From positions 128,001-192,000 of IMG/VR virus record IMGVR_UViG_3300042465_005116: a DNA stretch of 64,000 bases, one strand, 5' to 3'. Source of the stretch: a virus (taxonomy: Duplodnaviria > Caudoviricetes). The position numbers and the translations under genes are program-made. Shown piece by piece: positions 1 to 64,000 of this stretch (positions are counted from its first letter, which is position 1; each line of letters begins with the position of its first letter). A model generated the notes under the pieces. The model did not search any database. It had not been told where the DNA came from and saw only the letters and a program-made list of their open reading frames with translations.

Positions 1-156
1 TTCACTCAATCCTTTTTTTGCTGCCCTATAAATGTTTGTTGAAACTTGATTCATTACTTCGAACCCACGTTTTTCTAAAAAACGAGCAACCCTTATATTG
101 TTATTAGGGTCTAAATATTTTTTCCAATCAAGTGTAGTAAAAGTTCTGCTTTTCAT
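1..156 (-). CDS. 5' part of a hypothetical protein running off the window edge (MKSRTFTTLDWKKYLDP...)
   Basis: ATG at 156, open frame to position 1; not in the ORF track. Confidence 0.5.
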   Translation of the reverse strand, partial: MKSRTFTTLDWKKYLDPNNNIRVARFLEKRGFEVMNQVSTNIYRAAKKGLSE

Positions 157-205
157 GATGAAATTATTAGATTACTATTAAATATCAGTTACTAAAAGTT
201 TTAGA

Positions 206-1132
206 TTATCGTATGTTATAATAATCATTTCGAAATTGTATTTGTGAATTATGTCCATCGTTATAATATCCTGGCCCATAGTAATCAGTTGGGTAATATA
301 CTCCACCATTTCTATATCCGCCATATGAATAATCGGGTGTATAGTTAGAAGGGGTATATGGAGGCGATGGTGGTTCTGGTGGAGACGGTTCTGATTGGGG
401 TGTTTGTGTGATATTCAAACTCTTATCTGATGGTCTTGTTATAATTATTTCTTTAGGTTTAAGAGTATCAGATGTTATTGCAATTGCAAATTCTTTATCA
501 TTAAGTGTTTGTTTTAGATAATCACTCCATCCCATTCCAAATGTTCCTTGTGGGTCATGAGTAGTTATCCAAGTACCAATTCCATCAATTGGATATATAG
601 GGTCACTAATTATTTTACCGGATTCAGTATTTCTAAATCCATCAGTAAAGACTACTAACCATTGAATATGTAATAACATTTCTTCAATTGTAGCAATCGT
701 TTTAGTAACTTTAGTTTCTGAGTAAAGTTCTCCTATTGATAATTTATTTATCCTGTGATGGTTTTTTAATTCACCATAATCCATTGGTATTATTGGAACT
801 GTAAATTTATTAAAATATGGGTTACCATCTTCTTTTGCTTTTAATAATTTTTCTTTAAAAGGGTCGGATGTCCATTCTTCTACAAACCCTTCTTCCTCAT
901 CGTAAAATTGAACAATAAAATTAAAATCAACATATGGATATAGATTAGGGTCTAATACATTTAATTTATCAAGTGGATATGTTTTAAAATCAAGATAATT
1001 GGTTGTTCTATCTTTTCCATATTTACGCACGTATCCTTCCTCCTTTGAATAAAATGTTTTTATATTATTCAAATCGGTAGTTGTTTGTGCCGGATAAGTG
1101 TTTCGTAAATTTTCTAATCGAGTATAATCCAT
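206..1132 (-). CDS. hypothetical protein with Pro-rich linker and Tyr/Gly-rich C-terminus
   Basis: 308-aa ORF; PSPPEPPSPP linker; upstream ATATTTATAG motif. Confidence 0.7.
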   Translation of the reverse strand: MDYTRLENLRNTYPAQTTTDLNNIKTFYSKEEGYVRKYGKDRTTNYLDFKTYPLDKLNVLDPNLYPYVDFNFIVQFYDEEEGFVEEWTSDPFKEKLLKAKEDGNPYFNKFTVPIIPMDYGELKNHHRINKLSIGELYSETKVTKTIATIEEMLLHIQWLVVFTDGFRNTESGKIISDPIYPIDGIGTWITTHDPQGTFGMGWSDYLKQTLNDKEFAIAITSDTLKPKEIIITRPSDKSLNITQTPQSEPSPPEPPSPPYTPSNYTPDYSYGGYRNGGVYYPTDYYGPGYYNDGHNSQIQFRNDYYNIR

Positions 1133-1160
1133 ATCTATAAATATGGATAACTGAAAAATA

Positions 1161-1370
1161 TTATTGTGGAGGGTCTTCTACTATTTCTGCTTCTTCAATT
1201 GTTCTACAAAAAATATAGGTAGCATTTTTTGTTCTAAACGCACAATCACAATTTAACCATTCCTTTATTGTAGCTACATCAGGTACTCGCTCGGTTGGGT
1301 ATTCCGCTACAACTTGATATAGATTATCATTTATTTTTTGTATGGGAAATGGTATTCCTGAGTTACGCAT
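1161..1370 (-). CDS. hypothetical protein
   Basis: 69-aa ORF packed in the minus-strand operon. Confidence 0.55.
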   Translation of the reverse strand: MRNSGIPFPIQKINDNLYQVVAEYPTERVPDVATIKEWLNCDCAFRTKNATYIFCRTIEEAEIVEDPPQ

Positions 1371-1560
1371 TATTTATTGTATTCTTTGAATCCAACGATA
1401 ACAACCATTACCAACATCAATGCACCAAATATTTCTAGTAGAGATGATTGATTAGTTGGGTGGAGGTGTCCATCATATACATATACTGCTAGGGTTATCA
1501 ATAGTATCGTAAGGATTCCTTTTAAGTAATTTGAAAATGATTCGTTCATAATTTATAATT

Positions 1561-2676
1561 TTAATGTGAATCTTCTACATTATGTTTTTCTGCAAAGATT
1601 AAATAATCTGGGTTAATAACTTTTGCAATCTTTTGTCTTTCGCCGGTTTGGTGTTTGATTACAATTCCTTCCTCTGGTACTTTTGTATTTGGAATAAAAT
1701 TATTGAATGTGTATTTATCTTGTACTTCTTGTGACCAACTTCCGTAGTGTAAAATTTCTACATAAGGTAATTCCAAAATATCTTTAATCAGTAACCTAGC
1801 ATTAATAACACTTAAATACTCACTATTCTCTTTTACATCGAATCCTACGAACTTAATCTCCGTTAACCCATAATCATATCCCTTTTGGATTCCCGCTCCG
1901 TAAATCTCACCATATAAGGTAATACCATCACCAATCTCCGGCTCCATTGTATTACTCTTAACATAATCCCACAACTTATTTTTGATATCGTATTTCCTTT
2001 CAATATCATACCAAACATTGGTATCATAGAATCCTTGAGAATCAGAGCCTTTCTCTACATTATGTGAACCAACTACAAATTCATATTCAGTCCATTTGTT
2101 ACCAAACAACTTTTTAATTCTATCTAATATAGATAATTTAGTTTTCTTAACAATACCATAACGAGCATTTGTTCCGTGAATCTTACGAGTAATTTCCACA
2201 GTGTCATCTTCAGTAAACATTCCCGGTACATTTTTTAAGTTAGGAAACTTATAGTAGACATGAAAGTGTGGGTTATCTTGATAACGAATCTTTCTACCAC
2301 TTGCTAATTGAACCATTTTAACTGGTGGTTCATATTTGTAAATACCTAAATAATCCATCATATCATCACCTTCACTAACGATTGGTGTTAACGTATATGG
2401 AATAATTAAAGACTCACTATAAACTCCTCTTAACTTAACAGTTCTAACCCTACCACCATTACGAAGATAATTGGTTACTCCTAATTTTTCGGATAAATCA
2501 AATGGAATTACCGCATCGGTTGTTGCACATATTACTAACTCACCAACATTATGAGCATCTTTTTTTACTATACAATTCCAACCACCAACTACTGCTAATT
2601 CAATATTATCAGCACCATCAATAGGTTTAATTTCATTTATTTTTGCCACATAGCAAACTGAATTATTATTTTCCAT
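1561..2676 (-). CDS. ATP-dependent RNA ligase (Rnl2/DRB0094-like)
   Basis: Nucleotidyltransferase motifs KIHG (I), YGEIYG (III), FVGFDV (IIIa), EGIVIK (IV), KVINPDY (V); likely start MENNNSVCYVAK at 2676. Confidence 0.85.
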   Translation of the reverse strand: MENNNSVCYVAKINEIKPIDGADNIELAVVGGWNCIVKKDAHNVGELVICATTDAVIPFDLSEKLGVTNYLRNGGRVRTVKLRGVYSESLIIPYTLTPIVSEGDDMMDYLGIYKYEPPVKMVQLASGRKIRYQDNPHFHVYYKFPNLKNVPGMFTEDDTVEITRKIHGTNARYGIVKKTKLSILDRIKKLFGNKWTEYEFVVGSHNVEKGSDSQGFYDTNVWYDIERKYDIKNKLWDYVKSNTMEPEIGDGITLYGEIYGAGIQKGYDYGLTEIKFVGFDVKENSEYLSVINARLLIKDILELPYVEILHYGSWSQEVQDKYTFNNFIPNTKVPEEGIVIKHQTGERQKIAKVINPDYLIFAEKHNVEDSH

Positions 2677-2677
2677 A

Positions 2678-2974
2678 TTATTTATTTTTAAATTGTTCAA
2701 ACCATTCTTTAAATGATAATTTACATTCAATTCCATCAGATACATTTGCTTTCCAGCAAGCCATAAATGATTCTGCCATATCTTCCTCACTATACATTCT
2801 TTCTTTAGATTTAACACCCACTCTAAATCCACTCCAAAAAATATTGGCTTCACGATTTAAATCTGATAGATTAGATTCTTTTTCAGTATCCTCAACCCAA
2901 TTTTCATACAATCCCAAATTCTCATCATATCTCATCATGTCAATGAGGTGTTGTTTTTGTTCTTCTTTTTTCAT
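2678..2974 (-). CDS. hypothetical protein
   Basis: 98-aa ORF abutting the ligase start. Confidence 0.6.
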   Translation of the reverse strand: MKKEEQKQHLIDMMRYDENLGLYENWVEDTEKESNLSDLNREANIFWSGFRVGVKSKERMYSEEDMAESFMACWKANVSDGIECKLSFKEWFEQFKNK

Positions 2975-3018
2975 AACTTTTCTATTTCTTAAAGGTTTCG
3001 TCGTAGTATTGTGTTCCT

Positions 3019-3531
3019 TTATAATTTAATCTCAAAACGATTTTTCATTTGTTCTAACTTATCAGCAGGAACTCCATGTTGATTTACTCCACCATGTCTA
3101 TTCTCTACTATAATAGTGAATACCATATAACCATACTTTTCAGCTAACTTAAAATATTCTTCCATCTCCCATTCTTGAGTAAATGTATTTGATACTACAA
3201 TCTCTGGATAGAATTGTGGATTGACTTCGTTATCTTTCATACGAATTTCGACTTGTTCTTTACACCACTTATGTGCATCTTTTATTTTAGAACCATCAAA
3301 ATTATAGTTTCCTTCTTTATCATAAAAGAATTTATCTGCTTCACAAATTGCGTAATCATTCCAAATGAATCCGGCTAATGTTGATTTACCACTTCCTGGT
3401 AATCCCCTTACTAATGTTAATACTTTTGGTATCATATATTTTATTTCTTGTTTATCAATAAACTCTTTTATAGCTTGTCGTTTTTCATCATTGAATACAT
3501 CTTCCAATTTAATTTCTTGTTTAGTTTCCAT
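3019..3531 (-). CDS. P-loop polynucleotide kinase-like protein (AAA_33)
   Basis: Walker A GLPGSGKS, EADKFF, VVSNTFTQEWEM, ENRHGGVNQHGVP; alternative start at 3435. Confidence 0.8.
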   Translation of the reverse strand: METKQEIKLEDVFNDEKRQAIKEFIDKQEIKYMIPKVLTLVRGLPGSGKSTLAGFIWNDYAICEADKFFYDKEGNYNFDGSKIKDAHKWCKEQVEIRMKDNEVNPQFYPEIVVSNTFTQEWEMEEYFKLAEKYGYMVFTIIVENRHGGVNQHGVPADKLEQMKNRFEIKL

Positions 3532-3537
3532 ACCATT

Positions 3538-4191
3538 TTATCTATAATTTTCAACTATTTCGTGGTGGTCAAACACAAACATACTTTTGATTGGTTGTTT
3601 ATTCATCAATCTTAATATCTCACTCATTTCAATTGGATACAATTCGTTTCCATCACATCCCACATCCATCATTTTACCCGAACCAATTCGTTTATCAGCC
3701 GGAAAGTGAACGTGTCCATGCAAATGGATAGCTCCCCTAGCCATATTATCCCAACTTGCTATTGGAAAGTGCATTAGAGCGAATCTTTGTTCTCCCATTA
3801 AAGGAGTCCCTACATTCCACTTAACAACTAAGTTTAAGTATTTGTTTACGGAACTAAATAACTTTTGACAACCTTCTTTATCACTTTCAATGTGATGGTC
3901 GTGGTTACCGGTAATGATGTGAACATTTTTACAAAAAATGCTATCTCTGAATTTTTGTATTTGTTCGAATCCTCCAAAACTCCAATCACCTAAATGGAAA
4001 AGGATATCATCCTGTTCAACCTTTTCGTTGATGTTAGCAATAAGGTGTGAGTTCATTTGTTCCAATGATATGAATTCTCTACACGTTACGGGGTCTGACC
4101 ATTGGGTTGTAGATGAACATATATTAGCATGGTTGTAGTGGGTATCACTTGTGAACCATAACCTTTGTCCTTTGTTTAGATTTAATTTCAT
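3538..4191 (-). CDS. calcineurin-like metallophosphoesterase
   Basis: SDTHYNH, HLGD, GNHD, HLHGHVH motifs. Confidence 0.85.
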   Translation of the reverse strand: MKLNLNKGQRLWFTSDTHYNHANICSSTTQWSDPVTCREFISLEQMNSHLIANINEKVEQDDILFHLGDWSFGGFEQIQKFRDSIFCKNVHIITGNHDHHIESDKEGCQKLFSSVNKYLNLVVKWNVGTPLMGEQRFALMHFPIASWDNMARGAIHLHGHVHFPADKRIGSGKMMDVGCDGNELYPIEMSEILRLMNKQPIKSMFVFDHHEIVENYR

Positions 4192-4207
4192 AACCTTTTC
4201 TTATAAC

Positions 4208-4239
4208 CAAATATACAAAAAAAACCTCACATTACCAAA
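4208..4239 (-). promoter_or_regulatory. Bacteroidota-type sigma-A promoter for the RNA-repair operon
   Basis: TTTG-N20-TATATTTG. Confidence 0.75.
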
Positions 4240-4262
4240 TAATTTATGAGGTTTTTTTATAG

Positions 4263-4336
4263 TGGACCAGATAGGATTCGAACCTATGACCTCAACATTA
4301 TGAGTGTTTTGCTCTAACCAACTGAGCTACAAGTCC
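4263..4336 (-). tRNA. tRNA (CAT), probably Ile2 (lysidine) or elongator Met
   Basis: Cloverleaf, loop CTCATAA, TTCGAAT T-loop, A73. Confidence 0.85.
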
Positions 4337-4385
4337 ATTATCGTTTAATCTAACGATAAAATCTGATATCGTTTCTTTCAACGAT

Positions 4386-4418
4386 AAAAAATAAGCAGGT
4401 GTGGAATCACCTACTTAT
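4386..4418 (-). terminator. intrinsic terminator
   Basis: ATAAGTAGGTG/CACCTGCTTAT hairpin followed by a T-run. Confidence 0.6.
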
Positions 4419-4474
4419 ATAGTGAATGAGAAACATATGAATCTCTTGCGGCTATATCACCAAAGCCCATTAGG

Positions 4475-4588
4475 TGCCGGAGGAAGGATTGGTTACCTAC
4501 ACGATTTCCTTACGGAGTAATCAACTTTTTACAAAGTCACGTCTCAAGGTTTACTACCCAAAGGGAATGCTCTTTCCGCCACTCCGGC
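4475..4588 (-). ncRNA. tRNA-Leu-like RNA lacking an anticodon loop
   Basis: Perfect 7-bp acceptor GCCGGAG/CTCCGGC plus A73; 35-nt D-loop; ACTTT-GTAA-AAAGT anticodon arm; long variable arm; degenerate T-loop. Confidence 0.6.
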
Positions 4589-4604
4589 ATATATCTTTTT
4601 TTTG

Positions 4605-4678
4605 TGGAGGTGATAGGAGTCGAACCTACTACCCTCTGCGTGCAAGGCAGATGCTCTAGCCAAATGAGCTACACCCCC
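4605..4678 (-). tRNA. tRNA-Ala(TGC)
   Basis: Cloverleaf, G3:U70, loop CTTGCAC. Confidence 0.95.
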
Positions 4679-4792
4679 CCAATTAATGTAATGTCTGTAC
4701 GGTTTGTATCTTATCCACACTTTTATTGTGTTTCATTAGTTTCCATTTCATACTTAGCGTCCGTTCCGTCATTCTTTCGAATCATTACATCG

Positions 4793-4878
4793 TACCAGAG
4801 GTGGGAGTCGAACCCACACGAGCGATTTATGCTCAACAGATTTTAAGTCTGTCATGTCTACCATTCCATCACTCCGGC
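4793..4878 (-). tRNA. tRNA-Leu(TAA)
   Basis: Class II cloverleaf, loop CTTAAAA. Confidence 0.95.
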
Positions 4879-4894
4879 ATTTATTCTAATTATC

Positions 4895-5329
4895 CTAATT
4901 TAGTTTACTTAATATTACCCCATTAAGTTTAGTATGATTATCATCTGGATTTATTAATATATCGATTTTATTTTTCCATCGCGGATTCATTAAATCCCTA
5001 ACGTAGTAAACTCCATTGTATTTTCCAGCATTTGACACTCTTACTTTTTCACCAAATTTAAATTTCTTTTTTATATCTCTACTTACTGCAATCACTCTAT
5101 GTTTTTTAGGATTATCCTCATCTAATTCAAAGCCACTCGCCGTTTCTAACGGAGTATCATCAGTTTGTAAAGGGTCAATTGTATATGTAGTCATCGTAAC
5201 AACAAATTTCTTAATTTCCTTAACAACCTCTTCCTTTACCATAGTTTCGATTTTGAATGGATTGGGTGGGGTTACATTTGATGGTAGGATTACCGCAGTA
5301 ATTAATAATATCAATATTAATCTTTTCAT
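4895..5329 (-). CDS. 3D (Asp-Asp-Asp) domain cell-wall protein with N-terminal signal/anchor
   Basis: TTYT...QTDDTPLETASG, IAVSRD, VRD...IDIL pattern. Confidence 0.75.
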   Translation of the reverse strand: MKRLILILLITAVILPSNVTPPNPFKIETMVKEEVVKEIKKFVVTMTTYTIDPLQTDDTPLETASGFELDEDNPKKHRVIAVSRDIKKKFKFGEKVRVSNAGKYNGVYYVRDLMNPRWKNKIDILINPDDNHTKLNGVILSKLN

Positions 5330-5368
5330 AATTTACATTTATGGTTAATAATAACTATTACACTTTTG

Positions 5369-5442
5369 TGATTCGGAAAGGATTCGAACCTTTGGCCTAT
5401 TCATTAGAAGTGAATTGCTCTATCCAACTGAGCTACCGAACC
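5369..5442 (-). tRNA. tRNA-Arg(TCT)
   Basis: Cloverleaf, loop CTTCTAA. Confidence 0.95.
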
Positions 5443-5447
5443 AAATC

Positions 5448-5612
5448 GTTGTTTCAACTTGCAAGTTTACTCTTAACATCTCTTTCTCTACAACGTCTGA
5501 ATTTAATCAACATTTGTAGTCCGAATGTAGCTTCTGGGTAATTACTCCAATGCTTCTATGTAACTCTATATAACTTACTTTGTTACTAAGTGTGTTAAGT
5601 GTATGAAACAAC
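5448..5612 (-). ncRNA. candidate 165-nt structured RNA between tRNA-Asp and tRNA-Arg
   Basis: Terminal 9-bp stem GTTGTTTCA/TGAAACAAC continued by TACACTTAACA/TGTTAAGAGTA; internal hairpins. Confidence 0.45.
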
Positions 5613-5615
5613 TTG

Positions 5616-5689
5616 CGGAATGTATGGGACTCGAACCCATGACCTCATCCGTGACAGGGATGCATTCTAACCAACTGAACTAACACTCC
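5616..5689 (-). tRNA. tRNA-Asp(GTC)
   Basis: Cloverleaf, loop CTGTCAC, G73. Confidence 0.95.
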
Positions 5690-5694
5690 AAATG

Positions 5695-5767
5695 AGCCTC
5701 CTGTCGGATTCGAACCAACGACCCCTTCATTACAAGTGAAGTGCTCTACCAACTGAGCTAAGGAGGC
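5695..5767 (-). tRNA. tRNA-Thr(TGT)
   Basis: Cloverleaf, loop CTTGTAA. Confidence 0.95.
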
Positions 5768-5855
5768 GTTTGATAGGTGACCCTCCTATCGTGAAACTAT
5801 ACATCGTTTCTTTTCTTTATAGAACTCTATTCAGAGAACTGCTGGAACATTTTTG

Positions 5856-5927
5856 TACTCCCAACGGGATTCGAACCCGTATTACTACCGTGAAAGGGTA
5901 GTGACCTAACCATTAGTCGATAGGAGC
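5856..5927 (-). tRNA. tRNA-Glu(TTC)
   Basis: Cloverleaf, loop CTTTCAC. Confidence 0.95.
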
Positions 5928-5946
5928 ATATAATTTTATAACAATG

Positions 5947-5978
5947 TAAAGATACGAAGAATATTCCACATATCCAAA
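5947..5978 (-). promoter_or_regulatory. internal sigma-A-type promoter in the tRNA array
   Basis: TTTG-N20-TATCTTTA. Confidence 0.7.
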
Positions 5979-5979
5979 T

Positions 5980-6441
5980 TTAATTGTGTATTTTTACTAA
6001 GTGGTCAGCAGCATAAGTTGCTATTGGCCCTAATGATTTATATCTTACTGAATACCCCATACCTTCAACCATACCCACTGCTTGTCTAAACACTTCGTTA
6101 GATTTAAAGCGTGGGTCTGGGTTCAAGTCAATATCAATCCACTTAGGTTTTGGAATACCAGCCTCGCGTAATTCTTCGGCAGTTTCAATTGCAAACCAAA
6201 CTTCTTGTAATAATCTAACTGAACGGATTCTTTCTCTTTCACTATTCCATCTTCTATACAATACATGTGCACCCTTTCCTTTTCTATATAAGGCAACTAC
6301 GATTGCATAAATAGTTTTGTTACCTGAATTTTGTGAATCACAACCAATTAAGATTTCTGCATCGGTATTCGTAATCATATATTCTTTGATATATGAAATC
6401 AATTCCACTTCTTCTGCCGTATACAATTTTTTATAAACCAT
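5980..6441 (-). CDS. RNase H-like protein (YkuK/DUF458 family)
   Basis: ILIGCDSQ, LLQEVWFAIETAE, IDIDLN, AADHLVK acidic motifs. Confidence 0.75.
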   Translation of the reverse strand: MVYKKLYTAEEVELISYIKEYMITNTDAEILIGCDSQNSGNKTIYAIVVALYRKGKGAHVLYRRWNSERERIRSVRLLQEVWFAIETAEELREAGIPKPKWIDIDLNPDPRFKSNEVFRQAVGMVEGMGYSVRYKSLGPIATYAADHLVKIHN

Positions 6442-6461
6442 AATTTTACCTTTTTATTTTG

Positions 6462-6536
6462 TACCCATAGTAGGACTCGAACCTACAATTGTGTGGTGTC
6501 TAAAGCCACTGCGTATTCCAATTCCGCCATACGGGT
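6462..6536 (-). tRNA. tRNA-Leu(TAG) with short variable region
   Basis: Leu-type D-arm GGCGGAATTGGAATACGC, loop TTTAGAC, 6-nt variable region. Confidence 0.85.
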
Positions 6537-6545
6537 ATATTTCAG

Positions 6546-6631
6546 CAGAGAGTGAGGGGCTCGAACCCTCGCGGCTTTAACACCCTAACGATTTAGCAAA
6601 CCGTCCCCTTCACCAACTTGGGTAACTCTCT
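6546..6631 (-). tRNA. tRNA-Ser(GCT)
   Basis: Class II cloverleaf, loop TTGCTAA, G73. Confidence 0.95.
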
Positions 6632-6633
6632 AT

Positions 6634-6710
6634 TGGGGTGATTAATGGGATTCGAACCCATACTATCAGTACCACAAACTGACGTGCTAACCATTAACAC
6701 TATAAACACC
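6634..6710 (-). tRNA. tRNA-His(GTG)
   Basis: G-1:C73 pair, loop TTGTGGT, encoded CCA. Confidence 0.95.
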
Positions 6711-6715
6711 ATATG

Positions 6716-6786
6716 TTGCGTGTTTGAGGTTTGAACTCAATTGGTCATCCTTATGAGAGATAACTCTTTTCCACTAAGCCACGCAA
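6716..6786 (-). tRNA. atypical tRNA (CAT), probable elongator Met
   Basis: Normal anticodon arm (CTCATAA) and T-arm, but the acceptor TTGCGTG/CACGCAA lacks the 8-9 linker. Confidence 0.6.
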
Positions 6787-6790
6787 TGTG

Positions 6791-6862
6791 AGGCGGGTAT
6801 TGGATTCGAACCAATGTTAAAGGTTTTGCAGACCTCCTCCTAACCACTCGAGACAACTCGCC
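6791..6862 (-). tRNA. tRNA-Cys(GCA)
   Basis: Cloverleaf, loop CTGCAAA, U73. Confidence 0.95.
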
Positions 6863-6927
6863 ATTATTTGTTGTTCACTTTTTTTGTTTGTTCACCGATA
6901 GTGAACACTCTAAATTTGTGAACATTG

Positions 6928-7000
6928 TAGTTCCATAAGGACTCGAACCCTAACTTTTTCATCCGTAGTGAAAGGTGCTATCCAATTACACCATAGAACT
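6928..7000 (-). tRNA. tRNA-Arg(ACG)
   Basis: Cloverleaf, loop CTACGGA. Confidence 0.95.
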
Positions 7001-7006
7001 ATTTTG

Positions 7007-7077
7007 CACCCCCTGAAAGATTCGAACTTTCATCTGCGGTTTTGGAGACCGATATGCTACCATTGCACCAAAGAGAT
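7007..7077 (-). tRNA. tRNA-Trp(CCA)
   Basis: Cloverleaf, loop CTCCAAA, G73, wobble-rich acceptor. Confidence 0.9.
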
Positions 7078-7139
7078 GTATTATTAGTGTTCCAAAACTC
7101 TATTTTTTTGTTAGATTTGGAACACCAATAACCAAATTG

Positions 7140-7213
7140 TTGGTAATGCGGGATTCGAACCTGCCACCTTCTCGGTATCAGCGAGATGCTCTAACCAAAT
7201 GAGCTAATTACCA
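7140..7213 (-). tRNA. tRNA-Ile(GAT)
   Basis: Cloverleaf, loop CTGATAC. Confidence 0.95.
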
Positions 7214-7219
7214 ATGTTG

Positions 7220-7295
7220 TCGGATAAGCAGGATTCGAACCTGCGTGCTCCACATCCCAAATGTGGCGAGATAGACCTGACTCCTCTACTATCCG
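7220..7295 (-). tRNA. tRNA-Pro(TGG)
   Basis: Cloverleaf, C1:G72, loop TTTGGGA. Confidence 0.95.
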
Positions 7296-7301
7296 TTATT
7301 G

Positions 7302-7375
7302 TGAACCCGAATGGACTCGAACCATTGACTCCCTCATTAAAAGTGAGGTGCTCTAACCAACTGAGCTACGAGTTC
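7302..7375 (-). tRNA. tRNA-Lys(TTT)
   Basis: Cloverleaf, loop CTTTTAA. Confidence 0.95.
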
Positions 7376-7381
7376 ATTCTG

Positions 7382-7454
7382 TGGAGAAAGTTGGTTACGC
7401 TCCAACTCCTGTGGATTTTCAGTCCACTGCTTCTACTAAGTTAGCTTCTTCTCC
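7382..7454 (-). tRNA. tRNA-Phe(GAA) with non-canonical T-loop
   Basis: Loop CTGAAAA; T-arm GTTGG-AGCGTAA-CCAAC. Confidence 0.85.
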
Positions 7455-7461
7455 TATTAAG

Positions 7462-7543
7462 TGCCTGCAGATGGACTCGAACCACCGAACTCCGAAGAGA
7501 GGAGATTTACAGTCTCCAGCAATTGCCACTATGCGATACAGGC
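7462..7543 (-). tRNA. tRNA-Tyr(GTA)
   Basis: Class II cloverleaf, loop CTGTAAA. Confidence 0.95.
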
Positions 7544-7589
7544 TAATTGAGTTGTATTCCAAATTCGAATTTGGAATAATTTCAAATTG

Positions 7590-7663
7590 TAGAAGATATA
7601 GGATTCGAACCTATGACCCTTTGGATGTAAACCAAATGCTCTAACCAACTGAGCTAATCTTCT
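7590..7663 (-). tRNA. tRNA-Val(TAC)
   Basis: Cloverleaf, loop TTTACAT. Confidence 0.95.
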
Positions 7664-7669
7664 ATGTTG

Positions 7670-7741
7670 TTACTCGAATAGGATTCGAACCTATACTACA
7701 TCAGTCAAAGTGAGGTATGCTAACCATTACACCATCGAGCA
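7670..7741 (-). tRNA. tRNA-Gln(TTG)
   Basis: Cloverleaf, U1:A72, loop CTTTGAC. Confidence 0.9.
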
Positions 7742-7748
7742 ATTTATG

Positions 7749-7820
7749 AGCGGATGATAGGAATCGAACCTACGTCTCCTACTTGGAAGGAAGGAGTAAT
7801 AACCATTATACGACATCCGC
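7749..7820 (-). tRNA. tRNA-Gly(TCC)
   Basis: Cloverleaf, loop CTTCCAA, U73. Confidence 0.95.
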
Positions 7821-7832
7821 ATGTCAAAGAAC
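7821..7832 (-). promoter_or_regulatory. boxA-like antitermination element
   Basis: GTTCTTTGACAT in the Asn-Gly spacer; resembles rrn boxA. Confidence 0.5.
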
Positions 7833-7838
7833 CAATTG

Positions 7839-7910
7839 AGGGAAGGGAGAATTTCGAAATCTCGACCTGATGATTAACAGTCATCTGCTCTGCCTCTGAG
7901 CTACCATCCC
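7839..7910 (-). tRNA. tRNA-Asn(GTT)
   Basis: Cloverleaf, loop CTGTTAA. Confidence 0.95.
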
Positions 7911-7917
7911 ATAAACG

Positions 7918-7951
7918 AAAAAACCCTTAACTTTTTTATCAGTTAAGGGTT
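7918..7951 (-). terminator. intrinsic terminator (candidate attenuator) directly upstream of tRNA-Asn
   Basis: 11-bp stem AACCCTTAACT/AGTTAAGGGTT, 8-nt loop, T-run. Confidence 0.75.
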
Positions 7952-7981
7952 CTTAAAATATTGTTATAAAATTTTTACATT

Positions 7982-8104
7982 CTATCCACGTTTTACATCC
8001 CTTAACTTACTTCTATCCTCAATCATATTGAAGACACGATTGCCACCCCAAGCACATTTCTGTGTCGGTAGATAACTAAGCGTATGTATTGTTAAAGTTG
8101 CCAT
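7982..8104 (-). CDS. candidate leader peptide MATLTIHTLSYLPTQKCAWGGNRVFNMIEDRSKLRDVKRG (40 aa)
   Basis: ATG 8104 to TAG 7982; overlaps an anti-terminator-compatible AGTTAAGGG at 7999-8007. Confidence 0.6.
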   Translation of the reverse strand: MATLTIHTLSYLPTQKCAWGGNRVFNMIEDRSKLRDVKRG

Positions 8105-8242
8105 TGTGTATAAGTATATTAAAAACTAATTTATGTTTGTTTTTGTGTTAATAAAATAAAAAAAAGTAACTCATCTTCAATATGCACCATCCATGTCATG
8201 CACTGGTTGACAAAAGCCTCGATAAATTACTTAGTATTTTTT

Positions 8243-9127
8243 AAAAAAATCTGGATGAGAATACTCCATCTTATGAACCAGCTTTATAAGGGTTATTGGT
8301 TACCTTAATTTCCACTACCTTTTGAGTAGTACCGATTCAATGTGGGTAAGTAATGCCTACCAATCATAAAGTTACAACCTACTCTCTTTTTACTCCGCCA
8401 CTTCGAATCTGCCGACCCGATTCACATCTCGCGATGCTAGAAGTTTTTCGAAAGAATCACATTTACCTTGAGAGTATTTGTGGCAGTGAACGACTCACTA
8501 CTATGTACACACCTTTCACTTGCAACTGGTAACCACTTTTTCTTTTATTTTTATTTGATTTTCACCATTGAAAGTAAAAGTTTTGGTTTGTAGAAGAATT
8601 CAAGTAGTGGATTACCACTAGCTCCGTTCCATTTTGAAGAACGGAATACTATACTACTCGATACGATATCCCTATCGTCATATTTTAAGTCTACTTCATA
8701 TCTAAACCTTTGGTAAAGTAAAGATAAGGATAATAACAACACCACTTGTACATCATCATACCTTTCGATTTTAAGTAAACTTTCATATTGAATCACGCAA
8801 TGATATGGAGAGATTAAGTCCGTACTTCTTGCAATAACTCTATGGATTATTCTTATTGGTGTCCCCACCTCAACTGAACTTCTACCTAGCCCAGTCATTA
8901 AACCATTTCACTACGGAGTTACCCTCACTAATCAGGTCTAATGATATTCCACTTGCATACTCAAGCTCCATTCCTTTCGGTCTGAAACCGCAAATTAATT
9001 AACCAACTAATTCACTTTATCCTACTTTCGTAGTTTATTTAACCACCATATGCGGCGGGTATGTACTATGTACCACAAGGATACTATGTACAATATGTTT
9101 CGATAATTTAAAGAACTTTTTTTTGTT
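8243..9127 (-). ncRNA. large ornate non-coding RNA, GOLLD/ROOL-like
   Basis: ~880 nt without a credible ORF, between a promoter (9132-9163) and a hairpin plus T7; many GNRA hairpins; next to tRNAs. Family not verified. Confidence 0.6.
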
Positions 9128-9131
9128 AAGT

Positions 9132-9163
9132 CAAAGATACGAAATCTTTTTCACTTTTCCAAA
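9132..9163 (-). promoter_or_regulatory. sigma-A-type promoter of the large ncRNA
   Basis: TTTG-N20-TATCTTTG. Confidence 0.8.
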
Positions 9164-9237
9164 TTTATTTTAAACTTTTTTTTGTTATGTCTAATACCGA
9201 GTATCTTTCATCGCCTATAAGTTTAGAACTAACTTTG

Positions 9238-9269
9238 TAAAGATACGAAAACATTTTCACATTTCCAAA
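9238..9269 (-). promoter_or_regulatory. sigma-A-type promoter (tandem)
   Basis: TTTG-N20-TATCTTTA. Confidence 0.7.
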
Positions 9270-9341
9270 TCTTTTTTTAATTATTTTTTGTGATATTATA
9301 TATAAGTATATAAAAATATACCAAACGTAAAATAATCATTG

Positions 9342-9413
9342 TAGCGGGTGAAGGATTCGAACCTCCGACCTATAGGTTATGAGCCTACCGAGCTACCACT
9401 GCTCTAACCCGCA
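9342..9413 (-). tRNA. initiator tRNA-fMet(CAT)
   Basis: Unpaired 1:72 (T:T), GAGCAGTGGTAGCTC D-arm, loop CTCATAA. Confidence 0.9.
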
Positions 9414-9434
9414 ATATAATTTTAAAGAACATAA

Positions 9435-9540
9435 AACAAAGTAAGATAATGATATCCGGCGTTATAGTTTACCACTTATGGTTGGACTTCACACATTCGG
9501 TTTTATTAGATGTTGGCTTCAACCACTATCTTATTTTGTT
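9435..9540 (-). ncRNA. candidate 106-nt structured RNA upstream of tRNA-fMet
   Basis: 16 of 17 terminal positions pair; begins just after the promoter at 9545-9576. Confidence 0.45.
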
Positions 9541-9544
9541 AAGT

Positions 9545-9576
9545 CAAAGATACGAAAACATTTTCATATTTCCAAA
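9545..9576 (-). promoter_or_regulatory. sigma-A-type promoter
   Basis: TTTG-N20-TATCTTTG. Confidence 0.8.
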
Positions 9577-9589
9577 TCTTTTTTAATAT

Positions 9590-10036
9590 TTATTTTACTT
9601 TGTAAGATAATCCCAATCCTAATGTAAAATCATCACCAATTAAATTACCAATTCCCCATAAATTTATAACACTACTTGGTCTTAGTGGATTGTACATTAT
9701 AAGAAAATTTGGTTTATTACCATTAAGTGTAGGTTGTAATCCAAACCCAATAATCGCCTTATCCTCTTTTACTTGTCTAAGAACACCAAACTTCATATTA
9801 TCAGATACATTTCCTGTTTTGGTATTAACTCCCGGAGGAATTACTATTCCACCATTTTGTCCACCATATTCATCATACGGAAGTCCCGCATAAAATCCCC
9901 ATCCTTTTTTCATAAATCCACCTGTAATGTATCCATCAGATGGTCCACCCTTGCGGGTAGCGGTTATAAACCACTCTTGCCCTTTTGCATTAATACTTAT
10001 TCCGAGTATCAAAGCCATCACTAATAATTTTTTCAT
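9590..10036 (-). CDS. secreted protein, possible small outer-membrane beta-barrel
   Basis: Signal peptide MKKLLVMALILGISINAKG; Gly/aromatic beta-strand pattern, C-terminal LGLGLSYKVK. Confidence 0.6.
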   Translation of the reverse strand: MKKLLVMALILGISINAKGQEWFITATRKGGPSDGYITGGFMKKGWGFYAGLPYDEYGGQNGGIVIPPGVNTKTGNVSDNMKFGVLRQVKEDKAIIGFGLQPTLNGNKPNFLIMYNPLRPSSVINLWGIGNLIGDDFTLGLGLSYKVK

Positions 10037-10347
10037 AGTGCCTTTATGCTCTTTGTTTTTTCAAGAGAATCCTCTCTTATCCATTTTTGTTTTAACTTAT
10101 CTATTTTTTCAATTTTTAGGATTTTACCTTTAAGTGAGACAATCTCCTTCGTAACCTTTTCGGTACGAACCGTACGTGCAGCGAAATCTTCTTCGGTGAT
10201 TTCAATCAATTCTTTTTTTCGATTAAGAACTGATATTTCTTTTTGGATTTTTTCTATCGCTTTACCATCATTAATCAATGAGGGGTCGATAGAATTACCA
10301 ATACTATTAAAAAATAATAATATGGGTAAGGTAAGTTTTTCTAACAT
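10033..10347 (-). CDS. hypothetical coiled-coil protein with N-terminal hydrophobic segment
   Basis: 104-aa ORF. Confidence 0.55.
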   Translation of the reverse strand: MLEKLTLPILLFFNSIGNSIDPSLINDGKAIEKIQKEISVLNRKKELIEITEEDFAARTVRTEKVTKEIVSLKGKILKIEKIDKLKQKWIREDSLEKTKSIKAL

Positions 10348-10430
10348 TTGTAATCAATAGTTAAAAGTGTAACACATATAAATACATTATTATATATTTT
10401 TAATTAAATATATAACAATAATTTATTAAG

Positions 10431-10806
10431 TGGTGGAGGTGGAGGGAGTCGAACCCTCGTCCAAATACGGATTCAATAAACATCATTCACAAGCTTAGTT
10501 AGTTTTTCTTAACTAACAAAATATTCGGTTGGTTCTTCACCATCGGCAACCGATAAACAATGGGTGATTCGATTTTGGGTTCAATCACTTTTCCACCTTT
10601 GTACACATTCTTTTTAAAGTCCCACGATGTGTGCGGGAGGGATTAGGCTGCTATAGCGTAATCAGCACCTACGAAAGACATTACATCTTCGAAGGTCATT
10701 GTAGATAATTCTACGTCGTTTATTGTTCGATAGGTATTTACGGATTTCCATCTAACCCGGCTTGCAACTTACCAACTCATCGTACCTGTCAAAACCAGGC
10801 ACCCCC
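10431..10806 (-). ncRNA. ssrA: tmRNA
   Basis: 5' GGGGGTG...TTTTGACAG, 3' GGTTCGACTCCCTCCACCTCCACCA, G3:U70, tag ORF ending YAIAA*. Confidence 0.93.
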
Positions 10807-10808
10807 AT

Positions 10809-11495
10809 TTATTTTTTATTCAAAGAACGTTTAATTAAATTCTGAACCTTTTCATTTCTCAAATCAATGTACAACATTATAGTTGCTCTATATTCATTTG
10901 AGTAATTATACACATTATGATAATGATAAGAATTAAAATAATATGCTTTACCTACTTCTAATCTTTTTCTAAATATATTCGTAAACCAATCAGGTCTATG
11001 AAATCGCTTCCACCATTTAAATTCAGCCGAATCTACTACACAATATTCAAACTTTTCTGGTACTATAATTGGAATTTGAATAGTTAGTTCCCATTCTTCT
11101 TGTCCATGTTCCAATACGTGCGAGTGCCAAACTAAAGATTGTTTAGGTGCAATTCGCATCACCCTAGCTCTACTATCTAATTGGTTACCACTAATGTTTG
11201 CACATATCTCATACATATAAGGTATTGTGGATTCCAATTCGGTTTTCTGAAAGTTATATTGCTCAGTACCATCTTCGTACATATCTTTATACAAACTTCC
11301 ATCAGAACTAATCAATGAAATACCACTCCATGCTTTACGATACTTTCTTCGTACTTGCCAAAAGTTAGTTCTATAATCTTTGAATTTGTATTTGTTTTTT
11401 AACAATCCATATTCATCAATTAGTTTATCTAAATCAATATCAATGTCCAATTCTAAAAATGGAATACTTTTTAGTTGTTGTATAAGTTCATTCAT
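10809..11495 (-). CDS. 2OG-Fe(II)/cupin oxygenase, Asp/Asn beta-hydroxylase-like
   Basis: RARVMRIAP...WHSH, HNVYNYSNEYR; likely start MNELIQ (the ORF-track extension overlaps an RNA). Confidence 0.7.
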   Translation of the reverse strand: MNELIQQLKSIPFLELDIDIDLDKLIDEYGLLKNKYKFKDYRTNFWQVRRKYRKAWSGISLISSDGSLYKDMYEDGTEQYNFQKTELESTIPYMYEICANISGNQLDSRARVMRIAPKQSLVWHSHVLEHGQEEWELTIQIPIIVPEKFEYCVVDSAEFKWWKRFHRPDWFTNIFRKRLEVGKAYYFNSYHYHNVYNYSNEYRATIMLYIDLRNEKVQNLIKRSLNKK

Positions 11496-11507
11496 ATTAA
11501 TTAATTG

Positions 11508-11676
11508 CTGTAAGAGGAGGATTCGAACCATCCACGATGCGATTCAGTAAGTAACACTTTCTCCGGCCGGATGGTGGTCTACCCCATATTACTTACCTAT
11601 TTCGTTCTCACCACCCCCGAGACAGGAGGGCTTGTCTACCCGGTCATACTGAGACAACCTTTTCCAACACCTTACA
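11508..11676 (-). ncRNA. 169-nt tRNA-like RNA with GTC anticodon and expanded D-loop and variable arm
   Basis: Acceptor TGTAAGG/TCTTACA plus G73, D-stem TTG/CAA, CCCTC-CTGTCTC-GGGGG arm, ~80-nt variable arm, GGTTCGAATCC T-loop. Confidence 0.65.
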
Positions 11677-11772
11677 ATATATGAACTAACTCACTGGAAA
11701 CCTTATAATTGAATTCAATCAACTTATGGGTTAAGTACTCCGTTTATGTTAGTTCCTCGTACTCCAAGTTTG

Positions 11773-11857
11773 CAGAGAGTTAGGGATTCGAACCCCAGAT
11801 ACCTTTCAGTATGCCAGTTTTCAAGACTGGTGCCATCAACCACTCGGCCAACTCTCT
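11773..11857 (-). tRNA. tRNA-Ser(TGA)
   Basis: Class II cloverleaf, loop CTTGAAA, G73. Confidence 0.95.
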
Positions 11858-11865
11858 GTTTAATA

Positions 11866-12135
11866 TTATTGAATATGAGTTTCTTCGTTTCGAAGTGCTC
11901 TCACATCTAATGTAATATTTGATTGTCTTCTTCTTGCTTCTTCAGCTTCTTTATACCAACGAATCCAAGTTAAGGAAACATCAATTGGTGCAAGAACCCA
12001 TGCCATTACCACTACCATAATAGTATCCAATTCAGGAGAACCACCGATGGGGTCATTGCTGTATCTTTTATCTAAATTTTTAAATAATTGATAGAAACAA
12101 TAAAGAACACAAATAATGTAATACGTTAAAAACAT
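11866..12135 (-). CDS. hypothetical membrane protein
   Basis: Two hydrophobic segments. Confidence 0.55.
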   Translation of the reverse strand: MFLTYYIICVLYCFYQLFKNLDKRYSNDPIGGSPELDTIMVVVMAWVLAPIDVSLTWIRWYKEAEEARRRQSNITLDVRALRNEETHIQ

Positions 12136-12149
12136 ATATTAAATTTTAA

Positions 12150-12350
12150 TTAAACGCCTGAAGTTTTTACATCAACTAAAAAGTTTTTTAATCTTTCTAA
12201 TTTTTCAATCGTTGTAGTTGTTCCTGTAATTGGATTCAGTTCTAAAATAATATCATCTAATGATGCTGCAGTTACTAATAACGCATCGTCTTTAGAATTT
12301 AAATAGTTGTCTGAAATTCTGTACTTTTTGCAAATCTCTTGTAAGTTCAT
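12150..12350 (-). CDS. hypothetical protein
   Basis: Likely start MNLQEICKK at 12350. Confidence 0.55.
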   Translation of the reverse strand: MNLQEICKKYRISDNYLNSKDDALLVTAASLDDIILELNPITGTTTTIEKLERLKNFLVDVKTSGV

Positions 12351-12367
12351 ATTATTGTTTTTTTGTT

Positions 12368-13510
12368 TTAAATTAAAGCCCTTGTTTGTTTTGATTCTAA
12401 ATGCCAAAAATTATGTATTATATGTTGTCTATTACCAATCATTTTTAATTGTTTTAATAATACATTATATAGTGGATGTGATTCTTCTTGAACTGAACGG
12501 TCTTTTAACCATTCTTTTGTTTGATGATTCCAATCTTGTATTGCTCTAAATGTAATTGTATATCCATTTTCAGGACTCCACTTTCCATATATATCCTCAA
12601 TCATATTTACAAAATCATTCATTTCACGTACATTATGGTCTTGAACTACGAATGAAAAATTTCTATTATTAAATTTTAAGGTAGAATGATATTTTAAATT
12701 AGCCATTAAAGTATCCCAATTCCCATTTAACCTTACTTTATTTTCATATGTTTCTTTAGTTGCTGCATCAATTGATATTTCATATTCACGAACATATGGA
12801 TGAATTGGTTTAACCGATTCCCACATTTCCTGTGTCCACATATTTCCGTTTGAAACTATATAAATTTGTTTCAATTTTGGATATCGTTTGTAATCAAATG
12901 TTTGCATAAACTTTCTAAATACATTTGAATAAAATGGGTCACCACTACCTGTAATATGAATCATCTCAACCTCATTACTAAATTGTTCATTAATATCTTT
13001 TAAAATATTATCAACAAATTTATCTTTACGATTTGGTATAGTATCTAATCTACAAGATGGACATTTCAAATTACATGCGTAATCAAAATTAAAATAAATT
13101 AATTTTGGAAATAATTTCCATTCACTATCAGTTTCAGAAAGATTATATTTTTTAAAAAATTCTTCTCTCTTATAAAAGTATCCAAAATATACTGATTGTC
13201 CATAGTCCGATTCAAACTCATTTAATAATACCTTTTCATCAGTATTAATAAGTTTAGATAAAAATGGGCACTTAGTTTTTGAACAATATTTATATGAACC
13301 ATCTAAGATTCCTTCTCTTACCTTTGTATTAATATCATTAAACCAAACATCTTTTAATTCTTTAGTTTCACCGGGATTTAAATGAGACCAATCTTCAAAT
13401 GGAATATCCATCCAATCTGGACAACAACTCCAAGTCGAATTATGGAATACCATAAAATCTTCAAATGGTGCTCTACAAATATAGTTTTTTAAATTAACCT
13501 TCTCACTCAT
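12368..13510 (-). CDS. radical SAM protein with N-terminal Cys-rich (SPASM/twitch-like) domain
   Basis: CNLKCPSC (CxxxCxxC), ITGSGDPF, SIDAATKETYEN; N-terminal C...CC...C...C. Confidence 0.85.
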   Translation of the reverse strand: MSEKVNLKNYICRAPFEDFMVFHNSTWSCCPDWMDIPFEDWSHLNPGETKELKDVWFNDINTKVREGILDGSYKYCSKTKCPFLSKLINTDEKVLLNEFESDYGQSVYFGYFYKREEFFKKYNLSETDSEWKLFPKLIYFNFDYACNLKCPSCRLDTIPNRKDKFVDNILKDINEQFSNEVEMIHITGSGDPFYSNVFRKFMQTFDYKRYPKLKQIYIVSNGNMWTQEMWESVKPIHPYVREYEISIDAATKETYENKVRLNGNWDTLMANLKYHSTLKFNNRNFSFVVQDHNVREMNDFVNMIEDIYGKWSPENGYTITFRAIQDWNHQTKEWLKDRSVQEESHPLYNVLLKQLKMIGNRQHIIHNFWHLESKQTRALI

Positions 13511-13533
13511 ATATGTATATATATTAAGTTATT

Positions 13534-14205
13534 TTATTTTGAGTATTCTTCTAATTCTTCTTCGTACCAACCATTATACATTTCTCTAATTTCTAATGGA
13601 ACTCCTTTTCCAAAGTCATTACTTTCCCAACCATATTGTAAGTATGCTTGAATCTCATCTTTAATAACCATTTCAGTATATCCCATTTCTAATAAATTCT
13701 TTTCGAATATATTATAATTTTCTATGTGTATTAATGCAGTAACTGCATCTGCAGTTGCTTTATAGTTGGGATTAGTGTAATATAATCCATGACAAACTTC
13801 GTGTTTAAAGGTATCCCCTTCAGTATTACCTGCCCCAATAATATAACCATCGGCATCATCACCATTCAATTCGTATAACGTATGAATAATACTTTCCATT
13901 ACATCATCGTAATCAGTATACCTATCAGTTAGGGTATCATAACAAGTGTAGGCAATTTCTAATGGAACATTAAATCCACTCCAATCACTTCCATATGTAA
14001 ACCCTTTACCATATTCATTGGTATACCATTTCATATATTCAGAAAAACTAAAATCCTTATTACCTCTAAATGCTGGATTTGGGGATTCGTAGAATTCTTG
14101 TATTCTTAAAAAGGTCATTGCCCTATCATATGAATCTTCAATGATAACTGCAAAGATTTTTGGTTTAACCTTTTCTATTTTATAATTTATATTTATCATC
14201 CGCAA
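13534..14205 (-). CDS. hypothetical protein with HExxH motif (zincin-like)
   Basis: KHEVCHGLYY ... DEIQAY. Confidence 0.6.
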   Translation of the reverse strand: MRMININYKIEKVKPKIFAVIIEDSYDRAMTFLRIQEFYESPNPAFRGNKDFSFSEYMKWYTNEYGKGFTYGSDWSGFNVPLEIAYTCYDTLTDRYTDYDDVMESIIHTLYELNGDDADGYIIGAGNTEGDTFKHEVCHGLYYTNPNYKATADAVTALIHIENYNIFEKNLLEMGYTEMVIKDEIQAYLQYGWESNDFGKGVPLEIREMYNGWYEEELEEYSK

Positions 14206-14450
14206 TCTACTTTGGTGCTTGAAACTTTGAATTTAGTGATTATAGAATCACCCTTATATAGAAGATACGATTGTTCGTGCATGAAACATGCTTTCATTTC
14301 ATTATCATCTATATGAACCGATACTATTGGAACTTCGTTAGCAAATAAAGTATCATCCTCTGAATCATAGTATTCTCTATGGGTTATAGTGTACTCATCA
14401 AATTCAGATGAGATATCACTTATCCACTTTTTTAAATCCTTTATTTTCAT
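14196..14450 (-). CDS. hypothetical protein
   Basis: 84-aa ORF. Confidence 0.55.
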   Translation of the reverse strand: MKIKDLKKWISDISSEFDEYTITHREYYDSEDDTLFANEVPIVSVHIDDNEMKACFMHEQSYLLYKGDSIITKFKVSSTKVDCG

Positions 14451-14467
14451 ATTCTATCTTTTAAATT

Positions 14468-14713
14468 TTAATTATGTTTCATTCCTTTACAAACACCATA
14501 GCCTTGTCGTTGTGATAAACGAATAAGATTTTCTGCGATATGTTTGGGAACAATTTGAATACTGTTACCTGTCTTATGGTTGGTAATAGGAACTCCCCCA
14601 ACTCTTTCAGTAGTGGAACAATTAGTGCAAGACCTATATCCATACTTTGTAAATCGTAAAAGTGGCATATCGCCTCCACATTTAATACAAGGTGTTAATT
14701 CTAATACGTTCAT
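14468..14713 (-). CDS. small zinc-ribbon protein
   Basis: CIKC...CTNC; directly behind the promoter at 14732. Confidence 0.65.
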   Translation of the reverse strand: MNVLELTPCIKCGGDMPLLRFTKYGYRSCTNCSTTERVGGVPITNHKTGNSIQIVPKHIAENLIRLSQRQGYGVCKGMKHN

Positions 14714-14731
14714 ATTTTAAATTTTATAAAG

Positions 14732-14763
14732 CTAAATTACGATAAATTAGTGAGATTTCCAAA
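14732..14763 (-). promoter_or_regulatory. early-type promoter variant
   Basis: TTTG-N20-TAATTTAG followed by CTTTA. Confidence 0.65.
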
Positions 14764-14940
14764 TTTATTTTATTGTATTTCTAAGGGATTGATTATCAAG
14801 ATATTATGAATATTTAAAATGTTAATAACTTTTTTAAAAAAACCTTGCTAATTTTTCTGAAAAGCTTATAATTATAAAAGAGCTTTAAACTAGAAGCTGA
14901 TATAGTTAAGAAAAAAGTATAAGTAAGAGCTTATAGCTAA

Positions 14941-15189
14941 TTAGCTCTTCCACTTACCACCATCCTTAATCCATTCGTTTCTTAATTCTTTTAAGAGTCC
15001 TTGTTCTTCACTCCCTTCTCTATACCACCCCTTTTCATGTAGATGTGTTAAAAAAGTTCTAGCCGCTATTATAGTATCGGTGTTCATTAATGATGTTGTA
15101 GTTTCCATCATCTCATCTCTTAACCATTCATCAATTAAATTAATTAATTTTAATTGGTCTTTATCTAAATAGATTATATTACCCTTCAT
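14941..15189 (-). CDS. hypothetical protein
   Basis: 82-aa ORF. Confidence 0.55.
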   Translation of the reverse strand: MKGNIIYLDKDQLKLINLIDEWLRDEMMETTTSLMNTDTIIAARTFLTHLHEKGWYREGSEEQGLLKELRNEWIKDGGKWKS

Positions 15190-15210
15190 AACGATTCTGA
15201 GCGGGCAAGG

Positions 15211-15492
15211 TTAATGAGAAAATGGGTTTCCATATATTGAGGTGTAAATACCTACAATACCCACAATTAACCAAAAGAAATTCAATAGGATATATGGTTT
15301 ATTATTACGTTGCCATGCAGCGTAAGTTAAGATAACGGCATCAACTGAATTCCATATCCACATCCAAAGAAAGGGAGTATCTGGGCCCATTATAGACAGA
15401 GTTCCAAATGCTATGATTCGCATGATAACACCAATACCCTCTAATAACTCAATCCGCTTTTCGTTCTTTATTGCTTTCATATTCTTTACCAT
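15211..15492 (-). CDS. small multi-pass membrane protein
   Basis: Three hydrophobic helices. Confidence 0.6.
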   Translation of the reverse strand: MVKNMKAIKNEKRIELLEGIGVIMRIIAFGTLSIMGPDTPFLWMWIWNSVDAVILTYAAWQRNNKPYILLNFFWLIVGIVGIYTSIYGNPFSH

Positions 15493-15746
15493 TTACCGAT
15501 TGGACATTGAGAACCACGCGAAAGGGTTTTTGCTGATATGTTACATCCACATCCATATTTCCGTTCACCTGTTGTTATATGGATTCCCCATTTATTTGGG
15601 TCACACGAATTACCTGTTCTAATTAAACATTTATCACAATGCAATAACCGATTTGATGCTAAGTCTTGAGTATCAGAATCTAATATATCAAATTGTTGTC
15701 TGACGTAATTACCCCAACCCTCTAATATGTGTATGATATTAGCCAT
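15486..15746 (-). CDS. Cys-rich hypothetical protein
   Basis: CDKC...C...CGCNISAKT...CPIGKW. Confidence 0.6.
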   Translation of the reverse strand: MANIIHILEGWGNYVRQQFDILDSDTQDLASNRLLHCDKCLIRTGNSCDPNKWGIHITTGERKYGCGCNISAKTLSRGSQCPIGKW

Positions 15747-16195
15747 TTACTTTTTTATTCTTTTTTTAGTTAAATCTTTTTTTGCTATTCTAGCTAACCA
15801 TACAGCAAATGCACCTGCTATGAATGCACCTCCTGCGTTTACTATTTGATTTATATCCATATAATTTTATTTTATCCAATCATCGTATGCGTATTGATAT
15901 GAATCAACAGCTGAGTGACCCTCTGATAAATATCCTTCCGCGGAAATTTCCACTTCAGCCCTAAGACCCCATGCAGATGCTTCTAATAAAATCATTTCGA
16001 TTTCTTGCAAATCACCAATTGTAAGGTTTTCTTTTTCAGTTTTCATTTATGTTTATTTTTTGTAATCAAATCGTTTATAATCCTTATAGACCAATAAAGC
16101 CATAATTCCCATTATACCAAATAAGGCTATTAATTCAATAGTTGCTAGGGTGTAATCTACCCACGTATATATATGTTCCATAAATATTTATATGT

Positions 16196-16450
16196 TTAAA
16201 TAAAACAATTTGCTTTACACATTGTCAATAAGAAAATGTTATTTTTACAATCGGTATCTGCCCTACTCATAGCAAGGTATAAATTGTTAGCAACTACGGC
16301 CTCAACAAACCCTCCACCTGCGTAAGATGATTTATCACGAGTACACATAATCGATACCATAATATCTAAGATGTGTTCACTTACGTTATCACAATTCCAC
16401 TCTTTAGCGAATTGAATCGCACGTTCTTTACATTGTTCTCTGATGTCCAT
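16196..16450 (-). CDS. hypothetical protein
   Basis: GGGFVEAVVANNLYLAMSRAD, 84 aa. Confidence 0.6.
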   Translation of the reverse strand: MDIREQCKERAIQFAKEWNCDNVSEHILDIMVSIMCTRDKSSYAGGGFVEAVVANNLYLAMSRADTDCKNNIFLLTMCKANCFI

Positions 16451-16474
16451 ATTTTATATTTTAAAGTTTACTAA

Positions 16475-16675
16475 TTAATTATCCCACGATTCTATTCCGC
16501 GTGATGCCAATTCAACAATAGCCTCGGAGTATCTCTCCTCCGAACTAACCCCATGCCAAAAGGTGTAATCCCAATTGACCTTATGAGGGTCGTTGTGACC
16601 ATTCATCTCGGCCATACTGATAAGTAAATCAGTATACTCACTCACACTCATCGCAACAATCTCTTCATTTGTCAT
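16475..16675 (-). CDS. hypothetical protein
   Basis: 66 aa, directly behind the promoter at 16699-16730. Confidence 0.6.
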   Translation of the reverse strand: MTNEEIVAMSVSEYTDLLISMAEMNGHNDPHKVNWDYTFWHGVSSEERYSEAIVELASRGIESWDN

Positions 16676-16767
16676 ATCTCTTATTTCTTATTACATAGCT
16701 AAACTACGAAATAAAGCTCACATTTCCAAATTTTTTATCATTTATTTTTAACTAAATATTTATAGGT

Positions 16768-17094
16768 ATGATAAAGTTAAGAAATATATTAAACGAAGAA
16801 TTAGTACAAGATACTGATTTTTTAAATTTCGCAGGTAACCGGTTGGGTGGGGCTACAAAGATAGCACAAACTGCAAAAGAAAAGGGTGGGGATGCTTTAT
16901 TAACTTACCATCACTTTGCTGTGAAACTACCTTACTATGAAAAGGCTAAAAAGGGTGAATTAGATACTGATACGGTTAAAAAAGAATTCATAGAAACATT
17001 AGGTAAAATATCATTGGATATGGACCAGACTACATTTCAAATTGAAGTGGGTAGATTGGAAGTATTAGGTGAGCTATTTATAAAAAATAAATGA
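16768..17094 (+). CDS. hypothetical protein with MIKLxxILxE N-terminus
   Basis: Plus-strand three-gene operon after TATTTATA. Confidence 0.75.
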   Translation: MIKLRNILNEELVQDTDFLNFAGNRLGGATKIAQTAKEKGGDALLTYHHFAVKLPYYEKAKKGELDTDTVKKEFIETLGKISLDMDQTTFQIEVGRLEVLGELFIKNK

Positions 17095-17522
17095 TTAAGT
17101 TAAACGATATATTAAAAGAAGTAGGCAGAACTATAAATACAAAAACTGCCCCATTAAAAGATTATCCAAAGGATGTACAAAATCAGTACAACGATTTGTT
17201 AAAAAATTATGGTAAAGCTTTTGCAGATAGATATTTGGAACGATATGATGAAGATAATGAACCATCAGACACTGGATTAAAAAAACAAATATACGATAAA
17301 TTAATAATTGCTAAACAAGATACTACCAAAGAAATTAAGCAGAAAAATTACGGGTCTGATAAGTATCCTATTATATTGATTAAACATTTTGGTATTCAAT
17401 TACGCAAATTAGGAAAAATTACAGATGCTCAACTCTCTCAATTGATAAATAAAGAAAGTTTAAAAACAATTTGGAATGAGACTGATTTTGTATTTAAGAT
17501 ATTAAATAAACAAAATAAATGA
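17091..17522 (+). CDS. hypothetical protein with MIKLxxILxE N-terminus
   Basis: ATGA overlap with the previous gene. Confidence 0.75.
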   Translation: MIKLNDILKEVGRTINTKTAPLKDYPKDVQNQYNDLLKNYGKAFADRYLERYDEDNEPSDTGLKKQIYDKLIIAKQDTTKEIKQKNYGSDKYPIILIKHFGIQLRKLGKITDAQLSQLINKESLKTIWNETDFVFKILNKQNK

Positions 17523-18067
17523 TTAAGTTACTAGAAATATTACAAGAATTTGAAATACCATCCGGTGAGTGGATTAACTACGATTTACATAAGGTAGATA
17601 AAGATGGTATGGATATTATTTGGGATATGTATAAATCATCGTACCTTAAACAAGGAATGGATTTATCTGCTAACTCAGCAGGGGAGATGCAATCAAAATA
17701 TAAGGCAGTTCGTTTAAAGGATATTGATAACGATAATGTACCCGATGAGTTTATTATATATAAGGTAACTAAGTTTGGTAATAAGATTGCACTACTTGCA
17801 ACTAATGGCAAACCAGAAGCAAAAAGAGATTTAGTTAAACAAACTATTAAGTTAACTAAAACTGCCGGATGGTTTATTGAGGCTAGTTTAAAGATGGAGG
17901 AAATTCTATCTTCAGCTGGTGCACCATTTGTTACTGATGAGAATAAAATAATTGATATCATAGGTAAGGATAAAGAACCACAGTTTATTGGTAATGGATA
18001 TTATACTCGCTCACTATCTAAGGTGAGTAAAAGAATTACAAAAAGAATATACGGCAAACCTCGCTAA
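17519..18067 (+). CDS. hypothetical protein with MIKLxxILxE N-terminus
   Basis: ATGA overlap; followed by a hairpin. Confidence 0.75.
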   Translation: MIKLLEILQEFEIPSGEWINYDLHKVDKDGMDIIWDMYKSSYLKQGMDLSANSAGEMQSKYKAVRLKDIDNDNVPDEFIIYKVTKFGNKIALLATNGKPEAKRDLVKQTIKLTKTAGWFIEASLKMEEILSSAGAPFVTDENKIIDIIGKDKEPQFIGNGYYTRSLSKVSKRITKRIYGKPR

Positions 18068-18071
18068 ATAC

Positions 18072-18095
18072 AAAAAACCCCAATTGGGGTTCTTT
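18072..18095. terminator. terminator between convergent genes
   Basis: AACCCC-AATT-GGGGTT flanked by A/T runs. Confidence 0.55.
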
Positions 18096-18114
18096 GGCAC
18101 GGCATGCAAGATTT

Positions 18115-18363
18115 TTAAATAGCTCCTTCGGTATGAGCCTTATTATCATCCCAATCATCCCAACCATCACGGCCAGTTAGATTATTGATGACAGATTCAT
18201 TAAGTGATTTGTTAACCGGTCTTGTGTAACGATTCTCTCTATCGTGTAACCAAGTCTCTAATTCAAAATCGATATCACATAATGTGATATCATTTCTTTT
18301 TTTGGAAAACAAACCAGATTTACCTTTGGATGCTAAACTTGTCTTTAGAAGTTTGAACAACAT
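18115..18363 (-). CDS. hypothetical protein
   Basis: 82-aa ORF. Confidence 0.45.
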   Translation of the reverse strand: MLFKLLKTSLASKGKSGLFSKKRNDITLCDIDFELETWLHDRENRYTRPVNKSLNESVINNLTGRDGWDDWDDNKAHTEGAI

Positions 18364-18417
18364 GGTAGGTGGAATTGGGTTTAGGTAAAAGTATATATTC
18401 GTATATAAATATAAATA

Positions 18418-18762
18418 TTATTTCCAAAAAAGCTGTATTGATAATATACTAAGTGCTAACATTAAACAAACCAAAGTTTTTAATGAAACTGGCTCTTTAA
18501 ATAGTATGACACTAAGTGCTATAAATACCACTATACCAATCCCAAACCCAATCAATCTACTCGGCCATAATTGACCATTAAATAACAATACTAATGCTTC
18601 TACCGATTTTAAATAAAACCACGATGCCGGAATTGATGCTAATAGGGTTAGCATTGGGTAATCTTTATACCATCCATATTTTACACTCCCTTGCAATTGC
18701 ATGAAAGATAATATCTGTCCCATAATTCCATATAGGATTCCGTAGAATAGATTAGGATTCAT
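18418..18762 (-). CDS. four-helix membrane protein (SMR/EamA-like)
   Basis: Four hydrophobic segments, ILFKEPVSLKTLVCLML. Confidence 0.6.
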   Translation of the reverse strand: MNPNLFYGILYGIMGQILSFMQLQGSVKYGWYKDYPMLTLLASIPASWFYLKSVEALVLLFNGQLWPSRLIGFGIGIVVFIALSVILFKEPVSLKTLVCLMLALSILSIQLFWK

Positions 18763-19061
18763 TATTCCGTTTCGTGATTTAAATAATCATCAAACTCTTT
18801 TGCAGCTGATGGGTTTACTTCATATAGATGTTCTAACGCTAGTTCATATCTACCATTAGTAGATTGTAAATTAAATAATTCACTATTCAATGAATCAATG
18901 ATATTTGCTTTTTGTATATCACCACCTTGTATAAATTGTTGATTCTTCAATTCCTTAATCTGAGAGCGTTGTTGTGCTGTTAATAATAGTAATATACACG
19001 CTCCACCGATTGTAAAATACTTTTGATTGTTTTTAATAAAGTTAATCATTTTCATTTTCAT
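18762..19061 (-). CDS. membrane-anchored coiled-coil protein
   Basis: N-terminal TM plus coiled coil. Confidence 0.55.
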   Translation of the reverse strand: MKMKMINFIKNNQKYFTIGGACILLLLTAQQRSQIKELKNQQFIQGGDIQKANIIDSLNSELFNLQSTNGRYELALEHLYEVNPSAAKEFDDYLNHETE

Positions 19062-19215
19062 TTTCTTTTTTTATTTCGTTATCAAATATTCCAAATAAAT
19101 CATCACCAGTATAATCCGGATGATTCTCTTTCATGTAATCTATACCAACTACCCATCTCCAACAGATAAATCCAATTACCAATATCATTAGGCCAAAAAT
19201 CGGTATATATTCCAT
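19042..19215 (-). CDS. small membrane protein
   Basis: Likely start MEYIPIFG. Confidence 0.5.
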   Translation of the reverse strand: MEYIPIFGLMILVIGFICWRWVVGIDYMKENHPDYTGDDLFGIFDNEIKKENENEND

Positions 19216-19216
19216 A

Positions 19217-19741
19217 TTATATTTTTTTATTATTATAAATAACAAGTGGTGTAGTAATTAATCTACCATACCCACGAATCATTTGTTTATATCGTGGTTC
19301 TTCTATACTACTAATCTTTACACCTTCGTATTTATTTGCTGCGTGTATAAAATAACTATTACCAATATATGTACCAGTATGCCAACCAGATGGTGATGCT
19401 TTACTTCTGAAAAATACTAAATCACCTACCATCAAACTATCTTTTTTTAAACGTTGAGTTTGCTCCCATTGTTTATATGCTACTTCACCTAATACTTTAT
19501 TATAAACATCTTTATATAAACGTTTATTGAATTGTGAACAATCAATTCCTCGTTCACTATTCCCTCCCAATTTATATGGTTTACCTATCCAATATAACAT
19601 GAACTTATTTAGTATGGAATCAGGTGTTAGGATTTCATCACTTATTGCCGGTAATTTAAATTCAGTATATTTGTTTTTTACTTGTGACATTGAAGTCATA
19701 CCCAGTATGACTAAAATAGTTGTAATTATAATTTGTTTCAT
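19217..19741 (-). CDS. NlpC/P60 (C40) peptidoglycan peptidase with signal peptide
   Basis: GKPYKLGG...GIDCSQF, GDLVFF, HTGTYIG, FIHA. Confidence 0.9.
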   Translation of the reverse strand: MKQIIITTILVILGMTSMSQVKNKYTEFKLPAISDEILTPDSILNKFMLYWIGKPYKLGGNSERGIDCSQFNKRLYKDVYNKVLGEVAYKQWEQTQRLKKDSLMVGDLVFFRSKASPSGWHTGTYIGNSYFIHAANKYEGVKISSIEEPRYKQMIRGYGRLITTPLVIYNNKKI

Positions 19742-19745
19742 TTTA

Positions 19746-20390
19746 TCAATCCCACCATGTTCTCATATCTGAACCATCTGACCATTTCCATTGTGCTTCA
19801 AATTTTCCTTCAGTATTTAATTTAGTATAATCTTCAGTTTTAATATAATCTTTCCAATGTTCATCCGTCTGAAGTCCACTAATGATTGCCCACATTTCTA
19901 CCCATTCTTGTTTCTCTACTTTACGAGCATGGGCAAAAACTTTTTTCATATGTTTTTTTTCTGCTGGGGTATCGGTATCTACCAATCGATGTAAATCAGT
20001 TCCTTCTATATCCTCCCATTCAAGTCTTTTCCACGGGATTTCACCTAATATCTTTTCTGCCCTCTCTACATAATCATCATCTAATTTAGATTTAAGTAAT
20101 TCTAATACCCTACGAATCTTCTCTACTTTTTTATTTCTACTTTCAGGTACTTCCATACCATCTTTAGACAATCCCTTTTCTAAAATAGTTAGGGAACGAT
20201 ATAATATTTCTAAGGTATATCGATAATCCCACCATTGGTGTGAATATAATTCTTTACGGAAACGCCATATATTCTTAAAGAACAATGGAATATCAATAGT
20301 AATAGTTTCCCATACTTTCCAAAGTTTAGTATCATACCAAACCATTTTTTCTACACTCTCAAAGAATGAGTCTTTAAATTCTACTTTCAT
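19746..20390 (-). CDS. hypothetical protein
   Basis: 214-aa ORF ending MRTWWD. Confidence 0.65.
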   Translation of the reverse strand: MKVEFKDSFFESVEKMVWYDTKLWKVWETITIDIPLFFKNIWRFRKELYSHQWWDYRYTLEILYRSLTILEKGLSKDGMEVPESRNKKVEKIRRVLELLKSKLDDDYVERAEKILGEIPWKRLEWEDIEGTDLHRLVDTDTPAEKKHMKKVFAHARKVEKQEWVEMWAIISGLQTDEHWKDYIKTEDYTKLNTEGKFEAQWKWSDGSDMRTWWD

Positions 20391-20662
20391 AATATTAATA
20401 GGTGGTTATCTTCCATACCCCATAGATTCGGCGTATTTTGCTAATTGGATGCGTTCAATTAAATTCCGTTTTTCCGGTGTATCTGCAAACCACATACTTG
20501 AAACTCTATATTTCTTAGCCCAATGATTAAATTCTAACTTAGATACGTTAATTGTTGATTGTGTTTTTGCGTGTGTTTTCATTTTTTATCTTATTGTTTA
20601 TACTCAAATATACGAATAAAAATCGGTATTTCCAAATTTAAAATTAACTGATTGATTATCAA

Positions 20663-21049
20663 TTACTTAACGAATCCATGAGGAGTAGGTTTACCATCCT
20701 TATCCACTACTACGAATACTATCTTGTCTACCTTAACAATTGTTTGTTGTGTGTTCTTATTACGAACCTCACATGCAAAGGTGATTGAGGTTGTACCAAA
20801 TCCGATTAACCCACACCCGATTTCGATTATATCACCCTGTTTGGCAGTATTAACAAAATCAATTTCTGATATAATCTTTGTTACTATACTATTGGTATGT
20901 GGTGTATTTGCCGAGGTTGTTAATTGACATATAGCAAAGATTGCTGCCTCCTCATCTATCCACTTCAATAATTGTCCACCAAATAAAGTACCTCTTGCGT
21001 TTAGGTCTACCGGTTTAATTAATTTTCTAGTTTTATATTTTATTTCCAT
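20663..21049 (-). CDS. hotdog-fold acyl-CoA thioesterase
   Basis: PVDLNARGTLFGGQLLKWIDEEA, IVFVVVDKDGKPTP. Confidence 0.85.
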   Translation of the reverse strand: MEIKYKTRKLIKPVDLNARGTLFGGQLLKWIDEEAAIFAICQLTTSANTPHTNSIVTKIISEIDFVNTAKQGDIIEIGCGLIGFGTTSITFACEVRNKNTQQTIVKVDKIVFVVVDKDGKPTPHGFVK

Positions 21050-21050
21050 A

Positions 21051-21665
21051 TTATTCAGAACCACCTAATTCAAATTCGGCTTCGTTTTGTTTTACACTTT
21101 TTGGTTTTCTTTTTTTAGAAATGACTGGGGTGTGTTCCCTTACATAATCAGTTTGTGTTTTTGGTTTAGTACCAATTGAACCCATAATCTCATTAGAGAT
21201 AGTTTCAGTATTAATTCGGATATCCTCTCTTGCAATATCTGCCATCTTTTGTTTACCCTCATTGGATACTCTACTTAATGGAATTTGTGCTAGTGGGTCA
21301 TTATCGTTGCCAAAGTTTGTATTGATTGTAGTTATCTTTGTGGTCTTCACTGGTATTGATTGGTCTGGTTCAGGAAACCCATCCTTACTCCACTTATCTG
21401 CCAACTCTTTTAATAAATCAGTATTAGTAGTATCTGCAGATTTTGGTATTCCAATTCCTGCTAATTTTTTAAATGCATCCTTATCAACAAACACATCTTC
21501 GTTTTTTGTTGGTGTTTGTTTTTTAAACAAATCACTAAATTTCTTTTGTGGTCGTAGAGTTGTCCAACTACCATCTTCATTTTCTCTCATAAGAGGTGCG
21601 GCCCAACCTGAGTATCCCATCCATAATACAAATACGATACCTGCGATAATACATAATGTTATCAT
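21051..21665 (-). CDS. membrane-anchored hypothetical protein
   Basis: N-terminal TM helix. Confidence 0.6.
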   Translation of the reverse strand: MITLCIIAGIVFVLWMGYSGWAAPLMRENEDGSWTTLRPQKKFSDLFKKQTPTKNEDVFVDKDAFKKLAGIGIPKSADTTNTDLLKELADKWSKDGFPEPDQSIPVKTTKITTINTNFGNDNDPLAQIPLSRVSNEGKQKMADIAREDIRINTETISNEIMGSIGTKPKTQTDYVREHTPVISKKRKPKSVKQNEAEFELGGSE

Positions 21666-21678
21666 AACTTTCTTTTTT

Positions 21679-22101
21679 TTAAATTATATGTTCAATTTTA
21701 ACTCTGATACAAGTTTGTGGTAATCTACAATTTTTTAAATAGTTGTTTACATACCCCATAATATTTGCAGAACCAATTGGATTGGCTGAATGGGTGTATA
21801 TTTGTGGTAATGGTATTTTACTATTCATACTTTCAGCCACCAACCATTTAGCACAATCTAATCCAGTTTTTTCCAATATGTTATTGTAATCCAATTGGTA
21901 ATTAGGTGATACATTATTAAAATATTCCTTTTGTGCTGTATCTCCTAAATCGTGGTCTAAACTGATTACTTCATATTTATCTAATCCATTTAATCTGATG
22001 TGTGATACTAACTCATCATAATTTCTTACTACATGCCAATCATCACTATTTGGTGTTCTTATATCATCCAAATATAATTGTATTTTATTAGTTATCATCA
22101 T
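21679..22101 (-). CDS. cyclic-phosphate-processing receiver domain protein
   Basis: LYLDDIRTP, ISLDHDLG, TGLDCAKWL, HSANPIG. Confidence 0.75.
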   Translation of the reverse strand: MMITNKIQLYLDDIRTPNSDDWHVVRNYDELVSHIRLNGLDKYEVISLDHDLGDTAQKEYFNNVSPNYQLDYNNILEKTGLDCAKWLVAESMNSKIPLPQIYTHSANPIGSANIMGYVNNYLKNCRLPQTCIRVKIEHII

Positions 22102-22858
22102 CTATAAAATCTATTTCTCTTGTTGTAAAATTGTAATCAAATGTTATTGGATTGTTAATGGGGTCATATGTTAAATCACAAGTAGACCCATTAAACGTAT
22201 ACCCCCAATTGGTTTCTTTATATCCATACCCCTCGTGGATATGACCTGCAAAATGTAGATATGGATTTATTTCATTTAATCTATGATATAATTGTTCACA
22301 CCCTACGTTTTCGTTAGTTCTATATGTTCTATCACAATACCCGTGAATCGGACTATGAGTAATAACAATATCAGTATCATTTGGTATCCCATTCCATACT
22401 TTATTTATCTCATGCCCTCTATCTATATTAAACCCCCAACCATAACCAAATGTAGGACTGGTCGGTGAACCCCATATTTTAATATTATCCAATTCCACAA
22501 AACTATTCTCTAAATAAAATACATTTGGATTTAATCCAGATATAAGTAAATTATCTAACCAATCGGGTTTACCTTCTGCACATTCGGTATCATATTCAGT
22601 TCTACCTTCAAAGTGTGCCAATTTATTCCTCAATAGAATTTCTCTATCAAATGTCATATCGTGATTACCGGCAATAAAGATTTTATTAGTATAGTTGTCT
22701 ATACCATTAAACCATTTAACAAATCTTACAACCTCATCCTTTCTACCTAATGACGTAATATCGCCACTATGAATAAGCAAATCGCCACCTGGTAACTTAC
22801 CATTCAGTTGTTTGTGTTTGTTGTGTGTGTCACTAATGTGTGTTATTCTCATCTTCAT
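22088..22858 (-). CDS. metallophosphoesterase (MPPED-like)
   Basis: ISDTHNKH, HSGD, AGNHD, ITHSP, FAGHIHEGYG. Confidence 0.85.
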   Translation of the reverse strand: MKMRITHISDTHNKHKQLNGKLPGGDLLIHSGDITSLGRKDEVVRFVKWFNGIDNYTNKIFIAGNHDMTFDREILLRNKLAHFEGRTEYDTECAEGKPDWLDNLLISGLNPNVFYLENSFVELDNIKIWGSPTSPTFGYGWGFNIDRGHEINKVWNGIPNDTDIVITHSPIHGYCDRTYRTNENVGCEQLYHRLNEINPYLHFAGHIHEGYGYKETNWGYTFNGSTCDLTYDPINNPITFDYNFTTREIDFIDDDN

Positions 22859-23111
22859 AACTATCTTCTTTATTTCCTACTAATTGATACGCATCCCATA
22901 ATTGTCCTACTGCATATTCTATTTGAAACTTTATATCTTTATCTGATTGTGTTAATGGGTGGTCTATACAATGGTCATTAAGTGTACACATTACAATATG
23001 TAATCTATCCATTAATTCAAGGTAATGACCTTTATTTATCGAATTCTTTTTTTGTTTCTTTGATGACATCTGATACTGATTTAGTTGGGTTAGCCTGTGC
23101 GTTTCTAGCAA
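22833..23111 (-). CDS. hypothetical protein
   Basis: ORF; true start probably downstream (MSSKKQ). Confidence 0.55.
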   Translation of the reverse strand: MLETHRLTQLNQYQMSSKKQKKNSINKGHYLELMDRLHIVMCTLNDHCIDHPLTQSDKDIKFQIEYAVGQLWDAYQLVGNKEDSYEDENNTH

Positions 23112-23203
23112 CTCTAATAATGAATTCTGCCAATAGATGTTTCTTATCTATTTTTTTAATTAGGTCGATAAGGGTTTCTAAATCTTCGTAAAACTTTCCC
23201 ATA

Positions 23204-23614
23204 TTATTTTATTATAAATCTCTTATATTGTTTCTCAGCCCGTTTAGATGCTAATTCATATGGATGTGTTTTATAAGTATGACCCATCTTATAATATCGT
23301 GTCATCCATTTAGGTGATTGTAGATAATGTTGATATTCATGTAATAAAGTTTTTATAAAATCTATTTTTGAATCTATATTATCAACAACTAATACAATAA
23401 TATTGAGTTCGGGGTCGAACCACCCCTCCATATTTTTAATATCCTTTTTCTTCAATGGTCCGTCTGCAAACTCTTGTTTAATTATATTCTTTGATTTAAT
23501 AAATTGAAGTTTAGGAGTACGGGTATAGTGGCTACTTTTACCATATCGTTTTTTAATTAACTCAAAACTGCTCTTTACCTCTTTTATTAATTTTTTAGTT
23601 TTACCCATATTCAT
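23204..23614 (-). CDS. zincin-like metallopeptidase domain protein
   Basis: TLLHEYQHYLQ...HPYELAS. Confidence 0.65.
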   Translation of the reverse strand: MNMGKTKKLIKEVKSSFELIKKRYGKSSHYTRTPKLQFIKSKNIIKQEFADGPLKKKDIKNMEGWFDPELNIIVLVVDNIDSKIDFIKTLLHEYQHYLQSPKWMTRYYKMGHTYKTHPYELASKRAEKQYKRFIIK

Positions 23615-23662
23615 TTACTTTATAAGTAAAGATACGAAATAACTTTGGTAATACCAAATTTA

Positions 23663-23887
23663 TTATAGTATATTATTTTTTTTAGTTATATGTTTAACAA
23701 ACCACCATAAATGTATCAACATTATTAAACAATTTACTAATATGATTGGGGTGTCCAATTGTATGATTCCGTATGTTATCCATAGTATGCAACCAAATGT
23801 ATTCACAACCCGTAATCTGAACATATCCGTAATCAGAAACGAAGCCATTGTTACTAATGTTGCAAGGTATCCTAATATACTTACCAT
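23663..23887 (-). CDS. YgjV-like small inner-membrane protein
   Basis: LRVVNTFGCILWITYG, three TM segments. Confidence 0.65.
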   Translation of the reverse strand: MVSILGYLATLVTMASFLITDMFRLRVVNTFGCILWITYGIIQLDTPIILVNCLIMLIHLWWFVKHITKKNNIL

Positions 23888-24129
23888 GTTATAAGTTCTT
23901 CATTTTTAACTTCTTTATAATATTCGACCCTTAACTCATTTAATACATCCTGTTGTGATGAATTATATTTGCCGTAGGTAAGGACATACTTTAAAATATC
24001 ACTTGAATCGGTAATATTTATTTTTGGACTGGTAGTTGTTTGTAACCACCCCAAAAGTGTCATTACTCCTTTTGTTTGTTCTGCTGTTAATTTAAACAAT
24101 TTTTCTTTCATACTATTATTATTTAACAC
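23881..24129 (-). CDS. hypothetical protein
   Basis: 82-aa ORF. Confidence 0.5.
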   Translation of the reverse strand: MLNNNSMKEKLFKLTAEQTKGVMTLLGWLQTTTSPKINITDSSDILKYVLTYGKYNSSQQDVLNELRVEYYKEVKNEELITW

Positions 24130-24790
24130 AAAAATTTATTAAGCAATATCTATTAAAACCTATAACTCGATTTACCATATGTTCGGGATTATGTTTAGTA
24201 AAATCTAAAATGACAACATTGCCATATATCGGTAGAACTACTACTTTATTATCAATACCAAGTCCACCACCCTTACCCTCACTCCAATCATTAGAAAGAT
24301 ATATTAATAGTGCACATGTACGATTAGTAGTTGTATCATTAGCATCTGCATGATTGCGTAAAAAACAACCATCATCATATAATGTGATAGTACTACCACA
24401 ATTTCTATCTTGCGTTTTATTATAAAATAAAGAATATACATCAGATACAAAATCTAAGGTATGGTGATTATCTACATTCTTATAGTACCATATTTGGTCT
24501 AATCCATAATCATCACTATTTAAATATCTATTAAGTATATCATCCTTAATTGTTTTTAGTTCTTCAAAGGACTTATCGGTGATATCATTTGGATATAACG
24601 GGTCTGGCTTATTTTTAGAATTAATTATACTTGCTTTTAAATTTGTAAAGTCCGAAGGTCTTAACGTTCCAATCGGAATAAGACTTTCTAATTTACTATA
24701 TAAATCTAAACTTATATCTTTTAAATTAAATGAAACATAACCAGTTTCAAATAACTCCTCTTTTAACTCAATTAATTTTTTGCCATTCAT
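24119..24790 (-). CDS. 2OG-Fe(II) oxygenase (prolyl-hydroxylase-like)
   Basis: LRNHAD, LIYLSNDW..GGGL, HMV...R. Confidence 0.8.
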   Translation of the reverse strand: MNGKKLIELKEELFETGYVSFNLKDISLDLYSKLESLIPIGTLRPSDFTNLKASIINSKNKPDPLYPNDITDKSFEELKTIKDDILNRYLNSDDYGLDQIWYYKNVDNHHTLDFVSDVYSLFYNKTQDRNCGSTITLYDDGCFLRNHADANDTTTNRTCALLIYLSNDWSEGKGGGLGIDNKVVVLPIYGNVVILDFTKHNPEHMVNRVIGFNRYCLINFCVK

Positions 24791-25265
24791 TACTTATAAA
24801 TTTCCAATGTTGTATATGTTTAATTCCTACTTCAAATGGTATACTGATAAAGGATGCTTGAATATCGGTATAACCTTTTTTCTTTAATCCCTCCCACACC
24901 ACTCTATTGTTCTTGTAGTGTTCTATTATTCGATATGGATACCACAATAACTCAGTTGTAGAGTTATCACTAAATTGAATATAATCTACTTTCCAATCTC
25001 CGTAATCACCTGTATCATTCCAATAACGTATCTTACGTGCAGGTAATCTGAATATACCCTCTGATTTAAATTGTTCGTAGTGATTGTATTTATTCATCTC
25101 AACATCACATCCTCTTTTATATTGTGGAGCAATTAAATCTAAATCCCAATATCCACCATACTCAATACCATACCAACCCCTATCTTCTAAAAACGCCTTA
25201 GCAACAATTCTATCGTAAGTATCATCGTGATTTAAGGCAGTTGGTTTGGTTACTACATTATTCAT
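24768..25265 (-). CDS. hypothetical protein, possible PD-(D/E)xK fold
   Basis: DLDL...DVEMNK pattern; weak. Confidence 0.5.
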   Translation of the reverse strand: MNNVVTKPTALNHDDTYDRIVAKAFLEDRGWYGIEYGGYWDLDLIAPQYKRGCDVEMNKYNHYEQFKSEGIFRLPARKIRYWNDTGDYGDWKVDYIQFSDNSTTELLWYPYRIIEHYKNNRVVWEGLKKKGYTDIQASFISIPFEVGIKHIQHWKFISNEWQKIN

Positions 25266-25609
25266 TAGTTAAAGTTTATACTTGATTCGAATTTACTCCT
25301 TTCAGTTGGTTCATATGAATAGGGTGATTCCTTAATTTGTTTAATCATTTTATACAATACCGCACACTCCTCATACCATTCCACCTCCGTTGCCCATTCT
25401 AACATTTCAGTTATATCTGATATCTTTTCCTCCATTGATATTGAGGTATCGGACATCAACTCAGTTCTGAATCTCGTATCCATTAACATATGAATAGAAT
25501 GTTCGAATAACTTATCGCGTAGGGAATTAAGAGCTTCAAAGTTTTTATCTCCGGTTACCCATTCATTAGTTTCGTGTTCATCTGAATTAAACATATCATC
25601 CCAAGCCAT
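25265..25609 (-). CDS. hypothetical protein with UVR-like C-terminal motif
   Basis: EWYEECAVL. Confidence 0.5.
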   Translation of the reverse strand: MAWDDMFNSDEHETNEWVTGDKNFEALNSLRDKLFEHSIHMLMDTRFRTELMSDTSISMEEKISDITEMLEWATEVEWYEECAVLYKMIKQIKESPYSYEPTERSKFESSINFN

Positions 25610-25612
25610 AAT

Positions 25613-26272
25613 CTATTGTGTTTTAAGTTTCTTTTTATATTTCTTTGTTGCCTTTATTAATTCCTTATTTAGCGGTTGGGTTTCTACCGAAACCATTACT
25701 ACTGCACTTGTATCTAATTTAGATAGTTGTTCTTCGAATTCATCGGCCATTCCTTCGTAATCATAAACCTTATCACCCTTATCATCAGTATAAAAGTTTA
25801 CAGGGACCGTAAAGAATACAGCACCGGTATCTTGTTTATGGGGGTTACCATCGAACCCACCATTATTGGATTCTATATCAAACCCCTCTTCGTGTGCATT
25901 ATGTTCGGCGAATGCAGCATCATATAATCCTAACTGCTCATCATCTTCCATCATTTCTGTCAGACGAGTTCTAACCGATTCCTTTACATCTCTATGAAAG
26001 ACAACCTCGGCAACATCATCTTCCTTCCAATCATTTAATGCTTTTTTTAAATCTTCGGTATCAGTTTCCCTATACTCATCTGCCGCATCGTATACCCAAT
26101 TTTTAAATGCTGTTTGGTGATATCCCAATCCTACAATGAGGGTTTGAAAGGCCTCCATCAATTCATCTAAATCGGTATCACTATGGTCTATCTCAACCGA
26201 TACCCTTGTACCATATTGTTGTGCCGTAATGATTGTGGGCTTTATAAAGTCCGTTATACTTTTGTTATTCAT
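25613..26272 (-). CDS. acidic hypothetical protein
   Basis: 219-aa ORF. Confidence 0.6.
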   Translation of the reverse strand: MNNKSITDFIKPTIITAQQYGTRVSVEIDHSDTDLDELMEAFQTLIVGLGYHQTAFKNWVYDAADEYRETDTEDLKKALNDWKEDDVAEVVFHRDVKESVRTRLTEMMEDDEQLGLYDAAFAEHNAHEEGFDIESNNGGFDGNPHKQDTGAVFFTVPVNFYTDDKGDKVYDYEGMADEFEEQLSKLDTSAVVMVSVETQPLNKELIKATKKYKKKLKTQ

Positions 26273-26419
26273 ATTATTTGTTTTTAATTGTTTTCATCTA
26301 AATCCCAATCGGCCTCGTTGTTATCCCCAATGGTGTTACCCATCTTTACCATCATATAGGTAAATCCTATAACTCCACTAAACCATACTACCATTATTAT
26401 TATTTCCGTTTCCATCTTC

Positions 26420-27034
26420 TTATATTGTTGAACAATAATTTACTCTCCATAATCCATCAGTCCCCTTTACTAAATATCTACCACATCTTCGATTTGGGTC
26501 TTGTCGCTTCAAATTATGTAGGTGATGTATAAATGAACCTCCCCTTTCTTTGTCGCTAAAACCTCTTATTTTCAATTGATAGTAGTTCTGCATATCAGTA
26601 AATCGAACCCCATTCCCCAATACGCCACCCGCATTACATTCCACAAAGTCCAGTAGCTCTTGCCCCACCCATCCCCATTCGCCCTTCACTAGTTTCTCAC
26701 CACCAGTTATCCGATAGTAATCCGCCCGAACCCTATTAAGGAAGTCCGAATAAGTGTTCCAATACTTACCGGCAGTGATTATCATATCTAATTCACGCCA
26801 GATAACGAAACGGTCTTCAGTCGTGTATCGGGTATTCCCCATAACCCAATCACGAAGCCTTAATAGACCCGTAGTATATTCCGGTGTCAGTTCAGCATAT
26901 GATATGTAATAGGGTTCTATACTCGCTAACTCCTTTCTAGTACTCCGTGCTGGGGTATAGGTAGGTGTAGGGTATTGTAGTGTACTACTTAGTATACTAT
27001 GTAGTGTAGGAGTAGTAATGCTTGTGGGGTTCAT
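26420..27034 (-). CDS. hypothetical protein
   Basis: 204-aa ORF, Thr/Pro-rich N-terminus. Confidence 0.55.
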   Translation of the reverse strand: MNPTSITTPTLHSILSSTLQYPTPTYTPARSTRKELASIEPYYISYAELTPEYTTGLLRLRDWVMGNTRYTTEDRFVIWRELDMIITAGKYWNTYSDFLNRVRADYYRITGGEKLVKGEWGWVGQELLDFVECNAGGVLGNGVRFTDMQNYYQLKIRGFSDKERGGSFIHHLHNLKRQDPNRRCGRYLVKGTDGLWRVNYCSTI

Positions 27035-27048
27035 ATACGCAACGTCGT

Positions 27049-27270
27049 TTAAGGTTTAATTTTTTTTCTTTGTTCTTCGAACCACTTATGTAGTTGTTCG
27101 TTTCTCTTACGCGGGAATCTTTTATCATCATCGGGAAAGTACTTCTCCCATAGAACTAATGCCCACATAACTAATCCAAAGGATACTAAGGTGATACCTG
27201 TTAATAAGTCTGCACGTTCCATTATTTCTTTTTTGGTTTTGGTTTGGTTACATCCCTTAACATCTCCCAA
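27049..27270 (-). CDS. small membrane protein
   Basis: Single TM; start uncertain. Confidence 0.45.
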   Translation of the reverse strand: MGDVKGCNQTKTKKEIMERADLLTGITLVSFGLVMWALVLWEKYFPDDDKRFPRKRNEQLHKWFEEQRKKIKP

Positions 27271-27416
27271 TCTTCTTTGGATATGGGTTTTGCCATAAAT
27301 ATAGATTGTCTTATAAATGGGGATTGTGCTATGTGCATGAAATCCGACCTCTTCCTTTCAAATACTTCAACAAACTCGTCATACGTCTTTGTTCCTGTTA
27401 TAATATCTATTGACAT
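27222..27416 (-). CDS. hypothetical protein
   Basis: Directly behind the promoter at 27435-27466. Confidence 0.55.
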   Translation of the reverse strand: MSIDIITGTKTYDEFVEVFERKRSDFMHIAQSPFIRQSIFMAKPISKEDWEMLRDVTKPKPKKK

Positions 27417-27472
27417 AGTGGTTATTATTTAAAGCTAAGATACGAATAAAAATCCGTATTTCCAAATTTATT

Positions 27473-27829
27473 TTAAGTTTTTAAGTAGTTCTCATCTATT
27501 AGATGCTTAAAGTAATCCTCTATGGACTTCATAAACTCATTAGGGGTTTTCATATTTTTAGGACTAAACCCAAATGTTGGGTATGTCATAGGTGGGAATA
27601 CTGCATTAGGGCCGGTGGTATCATCCATCAATTGTAAGGTATAGAATTCACCAACGAAATTATGTTCTAATACCCTATTTAATACCAACCTCATATAATG
27701 GTTATAGGTATCCGATTTAATGGCCATATGATAGGATTCCGGTATGGGGGTAGTAACCCTCGTGATATGATAATCAGTTCCTATTATATGGGTGTTATTA
27801 ATTTTTTCTATGTTTCGTATTGTTAACAT
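27473..27829 (-). CDS. hypothetical protein
   Basis: 118-aa ORF. Confidence 0.55.
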   Translation of the reverse strand: MLTIRNIEKINNTHIIGTDYHITRVTTPIPESYHMAIKSDTYNHYMRLVLNRVLEHNFVGEFYTLQLMDDTTGPNAVFPPMTYPTFGFSPKNMKTPNEFMKSIEDYFKHLIDENYLKT

Positions 27830-28067
27830 ATTGTTTTATTTTATATACAACCATTACACTCAGTATTAGGATATTGAATGCGTAGTTAAAAAGGAGTGGC
27901 ATATCTCTTAATGGTATAATGTATATAAACATAAACACTTCACCCAAATACCACATCATAAGGAACGGCCAACCTAAGTGGCACCTCCCATCTTTAATTG
28001 TTCTTATCATTTCAGGGAACGCACATACTCCTAAGAATATTGCCCCTAAGTAACCCAGTATTTCCAT
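27798..28067 (-). CDS. PQ-loop/SemiSWEET-like membrane protein
   Basis: AFPEMIRTIK, three TM helices, LLFNY. Confidence 0.65.
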   Translation of the reverse strand: MEILGYLGAIFLGVCAFPEMIRTIKDGRCHLGWPFLMMWYLGEVFMFIYIIPLRDMPLLFNYAFNILILSVMVVYKIKQYVNNTKHRKN

Positions 28068-28088
28068 ATTATCGTTTTTGTAGTTCTT

Positions 28089-28493
28089 CTATTTCCTCAT
28101 CCAGTGAGGTAGGCTGTTTATCATATTATATAGTTGTGCTGATATAGAGAATGATGATGATATTGGTGCCGATAGGTTTTCTAAATCTATCAATCTATCT
28201 ACCAATAATTCCCAATTTTGTCTGAACCCAGTTATTGTCCGAATCGCATCGGTTTGGACTTGTATTTGAGTATGTAGTTTATTTTTAGGATTGCCCAACC
28301 AAATGATATGCTCATGTGGGTTTGGATTGTTGATATGTAAGGATAATTCCCACTTTGGTTTTTGTGGTAAGTTTAGATTCAATACATCCGCAAGGTATTC
28401 CGTTTCATACGCATTGTGTATTGGGTTAACTATACAATAACCTCTATATGTAATACCACTCAATTTCTCCCACCCTTTTATTTTTACTCCCAT
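28089..28493 (-). CDS. hypothetical protein
   Basis: 134-aa ORF. Confidence 0.55.
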   Translation of the reverse strand: MGVKIKGWEKLSGITYRGYCIVNPIHNAYETEYLADVLNLNLPQKPKWELSLHINNPNPHEHIIWLGNPKNKLHTQIQVQTDAIRTITGFRQNWELLVDRLIDLENLSAPISSSFSISAQLYNMINSLPHWMRK

Positions 28494-29659
28494 TAGATTA
28501 AACTTTTAGGTTTAGTTATATTACCAATCTCATAAAGCCTATCTATGAAAAGGTCTTTACATATTTGTTTACGATACTCTGAATTAAAGTATAACTCCTG
28601 ATTATGTCTGCAGATGGATACCACCTCCGGTGAATCCCACACTCTTGCTAATTCTACGGCACTATCTATAATTTTAGTTATTTTATCTCCACCACTCATA
28701 TCATCATAATCCTCATTGATTATGGAATCGAATGTTTTGAACCCCATCTCCCTTAGGGCTTTGAGGTGTCCTTTAGATGCTGATATAACAAATGGTCTTC
28801 CTAAGTATATTGCCTTAAATGTTTTTTCCGTTAGGTGTATTGCATCTTCATCTAATATCGTTTCCGTTACGATATCTACTTTACTTCGGTAATACCATTC
28901 TGGGTTTATGGTGAATAGGAATTCATCGTGGTATGATAACTTACTACCATACATTACATCCCCTTCCAATTGGATACCATCAAACTCATCTATGTTTATA
29001 TTCAGTTCTGATATTAGTTTCTTACTTATCTTATTAGGGGGTACAAAGTTATCTACCCACGTGAAACGAGTATCTCCCAACAATCCCCTATTAAACAACT
29101 CTTCTATGATTCGGTATTTGTGATGATACATCCTTCGGTTTAAACATAAGAACTCCTTATCCGGTTGGATGGTAGTGTTAATACCAACCTCTCCAATATA
29201 CTCCTTCATATGATTATAGGTTGATAAGAAAAAATGTGGGAAAAAGAAAGTATTCAATGCGTAATTATCATATCGTATTTTATGTACCCCAATTCTAGAG
29301 GAATCATTCTTTACAACAATCAAGCGATTGATATCAATTCCCTTTAATTTTAACGCATTCAAAAAGGATACACTCAATTTATCTACCCTCTGATGTGTCT
29401 CTCTAGAGAAATCCCCCATAAAGTAAAAGTTCTGATGTTGTATCCTATCCAATAGGTTTAGGAACTCATCTGATATAGTATTGGTTGTATATGGAAGCTT
29501 GGGACTGGTTTCCCATACAAAGACTAAGAAGTTTAGTTTGCTCGGGTCTATGATATCAGTATTCACATTCTTAAAACGAATACCTATATCCATTCGTTCA
29601 AGCATCTCCCTAACACCAGAACCTTCCATTATATCGGTATACCAAAAATCCATTTCCAT
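28493..29659 (-). CDS. putative glycosyltransferase-like protein
   Basis: FLCLNRR, DIVTET...LTEKTFKAIYLGRPFV...GFKTF. Confidence 0.5.
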   Translation of the reverse strand: MEMDFWYTDIMEGSGVREMLERMDIGIRFKNVNTDIIDPSKLNFLVFVWETSPKLPYTTNTISDEFLNLLDRIQHQNFYFMGDFSRETHQRVDKLSVSFLNALKLKGIDINRLIVVKNDSSRIGVHKIRYDNYALNTFFFPHFFLSTYNHMKEYIGEVGINTTIQPDKEFLCLNRRMYHHKYRIIEELFNRGLLGDTRFTWVDNFVPPNKISKKLISELNINIDEFDGIQLEGDVMYGSKLSYHDEFLFTINPEWYYRSKVDIVTETILDEDAIHLTEKTFKAIYLGRPFVISASKGHLKALREMGFKTFDSIINEDYDDMSGGDKITKIIDSAVELARVWDSPEVVSICRHNQELYFNSEYRKQICKDLFIDRLYEIGNITKPKSLI

Positions 29660-29973
29660 TATACTGCTGATTTCTGAAATGATATCATCTTACTTAATAA
29701 TTTATCCCTATCCTTTAAATTCGGAATCGTAATGAGTTGATTCGTATTTGATTTCTTCTTTCTATCCTCAAACGAAATTAGGACACCCCTTCTATTGGTG
29801 TAATCCTTATATATCATTATCTCATTGTAATCAGTACTATGTGACCACGCTATATGGTATAGGTAGTATTCAGTATTCTCACCCCTATACGCAATTTGTA
29901 CACTACTACCATCAAGTAGTATATGTCTAGCTGTTAGCTTATTGGGGTCGTCTAACCGGATTTTCCTACTCAT
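29659..29973 (-). CDS. hypothetical protein
   Basis: 104-aa ORF. Confidence 0.55.
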   Translation of the reverse strand: MSRKIRLDDPNKLTARHILLDGSSVQIAYRGENTEYYLYHIAWSHSTDYNEIMIYKDYTNRRGVLISFEDRKKKSNTNQLITIPNLKDRDKLLSKMISFQKSAV

Positions 29974-30242
29974 TATTCAATCGTTACATTTAATCCCCTC
30001 AATACTAAGGCATCTTTGTATTTAACCAAATCCTCATATGAACCCCTCTTTACGGAACACTTGCCGGTATTGTGAATAATCATTGCACATTGTTCCGCTT
30101 GTGTCGCCTCATGTCCTAATAACTTAATAAGACACAGGATAACCCATTCAAAGGTATTATAATCATCGTTCCAAATAATGAGGTTAGATTCTAATCCCGT
30201 ACCAACTACTTCATCTAATTCTATTTCATCTAATTCAATCAT
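29973..30242 (-). CDS. clpS: ATP-dependent Clp protease adaptor ClpS
   Basis: LIIWNDDYNTFEWVI..L...GHEATQAEQCAMIIHNTGKCSVKRG. Confidence 0.9.
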   Translation of the reverse strand: MIELDEIELDEVVGTGLESNLIIWNDDYNTFEWVILCLIKLLGHEATQAEQCAMIIHNTGKCSVKRGSYEDLVKYKDALVLRGLNVTIE

Positions 30243-30496
30243 ATTACATTTGCTTTATCCCATTCCTTTTTAAGATACCATCGATGTTTAACTTGTGAAT
30301 CCTCATTAAACTCTTCTAAGATATAAGTAAGAAGCCCTTTGGTGGATGCATCATATACTCCCGACGTATAAGTCCAAGCTAATTGTTGGCGATGGTTACT
30401 CGCCTGAACCTTAGTTCGAATCATCCAATCCCATTCATCTTTTATCAACCAACCCAACCATTCCTTTTGTATTGGTTTTAATACTTCATGTTTCAT
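30239..30496 (-). CDS. hypothetical protein
   Basis: 85-aa ORF. Confidence 0.55.
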   Translation of the reverse strand: MKHEVLKPIQKEWLGWLIKDEWDWMIRTKVQASNHRQQLAWTYTSGVYDASTKGLLTYILEEFNEDSQVKHRWYLKKEWDKANVI

Positions 30497-30655
30497 ACCA
30501 ATTCGTTTTGCGTAACACTAATGATACTAATGACTCACTTACCCATAGTAGTAAGGATAAGAACTAAGTAATTACTCAATCCCCATAAGACAAAGAGTAT
30601 ACCTAAGACAACCCCTATAAGGAAACCTATAATACTAATACTCCTCTCTACCCAC

Positions 30656-30835
30656 TTACTCACCTACCAACTCCAACATATCCCTCCAAGCAAGAGAACA
30701 CTCATTACTCTCCGAACCACCCTCCTCAATCTCAGATACAGCAAGGTGATATAAATCCCTTAACTCATCTGCCTGTTTGGGATACATATCTATTAATCTC
30801 AGTACCTCCAATCTCAACTCTCTTAAACCTATCAT
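30656..30835 (-). CDS. hypothetical 59-aa protein (MIGLRELRLEVL...)
   Basis: Read by hand; overlaps the upstream stop (ATGA). Confidence 0.45.
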   Translation of the reverse strand: MIGLRELRLEVLRLIDMYPKQADELRDLYHLAVSEIEEGGSESNECSLAWRDMLELVGE

Positions 30836-31047
30836 ATCGTATTCCTATTTATTGTTTCGTTTGTCGGTAATACATAATGGATATCTAATTCACTTAGGAC
30901 ACTTTGTATCATTGAATCACCTATTCCACTATTGGTTTTTGTATGTTCTAAGTAGTGGTCTACATACATTTGTGCCGTTACTACTTTACCATCCTTTGTG
31001 ACTTCTATCTTAATGATACCACTTTCATTTGTTATTTCGTTACTCAT
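30832..31047 (-). CDS. hypothetical protein
   Basis: Directly behind the promoter at 31066-31097. Confidence 0.6.
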   Translation of the reverse strand: MSNEITNESGIIKIEVTKDGKVVTAQMYVDHYLEHTKTNSGIGDSMIQSVLSELDIHYVLPTNETINRNTI

Positions 31048-31119
31048 ATTATTAATTATTTATACCAAAGATACGAAAAGTATTCCATATTTCCAAATCT
31101 AAAAAAGAAGTACCCACCC

Positions 31120-31506
31120 TTAACTTCCCATTTGAAGCCTATCATTGGAATAACACTCCCGAATCCCATTAAGGATATCCCTACCATCTTCCCCATAGAC
31201 CTCGAAATCTAAGACTCCCCCTAAATGTTTGACAATCGCTGAACCATTTAGGGTAATCAAATGGGGTGTATGACCATCTTCTCGAAACCCAATATGGACT
31301 TCGAACGCCTTGCCAAAGTTATGTAAGGAATCAAAATGCCAAATCATCTTTTCAATACCTGCCTTATGGCGTTCGGTTAATCGGTAGTTTCCGTTTGGAG
31401 TACGTGTTCCGGTTGGACCACTAGTAACTGTTACTATTGGTATTGTATTTCCACTACTCATTACCTTTTTAATAATTCCTAATGTATTTGCTGTATTCAT
31501 ACTCAT
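31120..31506 (-). CDS. hypothetical protein
   Basis: 128-aa ORF. Confidence 0.6.
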   Translation of the reverse strand: MSMNTANTLGIIKKVMSSGNTIPIVTVTSGPTGTRTPNGNYRLTERHKAGIEKMIWHFDSLHNFGKAFEVHIGFREDGHTPHLITLNGSAIVKHLGGVLDFEVYGEDGRDILNGIRECYSNDRLQMGS

Positions 31507-31718
31507 ATTGACTCATTTATTCTTTGATATACTATATCACCCCATAGGGGTAACCAGCCTATTTTTTCCTAGAGTGAAAAAGCTCGCCTCGATAAAAAAA
31601 CGTATCCGAGCCCCTTCGGGCCTCTTCGCCTTTTCTTGAGTTACAAGAAACCTCAAGGGGCGGGGTAAGCTACAGCTCCCCTCCCTCCTAGTGCAGTGTG
31701 ATACATATTGTTACATAC

Positions 31719-32066
31719 TTAGCCTAAGAGGTCTACTTGTGGATTCTCCGCTACTTCCTCCGGAGTCATAGAACTTGAGAGACCTAACTCTTCCAGTTCG
31801 CGAATCGCTTCCCTCTTTCCTCCTCTTATCAGATTCTCTGCTCCTTGCACATCTACTGCGATGATTGCTTTCTCTAAGGTGATGTATCTCCTATCTATAA
31901 TAGATTTCATTTTTGCTGGTCCCTTCTCGATGTAGACCATATCGGGGTACTTCTCTGATGGTGTATAGAGTATCTTTACGTTCTTATACTTCCATATACC
32001 AGCTTCTAATTCTTTTAATCCGTTCATACTATTGGGTTTATGTTTTATAATTTGAGTCATTTTCAT
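31719..32066 (-). CDS. hypothetical protein
   Basis: 115-aa ORF. Confidence 0.6.
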   Translation of the reverse strand: MKMTQIIKHKPNSMNGLKELEAGIWKYKNVKILYTPSEKYPDMVYIEKGPAKMKSIIDRRYITLEKAIIAVDVQGAENLIRGGKREAIRELEELGLSSSMTPEEVAENPQVDLLG

Positions 32067-32074
32067 TATTAGTG

Positions 32075-32653
32075 TTACGCAACCTTTAAGTAAGGTAAGG
32101 CTTTCTCGATAGTGGCATCGGTTACTTTGTAACTCTTAACCTTCTCAATCGCCTTCTCTAAGGATATCGGTCCCCAAACGTACTTACCGGCAATCATATC
32201 GGTCAACATACGAATCACATCAGGATATGTTCCGAAAGGCGCCTTATTACCAACATGAACATATTTCACACCTGCCTCGATTTCAGTACCATTCTCAGTC
32301 TTCATACCACTTACTTCGTATGAATCGTAACAATCTGTCCAACCATTAAACTTACCATACTCAAATGAGTTGGCGATGGTTCTGATATCAGCGTAGATAC
32401 TCACTTCAACTTCAGACCCGTCTGGCATACACATATCCACATCTAATGAGTTACCATTAGCGAAGGATGATGATTTACACCATATCAGGATGTTAGGGTA
32501 TTTGGACTTGGTATATGATTTAACTATCTTACCGGCGATTACTGGACTACCATAGATATAGGGGGTAACACCATCATTTCTCATTCTGATGACCTCTGCA
32601 GGTAACTCAACTTTAACTCCATTTACTACGATTGCGATTTTCTTACTTTTCAT
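32075..32653 (-). CDS. hypothetical protein, LPD29-like
   Basis: KSKYPNI...SSSFANGNSLDV...FEYGKFNGWTDCY; own promoter at 32690-32721. Confidence 0.5.
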   Translation of the reverse strand: MKSKKIAIVVNGVKVELPAEVIRMRNDGVTPYIYGSPVIAGKIVKSYTKSKYPNILIWCKSSSFANGNSLDVDMCMPDGSEVEVSIYADIRTIANSFEYGKFNGWTDCYDSYEVSGMKTENGTEIEAGVKYVHVGNKAPFGTYPDVIRMLTDMIAGKYVWGPISLEKAIEKVKSYKVTDATIEKALPYLKVA

Positions 32654-32758
32654 GTTTTATATTTTAATTGTTTATCTCTTATTACAAAGCTAACATACGA
32701 AGAATAATCGGTATTACCAAATGTTTTACCAATTATTTTTCAGAAAGTTATCAACATT

Positions 32759-33223
32759 TTATGCCGCCTTAGGAGTATTGTAAACGAAGGACTTACAACT
32801 ATGGAACTTCGTGTTCATCGCTTTCCATATGTTCCAGTCAACCATCTTAGGGAACGCACCATGCATATCACCTACTGTCAAACTCTCTAAGAGGCTCTTA
32901 TCAATACTATTCCATTTACCACCTTTGGTAGTCAGAACGGAGAACCAACTCCCCTTATACCCTAACTCACTCTCTTTGAAGAATTCCACATAGGTAGTGT
33001 GTTTAGATAGATAGTATGGTAACGCCTCCACCTTACAAGTAACTTCTGCAATGATAGGGAATCCAGCTCTTGCTTTAGTAATCATTCGGAACTTATAATC
33101 AACACCGGTTTCCATTAGGTTACCAACTGTGATTCGATTACCATTAATACGGATAGTACCATAGAATACTCCACCCGCCATTGTTCCTGTTGTCAACTCA
33201 ATTAAATTTGTCATATCTCTCAT
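32759..33223 (-). CDS. early-region hypothetical protein (MRDM start)
   Basis: Own promoter at 33235-33266. Confidence 0.65.
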   Translation of the reverse strand: MRDMTNLIELTTGTMAGGVFYGTIRINGNRITVGNLMETGVDYKFRMITKARAGFPIIAEVTCKVEALPYYLSKHTTYVEFFKESELGYKGSWFSVLTTKGGKWNSIDKSLLESLTVGDMHGAFPKMVDWNIWKAMNTKFHSCKSFVYNTPKAA

Positions 33224-33300
33224 TGTTTATAAAGCTAATCTACAAAGAATAATCCACATTTCCAAATATTTAACCATTTATTTTTAAACTATTTTAGGCA

Positions 33301-33340
33301 AAAAATAACCCATCTCGCGGAGGCTAATCTCGAGATGGGT
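33301..33340 (-). terminator. intrinsic terminator
   Basis: ACCCATCTCG/CGAGATGGGT stem followed by TATTTTT. Confidence 0.7.
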
Positions 33341-33565
33341 AGTTCAGAATGAACATTTCAGGATAGGAGAGAATGAGAGGCCTCCCTTTTTTAACTACTT
33401 CATAACCAACCCCTTAGCTATGAGTAGGGTAATAGACACCCGTGTGGTAATACCCGCGGGATTTACAACTATATCTTCCGGCATCCTAGAGAACACTCAA
33501 TCGGATGACCTATTCTTATAAAGCTAAGATACGAATAAAAATCCGTATTTCCAAATTTAATGTGT

Positions 33566-33595
33566 AAAAAAATGGGACCTATTACAGTCCCATTT
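33566..33595 (-). terminator. intrinsic terminator
   Basis: AAATGGGAC/GTCCCATTT stem followed by a T-run. Confidence 0.65.
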
Positions 33596-33621
33596 GTTAT
33601 TACCTAACCATTAGATGCTAA

Positions 33622-33843
33622 TTAAGCAGCCAATAATTCTTTTCTAGCAATACGTGCCTTATTCAAAGACTTCGTAGATACTGAAAATTTCTCACCCTCA
33701 ACAGCTACACGTACTCTGTAACTTACGTTACCAGTAGGGCTAGTGATTTTTTGGATGTTTGATTGAACTGACTCATACTGAGTTTTTCTCTTTGCAGATG
33801 CCTTCTTTGAAGTTGTCCCTGCTTTCTTTGACATTTTTGCCAT
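33622..33843 (-). CDS. basic nucleic-acid-binding protein (AP2-like C-terminus)
   Basis: Lys-rich N-terminus; SYRVRVAVEGEKF...KSLNKARIARKEL. Confidence 0.55.
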   Translation of the reverse strand: MAKMSKKAGTTSKKASAKRKTQYESVQSNIQKITSPTGNVSYRVRVAVEGEKFSVSTKSLNKARIARKELLAA

Positions 33844-34041
33844 AGTGTTTATGATTTAACGGCCGGTGTTGAATAGGGGTCCCAGCCTTTACCCCATTTA
33901 TTAATGTTGTTTACTTAGTAAAGATACGACAATTATTTGATACTACCAAATATTTGGGTAACTATTTTTTGGATTACTTCCCATAGGGTAGGTTGTTCCA
34001 TTGTTATTACGTCCACATAGGACTGAATACGTCTACTCATA

Positions 34042-34242
34042 TTATCGGTTTTCGTTTAAGGTGAATAGGGATTTGGGTAGTGGAGTATGTGATTCAATGA
34101 CACCCAATAGATATCCAGCTCTTTCAGCTATTCTATTTATCTCACTCTCTTCACGGTCTCTAATCCATGTATCACTATTGAACATTTCGGATAAGGCTAT
34201 CTTAAGCACCTCCACATGTTCAGGGGTTAAATTCAATTTCAT
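34042..34242 (-). CDS. hypothetical protein
   Basis: 66-aa ORF. Confidence 0.55.
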   Translation of the reverse strand: MKLNLTPEHVEVLKIALSEMFNSDTWIRDREESEINRIAERAGYLLGVIESHTPLPKSLFTLNENR

Positions 34243-34472
34243 ATTACTTGTGTTTAATGTGTTCTAACGTGGTTTTAAAAAAGGCGTATCCAACGATGGT
34301 TACTACTGCGATTAATACCGCTTCTAAAATTGTAATGTGTGTGTTCATATCTCTCATTGTTATAAAGCTAAGATACGGCAGTTTTTCCGTATTTCCAAAT
34401 TATTGACCTGGTTTTTTAAAAGTTCTTGATTGAGTATCAACGAGTTAGCTTAACGGGTTGACTACCAATGGG

Positions 34473-34682
34473 TTAGGGAAACTCTACTGCTGAACCATTA
34501 CTAGCGAATACGTTTATATCGTTGTAATCGGGTAGGGATACATTGTAGAACCCATCATTGAAATCCGTTAGGGTAACATCCAACCATTCGATTTGAATTT
34601 GGTTATTGTCACAATAGGCTTCGAATTCGACCGGATTCATACCAGTAGTTGCAGCGATTAAGTTTTTTAATGATACTCTCAT
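34473..34682 (-). CDS. hypothetical protein (paralog of 34699..34977)
   Basis: GMNPVEFEAYC...TDFNDGFYNVSLPDY. Confidence 0.65.
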   Translation of the reverse strand: MRVSLKNLIAATTGMNPVEFEAYCDNNQIQIEWLDVTLTDFNDGFYNVSLPDYNDINVFASNGSAVEFP

Positions 34683-34698
34683 ATATTTGTTTTTAGGG

Positions 34699-34977
34699 TT
34701 AATTAGTTATTACGACCGGTTGACCATTCACTGCGTACGCACATCGGTAACCATATTCAGGTAGAGTGACGTGGTATATCCCTTTATTAAAATCAGTAGG
34801 GGATGTGACCAACGAAACTGTTTGTATTCCTGCCAGTTCGCAGTACGCTTGAAATTCATTAGGTTTCATACCCGGTCCACCTTCGGTGATATTGACTAGG
34901 TTCATTAGGGATTTCAGACGGCTCATAGTGTTAGGGGTTATGTTCATAGGATTAGGGGTTAGGGGTTTCTCTCTCAT
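34699..34977 (-). CDS. hypothetical protein (paralog of 34473..34682)
   Basis: GMKPNEFQAYC...TDFNKGIYHVTLPEY; start moved behind the promoter at 34985. Confidence 0.65.
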   Translation of the reverse strand: MREKPLTPNPMNITPNTMSRLKSLMNLVNITEGGPGMKPNEFQAYCELAGIQTVSLVTSPTDFNKGIYHVTLPEYGYRCAYAVNGQPVVITN

Positions 34978-35047
34978 TACAAAGCTAATATACAAATAAT
35001 AAGGGAGACTACCAAATTTATTTGAAATCAATCTCTCTGACTATCAG

Positions 35048-35479
35048 TTAGTTAGAGTTTCGGTAATTAGAACGATATCTCTTATTGACTCTATGTCCCA
35101 CCTTATTAAAGATTTCATAAGACCTCATACCAGATGATGTATTCATATAGAACCAACTCCAATCCGCATCAGAATAGAATCTATCCCAATTAGGACCTTT
35201 CTCTAACATTCGTTCAGTAGGGTTATAGGTAAGAACACCAATCTCTTTAAGACTCTTATATACACAAGAGTAATAACCAGGAGAACTCTCACCCATCTCG
35301 TAGATTACATTCGTCCACTTCGGTTTAGATAGATACTCCATCACATTCTTTAGTGGGTGATAGATTCGGAGTAAGTATCTTTTATTTACTTCACTCCAAT
35401 GGGTACTCATTAACTTATCTTCGAACAATTCATTCGCGATATCATCAAAGACCAAATTCGTTTTATTTACACTAATCAT
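35048..35479 (-). CDS. hypothetical protein
   Basis: 143-aa ORF. Confidence 0.6.
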   Translation of the reverse strand: MISVNKTNLVFDDIANELFEDKLMSTHWSEVNKRYLLRIYHPLKNVMEYLSKPKWTNVIYEMGESSPGYYSCVYKSLKEIGVLTYNPTERMLEKGPNWDRFYSDADWSWFYMNTSSGMRSYEIFNKVGHRVNKRYRSNYRNSN

Positions 35480-35491
35480 AATATATGGGGT

Positions 35492-35731
35492 TTATTTGTT
35501 TGTAAAAAGTTTATCAATAGTAGAAGGAGAGTAATCAGATAGTGAAAGGAAGTTCACTAGGTTACATACACTATCATAACTCAACCTCGTCCAATTGACT
35601 TCGGTTCTTAACTCATCCAGTACCATACTGATGGTATAAGGAAAAGAAGGTTCAGTACTTAATAGATACTCCAGATGATTTGGATTCAATCGGTAGTAAA
35701 GGGAATTAGGGTTGTATTTCATATCTCTCAT
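35492..35731 (-). CDS. early-region hypothetical protein (MRDM start)
   Basis: Own promoter at 35742-35773. Confidence 0.65.
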   Translation of the reverse strand: MRDMKYNPNSLYYRLNPNHLEYLLSTEPSFPYTISMVLDELRTEVNWTRLSYDSVCNLVNFLSLSDYSPSTIDKLFTNK

Positions 35732-36155
35732 TGTTATAAAGCTAATCTACACATAATATTTCACATTTCCAAATTATTTCCCATTTATTTTACTGACAGG
35801 ATGTCTTCCAGTGCTAAGCGATTGAGTATCAACCGCTTTATTTTCCCAAAATAATACAACCTGGTTAACATAATGCAAATTATATAACAAAAGAATCCCC
35901 ATAAAATACAAATGTGATAACGAATTGACCCTGAATCCCTTATGCAGTCACGAAGGAAACCAAACTGGGTCGTTACAGTCCAACGCACTCCGCCCACCCA
36001 CCCTATAAAGGTACGGAAAAAAATCCACATTTCCAAATAAAAAGGATGACAATGTGTCCGATTTGAGCGATTTGCAATGCGTTCAAGGAATCCCCCATCC
36101 CGTTGCGGATATTGCAATCCGGAGTGAATTGGCACTATGACATAATGTCCGAATC

Positions 36156-36191
36156 ACAAATGTGGATAACTCGTATACAAATGTGAATAAC
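36156..36191. repeat. 15-bp direct repeat pair, each containing a DnaA-box consensus
   Basis: ACAAATGTGGATAAC (36156) and ACAAATGTGAATAAC (36177); TTATNCACA on the minus strand. Confidence 0.6.
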
Positions 36192-36383
36192 GTGTGTAAA
36201 AATAAGCGATAGAAAATTTTTTTATGTGCAAACAAAGGTGTAGTGGCTATGAGTATATATGGATATAGTGTCATAGGGTGGGAGGTTGTGGGAAAATGTG
36301 TCATAAATTATTGTTCCACGCCCTTCATTGTGCAACTACTTAACTAAGAAGCCCCATCCACAATAGTGATAAGACCCGCTTAG

Positions 36384-36468
36384 GAGGATATCGAGGGGTT
36401 AACTCCAATGGGGTGGTATAATTTCACCGCATGGGCATAGAATCCCCTTAAAACCCCTCGATATCCTC
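36384..36468. repeat. perfect 17-bp inverted repeat with 51-nt spacer
   Basis: GAGGATATCGAGGGGTT ... AACCCCTCGATATCCTC. Confidence 0.85.
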
Positions 36469-36808
36469 ACCTCTCAGCACTCTCGAGTACCCCCAGCAGT
36501 GTGAGCTAAATACCATGAGTGAAGGGTGTGTACTCTTTCTTTTATACTATGTGGACTCCCTACGCTATCCTTATTGTGTGTACTGGGTGTCCTATCGTAT
36601 GGACATAAAAAAAGGATATCCTCATTTCATCTGAGTGTATCCTTATCCTTGTCCCATTGATGTGTATCCCCTACTTAGTTACTACTATGTGAGTCATTAT
36701 CCTCTTTAGTGTTACGCAATTCCTTATTTATTTGACCTCTCCCAACACGTCGGACATTCCCCTACGATTTGAATGAGTGTCCCACATATCGTACATAGTT
36801 CGTTTTGT

Positions 36809-37003
36809 TTACCCATGTGTATTCCTATTCCTTTTACGTGTCGTTAATTCCTTCGCATCCCTTCCCATCGCGGAGTACATAAATCTTACCCATGCAAGGG
36901 GATATCGAAGGAGGTATTGGATTCGAGGCGTTCCTCTCATAAATTGATTACTCCTCTCTACGAACCATAAGTGATTCTCTACAAATTTTACTAGCCATTT
37001 CAT
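36809..37003 (-). CDS. hypothetical protein
   Basis: 64-aa ORF. Confidence 0.45.
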   Translation of the reverse strand: MKWLVKFVENHLWFVERSNQFMRGTPRIQYLLRYPLAWVRFMYSAMGRDAKELTTRKRNRNTHG

Positions 37004-37246
37004 AACCTTATTATTTATTTTGTTCTTTTAGATTTATGATTAGGTGGTTTATTAACTCATCCCAACTTTCCGCTTTATCCATTACTATTCTATTGTATTC
37101 ACTTAGTACCTTATGGAGTTGCTCCTCACTTAATAGGATACCATGTTGTACTCCTATTTCTTTAATATCGTTTATACTTACATTCATATTACTATCAAAA
37201 AAATCCTAGTTGACGACTCCGGCCGAACGAATTGACCAAATCGATG

Positions 37247-37360
37247 TTACGGATTGAGTGGGGTTAAAAACATTAGTAGTAAAGATATTATCAATACTAC
37301 CACTACTGCCCTCATTGCATATTCCCCATCCCTCTTATATTCTTTTTTATTCTTTATCAT
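37247..37360 (-). CDS. 37-aa single-helix membrane peptide
   Basis: MIKNKKEYKRDGEYAMRAVVVVLIISLLLMFLTPLNP; flanked by an imperfect inverted repeat. Confidence 0.45.
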   Translation of the reverse strand: MIKNKKEYKRDGEYAMRAVVVVLIISLLLMFLTPLNP

Positions 37361-37408
37361 ACCGGTCGGATTCGTTGCGGCCTTCGTATTAGTTAGACCA
37401 ATTGGGGT

Positions 37409-37600
37409 TTAATCTAAATACTCAATTGATTCCGTTACTATGGTTGCAATACAATAAAATAGGATTGCCGGAAATGGTGTGAATATCGATGCGAGAAATA
37501 ATACTCTCCAAATTGCAACATCACTATTAGTGTATCTTGCTAATCCACTACATACTCCCCATATCTTTTTATCCAATTCACTTCTATAATATTTTTTCAT
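37409..37600 (-). CDS. PspC domain protein
   Basis: YYRSELDKKIWGVCSGLARY....VAIWRVLF. Confidence 0.85.
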   Translation of the reverse strand: MKKYYRSELDKKIWGVCSGLARYTNSDVAIWRVLFLASIFTPFPAILFYCIATIVTESIEYLD

Positions 37601-37756
37601 ATTACCATCGTTGTTTTTTGTTAACTCCTATCCATGTATCTTTTTTCTTATCAGTTGCCTCTTTAGTTTTTGGACGGGGTTTTAATTTTATTTTTACAGG
37701 AGTTTCGGTATACTCCCACTTCTCTATATTATTGGGGTCTATTCGTGCCATATGGG

Positions 37757-38068
37757 TTACAATAAAAATTCAGTATCATCACCGGTTGAATAAGGTATAT
37801 ATTGAGAAACAAATTCTTGATGGTTTCTCCATCTTTCTGCATCTTCTCTTAATTGACGAATCTCATCTCTCAACTCTACTGCTTCCGCATGTAATTGTTG
37901 AATCTCTGCTTTTAATCTTTCATTATCTCCTTGTATATTAAGGATTTGCAATTGGTAAACTCTATTGTTACCATCTTCATATACTCCCATGTGTTTGTCT
38001 ATGTTTTGTGTGTAGGTCGTTCCATCACTCAATGGAAAGGTTTTCGTTAAGTAATCCTCACGCTTCAA
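37757..38068 (-). CDS. coiled-coil hypothetical protein
   Basis: Heptad-rich, 103 aa. Confidence 0.55.
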   Translation of the reverse strand: MKREDYLTKTFPLSDGTTYTQNIDKHMGVYEDGNNRVYQLQILNIQGDNERLKAEIQQLHAEAVELRDEIRQLREDAERWRNHQEFVSQYIPYSTGDDTEFLL

Positions 38069-38240
38069 TTTCTTTTTGGATAGTTTCGATTTGATGCTCT
38101 AATTGGTCAATCTCAATATTCAATTTATTCAATTGATATTCTAATAACTCTTTATCTGATTTTTTCAGATGTAACTCATTTTGCAATGGTAGTAGTTGTC
38201 TTTCGAATCTACGTGGGATGGGTTTGGAATTTGTGTTCAT
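38058..38240 (-). CDS. coiled-coil hypothetical protein
   Basis: 60 aa. Confidence 0.5.
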   Translation of the reverse strand: MNTNSKPIPRRFERQLLPLQNELHLKKSDKELLEYQLNKLNIEIDQLEHQIETIQKEIEA

Positions 38241-38249
38241 AACTTATTT

Positions 38250-39056
38250 TTATATTTGTGAATCTATTTTAAATATACGATTTATAATATTTTCTGCCAT
38301 AATTTGATGACCTTCTACTGATGGGTGTAAATCTTGATAACCACCTTCATCCCAGTTACCTTCGTTATGGGTATAACAAAACGCATTATCCCTTATTAAT
38401 AATTTATTGTTAGTTAGTAAGGTGTGAATATTAGTAGAAGTTTGACCATTAATAGTCATAGTTATTATATTATTTTCTATTTTTTCTTCGAATTCCTTTG
38501 AAATGACGGGTATGAATGCATACATCAATAGTAAATGAAAATGTATGTGTGGGTGTTTATCTCTTACCGAACAAAATAAATCTATATAATCCTTTGCGGA
38601 TTGTTCTTCATCAAATGTTTCAATGAATCCATGAATTTGTTCTCTCAATACAGGGTCAGTTTTTGGGTCACCTAATAGGTGAACCATTTCGGTTGGTGTA
38701 TATTGTACTTTATCTTTGGATATAAACCGCAACATTTGTGGTTCAATAATAATATGTTTTATATGATTTATATCCGTTGAATTAGTATCTAATAATTTAG
38801 ATAATATATCCGTTGAATTATACATCCAATCTTTATGGGTATCATTACCAACAATTTCATTATAACCCAATTCGTTACAAACTAATTTAGACCAACGGAA
38901 CTTTCGTATATTATTAAAATCTTCGTTACACCATTGATGTGGCAATACTACTCCATTTTGCTTTAACCAATCAGAATCATTAAATCTTTTGGATAACTCC
39001 AATTCTAATCCAATACCTTGTGTAAACGAACTCCCACTAAATAATATTGATTGCAT
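38250..39056 (-). CDS. SGNH/GDSL-like hydrolase or acyltransferase
   Basis: SGSSFTQG ... DLHPSVEGH. Confidence 0.65.
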   Translation of the reverse strand: MQSILFSGSSFTQGIGLELELSKRFNDSDWLKQNGVVLPHQWCNEDFNNIRKFRWSKLVCNELGYNEIVGNDTHKDWMYNSTDILSKLLDTNSTDINHIKHIIIEPQMLRFISKDKVQYTPTEMVHLLGDPKTDPVLREQIHGFIETFDEEQSAKDYIDLFCSVRDKHPHIHFHLLLMYAFIPVISKEFEEKIENNIITMTINGQTSTNIHTLLTNNKLLIRDNAFCYTHNEGNWDEGGYQDLHPSVEGHQIMAENIINRIFKIDSQI

Positions 39057-39119
39057 TATTTTGATTCTAGTGTGTTTATATATAAATTGAGTTTTTCACA
39101 CAATTTAGGAAATAAATTT

Positions 39120-40109
39120 TTATTCACTAATATTATCCAAAGTTTGTATAATATCTTTATTAATAGTTTTTTCATAATTTATATTTTTTTTATTTAGAAT
39201 ATTAAATATTAGTTTTTCATACAAAAAAATACTGGATGTTTCAAAGTATCGTTCAATCGAATTTGAAAAGAAATAAAATCGTTTATTGGATACACGTTTA
39301 AGCATATTAGTATGGTCTATGTCGGCATTCTTTACATTCCATTGATTTGAATTATGAAATAAATTGTATCTATTAGTATACTCTTCAATACCCAACTCAT
39401 CTATAAATATTGCAGGATGTGAATCTATATCATTTATATCAATTACTTTAATAGTTTCCCAATTTTTAAATTGATGTAATAATAAATATGCTAAATGAAA
39501 TACTGGTTGAGTATGTAAATCTGATAATATTACGTCATCTATTCTTGATTTTAAAAATAAATCGTTTAAAAAATACTCATTAAACCTTTCCCATTCTTTA
39601 GACCACTCATCATTAAAATTTATAGATGAGGTTACTGAGTCGGTTGGGTTTGTTAATAACTTATAATCTATTGGATAGTTAGTTAAATCAAAACTAAATT
39701 CACTATGATATTGCACATTATTTAATGTGTTATTAATATATGCTGTTTGAATTTCCACAAAAAACTCAGCCAATTTATGAATCATACCAGAACGAAACCT
39801 ATCTTTTGGGTTTCGTATTACAATCACCGATACCTTATTAAAAATATTAATGATATCATCTTGTGTATATTGATTGGTGATTACATTATGATTAAAATCT
39901 TCAATTGTTATATTACCTATAAATCCATTTGGTAACTCACATATTAGCATATCCTTTTCAAGTTCATGTTCCGGATTATACTCGTAAAAAGATAATCTCA
40001 AATACCCACTTTCAGAATTTGAAAAATTATTTAAATAGATACTACCAACCTTAGTAGCGGTAATCCAATATGAATTACCCATAGGTATTAAATTTATATG
40101 TATAGACAT
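39120..40109 (-). CDS. sulfotransferase-like protein
   Basis: TKVGS, VIRNPKDRFRSG, DLHTQP. Confidence 0.6.
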   Translation of the reverse strand: MSIHINLIPMGNSYWITATKVGSIYLNNFSNSESGYLRLSFYEYNPEHELEKDMLICELPNGFIGNITIEDFNHNVITNQYTQDDIINIFNKVSVIVIRNPKDRFRSGMIHKLAEFFVEIQTAYINNTLNNVQYHSEFSFDLTNYPIDYKLLTNPTDSVTSSINFNDEWSKEWERFNEYFLNDLFLKSRIDDVILSDLHTQPVFHLAYLLLHQFKNWETIKVIDINDIDSHPAIFIDELGIEEYTNRYNLFHNSNQWNVKNADIDHTNMLKRVSNKRFYFFSNSIERYFETSSIFLYEKLIFNILNKKNINYEKTINKDIIQTLDNISE

Positions 40110-40110
40110 T

Positions 40111-41145
40111 CTATTGAGGTGGTTTATTTTTTAGTAACATTAAGTAGGTGACCATTTCCATTGAATATATAGCAGAATCTTTAAAATAATCAGTTAATTC
40201 TTTAAGTTCTATATTTTTAAACATATTATTTGATTCTCTAATAAAATTTACATATTCTTCTTCAGTTCTAGTTACAACACCATAATCTGAAATGATATCG
40301 TTACCCAATAATGAACGTTTGGCTTTATGTTTTGCAGGTGTCTTTGAGTACCATTCGCGTAATCTTAGTTTAGTCTTTTCAAACTCAGCTTTACCTAATT
40401 CTAATTCAAATAAATCATTTCTAGAATCTAAATCGTTTATATCTATTATTTCTAAATTAGATAAAATATTAAATTCAGTAAACAACATGTGTGATTTATA
40501 TAGATATGGCTGAGTATGTATATCACCTGTGAAACTTCTATTTACTACGTTGTATTTTAATATATCGGTAAATAATTCATAACAAAAATCTTTCCATATA
40601 CTAAACCATTTAATAGTGATTGTATCATTTTCATTTATACGTTCTGTATTAATTAATTTATAATTTTCAAATAAAAAAGTATAGTCTATTGGATAGGTTG
40701 AGTGAGATGCTATACCAGGACACAATTCACATTTAGTCCAATCTAAGGTAGACGGGGTATTGTAAGCGGTATATAATTCTTCAAAAAATTGTTTTGTTTT
40801 TTGAATTAATCCGGTAATGAATCTATCAAATGGATTTCGAATAACCCAAACTGAGCATCGATTCATTATAAATTTTAATTCATCTTTTGTAAGTTTTATT
40901 TCGTTATGATTAGAATCTTTAATAGTTACTAAAAATTTAACTCCTGATAATTCTATATTATTTTTATCCTCTAATGAATTCTCACTTGTTGGGGTTATTT
41001 TTATATATTTTATAGTATCTGTATCACTTACATATTGTGATAGATATCTACTTCCAACTTTGGCGTTTGTTATCCAGTATCGACTCCCCATAGGAATTAG
41101 GGTGTAATCAAACTCTATATTATAACCCGATAAATCTATTGACAT
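40111..41145 (-). CDS. sulfotransferase-like protein
   Basis: AKVGSRYL, VIRNPFDRFITG, DIHTQP. Confidence 0.6.
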   Translation of the reverse strand: MSIDLSGYNIEFDYTLIPMGSRYWITNAKVGSRYLSQYVSDTDTIKYIKITPTSENSLEDKNNIELSGVKFLVTIKDSNHNEIKLTKDELKFIMNRCSVWVIRNPFDRFITGLIQKTKQFFEELYTAYNTPSTLDWTKCELCPGIASHSTYPIDYTFLFENYKLINTERINENDTITIKWFSIWKDFCYELFTDILKYNVVNRSFTGDIHTQPYLYKSHMLFTEFNILSNLEIIDINDLDSRNDLFELELGKAEFEKTKLRLREWYSKTPAKHKAKRSLLGNDIISDYGVVTRTEEEYVNFIRESNNMFKNIELKELTDYFKDSAIYSMEMVTYLMLLKNKPPQ

Positions 41146-41147
41146 TT

Positions 41148-41471
41148 TTAATTTAGTTTTGGTAGTTCTAATACAAGTCCATTTAATTTATCAGTCAAAT
41201 GTAATTGACATGACAATCTTGATTTTGCCGTTCTTAAATCACCAACATCATCTAACATCATATCTTCAATCGTACCCATTTTTACTAACTCATTATCAGA
41301 GTTTATATAAACATGACAAGTAGAACACATTCCAAGTCCTGAACAAGTTCCTTCTATTCCAAACTCATTGGCTCTTAGGAATTCCATCAAATTCATACTC
41401 ATGTTTGTTGGAGCTTCTAATGTGTGTAAATTATTTACTCTGTCTATAATATTAATTGTTATACTACTCAT
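41148..41471 (-). CDS. 2Fe-2S ferredoxin (adrenodoxin-type)
   Basis: CSGLGMCSTCHVY ... SRLSCQ. Confidence 0.9.
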   Translation of the reverse strand: MSSITINIIDRVNNLHTLEAPTNMSMNLMEFLRANEFGIEGTCSGLGMCSTCHVYINSDNELVKMGTIEDMMLDDVGDLRTAKSRLSCQLHLTDKLNGLVLELPKLN

Positions 41472-42453
41472 TTATATTATGTAATAAGTTATAAAATGTT
41501 TGAATTTCTAATGTGTATAATTTGTAGTTAGCCAACCAATCGTATATTGGTTGCCAGTTTATATCTTTAAATACAATATTTGATTCTTGATAATACGGAT
41601 TTCCAAAAAAATGATTTAGATTCTCTCTAACGTGTATATCACTTATACTAGATAAAATTAAATCTTTAGATTCATTTAATTTATTTATATCTATTATTTT
41701 CATATTTTTAAATACATCAATATCCATTAAAAATTGGTATTGCAAATATAAAAATGTTTGAGTATGGTTATTCGTTTCGATTAAATAAGAAAGGTCATTT
41801 GGATGAATAGAATCAAATGTTAATTTACAAAATTTTTGCCATTCTAACTTCCATTCTGCCGTTATTTTATTTGGGTATCTATTAATCGTATCCAAATTTA
41901 TCTTAGTATTATTTATGATATCGTCTGAAAATGGATTATAAAATATATTCCAATTGATGTCAAATAGATGTTCATTTAAATTACCAGTTAATAATTTACA
42001 CTCTTCGATAGATTTATTTTGTTTGTATAGTTTTATACTTTCAAAAAACCATTCTACTAACATTTGAGATACACCTGATTTTAAACGTTCTAATGGATTG
42101 CGTATCAATCCAAAATTTGTTTTACCTAAAATATCAATTAATTCATCTTTAGTAACTGGTTTATTCCATTCATTAACAGCAAGTATTTGCCAGTTAAAAT
42201 AATTACCCTTTATAATGATAGAATCTGAATTGGGTTTGAAATCCACAACATCAAATTTATTTTCTATACGAAAATTATCATATTGATAAAAAACCGGCGT
42301 TATACTGAGTGCAGTATATTGTGAGTTACCATTTAATTGACTAAAATTTGTTAAAAACCTAGAACCAACTTTGGGATTTGTTATCCAATAATCAGTACCG
42401 ATTTTATAAATCATTGCTGACCAACCTACATTTAGTAATTTACTATTCATCAT
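41464..42453 (-). CDS. sulfotransferase-like protein
   Basis: PKVGSRFL, LIRNPLERLKSG, NHTQ. Confidence 0.6.
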   Translation of the reverse strand: MMNSKLLNVGWSAMIYKIGTDYWITNPKVGSRFLTNFSQLNGNSQYTALSITPVFYQYDNFRIENKFDVVDFKPNSDSIIIKGNYFNWQILAVNEWNKPVTKDELIDILGKTNFGLIRNPLERLKSGVSQMLVEWFFESIKLYKQNKSIEECKLLTGNLNEHLFDINWNIFYNPFSDDIINNTKINLDTINRYPNKITAEWKLEWQKFCKLTFDSIHPNDLSYLIETNNHTQTFLYLQYQFLMDIDVFKNMKIIDINKLNESKDLILSSISDIHVRENLNHFFGNPYYQESNIVFKDINWQPIYDWLANYKLYTLEIQTFYNLLHNINE

Positions 42454-42470
42454 ATATAAATATATACTTT

Positions 42471-43670
42471 TTAAATAATGGTGTTATTAATCCATTTGTC
42501 ATACTCAACTTTTGAAATTGCTAAATTATGTTTTGTTTTATTCTTAGAATTAATATCTTCAGTTACCATATCTTTAATTTTAGTAATGGTTTCATCAGAT
42601 ACTTTAAAGAATTTATTATTAAATAACATCTCGTTTACTAATAAAACATGAACAAATGGATGTGGGTGGTATCCAAACGATGCTATAAATCTTTCTGGAT
42701 TTAACTCCATATCAAATCTTGCATCTTGACAAGCGGATAAGTATCCATACACACCATATTCCTCTAATGCATATTCATCAATACCACCATAACGATATCC
42801 ACCTTTGTTATAAAACCACCAATTGGATAAATCAATTTTATTAAATAATGAATTAAATTGTGGAAATATATTAACCAAATCATCTTTTTCAGATATATCT
42901 AAATTCTTTTTAAATTTGATATTTTGTTTAAGTATTCCATCATTAATTATCATTGGTTTATTTAAATATGATTCATATTTGTGAACTATATTATCATTAT
43001 TACCACTAGCCCATGCACTAAATTGTGATTGCATCATAGCAAAATTATAATCAATTAAATTAGATTTTAAATATCGTTGTAAATTTAATATGTTATCTAA
43101 GTATTTTTTAACACGCACTTCAAATGGAATTCTTAATTCATATTCTAGTCCTATATTAAAATAAAATTCAAAATCAATATCATTTAATTTCGAAATATCA
43201 GTTGGGTCGGTATGTAATGGGTTTATATAAAATAGCCCATCTATTGACATTATATTATGCACATCTTGTAAACACTTAATATTGATTGAATCGTATAATT
43301 GTTGAATTATTTCATTATTATTACCTTTAATATAAAAATGTCTATTTTTATATTTTTCTTTAGCAATATTATTATTTAAAAGTTGATGTGAATATGCAGC
43401 TTGATTAATAGTAATTCTTTCAATTTGAGTCCATTCTACAAAACAATAAATATTCTCAGGCTTAACTCCTAATTTAAAAAGGGTTTCTATTGTGTGTATT
43501 ACACTATCGTAAGCCCAATCAGAACTCTGACTTGCACATCCAACTTCAATAAAAATTAAATTATCTGATGTATCTAATTTAACATCTAAATTTTTAACTT
43601 CTAAACTACTGAGTGTAGTTGCATAACTACAACCACTTGCTACGATATATTTGTAGTTATTTAGATTCAT
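42471..43670 (-). CDS. SGNH-like protein (long form)
   Basis: SGCSY, GCASQSS, VEWTQ, GYHP. Confidence 0.55.
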   Translation of the reverse strand: MNLNNYKYIVASGCSYATTLSSLEVKNLDVKLDTSDNLIFIEVGCASQSSDWAYDSVIHTIETLFKLGVKPENIYCFVEWTQIERITINQAAYSHQLLNNNIAKEKYKNRHFYIKGNNNEIIQQLYDSINIKCLQDVHNIMSIDGLFYINPLHTDPTDISKLNDIDFEFYFNIGLEYELRIPFEVRVKKYLDNILNLQRYLKSNLIDYNFAMMQSQFSAWASGNNDNIVHKYESYLNKPMIINDGILKQNIKFKKNLDISEKDDLVNIFPQFNSLFNKIDLSNWWFYNKGGYRYGGIDEYALEEYGVYGYLSACQDARFDMELNPERFIASFGYHPHPFVHVLLVNEMLFNNKFFKVSDETITKIKDMVTEDINSKNKTKHNLAISKVEYDKWINNTII

Positions 43671-44895
43671 ATTTTATAAAATTATTGATGTACTTAGTAG
43701 AATATGTTAAATTATTTTTACTAATACCATCATAATTAATATCTTCATTTAATTTATCATTTATAAAAGTAATCCATTTTGGATTTATTTTAAAAAAGGG
43801 ATTATTAAAACATATTTTATCATGTAATAAAGTATATAGTAATTCAGTTGGATGCCAATTTGGTCCACCTATAAATTCTTGAGTAGGTAATTGAGTATCA
43901 TTTTTTATTTTTGTATAAGCGTGAATTCCATATGTATCAAACATATATTCATCAATACCACCACGAGAAGAATTATCTGATTCATAGAACCACCAATTAG
44001 TAAAATCAATTAGGTTATATAAGTGTGTTATCTGTGGATATACAATTTCAACAGGTTCTCCTAATTTAATGGTTTCTATATATTGATTATTATATATTAT
44101 TTCATCTTTTCCATTCAAATAATATGGATGATATTTCCGGCCAAGTTTTATTTTTTGTTCATATTCAAACCCATTTGTAACCCATCCAGCAAACTCACAT
44201 TGCATATTACAAAAATTATATTGAATATTTAATGATTTTAAATAAGATTGTAATGATATAATATTACTTAAATATTTTGTTAATAATTCTATATTACTTG
44301 TTTTATGATATCTAGTTTTATGTGTTTCGTACCAAAGTTCCCATTCAGTTGGTAAATTTTTAAAATTGGTAGGTATTAATTGATTGGCAGATAAATATAA
44401 TCTATTTTCAATAACTCCTACGTTTATTAATTCATCAAGTCTTCCAAATTTAAATTGATTTTTTATATAATTAATATTCAATTTAGTATCTTTACTATAT
44501 ACTTTTAAAAAACTATTTACTTTTACATCTGATATTTTTATATAACTATCATGTGGTATGGAATATCTATTATACTGAGTCCACTCCACAAAACAATAAA
44601 TGTTTTCCAATTTAACTCCTAATTGTATTAATTTTTGAATAGCATATTGAGTAGAATGTAAAATCCATTCTGATGTTTGTGATGGTAAACTTACATCAAT
44701 ATTAATAATATTATCATCACTATTTGTTTGAATAATTTTTGGGTTTGTTAAACCATTGTCTAATGCACTTTTTTCTAATTCACCGAATTCACTATGTATT
44801 TTTTCATAATGCGTATGGGTATGTATTGTGTTTTCAATTAAAACACTATAACTACAACCAGATGTAATTATGTATTTGTAATTATTCCAATTCAT
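43657..44895 (-). CDS. SGNH-like protein (long form, paralog of 42471)
   Basis: SGCSY, VEWTQ, GGIDEY, NWHP. Confidence 0.55.
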   Translation of the reverse strand: MNWNNYKYIITSGCSYSVLIENTIHTHTHYEKIHSEFGELEKSALDNGLTNPKIIQTNSDDNIINIDVSLPSQTSEWILHSTQYAIQKLIQLGVKLENIYCFVEWTQYNRYSIPHDSYIKISDVKVNSFLKVYSKDTKLNINYIKNQFKFGRLDELINVGVIENRLYLSANQLIPTNFKNLPTEWELWYETHKTRYHKTSNIELLTKYLSNIISLQSYLKSLNIQYNFCNMQCEFAGWVTNGFEYEQKIKLGRKYHPYYLNGKDEIIYNNQYIETIKLGEPVEIVYPQITHLYNLIDFTNWWFYESDNSSRGGIDEYMFDTYGIHAYTKIKNDTQLPTQEFIGGPNWHPTELLYTLLHDKICFNNPFFKINPKWITFINDKLNEDINYDGISKNNLTYSTKYINNFIKYESK

Positions 44896-45601
44896 TTATT
44901 ATAAATTTTGCACATTCTAAATGTGCTTCTGCTGTTGGGTGATTACGTGGTAAGAATCCTTCACCCATAAATTTAATATAATCATACATAGTACCAAATG
45001 TAAATTCATCAGGTAACATATTCCACAATACTTTCAAATCTAATTGATTAGTACGTTTACCAAATTTATCTATTTTATCTTCAGGTTCTTCTGGTAATCT
45101 ATAATCGTAAAATGTATTAAAAAAATAGTATGGTATATTGTGTTTATCTAAAAAAGCAGATAAACTAATTATCTGATTAAATGTTCTGATATATGATGGA
45201 ATATCTTCTGTCTGATGTAATACGAATTGGTCTTCGGTTGTTCTATCTTTATCATTCTCACCCCATTTATCATATCCCACCCATAATCGTTCTTGTTGAT
45301 ATGAATCACCTGTCCACCATTCAAATCTTGTTGGGGATGTCCATCCAATTGATACAATAAGTTCATCCGAATATACCCAACCAGTTTCTTCACTCCATAT
45401 ATTTCTATCAAATATCCAACGAGATACATCTCTAATTGTTTGACGATATATATAATCATTTGAAACTCCGGCAGTTGCATTGTTGCAATCTATCCAATCA
45501 AAGTGTTTTGCTATGTGATGCGAAAACCTTTCGGTTTCTTTATTCTCTAACTCAGCACCCCATACTACGGAATCACCATGTGTGTATAGTATTTTACTCA
45601 T
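44882..45601 (-). CDS. SGNH-like protein
   Basis: HGDSVVWG, AGVSN, GWTSPTR, NHP; start MSKILY. Confidence 0.65.
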   Translation of the reverse strand: MSKILYTHGDSVVWGAELENKETERFSHHIAKHFDWIDCNNATAGVSNDYIYRQTIRDVSRWIFDRNIWSEETGWVYSDELIVSIGWTSPTRFEWWTGDSYQQERLWVGYDKWGENDKDRTTEDQFVLHQTEDIPSYIRTFNQIISLSAFLDKHNIPYYFFNTFYDYRLPEEPEDKIDKFGKRTNQLDLKVLWNMLPDEFTFGTMYDYIKFMGEGFLPRNHPTAEAHLECAKFIINELE

Positions 45602-46224
45602 TACTGATATATTTTTTGTGTACTCAAATCGTTGTACAACCAACTACCACCACAATGTGGATTATTTGAATGTATCTTTGATGAATGAAATATTTCTAAT
45701 CCTCTCTGTGCTTGTTCTGGTGACATATACATATGCCAACCTATACAATCAAACTCATCCTCTTTATATAATTTGTATTTATGCCGACCATCGTATATCA
45801 TCGGTCTTGCCCACTCATTGAATTTCTCATCATCGGTAAGTATCATACCACCTTGTCCAATGTTTAGGATTTTTTTAATATGAAACGATAATATCATATA
45901 ATTTTCACCATCATACATTCCTTGATGAAACGCAGTTGCTGCATCTACTATTGGGACACCATCAAATTTATATAACCCATCCCATTCGTAATCTTCGAAT
46001 ATAGGTTTGTTACCAGATAGGATAATTTGGTTTGGGACGGATACATACGTTCTTGCCGGTATTCCAATTTCTTGACCAACTATACCCAAATAGTGTAATA
46101 CCAAGCGAATTGCATTAGAATTTGAATCGCATGCAATTCCATATTTTGAACCACAGTAATCTGCTATTTCATTTTCAAAATGGGTAACCCAATCCCAACT
46201 ATCATTTATTGTATAATCTCGCAT
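45601..46224 (-). CDS. DegT/DnrJ/EryC1/StrS-family PLP aminotransferase (short form)
   Basis: FENEIADYCG, DAA, SFHIKK..GQGGMILTDD. Confidence 0.85.
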   Translation of the reverse strand: MRDYTINDSWDWVTHFENEIADYCGSKYGIACDSNSNAIRLVLHYLGIVGQEIGIPARTYVSVPNQIILSGNKPIFEDYEWDGLYKFDGVPIVDAATAFHQGMYDGENYMILSFHIKKILNIGQGGMILTDDEKFNEWARPMIYDGRHKYKLYKEDEFDCIGWHMYMSPEQAQRGLEIFHSSKIHSNNPHCGGSWLYNDLSTQKIYQ

Positions 46225-47017
46225 ATTCGTTTAATATGTAACTTGCCAATTCCTTTGATGCTAATTCATTTGGATGACCATTATTTCCATTAGTAAGAGT
46301 TTCATATTCATTCTTACCATTTTTCCATAACCATTCATTAATACTTAATCCATCAAATGATATAAAATTTTTATTGTAAATGTAATCAACTACCCCATCA
46401 TTCAGTATACTTGAAAAATCTCCAATATTTTCTACTGAATATTTTATATCATTTGGGTATTTTCTTATTTTAAACTGTCTTAATGAATTATCTATTAATA
46501 TTTTGGTTGGATTAATTGCATCAAAAAAAATATAAGGAATATTGTTTGCTTCCAAATAAGTTTTAAGCGTAATCATATTATAATATGTTTTAAATATACA
46601 ATAACGCAACGAAGAAAAAAATGGCCAGAGTGAATCTTTATTCTTTCTCACCCATCCATGTGGTGTAAGTATATCACCTTGCCAAATATCATTTTCTTTA
46701 TTCTCATCAATGAAATCTTCCGGTTGCATCGAATGAAAACAACCCAAACCTTCGTGTGGTTCAAAAAATACCATTTGTCTAGTTGGTTCGGACCAACCAA
46801 TCATTACTACTGAATCTTTTGCTATTTCTTGATTACTAATTAAAAATGATAATACTTTTTGGGTGATGAATTCATTCCCTACCCCACCTTTTGCTAAATT
46901 GTGAAGTGTTTGACCAGTTTGTTGGGATATCCAATATGCCCAACTTCCATTATTACCTAAATTATGTCCTTCGGAGAATGAACATCCACCTACTATCAGA
47001 TTTGTTTTATTCATCAA
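46202..47017 (-). CDS. SGNH-like protein
   Basis: GGCSFSEG, GGVGN, GWSEPTR, GHP. Confidence 0.65.
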   Translation of the reverse strand: MMNKTNLIVGGCSFSEGHNLGNNGSWAYWISQQTGQTLHNLAKGGVGNEFITQKVLSFLISNQEIAKDSVVMIGWSEPTRQMVFFEPHEGLGCFHSMQPEDFIDENKENDIWQGDILTPHGWVRKNKDSLWPFFSSLRYCIFKTYYNMITLKTYLEANNIPYIFFDAINPTKILIDNSLRQFKIRKYPNDIKYSVENIGDFSSILNDGVVDYIYNKNFISFDGLSINEWLWKNGKNEYETLTNGNNGHPNELASKELASYILNEYARLYNK

Positions 47018-47803
47018 TTATGTATTTTTAGGAGTATACCCATAATCTTCGCCTCCTTTACCAACAAAATGCCCACTCCATTCGGCATCTTCATGCAGTT
47101 TATGGTGTGAGTAATCATTTGTAGTATAGGTACTTCTATGTGGTGGATTTTCTTTATCTGGTTCGGATGTTGAAATGTAATAAAAGAAACGTATCGCACA
47201 TCTACCATATACATCATCAGGACAATCAACTTTACTTACTGAGTGAACTGGCCCTTTTGTTACATTTTCAGAAATAATAAAACGATTAAATAGTGGTGCA
47301 ATGGATTCAACTATTTTTGCATCTGGGTCTAATTCAGGGTTTGATGTCCACTCTACGTTGTGTCCACCCCATTCTGATTTCCAATTCGGTGTGATATATA
47401 ATATCCCTGTAAGTTTTCTATGTAATCGTAATCTATCATTCCAATTGAAATCAAAGTGTGGAGATAATATCGTTCCCTTTCTTAAAATAGAATATCCTGC
47501 ACCAACTAAATGTGGGTCAGGTAATAATCCTACAATTCCTGTCATATTTTCAAGTTGATATAAGAACTCGCCTGAATGCATTATATCGTATGTAACTCTA
47601 TGTGCGGTTGGTAGTGAAATTAGGTCATTGAACTCTTCCATACGAGAACCTGCTCTGGTAAATACTGTCCATCCACCTTTGGGAGCATTCACGCATTCCT
47701 CATAAAGTTTCATGCAGGTTTCCTGGTCTAAAAAGTTATCAATTGTAACTCGAGGAAATCCTTCCTCTTTATTTCTATCCCATTCTACTTTTTTGTTAAT
47801 CAT
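47018..47803 (-). CDS. 2OG-Fe(II) oxygenase
   Basis: PHLVGAG, HFDFNW, RKL, WGG, HSV...R. Confidence 0.8.
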   Translation of the reverse strand: MINKKVEWDRNKEEGFPRVTIDNFLDQETCMKLYEECVNAPKGGWTVFTRAGSRMEEFNDLISLPTAHRVTYDIMHSGEFLYQLENMTGIVGLLPDPHLVGAGYSILRKGTILSPHFDFNWNDRLRLHRKLTGILYITPNWKSEWGGHNVEWTSNPELDPDAKIVESIAPLFNRFIISENVTKGPVHSVSKVDCPDDVYGRCAIRFFYYISTSEPDKENPPHRSTYTTNDYSHHKLHEDAEWSGHFVGKGGEDYGYTPKNT

Positions 47804-47804
47804 A

Positions 47805-48623
47805 TTAAATACTATTAATTTCAGAAATAAATTTTGGGTATATTATATCGTTAAAAAAATTGGTATGTTGTGTTTCATCAGGATGATTTCCAGTTTGTTT
47901 AAAAGGTTCGCCTTTATTTATTAAATATTCAGTAAAGCCATCACCTATATTATCAATTTTAAAATCACTACTCCAAATAAATTTATCCCAATTTATTTTC
48001 TTTTTTATAATTTCCAATGAATCTGATTCTTCAGAATAATTCATCAATTTTTCAATTTCCAGTTTGTTTATTTTTTGTTTTTGTAAATCACCTTTAATAT
48101 CTCCAATACTTTTTATCATATCAAATGATGCTTCAGTTGTTAAAAAGTTTGCAATTGAAAACATTAAATAAGGTATTCCCAAATTCTCTAAAAATAATTG
48201 AGTATAATAGATATCATCTAATGTATTTAATAACTGACCATATTTAGAATATAAATTTTCATAAAATATTTTAGATTTACCTTCTAATGATGTACCATTT
48301 CTAGTATAACCAACTTTACCAACCCAATCATCATTATGTAAATTTAATTTAATTAGTGGGGCATCATCTTCAGACATAAATGAAATTGGATAATCCCATC
48401 TATCAATTGTAGACCATTGAATTATCACAAAATCATATTTTTTATTATTATTTATTCTACTTTTTCGAAATATTTCAGCTTGAATTTGTCTCCGTATATA
48501 GGTATTCCCTGCACCATGATGTGCTATATTTGATATATTAAATTTTGGGTCTTTTTTTGAGAAATTTGAAGACCATCCATTTTGAGGAGCAGTAAAACTA
48601 CATCCAGAAATTAATATATTCAT
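47805..48623 (-). CDS. SGNH-like protein
   Basis: SGCSFT, GAGN, QWS..DR, NHP. Confidence 0.65.
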   Translation of the reverse strand: MNILISGCSFTAPQNGWSSNFSKKDPKFNISNIAHHGAGNTYIRRQIQAEIFRKSRINNNKKYDFVIIQWSTIDRWDYPISFMSEDDAPLIKLNLHNDDWVGKVGYTRNGTSLEGKSKIFYENLYSKYGQLLNTLDDIYYTQLFLENLGIPYLMFSIANFLTTEASFDMIKSIGDIKGDLQKQKINKLEIEKLMNYSEESDSLEIIKKKINWDKFIWSSDFKIDNIGDGFTEYLINKGEPFKQTGNHPDETQHTNFFNDIIYPKFISEINSI

Positions 48624-48624
48624 A

Positions 48625-49029
48625 CTACCAACTAATTTCCCAGTCTTTAAAATCAGATGCCAAACAATCTATCTTATAATCCTTTCTACCACCTACCACT
48701 TCTTGTATCTTATTCTTTGCAGTGTTTCTGATACCATTCAATCCATGAGTTAGGGTCAACGCGTTTGCACCAGATACTCCATTTCTCACATTGGATTCGT
48801 TATGCCAAATATGTAAATTCATTTGTGCAAGAACTACAATTGCCCTCACTTGTTCACCTGTTAATCTACCATCAGTTTCGCTTAAAATTAATTCAATATC
48901 ATGAACAATTTCATCTATTTCTTTTGCATATTCCGATTTATGGTCTGCAATGAATACTTCTTTTAATTGTGAGATTGATAATCTATCTATCAATTCTGCT
49001 AGTGTAGGTAAATACTTTCGTTCTGTCAT
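48625..49029 (-). CDS. conserved helical protein (DUF4254-like)
   Basis: LAELIDRLSI..LK, NLHIWHNES, NGIRN. Confidence 0.55.
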   Translation of the reverse strand: MTERKYLPTLAELIDRLSISQLKEVFIADHKSEYAKEIDEIVHDIELILSETDGRLTGEQVRAIVVLAQMNLHIWHNESNVRNGVSGANALTLTHGLNGIRNTAKNKIQEVVGGRKDYKIDCLASDFKDWEISW

Positions 49030-49032
49030 TTT

Positions 49033-49773
49033 TTATATAGTTGATACGCCTCTCTTTTGTACTACAAGAGTTGCTTTTTGATTTGCAAATTCTATTGATT
49101 CAGATACATCCAATGTTTCTATATACCTAAAAACAAATGATGCCATCCAGGTATCACCTGCTCCACTTAAATCACGTACTTCAATTGAATTATCAACTGA
49201 GTATCTCTTTCGTTGATACATACATCCTCTTTCAGACATGGTAACTATTAATTTACTTTCCCACTCATCATATACTGCACCATGTTTCAAGCAGTTTTCC
49301 CACTCCACTTCGTTCATTTTAACAAATGTGTAATTTTCAAAGTAATTATGTTCTATTACTTTTTTAGTATCAATGAATGATAACTTGGCTCTTTCTGAAA
49401 TATCTTGAATATCTTTTAGGGTTAGGAATCCCTTATCATAATCCGCAACTACTACTGCATCATATGAATCAAAATCTACTTTCTTTACATCAAAGGTGTT
49501 TCTAACTTTATCATTAGAATCCACTCTTAAAAGCATTTGATTTGATTTTTCCTCTACATATCGAGTCTTTGTAATTTGTTCGTGGTTAGATATTAATTCA
49601 ATTTTTTCCACTCCCAACTTGCGTAGATTTGCAACTACGTTTCCTGCCATTCCATCGTTGGTAATGGTCTTTGAGGGTTCAAAGACGGGTATTGGTGCTT
49701 CTGGACTTAATCGTTCGCAACGACCATAAATAAACACATCCGTGCAATTATCGCCTATAACTAAAATCTTCAT
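49033..49773 (-). CDS. PfkB-family sugar kinase, RfaE/HldE kinase-domain-like
   Basis: RLSPEAPIPV, GMAGNV, DYDKG, DLSGAGDT. Confidence 0.85.
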   Translation of the reverse strand: MKILVIGDNCTDVFIYGRCERLSPEAPIPVFEPSKTITNDGMAGNVVANLRKLGVEKIELISNHEQITKTRYVEEKSNQMLLRVDSNDKVRNTFDVKKVDFDSYDAVVVADYDKGFLTLKDIQDISERAKLSFIDTKKVIEHNYFENYTFVKMNEVEWENCLKHGAVYDEWESKLIVTMSERGCMYQRKRYSVDNSIEVRDLSGAGDTWMASFVFRYIETLDVSESIEFANQKATLVVQKRGVSTI

Positions 49774-49841
49774 AACAATATAAATTAAATGTATCTTATA
49801 TCTTTAAATATTAAAAATATATTTTTTGCTACATTATGAAT

Positions 49842-50174
49842 TTAAAATTCATTTATTTGTTTATTTGTATAATTTTTTAGTTCAGTAACTCTCTGACACA
49901 TTTCATATTCCTCATGTTCTAATGCCCAGTCCATTATTTTTTCTAACGTTTCATCATATCCATCCTTGTAAATTGAAAAATCATATGCCATATGTTTCCC
50001 TCTTACAAATGATTCAACTCTTAGACACTTAACTTCATTTAACTCATTATATAATAATTCTTCACAACCAACCAATAATTCGGACATCAATACTGATTTA
50101 CCTCTATCAGTTGCCCATTCAAAAATATCAGAATTACCTATGTAAATTGTTAATATCTCTCTTGGTTCGTCCAT
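49842..50174 (-). CDS. hypothetical protein with UVR-like C-terminal motif
   Basis: ALEHEEYEMCQRV. Confidence 0.55.
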   Translation of the reverse strand: MDEPREILTIYIGNSDIFEWATDRGKSVLMSELLVGCEELLYNELNEVKCLRVESFVRGKHMAYDFSIYKDGYDETLEKIMDWALEHEEYEMCQRVTELKNYTNKQINEF

Positions 50175-50394
50175 TAGACCTTAGTTCTTCAAATTTTTCT
50201 TTTTATTACGAAAATAATATTCTATTACATCCTTACGAGTTTCTCCAAATTGTTTATAATACAAATCTATATATTTTCTAGTTGCATCTATTTGCAATAT
50301 GTTAGACATTGAATTTATCACCTTTAGTAGTTTTTTCATATCAGTTTGATTATATCATATTCCTATAATATATATCCAACATTTAATTTTTACA

Positions 50395-50886
50395 CTAAAA
50401 TAGGTGTGATAATCCTCGTGTGTTAGCCCTTTTAAATTGGATATCTATTTCAGATTTAGTGGTTGCTTCTTTAACCTGTTTCTTATACCAATAGTATAAA
50501 TTTTCTAATGTACCCTTACCTCTCTGACGTTCTAATGATTTTTCCCAAAGGTCTTTACCAAACTCTTCTTTTAATTCTTTTCGTAATTTCCAAAGGATTC
50601 TATTTTCATCTGCAAAGGCTTCCAATTCTAATTTGATAGCCTTAATTCGCTTCATCCTTCCAGCCTCCAAAGAAGCCTCATTACGATTTTTGATATCCGT
50701 ACCCCCATAATTATTATAAGCATCCTCACTAGCTTTCTTGGCACTCTCTTTAACTTCCCTAGCTTCACTAAACATATAAGAATAATCAAAGTCACCATTT
50801 CGTATCTTTAATAAAAGTGGGGCATCTGAATGAAGTGGTTTATTTGGTCTTCCCTTCGTATACCATCTGAATTTATTGTAACTCAT
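50395..50886 (-). CDS. hypothetical protein
   Basis: 163-aa ORF. Confidence 0.6.
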   Translation of the reverse strand: MSYNKFRWYTKGRPNKPLHSDAPLLLKIRNGDFDYSYMFSEAREVKESAKKASEDAYNNYGGTDIKNRNEASLEAGRMKRIKAIKLELEAFADENRILWKLRKELKEEFGKDLWEKSLERQRGKGTLENLYYWYKKQVKEATTKSEIDIQFKRANTRGLSHLF

Positions 50887-51404
50887 CTATTTAATTTTTT
50901 AACACATTCATCAATCTTATCTCTCAATTTACCACCATTACCCCAATCACCACTAACTTGTACGTGATGAAATTGTGCGATACCTAATGATTTGTAACCA
51001 TAATTTAATTGCATATCATCAATAGAAATCCAATTAGTAGGTTTGAATGATTTAACCCATGTCTCAATCTCACACGCTCTATCCCATTCGCCTGATGAAC
51101 TCATTTTCTTTTTAGGATTAAAGTGGGTGGTGGTATCTAATAAATTCCATCTACCAATACCATAGTATTCGAATATCATAGCCAAATCAGCAAGAGTATA
51201 ATGCTTTCTCCAATCTGATGATACTACTAATCGTGCATCGGTTTGTTTTATAATTTCAGCGAGTGCATCACAATCTTCTTTAACCCACGGGTATGGTATT
51301 GTAAATTCATGCGAAGTTCCCTTCATTATTTTTACTTTACCTTCATCCCACGTCCCCCAAGCCAAAGGGCCATCAACATCTATAAAAATTACTTTGCCTG
51401 ACAT
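50883..51404 (-). CDS. HAD-superfamily phosphatase (Swiss-Army-knife RNA-repair-like)
   Basis: FIDVDGPL, VVSSDWR, WISIDD. Confidence 0.75.
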   Translation of the reverse strand: MSGKVIFIDVDGPLAWGTWDEGKVKIMKGTSHEFTIPYPWVKEDCDALAEIIKQTDARLVVSSDWRKHYTLADLAMIFEYYGIGRWNLLDTTTHFNPKKKMSSSGEWDRACEIETWVKSFKPTNWISIDDMQLNYGYKSLGIAQFHHVQVSGDWGNGGKLRDKIDECVKKLNR

Positions 51405-51407
51405 GGA

Positions 51408-51671
51408 TTATAATTTTTCAACGCGTTCCATTACATCGGTTACATCCTCTGGTCTTAGATAACCAATTACATCATCCGTAATTGGAGTATCATAACATAT
51501 CTCACCATCTTTGAAAATAGCCAATTCGTATAATCCCTTATCACCACCATATGAATGTGGGCTTTTTACTACGGATACTTCATACCCATTATCGAATTGA
51601 GTTCTGCTTACAATTCCAAAATCAGAACCCATTGGGTTTATTTTGAATTGGATATCTTTAAATGTTTTCAT
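51408..51671 (-). CDS. conserved phage hypothetical protein
   Basis: FDNGYEVSVV...YGG..GLYELA...TPITDDVIGYL. Confidence 0.65.
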   Translation of the reverse strand: MKTFKDIQFKINPMGSDFGIVSRTQFDNGYEVSVVKSPHSYGGDKGLYELAIFKDGEICYDTPITDDVIGYLRPEDVTDVMERVEKL

Positions 51672-51699
51672 AACTTTTTAGTATAAATTTTAAAAATTT

Positions 51700-51742
51700 G
51701 AGTGGAGTAGGGATTCGAACCCTACACTCCTAAAGCTCCACT
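51700..51742 (-). ncRNA. tRNA-like minihelix (acceptor stem plus T-arm) in a 3' UTR
   Basis: AGTGGAG-N11-TAGGG-TTCGAAT-CCCTA-CTCCACT-C. Confidence 0.55.
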
Positions 51743-51745
51743 TAA

Positions 51746-51916
51746 TTACTTCACTGCTGAAGTAGAATCAACTACTGGTGTAGAAGTAGAATCAGCTGCT
51801 ACTGCAGAAGAATCGGTTACTACGGTCGTTGAATCAGTTGTAGCTTCAGTCGAAGCGTTACCACCACATGCAGTTAAACCTGCTGCGATGAAAAGTGCAA
51901 ATAGTACTTTTTTCAT
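51746..51916 (-). CDS. 56-aa Ser/Thr-rich lipoprotein
   Basis: MKKVLFALFIAAGLTA-C lipobox; three DST motifs; read by hand. Confidence 0.75.
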   Translation of the reverse strand: MKKVLFALFIAAGLTACGGNASTEATTDSTTVVTDSSAVAADSTSTPVVDSTSAVK

Positions 51917-52011
51917 ATTGTTGTTTTTTTAGTCCCGTTGATTAACAATTATTCAAACTTAACTATGGTGGGACGTGAACCATAATCTCATTTGATGTTT
52001 TTATTTATATG

Positions 52012-52043
52012 TAAATATACGAATTTATTCTCAATCTACCAAA
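52012..52043 (-). promoter_or_regulatory. sigma-A-type promoter of the lipoprotein transcript
   Basis: TTTG-N20-TATATTTA. Confidence 0.6.
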
Positions 52044-52591
52044 TATTTATTCAATTCTTTTAGAAATAATTCAGCTCCTAAATGGTGATTCTCTTCCCAA
52101 TCATCTGGATTGCCATCATCTGATATGAATTTATAAGCCTTAAAATCATACCCATATATCTTACAAACCTTTGCCAAAGCATATGCTTCCATATCAAATA
52201 CCCCATTTTTAGGGTTTTGTTCAAAGTGGTCTTGTGTATGACAAAGATACCCTCCTGCCCCAAATATAATCGGTTCATCACCTATTTGTGGATACATTTC
52301 CTTATCAAAGGGAGTAGTTTTTAGGGGTGAAAATGGTCTACCATCCATATCCTCTTGAACAAATACCTTACACTCTACCAAAGAATGGGTTGGTGTGGAT
52401 TTTGAGCCGGCAGAACCATAGTTTAACACCATTGTATTAGTATTGTATACTTCATATGTAGGGGAGAGGACTTCGGTTGCTTTTATTGCAGCATTAACCT
52501 TACCCACTCCGGTATAAAATACCTCCACTCCTTCTGGTAGAAGTTCCTTTGGGAGTTCGGTTTCTAATGCAACGAATAACTTAATCTTCAT
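52031..52591 (-). CDS. MTA/SAH nucleosidase-like (PNP_UDP_1 fold)
   Basis: TGVGKVNAA, NYGSAGS, DMEAYALAKVC, KFISD. Confidence 0.85.
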   Translation of the reverse strand: MKIKLFVALETELPKELLPEGVEVFYTGVGKVNAAIKATEVLSPTYEVYNTNTMVLNYGSAGSKSTPTHSLVECKVFVQEDMDGRPFSPLKTTPFDKEMYPQIGDEPIIFGAGGYLCHTQDHFEQNPKNGVFDMEAYALAKVCKIYGYDFKAYKFISDDGNPDDWEENHHLGAELFLKELNKYLVD

Positions 52592-53078
52592 AGTATATTA
52601 AACTTTTAACATCTGGTCTATCTACAATACCAATATCCACCAAACATAATTTACCGATAACTTTCAACCCCTCTGCCTTACATAATAATTCGGCAGTATC
52701 AATTGTACCACCTGTTGCAAGGACATCATCTACTATAACTGCGGTTGAACCATCATTACCAAACTTAGACATTTCTAACATATCAGTGCCATATTCCAAA
52801 TTGTATGGTAATCCCCAATTATCTTTAGTTGGCAATTTCCCTTTCTTGCGTATCATTCGGATACCCCCACCAAACTTATAAGATAGTGCAGATGCAAAAA
52901 GAAATCCTCTTGCTTCTACTGCCACCCAATAATCAGGTATCTCTACCAACGTACCCATTCTTTTAATTGCCTCTTTAAATACATTTTGATTAGCAAGTAA
53001 TGGTTGGATATCTCTATACATAATTCCTTCCTTTGGAAAATCAGGAATTGTTTGTATGTAATCCTTAAAATTTATCAT
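52581..53078 (-). CDS. apt: adenine phosphoribosyltransferase
   Basis: IPDFPKEGIMYRDI, VEARGFLF, RKKGKLP, VIVDDVLATGGT. Confidence 0.95.
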   Translation of the reverse strand: MINFKDYIQTIPDFPKEGIMYRDIQPLLANQNVFKEAIKRMGTLVEIPDYWVAVEARGFLFASALSYKFGGGIRMIRKKGKLPTKDNWGLPYNLEYGTDMLEMSKFGNDGSTAVIVDDVLATGGTIDTAELLCKAEGLKVIGKLCLVDIGIVDRPDVKSLIYYED

Positions 53079-53373
53079 AACGAATTTTATTTAAATGTTC
53101 TTCTACTTTTTCAATAAATAGAATATCGTATACATCTTTACCAATATCAGTTGGTTCTACGTTAATTGCAGATTTAGCCCAATCTAATGCATTTTTTATA
53201 TCTTCAGTTGAAAACACTGGTTTACTTTCTGCTAATTGTTCGTTTACAAATTGGATATATTCATCTGAATTAATCCATTCTTGATATCGTTGTTCTTCAT
53301 CACTCATTTCTTGTAGTGTGTAGAAGTCATCTTCACTAAGATTGTTTACTAGGTTTTCCTTTATCTTTCCCAT
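53065..53373 (-). CDS. hypothetical protein
   Basis: 102-aa ORF. Confidence 0.55.
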   Translation of the reverse strand: MGKIKENLVNNLSEDDFYTLQEMSDEEQRYQEWINSDEYIQFVNEQLAESKPVFSTEDIKNALDWAKSAINVEPTDIGKDVYDILFIEKVEEHLNKIRYDKF

Positions 53374-53490
53374 TTTGGATAATTTTTATTTGTGATTCGG
53401 TTAGAATCTTGTTTGATTTAATTTCTTCTTGTTTTGGTACGTGGTAATTTTTTACCAACTTTTCTAGCCAGTTTTCGTTTATAGGTTTAC

Positions 53491-53709
53491 TCATTTATTA
53501 TATTGTTTTTGAATTTTTAAATCTTGCAGTTTCGATTTTGTTTTTAAAATTAGCATATTAAGGTTAGTAATTTTAAATTTTTTAAATAGTTTACCAAACC
53601 AATTAGTTGGATTAGTTGATTCTACTTCCTGTAATGCTAATTGTAAGTTCTTTAAATCTTTTTTAAGAGGCATTGTTAATGATATTTTGGGTTTGGGTGA
53701 TTGTTTCAT
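53491..53709 (-). CDS. hypothetical protein
   Basis: 72-aa ORF; frame choice versus an overlapping ORF is uncertain. Confidence 0.4.
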   Translation of the reverse strand: MKQSPKPKISLTMPLKKDLKNLQLALQEVESTNPTNWFGKLFKKFKITNLNMLILKTKSKLQDLKIQKQYNK

Positions 53710-53877
53710 CTGCAGTATTTACTTTTGCTCTATACATCATACGAATAATCGTACCCAATTCTTCATCAGTAGTATCGTCATCCATTATGATTTCTTTTCT
53801 AACTAATAAAGATTCTTTGCCTTCTCTTGCAAGTTTAATGATTTCTTTTAAATAATGGGTATTCATATAATTGTTTT

Positions 53878-54213
53878 TTAATAGCCAACCATATCCTCTG
53901 ATAGTTCTGGTACATATCCATCTCTTACTAAATCTGGATACTCTTGATTCAACCAATAGTTTTCAGAATTCTCAATTCCTAATATAGTTTCATCATATAT
54001 ATCATCAATCTCATATCCGCTACCATATCCATGTGCAACTACTGCCTTAGAAATTTCTCTTAATGATTTCTCATCATCTTCACTATATGCTTTTATCAAA
54101 GCCTTTTTAATATTGGTTTTCATTATCTCACCAATCTTTTCGTTATGAGTATACATATCCTGATTCCAGGGCTTTGTAATATTAATTCCGTATTTAGTTC
54201 CTAATGTTTTCAT
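53878..54213 (-). CDS. hypothetical protein
   Basis: 111-aa ORF. Confidence 0.6.
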   Translation of the reverse strand: MKTLGTKYGINITKPWNQDMYTHNEKIGEIMKTNIKKALIKAYSEDDEKSLREISKAVVAHGYGSGYEIDDIYDETILGIENSENYWLNQEYPDLVRDGYVPELSEDMVGY

Positions 54214-54419
54214 ATTGATTTATAATTTAAATAAACGTCTCTAATTGCATTTAATCTAAGTTGAACATCATCGCCATAAAATCCAAGTGAGTGGTCATAT
54301 AAATCATATAAAAATTGATAATCCGCTTTACTAATATGATTTAGTCCATCTACCCAATACCAAGCTATTAATGTTTGTAATGCTTGTTTTCGTTCTTCGG
54401 TCATTTCATTCTTCACCAT
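54210..54419 (-). CDS. hypothetical protein
   Basis: 69-aa ORF. Confidence 0.5.
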   Translation of the reverse strand: MVKNEMTEERKQALQTLIAWYWVDGLNHISKADYQFLYDLYDHSLGFYGDDVQLRLNAIRDVYLNYKSI

Positions 54420-54494
54420 AATCTAGTTATTTTAAGGTTAAATAAAAGAAGGAGGGGAGAAACTCCCCCCATTCAGTTGTAATAATGATTAACC

Positions 54495-55712
54495 CTAAAA
54501 CTGTGGAATCTCATCCACATTATCTTCAGTCTTCGCTTCGAAAAGCGGAGAACCATTTTCATCCTTTTCGTACTTTTGAACTAATTGCTTAACATAAGTT
54601 CTTTCAGAATCAACCCCACCATCGTTAGAGAAGAAAGGGAAGATTGAAATCTCTGCAGCTTCAAACAAATTGAATCCATCATAAACCAAACTCGCCATTT
54701 CAACCGATGCTCTGGTAGAAACCATTGAGGATAACTTTCCACTATCACTCATTGATTGAGTTCTTGTGTGGTGAGAAATCTCAGAGATTGCTTTCAAATC
54801 ATCTTCAGCAACTTCTGGGAACATATATTTAAGTAATTCAAATTCCTGTACATCATTCAACACATCCATTTCAATTGTTACGAAACGGTCTAACATTGCT
54901 CGGTCAATAACACGAGTAGAGGTATATTCAGAACCAATATTGGCAGTTGCGATAAAGGTAACTCCGTCTGCAACATTTACAATTGGTGAACCTTCTGCCT
55001 CGTCCAATCGTAAGTATCTTTGACCTTGGTCTAAAACACTCATTAAGATATTCCAAGCATCTGGGTGAGCTCTACTTAACTCATCCAATAAGATAACTGC
55101 GTTTGGTGTCTTAATCGCTTTAACGAAAGCAGATTCAGAGAAGAACGTTCCCTTGCCTTGGTCAAAGTGAGTATTACCAATTAAGGTTGCTCTCGGGTCT
55201 TGAGTGGCACCTAAGTTGAAATAGAAATCAGGTCTCTCTAATGATTTAACCAACGCCTTTGCGGCTAATGTTTTACCACAACCAGCAGGGCCGGTCATCA
55301 TAATATTCTTAGCACGAACTGCTGAACGTATTAAATATTTCCACTTAAGGTCTGTCATCACCAACTCACGTGGTTTTAACGATACCGAACCCTTGTGGAT
55401 GAAATCCTTAACTGCATTGTGGTCTGCGGATTCCTCAATTTGGATACCACCATCTGCGGTATTCATTGGGATAATCATCGCGTTATATACACCCATATCT
55501 ACTTTACGATAGGTTTTTTTACCTGTCTTATCTACATAGGCTTGAACCGCTTTACCTTCGTTGAAGGCTTGTTTACGGGTTAAGGATGTACCTAATGTAC
55601 CAACCTTGTTACCGGCAGTGTCAATCATTTTGAAAGTACTACCAAATTTTTCTACTTTGTAGATTTCGTTAGCAACGAACCCTACCACATTTAAATCGAG
55701 ATTTTTTTTCAT
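54495..55712 (-). CDS. MoxR-family AAA+ ATPase (CbbQ/NorQ/CobS-like)
   Basis: GPAGCGKT, LLDELSRA, FIATANIG, DRAMLDRF; start MKKNLD. Confidence 0.9.
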   Translation of the reverse strand: MKKNLDLNVVGFVANEIYKVEKFGSTFKMIDTAGNKVGTLGTSLTRKQAFNEGKAVQAYVDKTGKKTYRKVDMGVYNAMIIPMNTADGGIQIEESADHNAVKDFIHKGSVSLKPRELVMTDLKWKYLIRSAVRAKNIMMTGPAGCGKTLAAKALVKSLERPDFYFNLGATQDPRATLIGNTHFDQGKGTFFSESAFVKAIKTPNAVILLDELSRAHPDAWNILMSVLDQGQRYLRLDEAEGSPIVNVADGVTFIATANIGSEYTSTRVIDRAMLDRFVTIEMDVLNDVQEFELLKYMFPEVAEDDLKAISEISHHTRTQSMSDSGKLSSMVSTRASVEMASLVYDGFNLFEAAEISIFPFFSNDGGVDSERTYVKQLVQKYEKDENGSPLFEAKTEDNVDEIPQF

Positions 55713-55747
55713 TGTTTTAAGTTTTAATGTTATCAATTATTACAAAG

Positions 55748-55779
55748 CTAATATACGACCTTTTATTGAGATTTCCAAA
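55748..55779 (-). promoter_or_regulatory. early-type promoter of the MoxR ATPase
   Basis: TTTG-N20-TATATTAG followed by CTTTG. Confidence 0.7.
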
Positions 55780-55849
55780 TATATTGCCATTTATTTTTAA
55801 AGTTTTTTTATGAATAAAAACAAGCCATTGAAAACCAATGACTTATATA

Positions 55850-57943
55850 TTATTTAGAAAGAAAGAGTGAATTCATTGTTTTGGTGATTTGTGAAACGTT
55901 TGTCACATCAATACATTCAGCACCCTTACCATACATCGTTTTAAATGCCGATGAAATTCTACCTGAACTACCTTCCTCTACGAAGTAAGAAAGTGTTTTA
56001 ATACCCATCCCTTCAATTTGTCTAACCATCTTTTGAGTATGTTTGTAAGCAGGTCCACCATGATAATCAAACTTACTTCCATTAAAGTAAGGTTCACCAT
56101 CGGATATGTTTAAGAAATACGAATCCATATCGTTATTAGATGGAACTAACAATTTCATAATTGCTTCGTAACATAATCCTTCCGGTGTAGTACCCCCTGC
56201 ATTTAAGCCAGGGAATAAAGCTTTCACTTTTGAAATCTTATCAACTCGTGAATCATAAGCAATAACCACATAAGGTTTTGAATCGGTTGTGGTTCTGATT
56301 GAAATCTGAATTGATAGATTTTGAATCATATCAACTGCCTTACATAACGCGGTTACGTTGGTAAGAGTTTCCACCCATTTTCTACCACTCATTGAACCAG
56401 ATGCATCAATCGAAACGTGCAAGTTAGCCTTTTTGTATGAATCAATCTCAGTAAATTGGAAAACGTTTTCGTTTCCGAATCCTAATGATGAAATCATTCT
56501 CTTATCAATACGACCAACTTTTTGTCTATTAAAGACCGTCGTTCTATCTTCACCTCGTACCTGTAATCTCTTACCTAACAAAGTTCCGATACGAATTCCG
56601 TTGTCAATTGCAGCCTGATTATATTTGTGAAATTCCTTAGTTTCCCAATTTACATAACTAAGAGGGAACGTGTCGGTATTCATCAATGCCGTAGTTAATT
56701 TATTAACCACAATACATTCAACACCTCGTTGTGGGTTACCCCAACCATTTGGCATATCCACACCCACCGATTTAATTTCAGAACCAGATTCTTCAATTGA
56801 GTTAAGGTCTGTCAATTCTCTATTACTAATACCCTTCTTATGGATATTACCACGTAAGAAATCTTTTTGTTTATCTATTTTCTTTTTTAATAACTTTTTT
56901 TGAGTTTCTGATAATTCGGTAGCCGATTTTGAACTACCATCTGAATCAGAGGTAGATGGCTTACCACCTTCCATCGGAGATGATGCAGACATTGATGAAC
57001 CTCCCATTGAATTTTCATCTTCATCACCCACCATTTCAGTTTTACCATTTTCAGAATCAGAATCAGATTCATCCGATTCATCATTTGATTGACCAGAACC
57101 ACCACCACCTTCACCTTCTTCGTCTCCATTTTCTCCCTCACCGGTTTCACCTTGTGTAGAGTTAGATTGGTCTTGTGCTTTAGTTGCGATAGGTAAGTTA
57201 GTTAAAATCTCTTCAAAGATACTCAATGCAACATCAAACGCATCTTTTGTAGATTGTAAACGGCTGATATTACCCAACCCAACCAATTTGTAAATGGCTT
57301 TAAGACCGTTCAACTTATTAAGGTCAGCGTTTTTATTATGGAGGTTGATAATTCTGAACATATATGATTCAATAGTTTCCTCATTATATTCATCACTTTT
57401 CAATGCCTTATCAATTAAAGGGTCATTAAAGTACTTATCATACATTGAACGATAATACTCTCTATAACCAGGTGCCTGATTAAATACATACCAGTCAATT
57501 CGTCTATCTTCAACATAGTTCCAAATATCTTTTACGATTGATATCGGATTCATAATCCCTTTTTTAATTGCGGAATCAGAAACCGAAGCGGGAATCATTG
57601 AATGAATATCTCTCAATAATTCAAAGTTAGATAATTTAATGTGAGAACCCTCGTGTAACGCCAATCCAACTGCCACGTCAAAATCCTTTGGTTCAACTAC
57701 ATTAGAACCAATTACCACTGCTTTACCATCAGTATAGGAATTACCCTTACCGGAGAATTTCACAGGAATTGATTTGTTAGTAACAATGTTTACGAAGTTT
57801 GAAATCGCCCTCTTTGCAGTGGCTAATTTATAAAGGTCATGTGATTTACGCTCAACATCATTCATGTTGGTAACTAAGATGTCATCATCTTCCCAATCGC
57901 GTAACCAGTAAGAGGCGTGGGGTTTATAAGAATATTTACTCAT
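55850..57943 (-). CDS. von Willebrand factor A protein with N-terminal HExxH domain and acidic linker (CobT-like)
   Basis: LHEGSHIK; E/D/S/G-rich linker; MIDAS DASGSMS, GGTTPEG, ISDGEP. Confidence 0.85.
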   Translation of the reverse strand: MSKYSYKPHASYWLRDWEDDDILVTNMNDVERKSHDLYKLATAKRAISNFVNIVTNKSIPVKFSGKGNSYTDGKAVVIGSNVVEPKDFDVAVGLALHEGSHIKLSNFELLRDIHSMIPASVSDSAIKKGIMNPISIVKDIWNYVEDRRIDWYVFNQAPGYREYYRSMYDKYFNDPLIDKALKSDEYNEETIESYMFRIINLHNKNADLNKLNGLKAIYKLVGLGNISRLQSTKDAFDVALSIFEEILTNLPIATKAQDQSNSTQGETGEGENGDEEGEGGGGSGQSNDESDESDSDSENGKTEMVGDEDENSMGGSSMSASSPMEGGKPSTSDSDGSSKSATELSETQKKLLKKKIDKQKDFLRGNIHKKGISNRELTDLNSIEESGSEIKSVGVDMPNGWGNPQRGVECIVVNKLTTALMNTDTFPLSYVNWETKEFHKYNQAAIDNGIRIGTLLGKRLQVRGEDRTTVFNRQKVGRIDKRMISSLGFGNENVFQFTEIDSYKKANLHVSIDASGSMSGRKWVETLTNVTALCKAVDMIQNLSIQISIRTTTDSKPYVVIAYDSRVDKISKVKALFPGLNAGGTTPEGLCYEAIMKLLVPSNNDMDSYFLNISDGEPYFNGSKFDYHGGPAYKHTQKMVRQIEGMGIKTLSYFVEEGSSGRISSAFKTMYGKGAECIDVTNVSQITKTMNSLFLSK

Positions 57944-57978
57944 ATGTTTATGTTTTAGTGTTATCAATTATTACAAAG

Positions 57979-58112
57979 CTAAACTACTAATAAAAATCGG
58001 TATTTCCAAATTTTTACCCATTTATTTTTAAATTATTTTGGGTCTTACTATTAGGGGTGTTATCTCTCATTGTTATAAAGCTAAACTACACATTATTTAC
58101 CACATTTCCAAA
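57979..58112 (-). promoter_or_regulatory. tandem early-type promoters
   Basis: TTTG-N20-TAGTTTAG at 57979-58010 and at 58081-58112. Confidence 0.7.
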
Positions 58113-58193
58113 TATTTTACCAATTATTTTAAAAAAAAAATAACCTATTGGTTATCAATAGGTTATATATAATTTTTTTAAGATAAGATTAAA

Positions 58194-58502
58194 TTAGTTG
58201 TATTTTAATCCAAAGAAACCATAGTTCTTATGTACGGAGTCTTCATCTCCTGCCCCAATTGCGATATCTTCATCTTCATAGATAGCAGAAACGGGACACT
58301 CCGGCACACACGCTCCACAATTTATACAAGTATCTGGGTTGATATACATTTGCCCACCGGGAAATGCTGCTCTACCATCTCTTTCAATTTCACCGCCTGA
58401 ACCTTCCATATCAATAGGTCCATGAATACAATCAACTGGACATGCACTTGCACATGCAGTATCCATACAATCAACACAAGCCCTACCAATGATAAAACTC
58501 AT
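58194..58502 (-). CDS. 4Fe-4S dicluster ferredoxin
   Basis: CVDCMDTACASACPVDC and CINCGACVPECP. Confidence 0.9.
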   Translation of the reverse strand: MSFIIGRACVDCMDTACASACPVDCIHGPIDMEGSGGEIERDGRAAFPGGQMYINPDTCINCGACVPECPVSAIYEDEDIAIGAGDEDSVHKNYGFFGLKYN

Positions 58503-58521
58503 AATTTATATTTTTTTATTT

Positions 58522-58926
58522 TTAGATTCCTTCAAGGATTAATTCCTGTAATCCTTGCTTTTGTCTATAATCTTTTATTGCTTCTTTTATCGCATCTTCT
58601 GCCAATACTGAACAATGTATCTTAACTGGTGGTAGGGATAGTTCCTCTACCAATTCCATATTATCCATTTTGATTGCATCATCTATTGACATTCCTTTCA
58701 ACCATTCCGTTGCTAGGGATGATGCTGCTATTGCAGAACCACATCCAAAGGTTTTGAATTTGGCATCAGTTATGATATTATCATTAACTTCTATTTGTAG
58801 TCTCATTACATCACCACATTCAGGTGCACCCACTAATCCCGTACCTACGTTGGATTTACTTTTATCCAAAGTACCTACGTTACGTGGGTTATTGAAATGG
58901 TCTATTACTTTATCTCCGTATGCCAT
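58522..58926 (-). CDS. iscU: Fe-S cluster scaffold IscU
   Basis: NPRNVG, GAPECGDVMRLQI, FKTFGCGSAIA, LPPVKIHCS. Confidence 0.95.
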   Translation of the reverse strand: MAYGDKVIDHFNNPRNVGTLDKSKSNVGTGLVGAPECGDVMRLQIEVNDNIITDAKFKTFGCGSAIAASSLATEWLKGMSIDDAIKMDNMELVEELSLPPVKIHCSVLAEDAIKEAIKDYRQKQGLQELILEGI

Positions 58927-58929
58927 AAT

Positions 58930-59163
58930 TTATTTTTTATTTAAGTATCTCGTAAGAAATATATACACCAACCAAAAAGAGCCTGAAATTGAGTAAAAGA
59001 TAACGTCTGCTCCCCAATACGAACCTGTCAGTTCCATCATTAGTTTGAATAGTGCATCGTAACCAAGTGGTAGAAAGAACATCGCTAACATTAGTGATGT
59101 ATCTTTGTAAAGCATCAAGCGATGCTCCTTTTCCTTTAATTTGTTTAGTTTTTTTACTATCAC
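58930..59163 (-). CDS. small two-helix membrane protein
   Basis: Two TM segments. Confidence 0.55.
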   Translation of the reverse strand: MIVKKLNKLKEKEHRLMLYKDTSLMLAMFFLPLGYDALFKLMMELTGSYWGADVIFYSISGSFWLVYIFLTRYLNKK

Positions 59164-59223
59164 CGTCGTTCATTTATAAGTTAGTTTCGTGAATAATGCG
59201 TAACCTTTTATATAAGTATCATC

Positions 59224-60552
59224 CTAATCAATATAAAGGAAATCCAAATATTTATCAGATTTTAATTTCTGACGTATTCTTTCATCTGAACATTTAAAGT
59301 GATTTGCTGCTTCTAATAAGGAATAAAACTCCATACCTTCACAACTAATTATCGGCACTTCTATACGAATTGTGCCGTTCCATAGTTTTTCCATTTCATC
59401 ATATGTAATATCCCATTCATCAGTTTTTTTCCAATGACGGTATTTTAAGTTACCGGAATCTATAAAATTACGAGCTCGTTGTTCACTAAAATCTCCACCA
59501 ATTAGTTCTGCTATTTGTTTAGGAGTTTCAAATGGAATACCATCCACCTCATATCGAATTGTGGGTTTGGTTTCTGCTCCTACTATTTGCCAATCTTTGT
59601 ATTTTGATTTAGTAGATTTGCATCTACGTTCTATCTCCGTTGCAACTAATTCATTTGGGTCTATTGATATTGCTGCTTCTCTGAATGATTTATATCTAAT
59701 CCCATCTACAATACATTTATACGAACCATCCCAATTAATATCTTCAGTTGCTAAATCAGGATTACCCTTTACAAATACTAATACGTTTTGATGAACCGAT
59801 GCTATTTTTCGATTTCTATCAAAATATGTTTTGGATATTTTAGATGCCTGATGTTGTGAGTTAAATAACACCATATCGTTATAAAAACTAAAACCAATTT
59901 CCTCACATCCCATTATTGTTTTAGCAACTAAGTTTCGATACTTACCAATTTTATAATTCCCTGTCTTAGATACCTCACGGGTTTCTGATAGAACTATACA
60001 AAAGAATCTATTATCTTTTAGTTTAGAATAGGACTCAGTTAAAATGTGTGCATATGCATCATCAAAATCCTCATCATCCATATTTGATAAATCGTTTTCA
60101 TTATCAGAATATATTTCTAAATCGTAGTAAGGTGGACATGTAAATACAAAATCATAGGTTTCATCATCAAGTGTTTCCAATATCGTTGCACTATCACCTA
60201 CTATCCAATTTGGTTTTTCAGATTGTTTTTGATTTGCAAGGATTTGAGTTTCTGATATATCAATACCTGTGTAATGGTATCCCATTTCTGATGCAACTAT
60301 TCCTCTAACACTACCTCCTGCAAATGGGTCTAATATAGTTCCACCTTTGGGACAAAACCAATCATACATCAATTCACATAATGTAGCATCAAATATTGAT
60401 ACGGAAGGTTCTTCAGTATCCCAAAAATTTGTTTTGGAAATAGTTTGTTCTCTACCTAATTCGGATTGAATTTTATAGGTATTAATCCACCATCTCTTTC
60501 TATCTTGCCACTCTTTTGTACGAGTGTCTAAAATAGAGAAAGGTTTAATCAT
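59224..60552 (-). CDS. amino-DNA methyltransferase with C-terminal NUMOD1/HTH-like repeats
   Basis: DPFAGG (motif I), FTCPPYY (motif IV); three DG/EG-x-x-(Y/F)-x-(S/T)-x-x-(E/Q)-(A/I)-A repeats. Confidence 0.8.
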   Translation of the reverse strand: MIKPFSILDTRTKEWQDRKRWWINTYKIQSELGREQTISKTNFWDTEEPSVSIFDATLCELMYDWFCPKGGTILDPFAGGSVRGIVASEMGYHYTGIDISETQILANQKQSEKPNWIVGDSATILETLDDETYDFVFTCPPYYDLEIYSDNENDLSNMDDEDFDDAYAHILTESYSKLKDNRFFCIVLSETREVSKTGNYKIGKYRNLVAKTIMGCEEIGFSFYNDMVLFNSQHQASKISKTYFDRNRKIASVHQNVLVFVKGNPDLATEDINWDGSYKCIVDGIRYKSFREAAISIDPNELVATEIERRCKSTKSKYKDWQIVGAETKPTIRYEVDGIPFETPKQIAELIGGDFSEQRARNFIDSGNLKYRHWKKTDEWDITYDEMEKLWNGTIRIEVPIISCEGMEFYSLLEAANHFKCSDERIRQKLKSDKYLDFLYID

Positions 60553-60913
60553 TTTGTTTTGATTTGTAATATTCTTCTATCTTCATATCAAGATAATCAA
60601 TAGAACCACTATGTGTACTAGAAAACCCTTCATACTTTAAATACCGTTTAATCGCATTAGGATTTTCTTCTAATTCCGATTTTAATTTTTTTAACTCCGG
60701 TAGATGTGCAGTAATATAGGTCATAACTTATTTATTTTTTAATATTCATCCGAAGTAAACCCATTAGATTTTCTTTCCAAATCTTCATATAGGGCATCCA
60801 TCTCCTTTAAGACAAGTTTTACCTGTCTCCAATCTTGCTCATCTATTGCATCTTCTAAAATATTACAATATTTTCCAATAAGCGTTGTTAAATCATCCAT
60901 ATATCTTTTTAAT

Positions 60914-61777
60914 TTATTTTATATATATATCATTTTCTATATTTTTAATTATAGAATTTGAAATTAAATTATGAAATTTTAAGCTTGGATGGTCATTATT
61001 AGACCAGGGTAAATCAGTTGCTATTCTATATTCCGATTTAGAATTGTATACTGAAAAAATAGTTTCATATTCTTTACCATCCGACTCAATAGATACCAGA
61101 TTTTCTTTGTAAAAATTATATAATTCTAAATCTATATTTTTTAAGTTCTCATATTTTTGAATATCATTTGTCCAAGTTCCTAATAATTTTATTTTTATAC
61201 CAGTTTTCTGAATATCTAATAGGAATTTTAATGTCTTTATTAATTCGGTAATTGAGTATTCATTGTCGATATCTATTGGAGTCTTACCATTAAAATAACG
61301 ATTGTATAATTCATATGATTTATACTTTTTATATTCATCCAAACTAAGTTCATTACATTCGTAACTAATTCTGTCATTTAGAATTTCTCTTACCGAAATA
61401 CTGCAACAATCATTTGTACATTTATCGTGAATATAGACATCTCTTAAAATTTCAGTAAATTGTAATACTATATATTCAATATCACCCTCATACTCTAATA
61501 ATGATGATGATATAAACTTACGCATAGTAGTCAAACTTCCACCATTCTTTGGATATACTAAATCAAATGTATTAAAGTGTTGTGCTACTTTTCTAGCAAA
61601 CCGATTTGATTCTATAAACTTGATATGACCAGGTTTCTGATACATAACTGCTTCTGGAAAGTAATATCCCTTATGCTCTTGTTTATAATAATCGTACCGA
61701 ATCGTTGGGTATTCGGAATATAATTCTAATGCTTCACCCCATGTGAACGAACATCCTGCGAATATTATACCTTTCAT
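60914..61777 (-). CDS. SGNH-like protein
   Basis: AGCSFTWG, NGGS, QFT, DHP. Confidence 0.65.
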   Translation of the reverse strand: MKGIIFAGCSFTWGEALELYSEYPTIRYDYYKQEHKGYYFPEAVMYQKPGHIKFIESNRFARKVAQHFNTFDLVYPKNGGSLTTMRKFISSSLLEYEGDIEYIVLQFTEILRDVYIHDKCTNDCCSISVREILNDRISYECNELSLDEYKKYKSYELYNRYFNGKTPIDIDNEYSITELIKTLKFLLDIQKTGIKIKLLGTWTNDIQKYENLKNIDLELYNFYKENLVSIESDGKEYETIFSVYNSKSEYRIATDLPWSNNDHPSLKFHNLISNSIIKNIENDIYIK

Positions 61778-62979
61778 AAAAATAGTTTATTTATTAAATC
61801 AGTTCTATGTTCGTTCTTCTCACTTATTAAGTGATATAGATTTGAAATATTGTTTTGAAATTTATCTCTATGAGTATCCCATAGTTCATTTACTTTAGAT
61901 GTAGTAACATATGTATCTACAAATTGTTTAAATCTAGTAATACAATCTTGTTGTAAACTATAAATTAAACTATGATTTTGTACGAAGTTATGTAAATTAC
62001 TTTGTTGCAACATATCATATGAAAAGAACCCCAAACGTTCCAACTCTTTTGTCATTGTGTACGAACAACAATTATAAAATGGAAATCCGTAGTAATATTC
62101 TTTAAAAGTTTTTTCAGTTATGAATACTTCCGGCTCTTCTAAACAAGTTTCAAATGTAATATGCATTTTAGCATCATACATATCGTTGAAATATGTATTA
62201 TGTAAGTTTACTTTATTAAGATTTAAAAAAATCCTATCTACTGATTGTAATGTATCCTCTGAGTTCACATCGTATTCAAGCACATTTAGGTGTCTTAAAT
62301 CACTTATTTTTTTTACGTTAAGATGTTCTGAATTAGAAAGTAAGTATTTAGAAATTTCATCTCTCCAACCTTTGTATCCATCTCTATGATATAAAGCTAT
62401 ATCGAAATTATGTGCTATGTTTTCTTTTTTAGAATACCATCGTTCCTCTAAGTGAATTAATGATTGGTATCTAAGAAATCCAGAATAAGCATTTTGTATG
62501 AAATTTTTATGAGAACGAGTCTCAACATCAATATTAAACCCAAATTCTTTTTTAATAAATTCATCAGAATGTGTAATTGAATCTAAATTTGAACTCAATA
62601 ATAATAATCCCATCTCTAAGCATTTTACTTTGAGTTTGGAATGGTGATATATTTCACCATCATTTTCTAATGAAATGATTTTACCAAAGCCCTGAGTCTT
62701 TAATCGATTGAATTTATCATACCCATCAATGCTACCATCAATGTAGGTGATAATTATTGAATTTTGAAAAGAAGGTAATTTTAATGGATTAGTTTCAACA
62801 AAATGATTTATTTCATTTGTAATATATACATCAAATTTATGAGAATCAACTTCAGCTAAAAATCTATATGGTTCTGAATGCTGTAAACTATCTACATATA
62901 TTTTATTCACATATGGTTTTAATAAACGATATACAAATAAAAAATCTGTTCTATTTTCAGTTATGATGTGTGTAACCAA
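61774..62979 (-). CDS. putative glycosyltransferase-like protein
   Basis: ITFET...FITEKTFKEYYYGFPF...LGF, resembling the C-terminus of 28493..29659. Confidence 0.45.
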   Translation of the reverse strand: MVTHIITENRTDFLFVYRLLKPYVNKIYVDSLQHSEPYRFLAEVDSHKFDVYITNEINHFVETNPLKLPSFQNSIIITYIDGSIDGYDKFNRLKTQGFGKIISLENDGEIYHHSKLKVKCLEMGLLLLSSNLDSITHSDEFIKKEFGFNIDVETRSHKNFIQNAYSGFLRYQSLIHLEERWYSKKENIAHNFDIALYHRDGYKGWRDEISKYLLSNSEHLNVKKISDLRHLNVLEYDVNSEDTLQSVDRIFLNLNKVNLHNTYFNDMYDAKMHITFETCLEEPEVFITEKTFKEYYYGFPFYNCCSYTMTKELERLGFFSYDMLQQSNLHNFVQNHSLIYSLQQDCITRFKQFVDTYVTTSKVNELWDTHRDKFQNNISNLYHLISEKNEHRTDLINKLFL

Positions 62980-63115
62980 TTTAATTAAATTTATCTACCT
63001 TGACCACGATAATTCTTTTCTTTTCTATCGTGTCTATTAGTAGTTTTAGATGCCTTACCGGATTTTCTTTTTCCGAATGTTACTTTTGATGTAGTTAAGG
63101 ATTTTCCTTTTGCCA

Positions 63116-63997
63116 TTATTTGATAAACCCTGCGGATTTCAATGCCCTAGCATTTAATACCCACTGTTTTCCTATTGGGTTGTAAATAGGTTTGCGTAGA
63201 AATTGGTCAATAGATGTTTGAATATTTCGTGCGATGGGTTTATCAGATGTTACAACCTTTCCGGCTTTTTTATCCTTAAAATTATAAATGTTTTTACTAT
63301 AACTAGTGTTGTCAACAATTATAAAATTTCCACCAAACATACCTTGAAATGCACCTAAGTTATTTTGACAATCCTTCCAGATTTTATTTACTAAATCATC
63401 GGATAATGTCCTATCCCTTTCTGCATTTCTCTTTAACGCAACCTCCAGCGAAGTATTTACGAATACCATATAACAATCGTATCCTAAACTTTCTGCATGT
63501 TCTTTCTTTTTCTTTATTTTAGTAACCTCATCACCAGTACCATCGATAATCATACCCAACCTACCTGCTTCATAAAAAGCTCTTTGTTTATTGGTTAAGT
63601 CTTTTGCATGGTTTCTAATTGAATTTTTATTATCTTCTCCTGCAATCATATCCCAAAGTTCCGGATTTTCTTTTTCAATCGTACCTAAATCTTTTGAATT
63701 GATTCCGTTATCCTTTAATCCTTTTTCAAATAGACTATCAGAGTTAATTAATTTTAACCCACCAGCAGATACTGCTGACATTGTTTTATGTGATACCCCA
63801 AAAATCTCATTTGCAATGAAAGATTTACCACTTCCTGGTCCACCTGCCATAAATACACATTTTAGGATGCCGGGGTCATCTACACCTTCAAGTATTAAAT
63901 GTTCAATGATAGATTCCTTTATGGATATCATTTCAGATTCCATATCAAACATATTATCAACTATAATTGCTTCTGCAATTAATTTCTTAATACTCAT
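63116..63997 (-). CDS. zeta-toxin-like P-loop kinase
   Basis: CVFMAGGPGSGKSF, INSD, IIDGTG, MVFVNTSLEVALKRNAER. Confidence 0.75.
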   Translation of the reverse strand: MSIKKLIAEAIIVDNMFDMESEMISIKESIIEHLILEGVDDPGILKCVFMAGGPGSGKSFIANEIFGVSHKTMSAVSAGGLKLINSDSLFEKGLKDNGINSKDLGTIEKENPELWDMIAGEDNKNSIRNHAKDLTNKQRAFYEAGRLGMIIDGTGDEVTKIKKKKEHAESLGYDCYMVFVNTSLEVALKRNAERDRTLSDDLVNKIWKDCQNNLGAFQGMFGGNFIIVDNTSYSKNIYNFKDKKAGKVVTSDKPIARNIQTSIDQFLRKPIYNPIGKQWVLNARALKSAGFIK

Positions 63998-64000
63998 AAG

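Follow-up and report, generated by a model that had tools for sequence, protein, structure and literature searches.

Evidence for a canonical GOLLD RNA gene with an rRNA-operon-like leader in the tRNA island of a very large lake phage

Results

A giant structured RNA lies within a phage tRNA island

The window, by which we mean the whole 64,000-nt stretch of phage DNA analysed here, carries an island of 24 tRNAs and a tmRNA at 4262-11857, all on one strand and all on the same strand as the large RNA that is the subject of this work. Besides an RNA ligase, the large open reading frames of the window include those for a radical-SAM protein, an AAA ATPase and a DNA methyltransferase with an I-TevI-like tail. 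The features that frame the analysis are the following:

1561-2853: phage-type RNA ligase
9341-9413 (-): tRNA-Met, directly upstream of GOLLD (Rfam/tRNA scan)
8662-9058 (-): GOLLD 5' domain (the cap domain in the solved cage), of the env-38 type (covariation and shared ordered motifs)
8252-8661 (-): GOLLD 3' domain (the ring domain), the universally conserved part of the RNA (RF02032 and covariation)

GOLLD RNAs are among the largest noncoding RNAs of bacteria and phages and build RNA-only nanocages that are larger than the ribosome. The first-pass annotation had placed a GOLLD-type giant structured RNA beside the phage tRNAs, and this call was correct: the Infernal comparison with Rfam that it had proposed as a check returned a match to the GOLLD family (RF02032) at 8252-8661 (-), with 264 bits against a gathering score (cut-off) of 150 bits and an E value of about 1e-75, which spans model positions 1-416 of 416 and is not truncated. 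GOLLD was the sole large match besides tRNAs and tmRNA in the default Rfam scan of the whole window, and a permissive scan (7900-9500, E<=1) returned GOLLD, tRNA-Met, a sub-threshold rox2 and nothing further. The rox2 match, at 28.8 bits vs. a cut-off of 55, sits in the A-rich linker and was rejected as a chance hit. Models for ROOL, OLE, RNase P and group I/II introns gave no match in the same interval at E<=1, and the "ROOL-like" half of the earlier description is not supported. It is important to note that RF02032 models the conserved GOLLD 3' domain only, so that the upstream 400-450 nt needed a separate test.

Both domains are maintained by compensatory changes in lake-phage homologs

Two words taken from the 5' half were found in 52 and at least 118 viral contigs, respectively, and an nhmmer search with window positions 9170-8200 against 166 fetched loci gave 153 matches, 125-127 of which span both domains; full-length GOLLD homologs are present in more than 125 viral contigs. 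The closest records in the phage collection, LR756502 (642 kb) and LR745206 (635 kb), are both uncultured and the only similar ones there, and carry GOLLD at 275 and 287 bits with tRNAs alongside. The 5'-domain word TAAATAAACNNCGAAAGNNGGATAAAGTG had no match in 185,579 species genomes, a count that reports on the exact word and not on the family and that yielded no lead to a prophage or host.

The window and 66 nonredundant full-length homologs (67 sequences) were aligned and an RNAalifold consensus was computed on columns with at most 50% gaps. The covariation among homologs that the first-pass annotation had set as one of its tests is present: the consensus holds 233 pairs, distributed over 37 helical segments, with roughly half of the helices in the 5' domain, and 166 of the 233 pairs show compensatory double changes, each seen in at least two sequences, while 94.4% of cells are standard pairs, a percentage that is inflated by taking the structure from the same alignment in which the pairs were counted. 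When 3' partners were slid by 1-3 columns, pairing dropped to 40-43% and the pairs with compensatory changes to 72-91; column shuffles did not exceed 76% paired for the whole structure or 77% for the 5' domain by itself. The fold goes beyond what the same-alignment bias could explain, given how many types of pair occur and how far the values drop with slid partners. Taken separately, the 5' domain (9058-8662) contributes 121 consensus pairs, 95% paired and 90 with compensatory changes (38-43% paired with slid partners), and the 3' domain 106 pairs, 93.7% paired and 75 with compensatory changes across the 67 sequences. Both domains are kept in shape by extensive compensatory changes in at least 67 distinct phage homologs. 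Median identity is 70.5% in the 5' domain vs. 62.9% in the 3' domain, a difference that we rejected as a sign of stronger 5' conservation because the homologs had been fished with 5'-domain words, which biases the set toward that domain.

The 5' domain is of the env-38 type

The reference for a full-length comparison is env-38, a GOLLD RNA solved by cryo-EM as a 14-mer nanocage (Rfam RF02032; PDB 9MEE; Kretsch et al. 2025, PMC12286853). Its 5' domain spans 1-420 and its 3' domain 421-833, and a linker at 497-538 is disordered (PMC12286853). The window was compared with env-38 by motifs and their order in the construct sequence printed in the supplement of that study (PMC12286853). Within the first ~300 bases of env-38 the window motifs recur in the same order: a GGCCGC..TATGGTC stem; AAATAAA..CGAAAG..GGATAAAGTG; CTGCGGTTTCA; GGAGCTTGAGTAGGCAAGTG.GATATC; GAGGGTAAC; and GTTGAG..CGGAAG..CAATAAGAATAA. 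Judged by these sequence motifs, the 5' domain of the window RNA is homologous to that of env-38. The env-38 construct begins at the helix that starts at window position 9058, which sets the canonical core at 9058-8245, or 814 nt (833 nt in env-38).

The likeness extends to the overall architecture. Both RNAs have two domains and a length of ~0.8 kb, with a full-model 3' match, an A/U-rich internal linker and P21a- and P21b-like loops, and the domain boundary of the window RNA falls correspondingly at 8662/8661; both also lie directly downstream of a tRNA-Met, env-38 in environmental phage-like DNA (PMC12286853). The window RNA differs by an additional leader of ~65 nt that contains a subclade-specific hairpin, by a P21a-like loop that reads CGCGAG, and by a hairpin at 8765/8764 that is plain, GAAA-capped and 16-17 nt shorter, the extension at that site being absent in the window and present in env-38 and 19 of the 67 homologs. 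Two helices named in the first-pass annotation stand with covariation behind them: the hairpin CTAC-GAAA-GTAG (9033-9022), whose GAAA is invariant in 67/67 sequences, and TCCGTTC/GAACGGA, which is part of a 13-bp helix with compensatory changes in 11 pairs.

The first-pass annotation had further entertained a Bacteroidota-phage variant or a new class of large ornate RNA, to which GOLLD and ROOL would be related by analogy only. Such a reading could draw on the Rfam model spanning just the 3' half, on a leader hairpin whose GTACATAGTA repeat is confined to the subclade of the window, and on the one env-38 hairpin extension that the window lacks. Against it, both domains correspond to env-38 GOLLD and to the more than 125 lake-phage homologs: the 3' domain is matched by the full model at 264 bits, the 5' domain has the env-38 motifs in order, neither ROOL nor OLE was matched at E<=1, and the parts that differ are peripheral elements that vary inside the family too (PMC12990946). 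The Rfam match of the 3' domain and the env-38 motifs of the 5' domain refute a new class or distinct variant for practical purposes, leaving it very improbable. The RNA is almost certainly canonical GOLLD, and this copy is an ordinary member of an already known family rather than a new kind of RNA.

The 3' domain carries candidate subunit contacts and a variable linker

Within the 3' domain three elements were delimited:

8370-8527 (-): long-range helix, 8527-8518 with 8379-8370 (bracketed pseudoknot-type helix, Rfam consensus)
8536-8599 (-): A/U-rich variable linker (J13/15 region), 64 nt, 78% A+T
8403-8437 (-): adjacent hairpins, P21a-like (8437-8424, loop CGCGAG) and P21b-like (8420-8403, loop GGCA), assigned by position

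The long-range helix encloses the 3'-domain core with 10 bp, 96% paired, and compensatory changes in 8 of its 10 pairs. At the domain boundary, the local hairpin TAGTGG-TAAT-CCACTA proposed in the first-pass annotation finds no support, its CCACTAC pairing instead over a distance with GAGTAGT (8661-8653 with 8608-8600), a helix that is 100% paired, shows compensatory changes in 6 pairs and is included in the Rfam consensus. The linker varies from 49 to 76 nt across the 67 homologs, and no tRNA was found inside GOLLD in the 127 loci examined, the window linker included; in the solved cage the corresponding segment is disordered and directed into the cavity (PMC12286853).

The hairpin CATC-GCGA-GATG (8436-8425), already recognized from the sequence, was confirmed with covariation and forms the P21a-like element, where the assignment to P21a and P21b relies on the offset from the domain boundary, the motif and the Rfam structure line rather than on a formal alignment. 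Its loop reads CGCAAG in 43 of the 67 homologs, GTCGAA in 13 and CGCGAG or GCGA in 6, whereas the P21b-like loop is mostly GGCA and highly conserved. In the published cage the two half-shells are held together by symmetric kissing loops, those of P21a and P21b, and a GC/CG palindrome switch is the evidence of Kretsch et al. for bridge B8 (PMC12286853); the variation of the P21a-like loop matches that switch, and the conservation of the P21b-like loop is as reported for B9 (PMC12286853).

The longest open frame is not coding

One open reading frame crosses the boundary between the two domains:

8551-8898 (-): 115-codon ORF with an ATG start, the longest of the region, a chance open frame

The frame is open in 1 of the 67 aligned sequences, namely the window itself, and in its closest relatives (85-87% identical) it stops after 4-38 codons. 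Substitution rates at codon positions 1, 2 and 3 are 0.36, 0.31 and 0.29, with the fewest changes at the third position, contrary to what is expected of a coding frame. We conclude that the ORF is not coding because it is open only in the window and shows no codon-position bias, in agreement with the earlier view that the region, whose longest frame is unconserved and without codon periodicity, holds no credible ORF. For a small protein of 115 aa with incidental RNA structure to be the product of the locus, its ATG start and its rank as the longest ORF of the region would have to outweigh the early stops in the relatives, the missing third-position excess of substitutions and the overlap of the frame with covarying helices in both domains; we regard the chance of this as negligible.

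A leader with tandem promoter-like elements and a boxA-like word precedes the core

Upstream of the canonical core we distinguish four elements:

9238-9269 (-): distal promoter-like element (TTTGGAAATGTGAAAATGTTTTCGTATCTTTA), lying 106 nt ahead of the proximal element
9132-9163 (-): proximal promoter-like element of Bacteroidota type (-33 TTTG, -7 TATCTTTG), sequence TTTGGAAAAGTGAAAAAGATTTCGTATCTTTG
9107-9116 (-): boxA-like GTTCTTTAAA in the leader (word search)
9062-9092 (-): leader hairpin, outside the canonical GOLLD core (MFE fold and subclade covariation)

The promoter seen in the first-pass annotation is present as TTTGG-N-TTTCGTATCTTTG at 9163-9132 (-), in the -33 TTTG / -7 TAnnTTTG form that we take to be the Bacteroidota promoter type. 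It belongs to a set of ~10 elements of 32 nt, nearly identical in sequence, on the (-) strand of the window; several of these precede protein genes. Its core word TTTCGTATCTTT has 9 matches in the window vs. 1.0 expected; a scan for the sigma-70 consensus was uninformative (6 sites vs. 6.4 expected). Many of the nhmmer homolog alignments include the proximal element, and 95 of 122 homolog loci have a -7-like word in the 160 nt that precede the first core helix. The closest homolog loci (L032, L018, L134, L064) retain the region 9289-9131, which contains the distal element, ahead of GOLLD, and the distal element may act as a promoter as well. Transcription would start near 9125.

The boxA-like word that had been noted at the 5' end was likewise recovered, as GTTCTTTAAA at 9116-9107. 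Of six GTTCTTT(A/G)A sites in the window, four immediately precede stable-RNA genes (tmRNA, tRNA-Met, GOLLD and tRNA-Gly), and in 117 of 122 homolog loci the word recurs in the 160-nt interval ahead of the first core helix. In E. coli boxA reads GCTCTTTAACAA, and the leaders of bacterial rrn operons combine tandem promoters with boxA. The GOLLD leader resembles these in that two tandem promoter-like elements are followed by the boxA-like word ahead of a long untranslated structured RNA, and in that the same word precedes the tmRNA and tRNAs of the island; it differs in that GTTCTTTAAA matches E. coli boxA at just 8 of 10 positions. The word appears to fit an antitermination leader of the rRNA-operon kind. 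In the mechanism that we propose, transcription would start at one or both of the tandem Bacteroidota-type promoters, and GTTCTTTAAA in the leader would recruit Nus-type antitermination factors of the host, as rRNA operons do, and thereby allow the long untranslated RNA to be completed.

Between this word and the core, the leader hairpin consists of five outer pairs (UGUAC/GUACA) and an inner stem, with a symmetric AUA/AUA internal loop between them and a UUGU loop at the tip. Both of its stems covary in the subclade of the window (for example GTAC/GTAC, GCAC/GTGC, TTAC/GTAA), and other subclades have different hairpins at this place. The threefold occurrence of GTACATAGTA reported in the first-pass annotation proved exact, with copies at 8499, 9064 and 9082 vs. 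0.19 expected. Two of these are the arms of the leader hairpin at 9092-9062, which read alike because GTAC is its own complement, and the third (8508-8499) lies in a single-stranded joint of the 3' domain, where the clade consensus is CTACATAGTA.

The 3' end and the case for an independent gene

The 3' end of the RNA probably coincides with a terminal structure:

8243-8268 (-): terminal hairpin TGGA / loop GTATTCTCA / TCCA, 4 bp (8268-8252), then GA and T7 (8249-8243) (fold)

The first-pass description of a hairpin plus T7 holds in so far as both are present (8268-8243), but GTATTCTCA, which it had made the hairpin stem, is the loop. Among homologs this loop is conserved and the T-run is not universal, and a terminator consensus scan found a single site, at 7954-7919, and did not call the GOLLD 3' end. 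Most nhmmer homolog alignments end at the GOLLD 3' end, and the stretch beyond it, 8242-7911, is taken to be a separate element because it is shared with 16 loci only, mostly of the closest subclade, and at a variable distance from GOLLD. In the proposed mechanism synthesis would end at the last hairpin and T7. Of 116 homolog loci, 41 have a same-strand tRNA just behind GOLLD, the median gap being 13 nt, a proximity that suggests that cotranscription and processing may define the 3' end in many relatives.

These observations bear on a different account of how the RNA is made, according to which GOLLD would be no independent gene, being rather a long structured spacer in a polycistronic stable-RNA transcript (tRNA-Met, GOLLD and the downstream tRNAs) that is released solely by processing of the RNase P, RNase Z or RNase E type, with the promoter- and terminator-like elements minor. 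The placement of all island genes on one strand speaks for it, as do the closely spaced downstream tRNA in 41 of the 116 loci and a terminal hairpin that is weak, uncalled as a terminator and followed by an unconserved T-run. It is opposed by the retention of the directly upstream promoter-like element in 95 of the 122 loci and of the boxA-like word in 117, by the occurrence of the same 32-nt element before protein genes elsewhere in the window, and by the scarcity of upstream tRNAs, present within 400 nt in only 24 of 117 loci (tRNA-Met in 20 of these 24). We consider such a spacer unlikely; transcription most likely starts from one or more promoters belonging to GOLLD itself, with a leader of the rrn kind. 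The spacer alternative concerns the production of the RNA and not its identity.

Near-identical sequences occur in RNA libraries

At least half of the sampled words from 8200-9200 were found in 20 public runs, six of them metatranscriptomes from five studies, and contigs from four RNA runs (four studies, Logan) were placed on 7000-10900. Contigs that lie over their whole length on GOLLD at ~99% identity measure 751 nt (8287-9037, 7 differences) and 611 nt (8251-8861, 4 differences), with a further 546 nt at 8316-8861 and shorter pieces up to 9087 at similar identity; the tmRNA is covered in three of the four runs. Near-identical sequence is thus present in RNA libraries of four studies, where it should be kept in mind that Logan contigs are assembled and carry no strand, ends or level, and that RNA libraries can contain DNA. 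The contig ends are scattered (8251, 8284, 8287 and 8316 on one side, 9037-9087 on the other) and are no guide to transcript ends, nor are the stretches left uncovered by the four runs (7917-8178, 9096-9226 and 9620-10405) evidence of transcript boundaries. Expression of a studied Lactobacillus GOLLD reportedly rises during phage lysis.

Discussion

In light of the results presented here, a very large lake phage very probably encodes a canonical GOLLD RNA at this locus, on the (-) strand from ~9125 to ~8243, or ~880 nt. By homology with env-38, we expect that the RNA probably assembles itself, with no need of protein, into a closed dihedral cage of 10-14 copies, 14 being the likeliest number, in which the 5' domains would form the caps and the 3' domains the rings, with the A/U-rich linker pointing into the cavity. 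An env-38-like length and the P21b-like hairpin make a 14-mer the best guess, and the absence of the hairpin extension from the window 5' domain keeps that guess uncertain, differences in 5'-domain elements being able to shift the copy number from 14 to 12 (PMC12990946). The GOLLD RNA of Streptococcus agalactiae is a 700-nt dodecamer (PDB 9L0R) without P9, P11a-c and P21b (PMC12990946). It belongs to the same family, shares the 3' domain and forms a cage, but it is ~110 nt shorter, and the P21b-like hairpin and env-38-like length of the window RNA place the latter closer to the 14-mer type.

Other RNAs offer further points of comparison. ROOL RNA forms an octameric cage and is associated with phages and found near tRNAs. 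The window RNA resembles it in phage association, neighbouring tRNAs and predicted cage formation, and differs in having an unrelated sequence and fold, with no Rfam match to ROOL here at E<=1. In Mycobacterium, GOLLD occurs within tRNA arrays. These copies lie on chromosomes or mobile elements of Actinomycetota, and in some of them the linker holds a tRNA (Morgado et al. 2020, PMC7549688, cited via PMC12990946; PMC6582537). The window copy is alike in being embedded in a large tRNA array and differs in belonging to a lake phage with Bacteroidota-type promoters and in having no internal tRNA.

The setting invites a guess at function. Its fixed place behind tRNA-Met, the island of 24 tRNAs and a tmRNA, and the RNA ligase nearby lead us to suggest, as the most economical guess but with more doubt than confidence, that GOLLD may take part in a translation-support programme of the phage, for instance as a holder or shield for tRNAs or ribosome-related cargo while the phage grows lytically. 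A bolder and decidedly unlikely proposal is that in giant Bacteroidota lake phages GOLLD would be a core member of a boxA-antiterminated stable-RNA regulon beside RNA-repair genes, with the cage acting on the translation supply of the phage. The order of such a regulon would be rRNA-style, running from tandem promoters through boxA to GOLLD, tRNAs and tmRNA, and an example of the role of the cage would be to store tRNAs or shield them from host anticodon nucleases. In the literature searched, we found no paper that links GOLLD to jumbo or huge phages.

The locus offers a clean and typical example of GOLLD in a lake phage that is very large and encodes an RNA ligase, a tmRNA and a nearly complete set of tRNAs. 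This copy is detectable in freshwater metatranscriptomes and has a leader resembling that of rRNA operons, common to nearly all of its more than 120 relatives. Furthermore, its 5' domain, which lies outside the Rfam model, is well conserved and structured in the lake-phage clade and could support a full-length family model. Should the proposed stable-RNA regulon prove true, the locus would offer a way into the long-standing question of GOLLD function.

Repeated words in and around the GOLLD RNA

On the minus strand of the window, tmRNA, tRNA-Met and the giant structured GOLLD RNA are each preceded, 17-40 nt upstream, by a boxA-like word that also recurs in the gap between tRNA-Asn and tRNA-Gly, and these stable-RNA-associated sites account for four of the six occurrences in the whole 64 kb:

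10828, 9430, 9116 and 7832, minus strand: boxA-like GTTCTTT(A/G)A, next to stable-RNA genes

A different word is shared within GOLLD itself: the 10-mer GTACATAGTA occupies positions 8499-8508, where the 3' domain has a joint that is single-stranded and conserved, with two further copies in the subclade-specific leader hairpin (9064-9091). The leader might mimic the joint or compete with it.

Stretches flanking GOLLD

Upstream of GOLLD, two tandem promoter-like elements are separated by ~75 nt (9164-9237, minus strand; containing GATGAAAGATACTCGGTATT), the counterpart of which in L134, one of the closest homologous GOLLD loci, is placed immediately 5' of the boxA-like word. The distal promoter-like element may therefore be part of a duplicated or extended leader, or else may serve as the promoter of a separate small RNA. 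On the 3' side, the stretch at 7911-8242 (minus strand) has conserved counterparts in 16 of the 166 GOLLD loci retrieved, most of them belonging to the closest subclade, and these lie anywhere from 0 to ~560 nt behind the RNA, a variable spacing which argues that it is syntenic with GOLLD yet a separate element.

Neighboring genes and transcription units

Two protein genes of the window were further annotated:

1561-2853, minus strand: phage-type RNA ligase (PHROG 968, E 2e-57; Pfam RNA_ligase plus PHA02142 OB-fold)
59224-60552, minus strand: DNA methyltransferase (N6_N4_Mtase) with a C-terminal stretch that weakly resembles the DNA-binding domain of I-TevI

The ligase gene sits just outside the tRNA island, a position that would fit a module for tRNA repair and translation maintenance. 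The I-TevI-like stretch of the methyltransferase scores 25.8 bits, slightly below the cut-off of 27 set by Pfam. Of the four metatranscriptome runs compared, three contain fragments of the phage tmRNA (10431-10806, minus strand), the longest spanning 203 nt with 0 differences.

Finally, a promoter-like element of fixed 32-nt length recurs in ~10 copies on the minus strand between 4208 and 36037:

Starts at 36037, 33950, 31097, 23658, 20636, 9576, 9269, 9163, 5978 and 4239, minus strand: 32-nt promoter-like element, TTTGG(A/T)A..N..T(T/C)CGTAT(C/A)TTT(G/A)

Downstream of its copies lie protein genes as well as stable-RNA genes, and the element is probably the marker of one temporal class of transcription units.

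Follow-up and report, generated by a model that had tools for sequence, protein, structure and literature searches.

A giant-armed tRNA-like RNA gene in a large lake phage, one copy of a family common to Bacteroidota and their large phages

Main finding

Positions 11508-11676 of the window (the whole stretch of phage DNA analysed here, 64,000 nt) are a real, conserved gene for a tRNA-shaped RNA, which has a full cloverleaf (L-shape) and an additional 80-nt structured variable arm. The window comes from a large uncultured lake-water phage, and its gene is the phage copy of a giant-armed tRNA-like family that is common to Bacteroidota and their large phages. The family is absent from Rfam 15 and no description of it was found in the open-access papers searched; it is apparently uncatalogued. 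The gene was missed by standard tRNA finders and Rfam 15 despite a family of hundreds of copies. The RNA has the complete tRNA architecture, most of the marks of a single aminoacyl-tRNA synthetase and an added arm as large as the tRNA body, yet breaks the rules of U33 and of a purine at position 37. It is likely to be non-translational.

Position and architecture of the gene

The gene lies on the minus strand in a cluster (4262-11857) that holds 24 tRNA genes, a tmRNA (10431-10806) and a GOLLD RNA (8252-8661). Its borders, 11508 and 11676, are the ends of the block conserved in two related phage loci, L023 and L024, and the covariance model R1 matched the window copy from end to end with 162 bits. 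When the minus strand was read by eye, the main elements of the original prediction were all present: the 7-bp acceptor stem with G73, the 30-nt D loop with its GGGUAG (given there as GGGTAG), the anticodon arm CCCUC-CUGUCUC-GGGGG, and the variable arm of about 80 nt with stems of its own, GUAAGUAA/UUACUUAC and UCC-GGCC-GGA (Table 1). The acceptor stem UGUAAGG/UCUUACA includes one G.U pair and is followed directly by G73. The T arm called for one correction: the UUCGAAU loop, of the tRNA type UUCRANY, is present, but the T stem is not a clean 5-bp stem, as GGAGG/CCUCC is interrupted by one bulged U (GGA-U-GG).

General search tools did not recognize the gene. ARAGORN made no call at 11508-11676, Rfam 15 gave no RF00005 (tRNA) match even when hits with E up to 10 were admitted, and a BLAST search of this region among the phages of GenBank was empty. 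The folding energy of the single sequence was unremarkable against shuffles (z = 0.08) and thus uninformative, so the structural case rests on relatives.

Table 1 Features of the giant-armed RNA gene and its upstream neighbour in the window
Feature	Positions	Strand	Remarks
Whole RNA gene, 169 nt	11508..11676	(-)	U1 = 11676, discriminator G73 = 11508
Acceptor stem 5' strand UGUAAGG	11670..11676	(-)	U1 pairs with A72
Acceptor stem 3' strand UCUUACA + discriminator G73	11508..11515	(-)	G73 in 99/100 + 100/100 copies
U8 G9 + D stem 5' strand UUG	11665..11669	(-)	U8 G9 in 100/100 copies
D loop, 30 nt, elbow GG within GGGUAGA	11635..11664	(-)	tRNA-Leu type, GAAAUUGGYAGAC
D-loop inserted hairpin GGUUGU-CUCAGU-AUGACC	11642..11659	(-)	Relatives: sequence varies, pairing kept
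D stem 3' strand CAA + G26	11631..11634	(-)	Alignment, covariation
Anticodon arm CCCUC-CUGUCUC-GGGGG	11614..11630	(-)	Stem covaries
Anticodon GUC	11621..11623	(-)	Within anticodon arm
U37	11620	(-)	Within anticodon arm
C38	11619	(-)	Within anticodon arm
Variable arm, 80 nt (RNA positions 64-143)	11534..11613	(-)	All three helices covary
Arm hairpin 1, GGGGUAGACCACC	11573..11585	(-)	Family motif GACCAC with bulged A
Arm tip, perfect 10-nt palindrome UCCGGCCGGA	11562..11571	(-)	Palindrome counts in relatives (see text)
T arm GGA(U)GG - UUCGAAU - CCUCC	11516..11533	(-)	Bulged U at 11530
3' trailer CAA	11505..11507	(-)	Only C74 encoded, like the phage's 24 ordinary tRNA genes
tRNA-Ser(UGA)	11772..11857	(-)	95 nt upstream, same strand; likely co-transcribed neighbour

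Structural selection among relatives

The relatives L023 and L024 were found via the upstream radical-SAM gene. In these two closest phage relatives exactly the 169-nt unit is kept, at 83-87% identity, while the flanks diverge; the unit sits between tRNA-Ser(UGA) and the tmRNA, and P0001, the gene downstream of it in the window, is missing. Viral contigs gave no exact match to a 28-mer from the T arm and acceptor end. Two pattern scans of viral contigs supplied 28 further distinct copies, and the structure was scored on 29 sequences. From these, RNAalifold recovered the cloverleaf together with the arm helices. In the curated structure of the 29 distinct copies, 96.1% of pair cells were standard and 26 of the 39 pairs had changed on both sides. 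The covariation score was 0.462, compared with at most 0.124 for controls with slid partners, and was reached by none of 500 shuffles.

Acceptor stem pairing was 100% across the 29 copies, with covariation at 6/7 pairs. The D stem of 3 bp (UUG/CAA in the window) covaries through GUG/CAC and GCG/CGC, and in the wider family the T stem is found as GAAGG/CCUUC, GAUGG/CCAUC or GCACG/CGUGC. The three arm helices had changes on both sides at 3/4, 3/3 and 8/8 pairs in the 29 copies. The nucleotides of the tertiary contacts, U8, A14, G18G19 and U54 U55 C56 A58, were invariant or nearly so in the alignments A2 and A3. Covariation among homologs, which had been named as a check of the original prediction, thus came out in its favour: the homologs keep the pairing with many compensatory changes, and the RNA is a genuine tRNA-like RNA instead of a broken tRNA. 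The family has been shown to be under strong purifying selection.

With model R1, one copy was found per phage, at 125-170 bits, against no more than 41 bits for ordinary tRNAs. Over all searches, relatives scored 65-170 bits and ordinary tRNAs at most 47. A box C/D-like k-turn (UGAUGA...CUGA) was also considered and dropped; only some copies have the motif.

Spread of the family

About 200 distinct relatives were collected from viral contigs, metagenomes and Bacteroidota genomes. Family membership was defined by an end-to-end R1 match, U1-A72, G73, an NNGUCYC loop and a structured arm with the GACCAC hairpin, all of which the window copy shows. A pattern scan of metagenomes, in which the T arm was left free, gave at least 120 matches, and R1 confirmed 85 among the matches listed. 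A scan of one genome per species likewise gave at least 120 matches, with 103 confirmed among those listed. The genome matches listed came nearly all from Bacteroidota, including Pedobacter, Chitinophaga, Cytophagales, Cyclobacteriaceae, Saprospiraceae, Aquirufa and Fulvivirga. In an unbiased R1 search of 151 evenly drawn Bacteroidota genomes, the family was present in about 15. It therefore occurs in Bacteroidota genomes, in lake, marine and soil metagenomes, and in large phages. The length of its members ranges from 108 to 212 nt, and cells often carry a short and a long copy in tandem. At cellular loci a divergent gene for a regulator of the Lrp/AsnC family stands about 156 nt upstream in 58/76 cases.

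Conserved positions and the anticodon loop

Conservation was counted over 100 distinct phage or metagenome copies and 100 cellular copies; Table 1 gives the counts for U8 G9 (first set) and for G73 (both sets, in this order). U1-A72 was present in 97/100 phage and metagenome copies and in 100/100 cellular copies. In the first set G2-C71 was found in 97/100 and C74 in 98/100 copies, and a CCA end was encoded in 14/100, compared with 20/100 of the cellular copies. Position 10 is U, G or A, so that G10 is not conserved.

The anticodon loop of the family is NNGUCUC, with C38. The combination to which attention had been drawn in the window copy, namely GUC, C38 and G73 with a pyrimidine at 37, is nearly invariant in the family. 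Position 37 is a pyrimidine in all copies (U, rarely C). Positions 32-33 are seen as CU, UU, UC, CC, CG and UA, and position 33 is not fixed, being C, G or A in 12-20% of copies. Decoding tRNAs almost universally have U33 and, at 37, a purine. The family does not have this decoding type of loop, and its free variation at position 33 is unlike any decoding tRNA.

GTCTC was fixed in three of the four collection scans, and its invariance rests on the one scan that left it free and on the R1 search. Every new copy from the free scan kept GUCUC. The unbiased R1 search returned GUCCC twice, and one cellular tandem pair in which UUC (a Glu anticodon) replaces GUC. Such a switch resembles the usual course of anticodon evolution and would be consistent with decoding. 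A link between GUC and the resume codon GAC of the tmRNA was considered and rejected, as the tmRNA tags of relatives begin with A, G or D.

The RNA coexists with ordinary tRNA-Asp. As the original prediction had stated, the window holds a normal tRNA-Asp(GUC), at 5615-5689. Canonical tRNA-Asp was also present in 5/5 carrier genomes tested and at 14/15 phage loci holding at least 15 tRNAs, which extends this coexistence beyond the window.

The variable arm and the features of phage copies

The variable arm follows a common plan in the family: a 4-bp base helix, a bulge of 4-5 nt, a 3-bp helix, a conserved asymmetric internal loop, an 8-bp helix and the GACCAC hairpin. In the window copy the base consists of the helix GGUG/CAUC, the bulge AGAA and the helix CGA/UCG, and the outer part of the internal loop AAUAG/UGAA, the 8-bp helix GUAAGUAA/UUACUUAC and two terminal hairpins. 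GACCAC was invariant in alignment A2, and the outer pair of hairpin 1 covaries as G-C, U-A and A-U. A candidate pseudoknot, GGUGGU/ACCACC, was rejected since it has an A.C mismatch in L023 and the competing helix GGUG/CAUC covaries.

Three features of the window copy, the palindromic tip, the T-stem bulge and the D-loop hairpin, are concentrated in viral members. Directly behind GACCAC, a perfect palindrome of 8 nt or more was found in 22/27 viral, 46/66 metagenome and 10/50 cellular copies, and in 11-12% of shuffles. The 1-nt T-stem bulge was present in 25/27 viral, 11/73 metagenome and 2/100 cellular copies, and the D-loop hairpin in 16/27, 12/73 and 0/99, respectively. More than 20 different tip palindromes were seen, and their central four bases are self-complementary as well (TGCA, GGCC, CCGG). 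A hairpin loop does not need a self-complementary centre, which suggests that pairing between molecules has been selected for. For the window copy, the prediction favours the dimer over two hairpin monomers by 18.9 kcal/mol. From the palindromes and this prediction, we infer that phage copies may dimerise through the palindromic tip, which suggests RNA dimerisation as a possible viral adaptation.

Gene ends, neighbours and RNA evidence

The tRNA genes of the array have U at -1 (leader 'aaU') and encode only N73-C74 before an A-rich trailer; the ends of the 169-nt gene are identical to these. Where a tRNA gene lies within 300 nt upstream of a family copy, it is tRNA-Ser in 32 of the 43 copies, and the gap is exactly 4 nt in 17 of these, which suggests a dimeric precursor. 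Scans for promoter and terminator consensus sequences around the gene found nothing above shuffles, and Bacteroidota promoters are outside the models of the tool. The downstream gene P0001 encodes an Asp/Asn-hydroxylase-like protein. None of the 22 viral loci found through P0001 had the giant-armed element; P0001 is mobile among phages, and the closest relatives lack it here.

Six lake or freshwater metatranscriptome runs contain part of 10400-11900, and four of them were aligned to the window. The RNA evidence consists of assembled contigs, from which ends, strand and level are not readable. In run X15, five contigs with 0-1 mismatches tile 11507-11650; without any joint, they run from the T arm through the complete variable arm and the anticodon arm into the D loop. 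The remaining 11651-11676 had no contig cover, which says little since contigs cannot show ends or levels. The tmRNA was covered by the same runs, and no contig fell in the P0001 coding region, which lies between the tmRNA and the giant-armed gene, in the four RNA runs, although assembled contigs are blind to level. In run X18, the depths of contigs of relatives add up to 3666 over the conserved core, a sum that reflects level only poorly. Taken together, the contigs are moderate evidence that a stable RNA which retains its arm is present in lake RNA libraries, and they argue against splicing and against DNA carry-over. Splicing had been raised in the original prediction as the outcome to check for; the arm is carried intact in RNA over 11507-11650.

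Proposed role and alternative explanations

With moderate confidence, we propose that the RNA is matured like a tRNA, engages AspRS, decodes poorly, bears a partner-binding arm and is dimeric in phages; its function is inferred. It would be transcribed with the tRNA array, often just behind tRNA-Ser, then released by RNase P and 3' trimming, and its CCA would be completed by a host enzyme. Such tRNA-like maturation is suggested by ends that match those of the real tRNAs of the phage and by the lack of a CCA-adding enzyme in related phages. In four complete related phage genomes, no AspRS-family enzyme, CCA-adding enzyme or Lrp/AsnC regulator was found; with neither a CCA-adding nor an AspRS-family enzyme in these phages, host enzymes must act on the RNA. 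The invariant G34-U35-C36, C38, G2-C71 and G73 would most simply mean binding, possibly also charging, by the dimeric AspRS of the host. As read from the sequence, charging by AspRS is uncertain because U1-A72 stands in place of G1-C72 and G10 is not conserved. The RNA would be a poor routine reader of Asp codons, in view of the pyrimidine at 37, the free position 33, and the T-stem bulge and D-loop hairpin of the phage copy, and that job would be left to the normal tRNA-Asp. The conserved arm, with its internal loop and GACCAC hairpin, may be a handle for a putative partner, and the self-complementary tip of phage copies would join two molecules. Since the phage takes only the RNA, whereas cells pair it with a head-to-head, amino-acid-responsive regulator of the Lrp/AsnC type, the phage copy probably provides or mimics, in the course of infection, a host RNA linked to amino-acid or tRNA-charging status.

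The likeliest rival is a working minor tRNA for GAC/GAU. Its amino acid would be Asp, which would make it an unusual isoacceptor, or a different one such as Ser, in which case it would be a natural missense tRNA akin to the allo-tRNAs. We regard this as possible, though we doubt it. The complete cloverleaf with all tertiary contacts, a 7/5 branch which in cellular copies suits EF-Tu, the location in tRNA arrays, and an invariant anticodon that one lineage has switched to the sense anticodon UUC would all be expected of such a tRNA. Allo-tRNAs with a long arm, G73 and often GUC are known to exist (PMC5389517). It has also been reported that tRNAs engineered with variable-arm aptamers still translate in E. 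coli (PMC7590224), and the long arm alone therefore does not exclude decoding. Against decoding stand the pyrimidine always found at 37, the G, C or A at position 33 in 12-20% of copies, the bulge and D-loop hairpin that phage copies add, the conserved internal motifs of the arm, which decoding does not require, and the canonical tRNA-Asp alongside everywhere checked except at one of 15 large phage loci. As for Ser, SerRS was blocked when engineered allo-tRNAs had a bulge near the base of the arm (PMC7590224), and by analogy the 4-bp arm base followed by a bulge of 4-5 nt would argue against SerRS charging. A phage decoy or sponge, which would mimic tRNA-Asp or the giant-armed RNA of the host and soak up a tRNA-targeting nuclease or a tRNA-binding enzyme, with avidity raised by the dimer, is improbable in our judgement. 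Phage tRNAs are known to counter tRNA-cleaving defences (PMC10264068, PMC11464382, PMC11555353). The phage-only tip, T bulge and D hairpin also move the RNA further from a translating tRNA, and the summed contig depth of relatives is high, poor as it is as a measure of level. However, the family is also cellular, with a regulator of its own adjoining, so its core function is not anti-defence. In addition, we know of no nuclease specific for a GUC loop in these hosts.

Other readings fare worse. An aspartyl carrier on which Asp is converted to Asn by GatCAB off the ribosome would join the anticodon marks of AspRS with U1-A72 as an amidotransferase mark. U1-A72 (197/200 copies) and G73 are indeed the acceptor marks of tRNA-Asn and tRNA-Gln (PMC9976931), and an Lrp/AsnC-family regulator adjoins the gene in cells; a phage has no evident need for such a carrier, and we consider it very improbable. 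An interrupted tRNA gene is hardly tenable: without the D-loop hairpin and the arm, the remaining core would have the size of a tRNA and could be a normal 76-nt tRNA, but these inserts are structured domains that are conserved, covary and contain invariant motifs, and the arm runs uninterrupted through the RNA contigs without a joint. To our knowledge, no bacterial splicing system acts at these positions. That the element was missed by tRNA finders and folds no better than shuffles would suit a decayed pseudogene or a chance cloverleaf, a reading that covariation has refuted, with about 200 distinct copies under structural selection in phages and cells, and to which we give practically no credence.

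In its boldest form, the proposal of an AspRS-engaging, poorly decoding RNA becomes a new tRNA-shaped class that is charged or bound by AspRS, kept off the ribosome, and docks a partner with its giant arm, and of which Bacteroidota phages have a self-dimerising version that takes over a host pathway of amino-acid or tRNA-charging control. This extension is speculative and more doubtful than not. Should the RNA be charged without decoding, it would add a new case in nature of tRNA machinery at work outside translation. Should it decode, no larger natural elongator tRNA would be known, and it would become a candidate for a natural missense tRNA. Carriers such as Pedobacter, Chitinophaga and Algoriphagus are cultivable, which makes these ideas directly testable.

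Comparison with known systems

Oversized stable RNAs inside a tRNA cluster are known from phage T4, whose species 1 and 2 RNAs (rnaC, 139 nt, and rnaD, 119 nt) resemble the giant-armed RNA in this respect. rnaC has a tRNA-type T arm at its end, GGGUUCGAAUCCC, but no GUC loop and no comparable arm. R1 gave no match on the T4 cluster (L056) at E up to 1, and homology to rnaC or rnaD was dropped. The giant-armed RNA is a functional analogue of the T4 species 1 and 2 RNAs and not a detectable homologue.

The suggestion of a chimeric allo-tRNA did not hold. Allo-tRNAs are defined by an 8/4 or 9/3 branch and have a long variable arm, G73 or U73 and a non-Ser anticodon (Mukai et al. 2017, PMC5389517). 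They have a long D stem with a tetraloop and arms of normal size, and were found in Clostridia, Proteobacteria and Acidobacteria; irregular tRNAs also occur in phage tRNA clusters, and a suppressor or regulatory role was proposed for allo-tRNAs (PMC5389517). The family shares with them the long variable arm, G73 and a non-serine anticodon, which in allo-tRNAs is frequently GUC. In contrast, all of its copies have a 7/5 acceptor/T branch, its D arm resembles that of tRNA-Leu, and its variable arm is 3-6 times longer and has conserved motifs.

The Asp identity that had been read from the window copy was upheld in part. The bacterial Asp identity set includes G34 U35 C36, C38, G73, G2-C71 and G10, and G1-C72 is strictly conserved in bacterial tRNA-Asp, where it helps to seat the 3' end in AspRS (PMC9976931). 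Like bacterial tRNA-Asp(GUC), the family has G34 U35 C36, C38, G73 and G2-C71, but it has U1-A72 (197/200) in place of G1-C72, an unconserved position 10, a class II body and the giant arm. The anticodon loop of the window copy, CUGUCUC, differs from that of the phage's own tRNA-Asp, CUGUCAC, only at position 37. U1-A72 together with G73 forms the acceptor marks of bacterial tRNA-Asn and tRNA-Gln, and amidotransferases rely on U1-A72 (PMC9976931). The family thus shares U1-A72 and G73 with these tRNAs of the transamidosome pathway, whose anticodons are GUU and UUG instead of GUC.

The closest overall likeness in R1 searches was to tRNA-Leu, which gave the best non-family matches, at 35.7 bits in the window and about 45 bits in genomes. 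With bacterial and phage tRNA-Leu (class II, Rfam RF00005) the family shares U8 G9, the 3-bp D stem, the D loop GAAUUGGYAGAC, a single nucleotide ahead of the variable arm with 'GU' behind it, and the 7/5 acceptor/T branch. It differs in G73 instead of A73, U1-A72, GUC, the pyrimidine at 37 and a score below the RF00005 threshold, and its arm measures 45-130 nt compared with about 15 nt in tRNA-Leu. The body of the giant-armed RNA is of the class II tRNA-Leu type.

Oversized tRNA-like genes in the arrays

A second oversized tRNA-like element in the window has the acceptor stem GCCGGAG/CUCCGGC and a long D loop containing GGGUAG, and a normal anticodon loop is absent. Since it was not matched in a search at E values up to 1 with R1, the covariance model built from the family of the main giant-armed tRNA-like RNA, this element is, as judged by the model, outside that family. 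R1 also gave weak matches (15-23 bits) to 99-148-nt tRNA-like stretches in the tRNA arrays of related phages. Five such stretches, on which no call was made by ARAGORN, may be further oversized tRNA-like RNAs.

In several viral contigs of marine type among loci L012-L017, ARAGORN placed a tRNA-Ile(UAU) of 95 nt, an exceptionally large size for tRNA-Ile, downstream of homologs of P0001. In the arrays of relatives it called tRNA-like genes whose "anticodon" has two bases (tc); these adjoined tRNA-Gly(UCC).

Positions of RNA and protein genes in the window and in the loci of comparison
Feature	Location	Strand	Remark
tRNA array	window 4262-11857	-	gene ends compared
Second oversized tRNA-like element	window 4475-4588	-	adjoins tRNA-Leu(UAA)
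GOLLD RNA (Rfam RF02032)	window 8252-8661	-	264 bits, full length
tmRNA	window 10431-10806	-	tag of 24 residues
P0001, Asp/Asn beta-hydroxylase-like	window 10809-11497	-	between main RNA element and tmRNA
P0003, predicted membrane protein	window 11866-12135	-	89 aa; directly upstream of tRNA-Ser
Weak R1 matches	L054:7047-7194, L052:6268-6415, L032:5948-6077, L044:4670-4768, L037:1016-1123
tRNA-Ile(UAU), example	L013:5544-5638		95 nt; ARAGORN
Two-base "anticodon" (tc) genes	L029:3081-3153, L032:8120-8190, L037:287-359		ARAGORN
Tandem pair of family members, cellular	L329 (G140:C1:3852069-3852399)		109-110 nt

The tRNA island and its protein genes

In every tRNA gene of the array, the discriminator and C74 were the sole encoded 3' end, followed by an A-rich trailer, and U was found at -1 in almost all genes, with the leaders "aat", "tat" or "cat". 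These shared gene ends imply that the array tRNAs would be processed uniformly by RNase P and receive their CCA from the host. The GOLLD RNA was placed within the island, with the tRNA array on one side and tRNA-Met on the other. The tag encoded by the phage tmRNA is DVELSTMTFEDVMSFVGADYAIAA, of which the core ...VELSTMTFED...GADYAVAA is common to relatives, and the tmRNA was covered at high depth by contigs from lake RNA libraries.

The location of P0001 was particular to this phage. Its two closest relatives had no P0001 there, and homologs in other phages adjoined other tRNAs or GTP cyclohydrolase I. The longest P0001 open reading frame starts with an ATG at 11531, within the T arm of the main RNA element; homolog alignments suggest that the real start is at 11497. 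At a position corresponding to that of P0003, directly upstream and on the same strand, 28 of the 95 element-bearing loci carried a protein of about 94 aa of unknown family (representative L024:6044-6328). Pfam searches gave no match for this protein or for P0003.

An anticodon variant in a cellular genome

In the cellular tandem pair, the anticodon loop is CUUUCUC, with the anticodon UUC (Glu) in place of GUC, and both U37 and C38 were kept despite this change.
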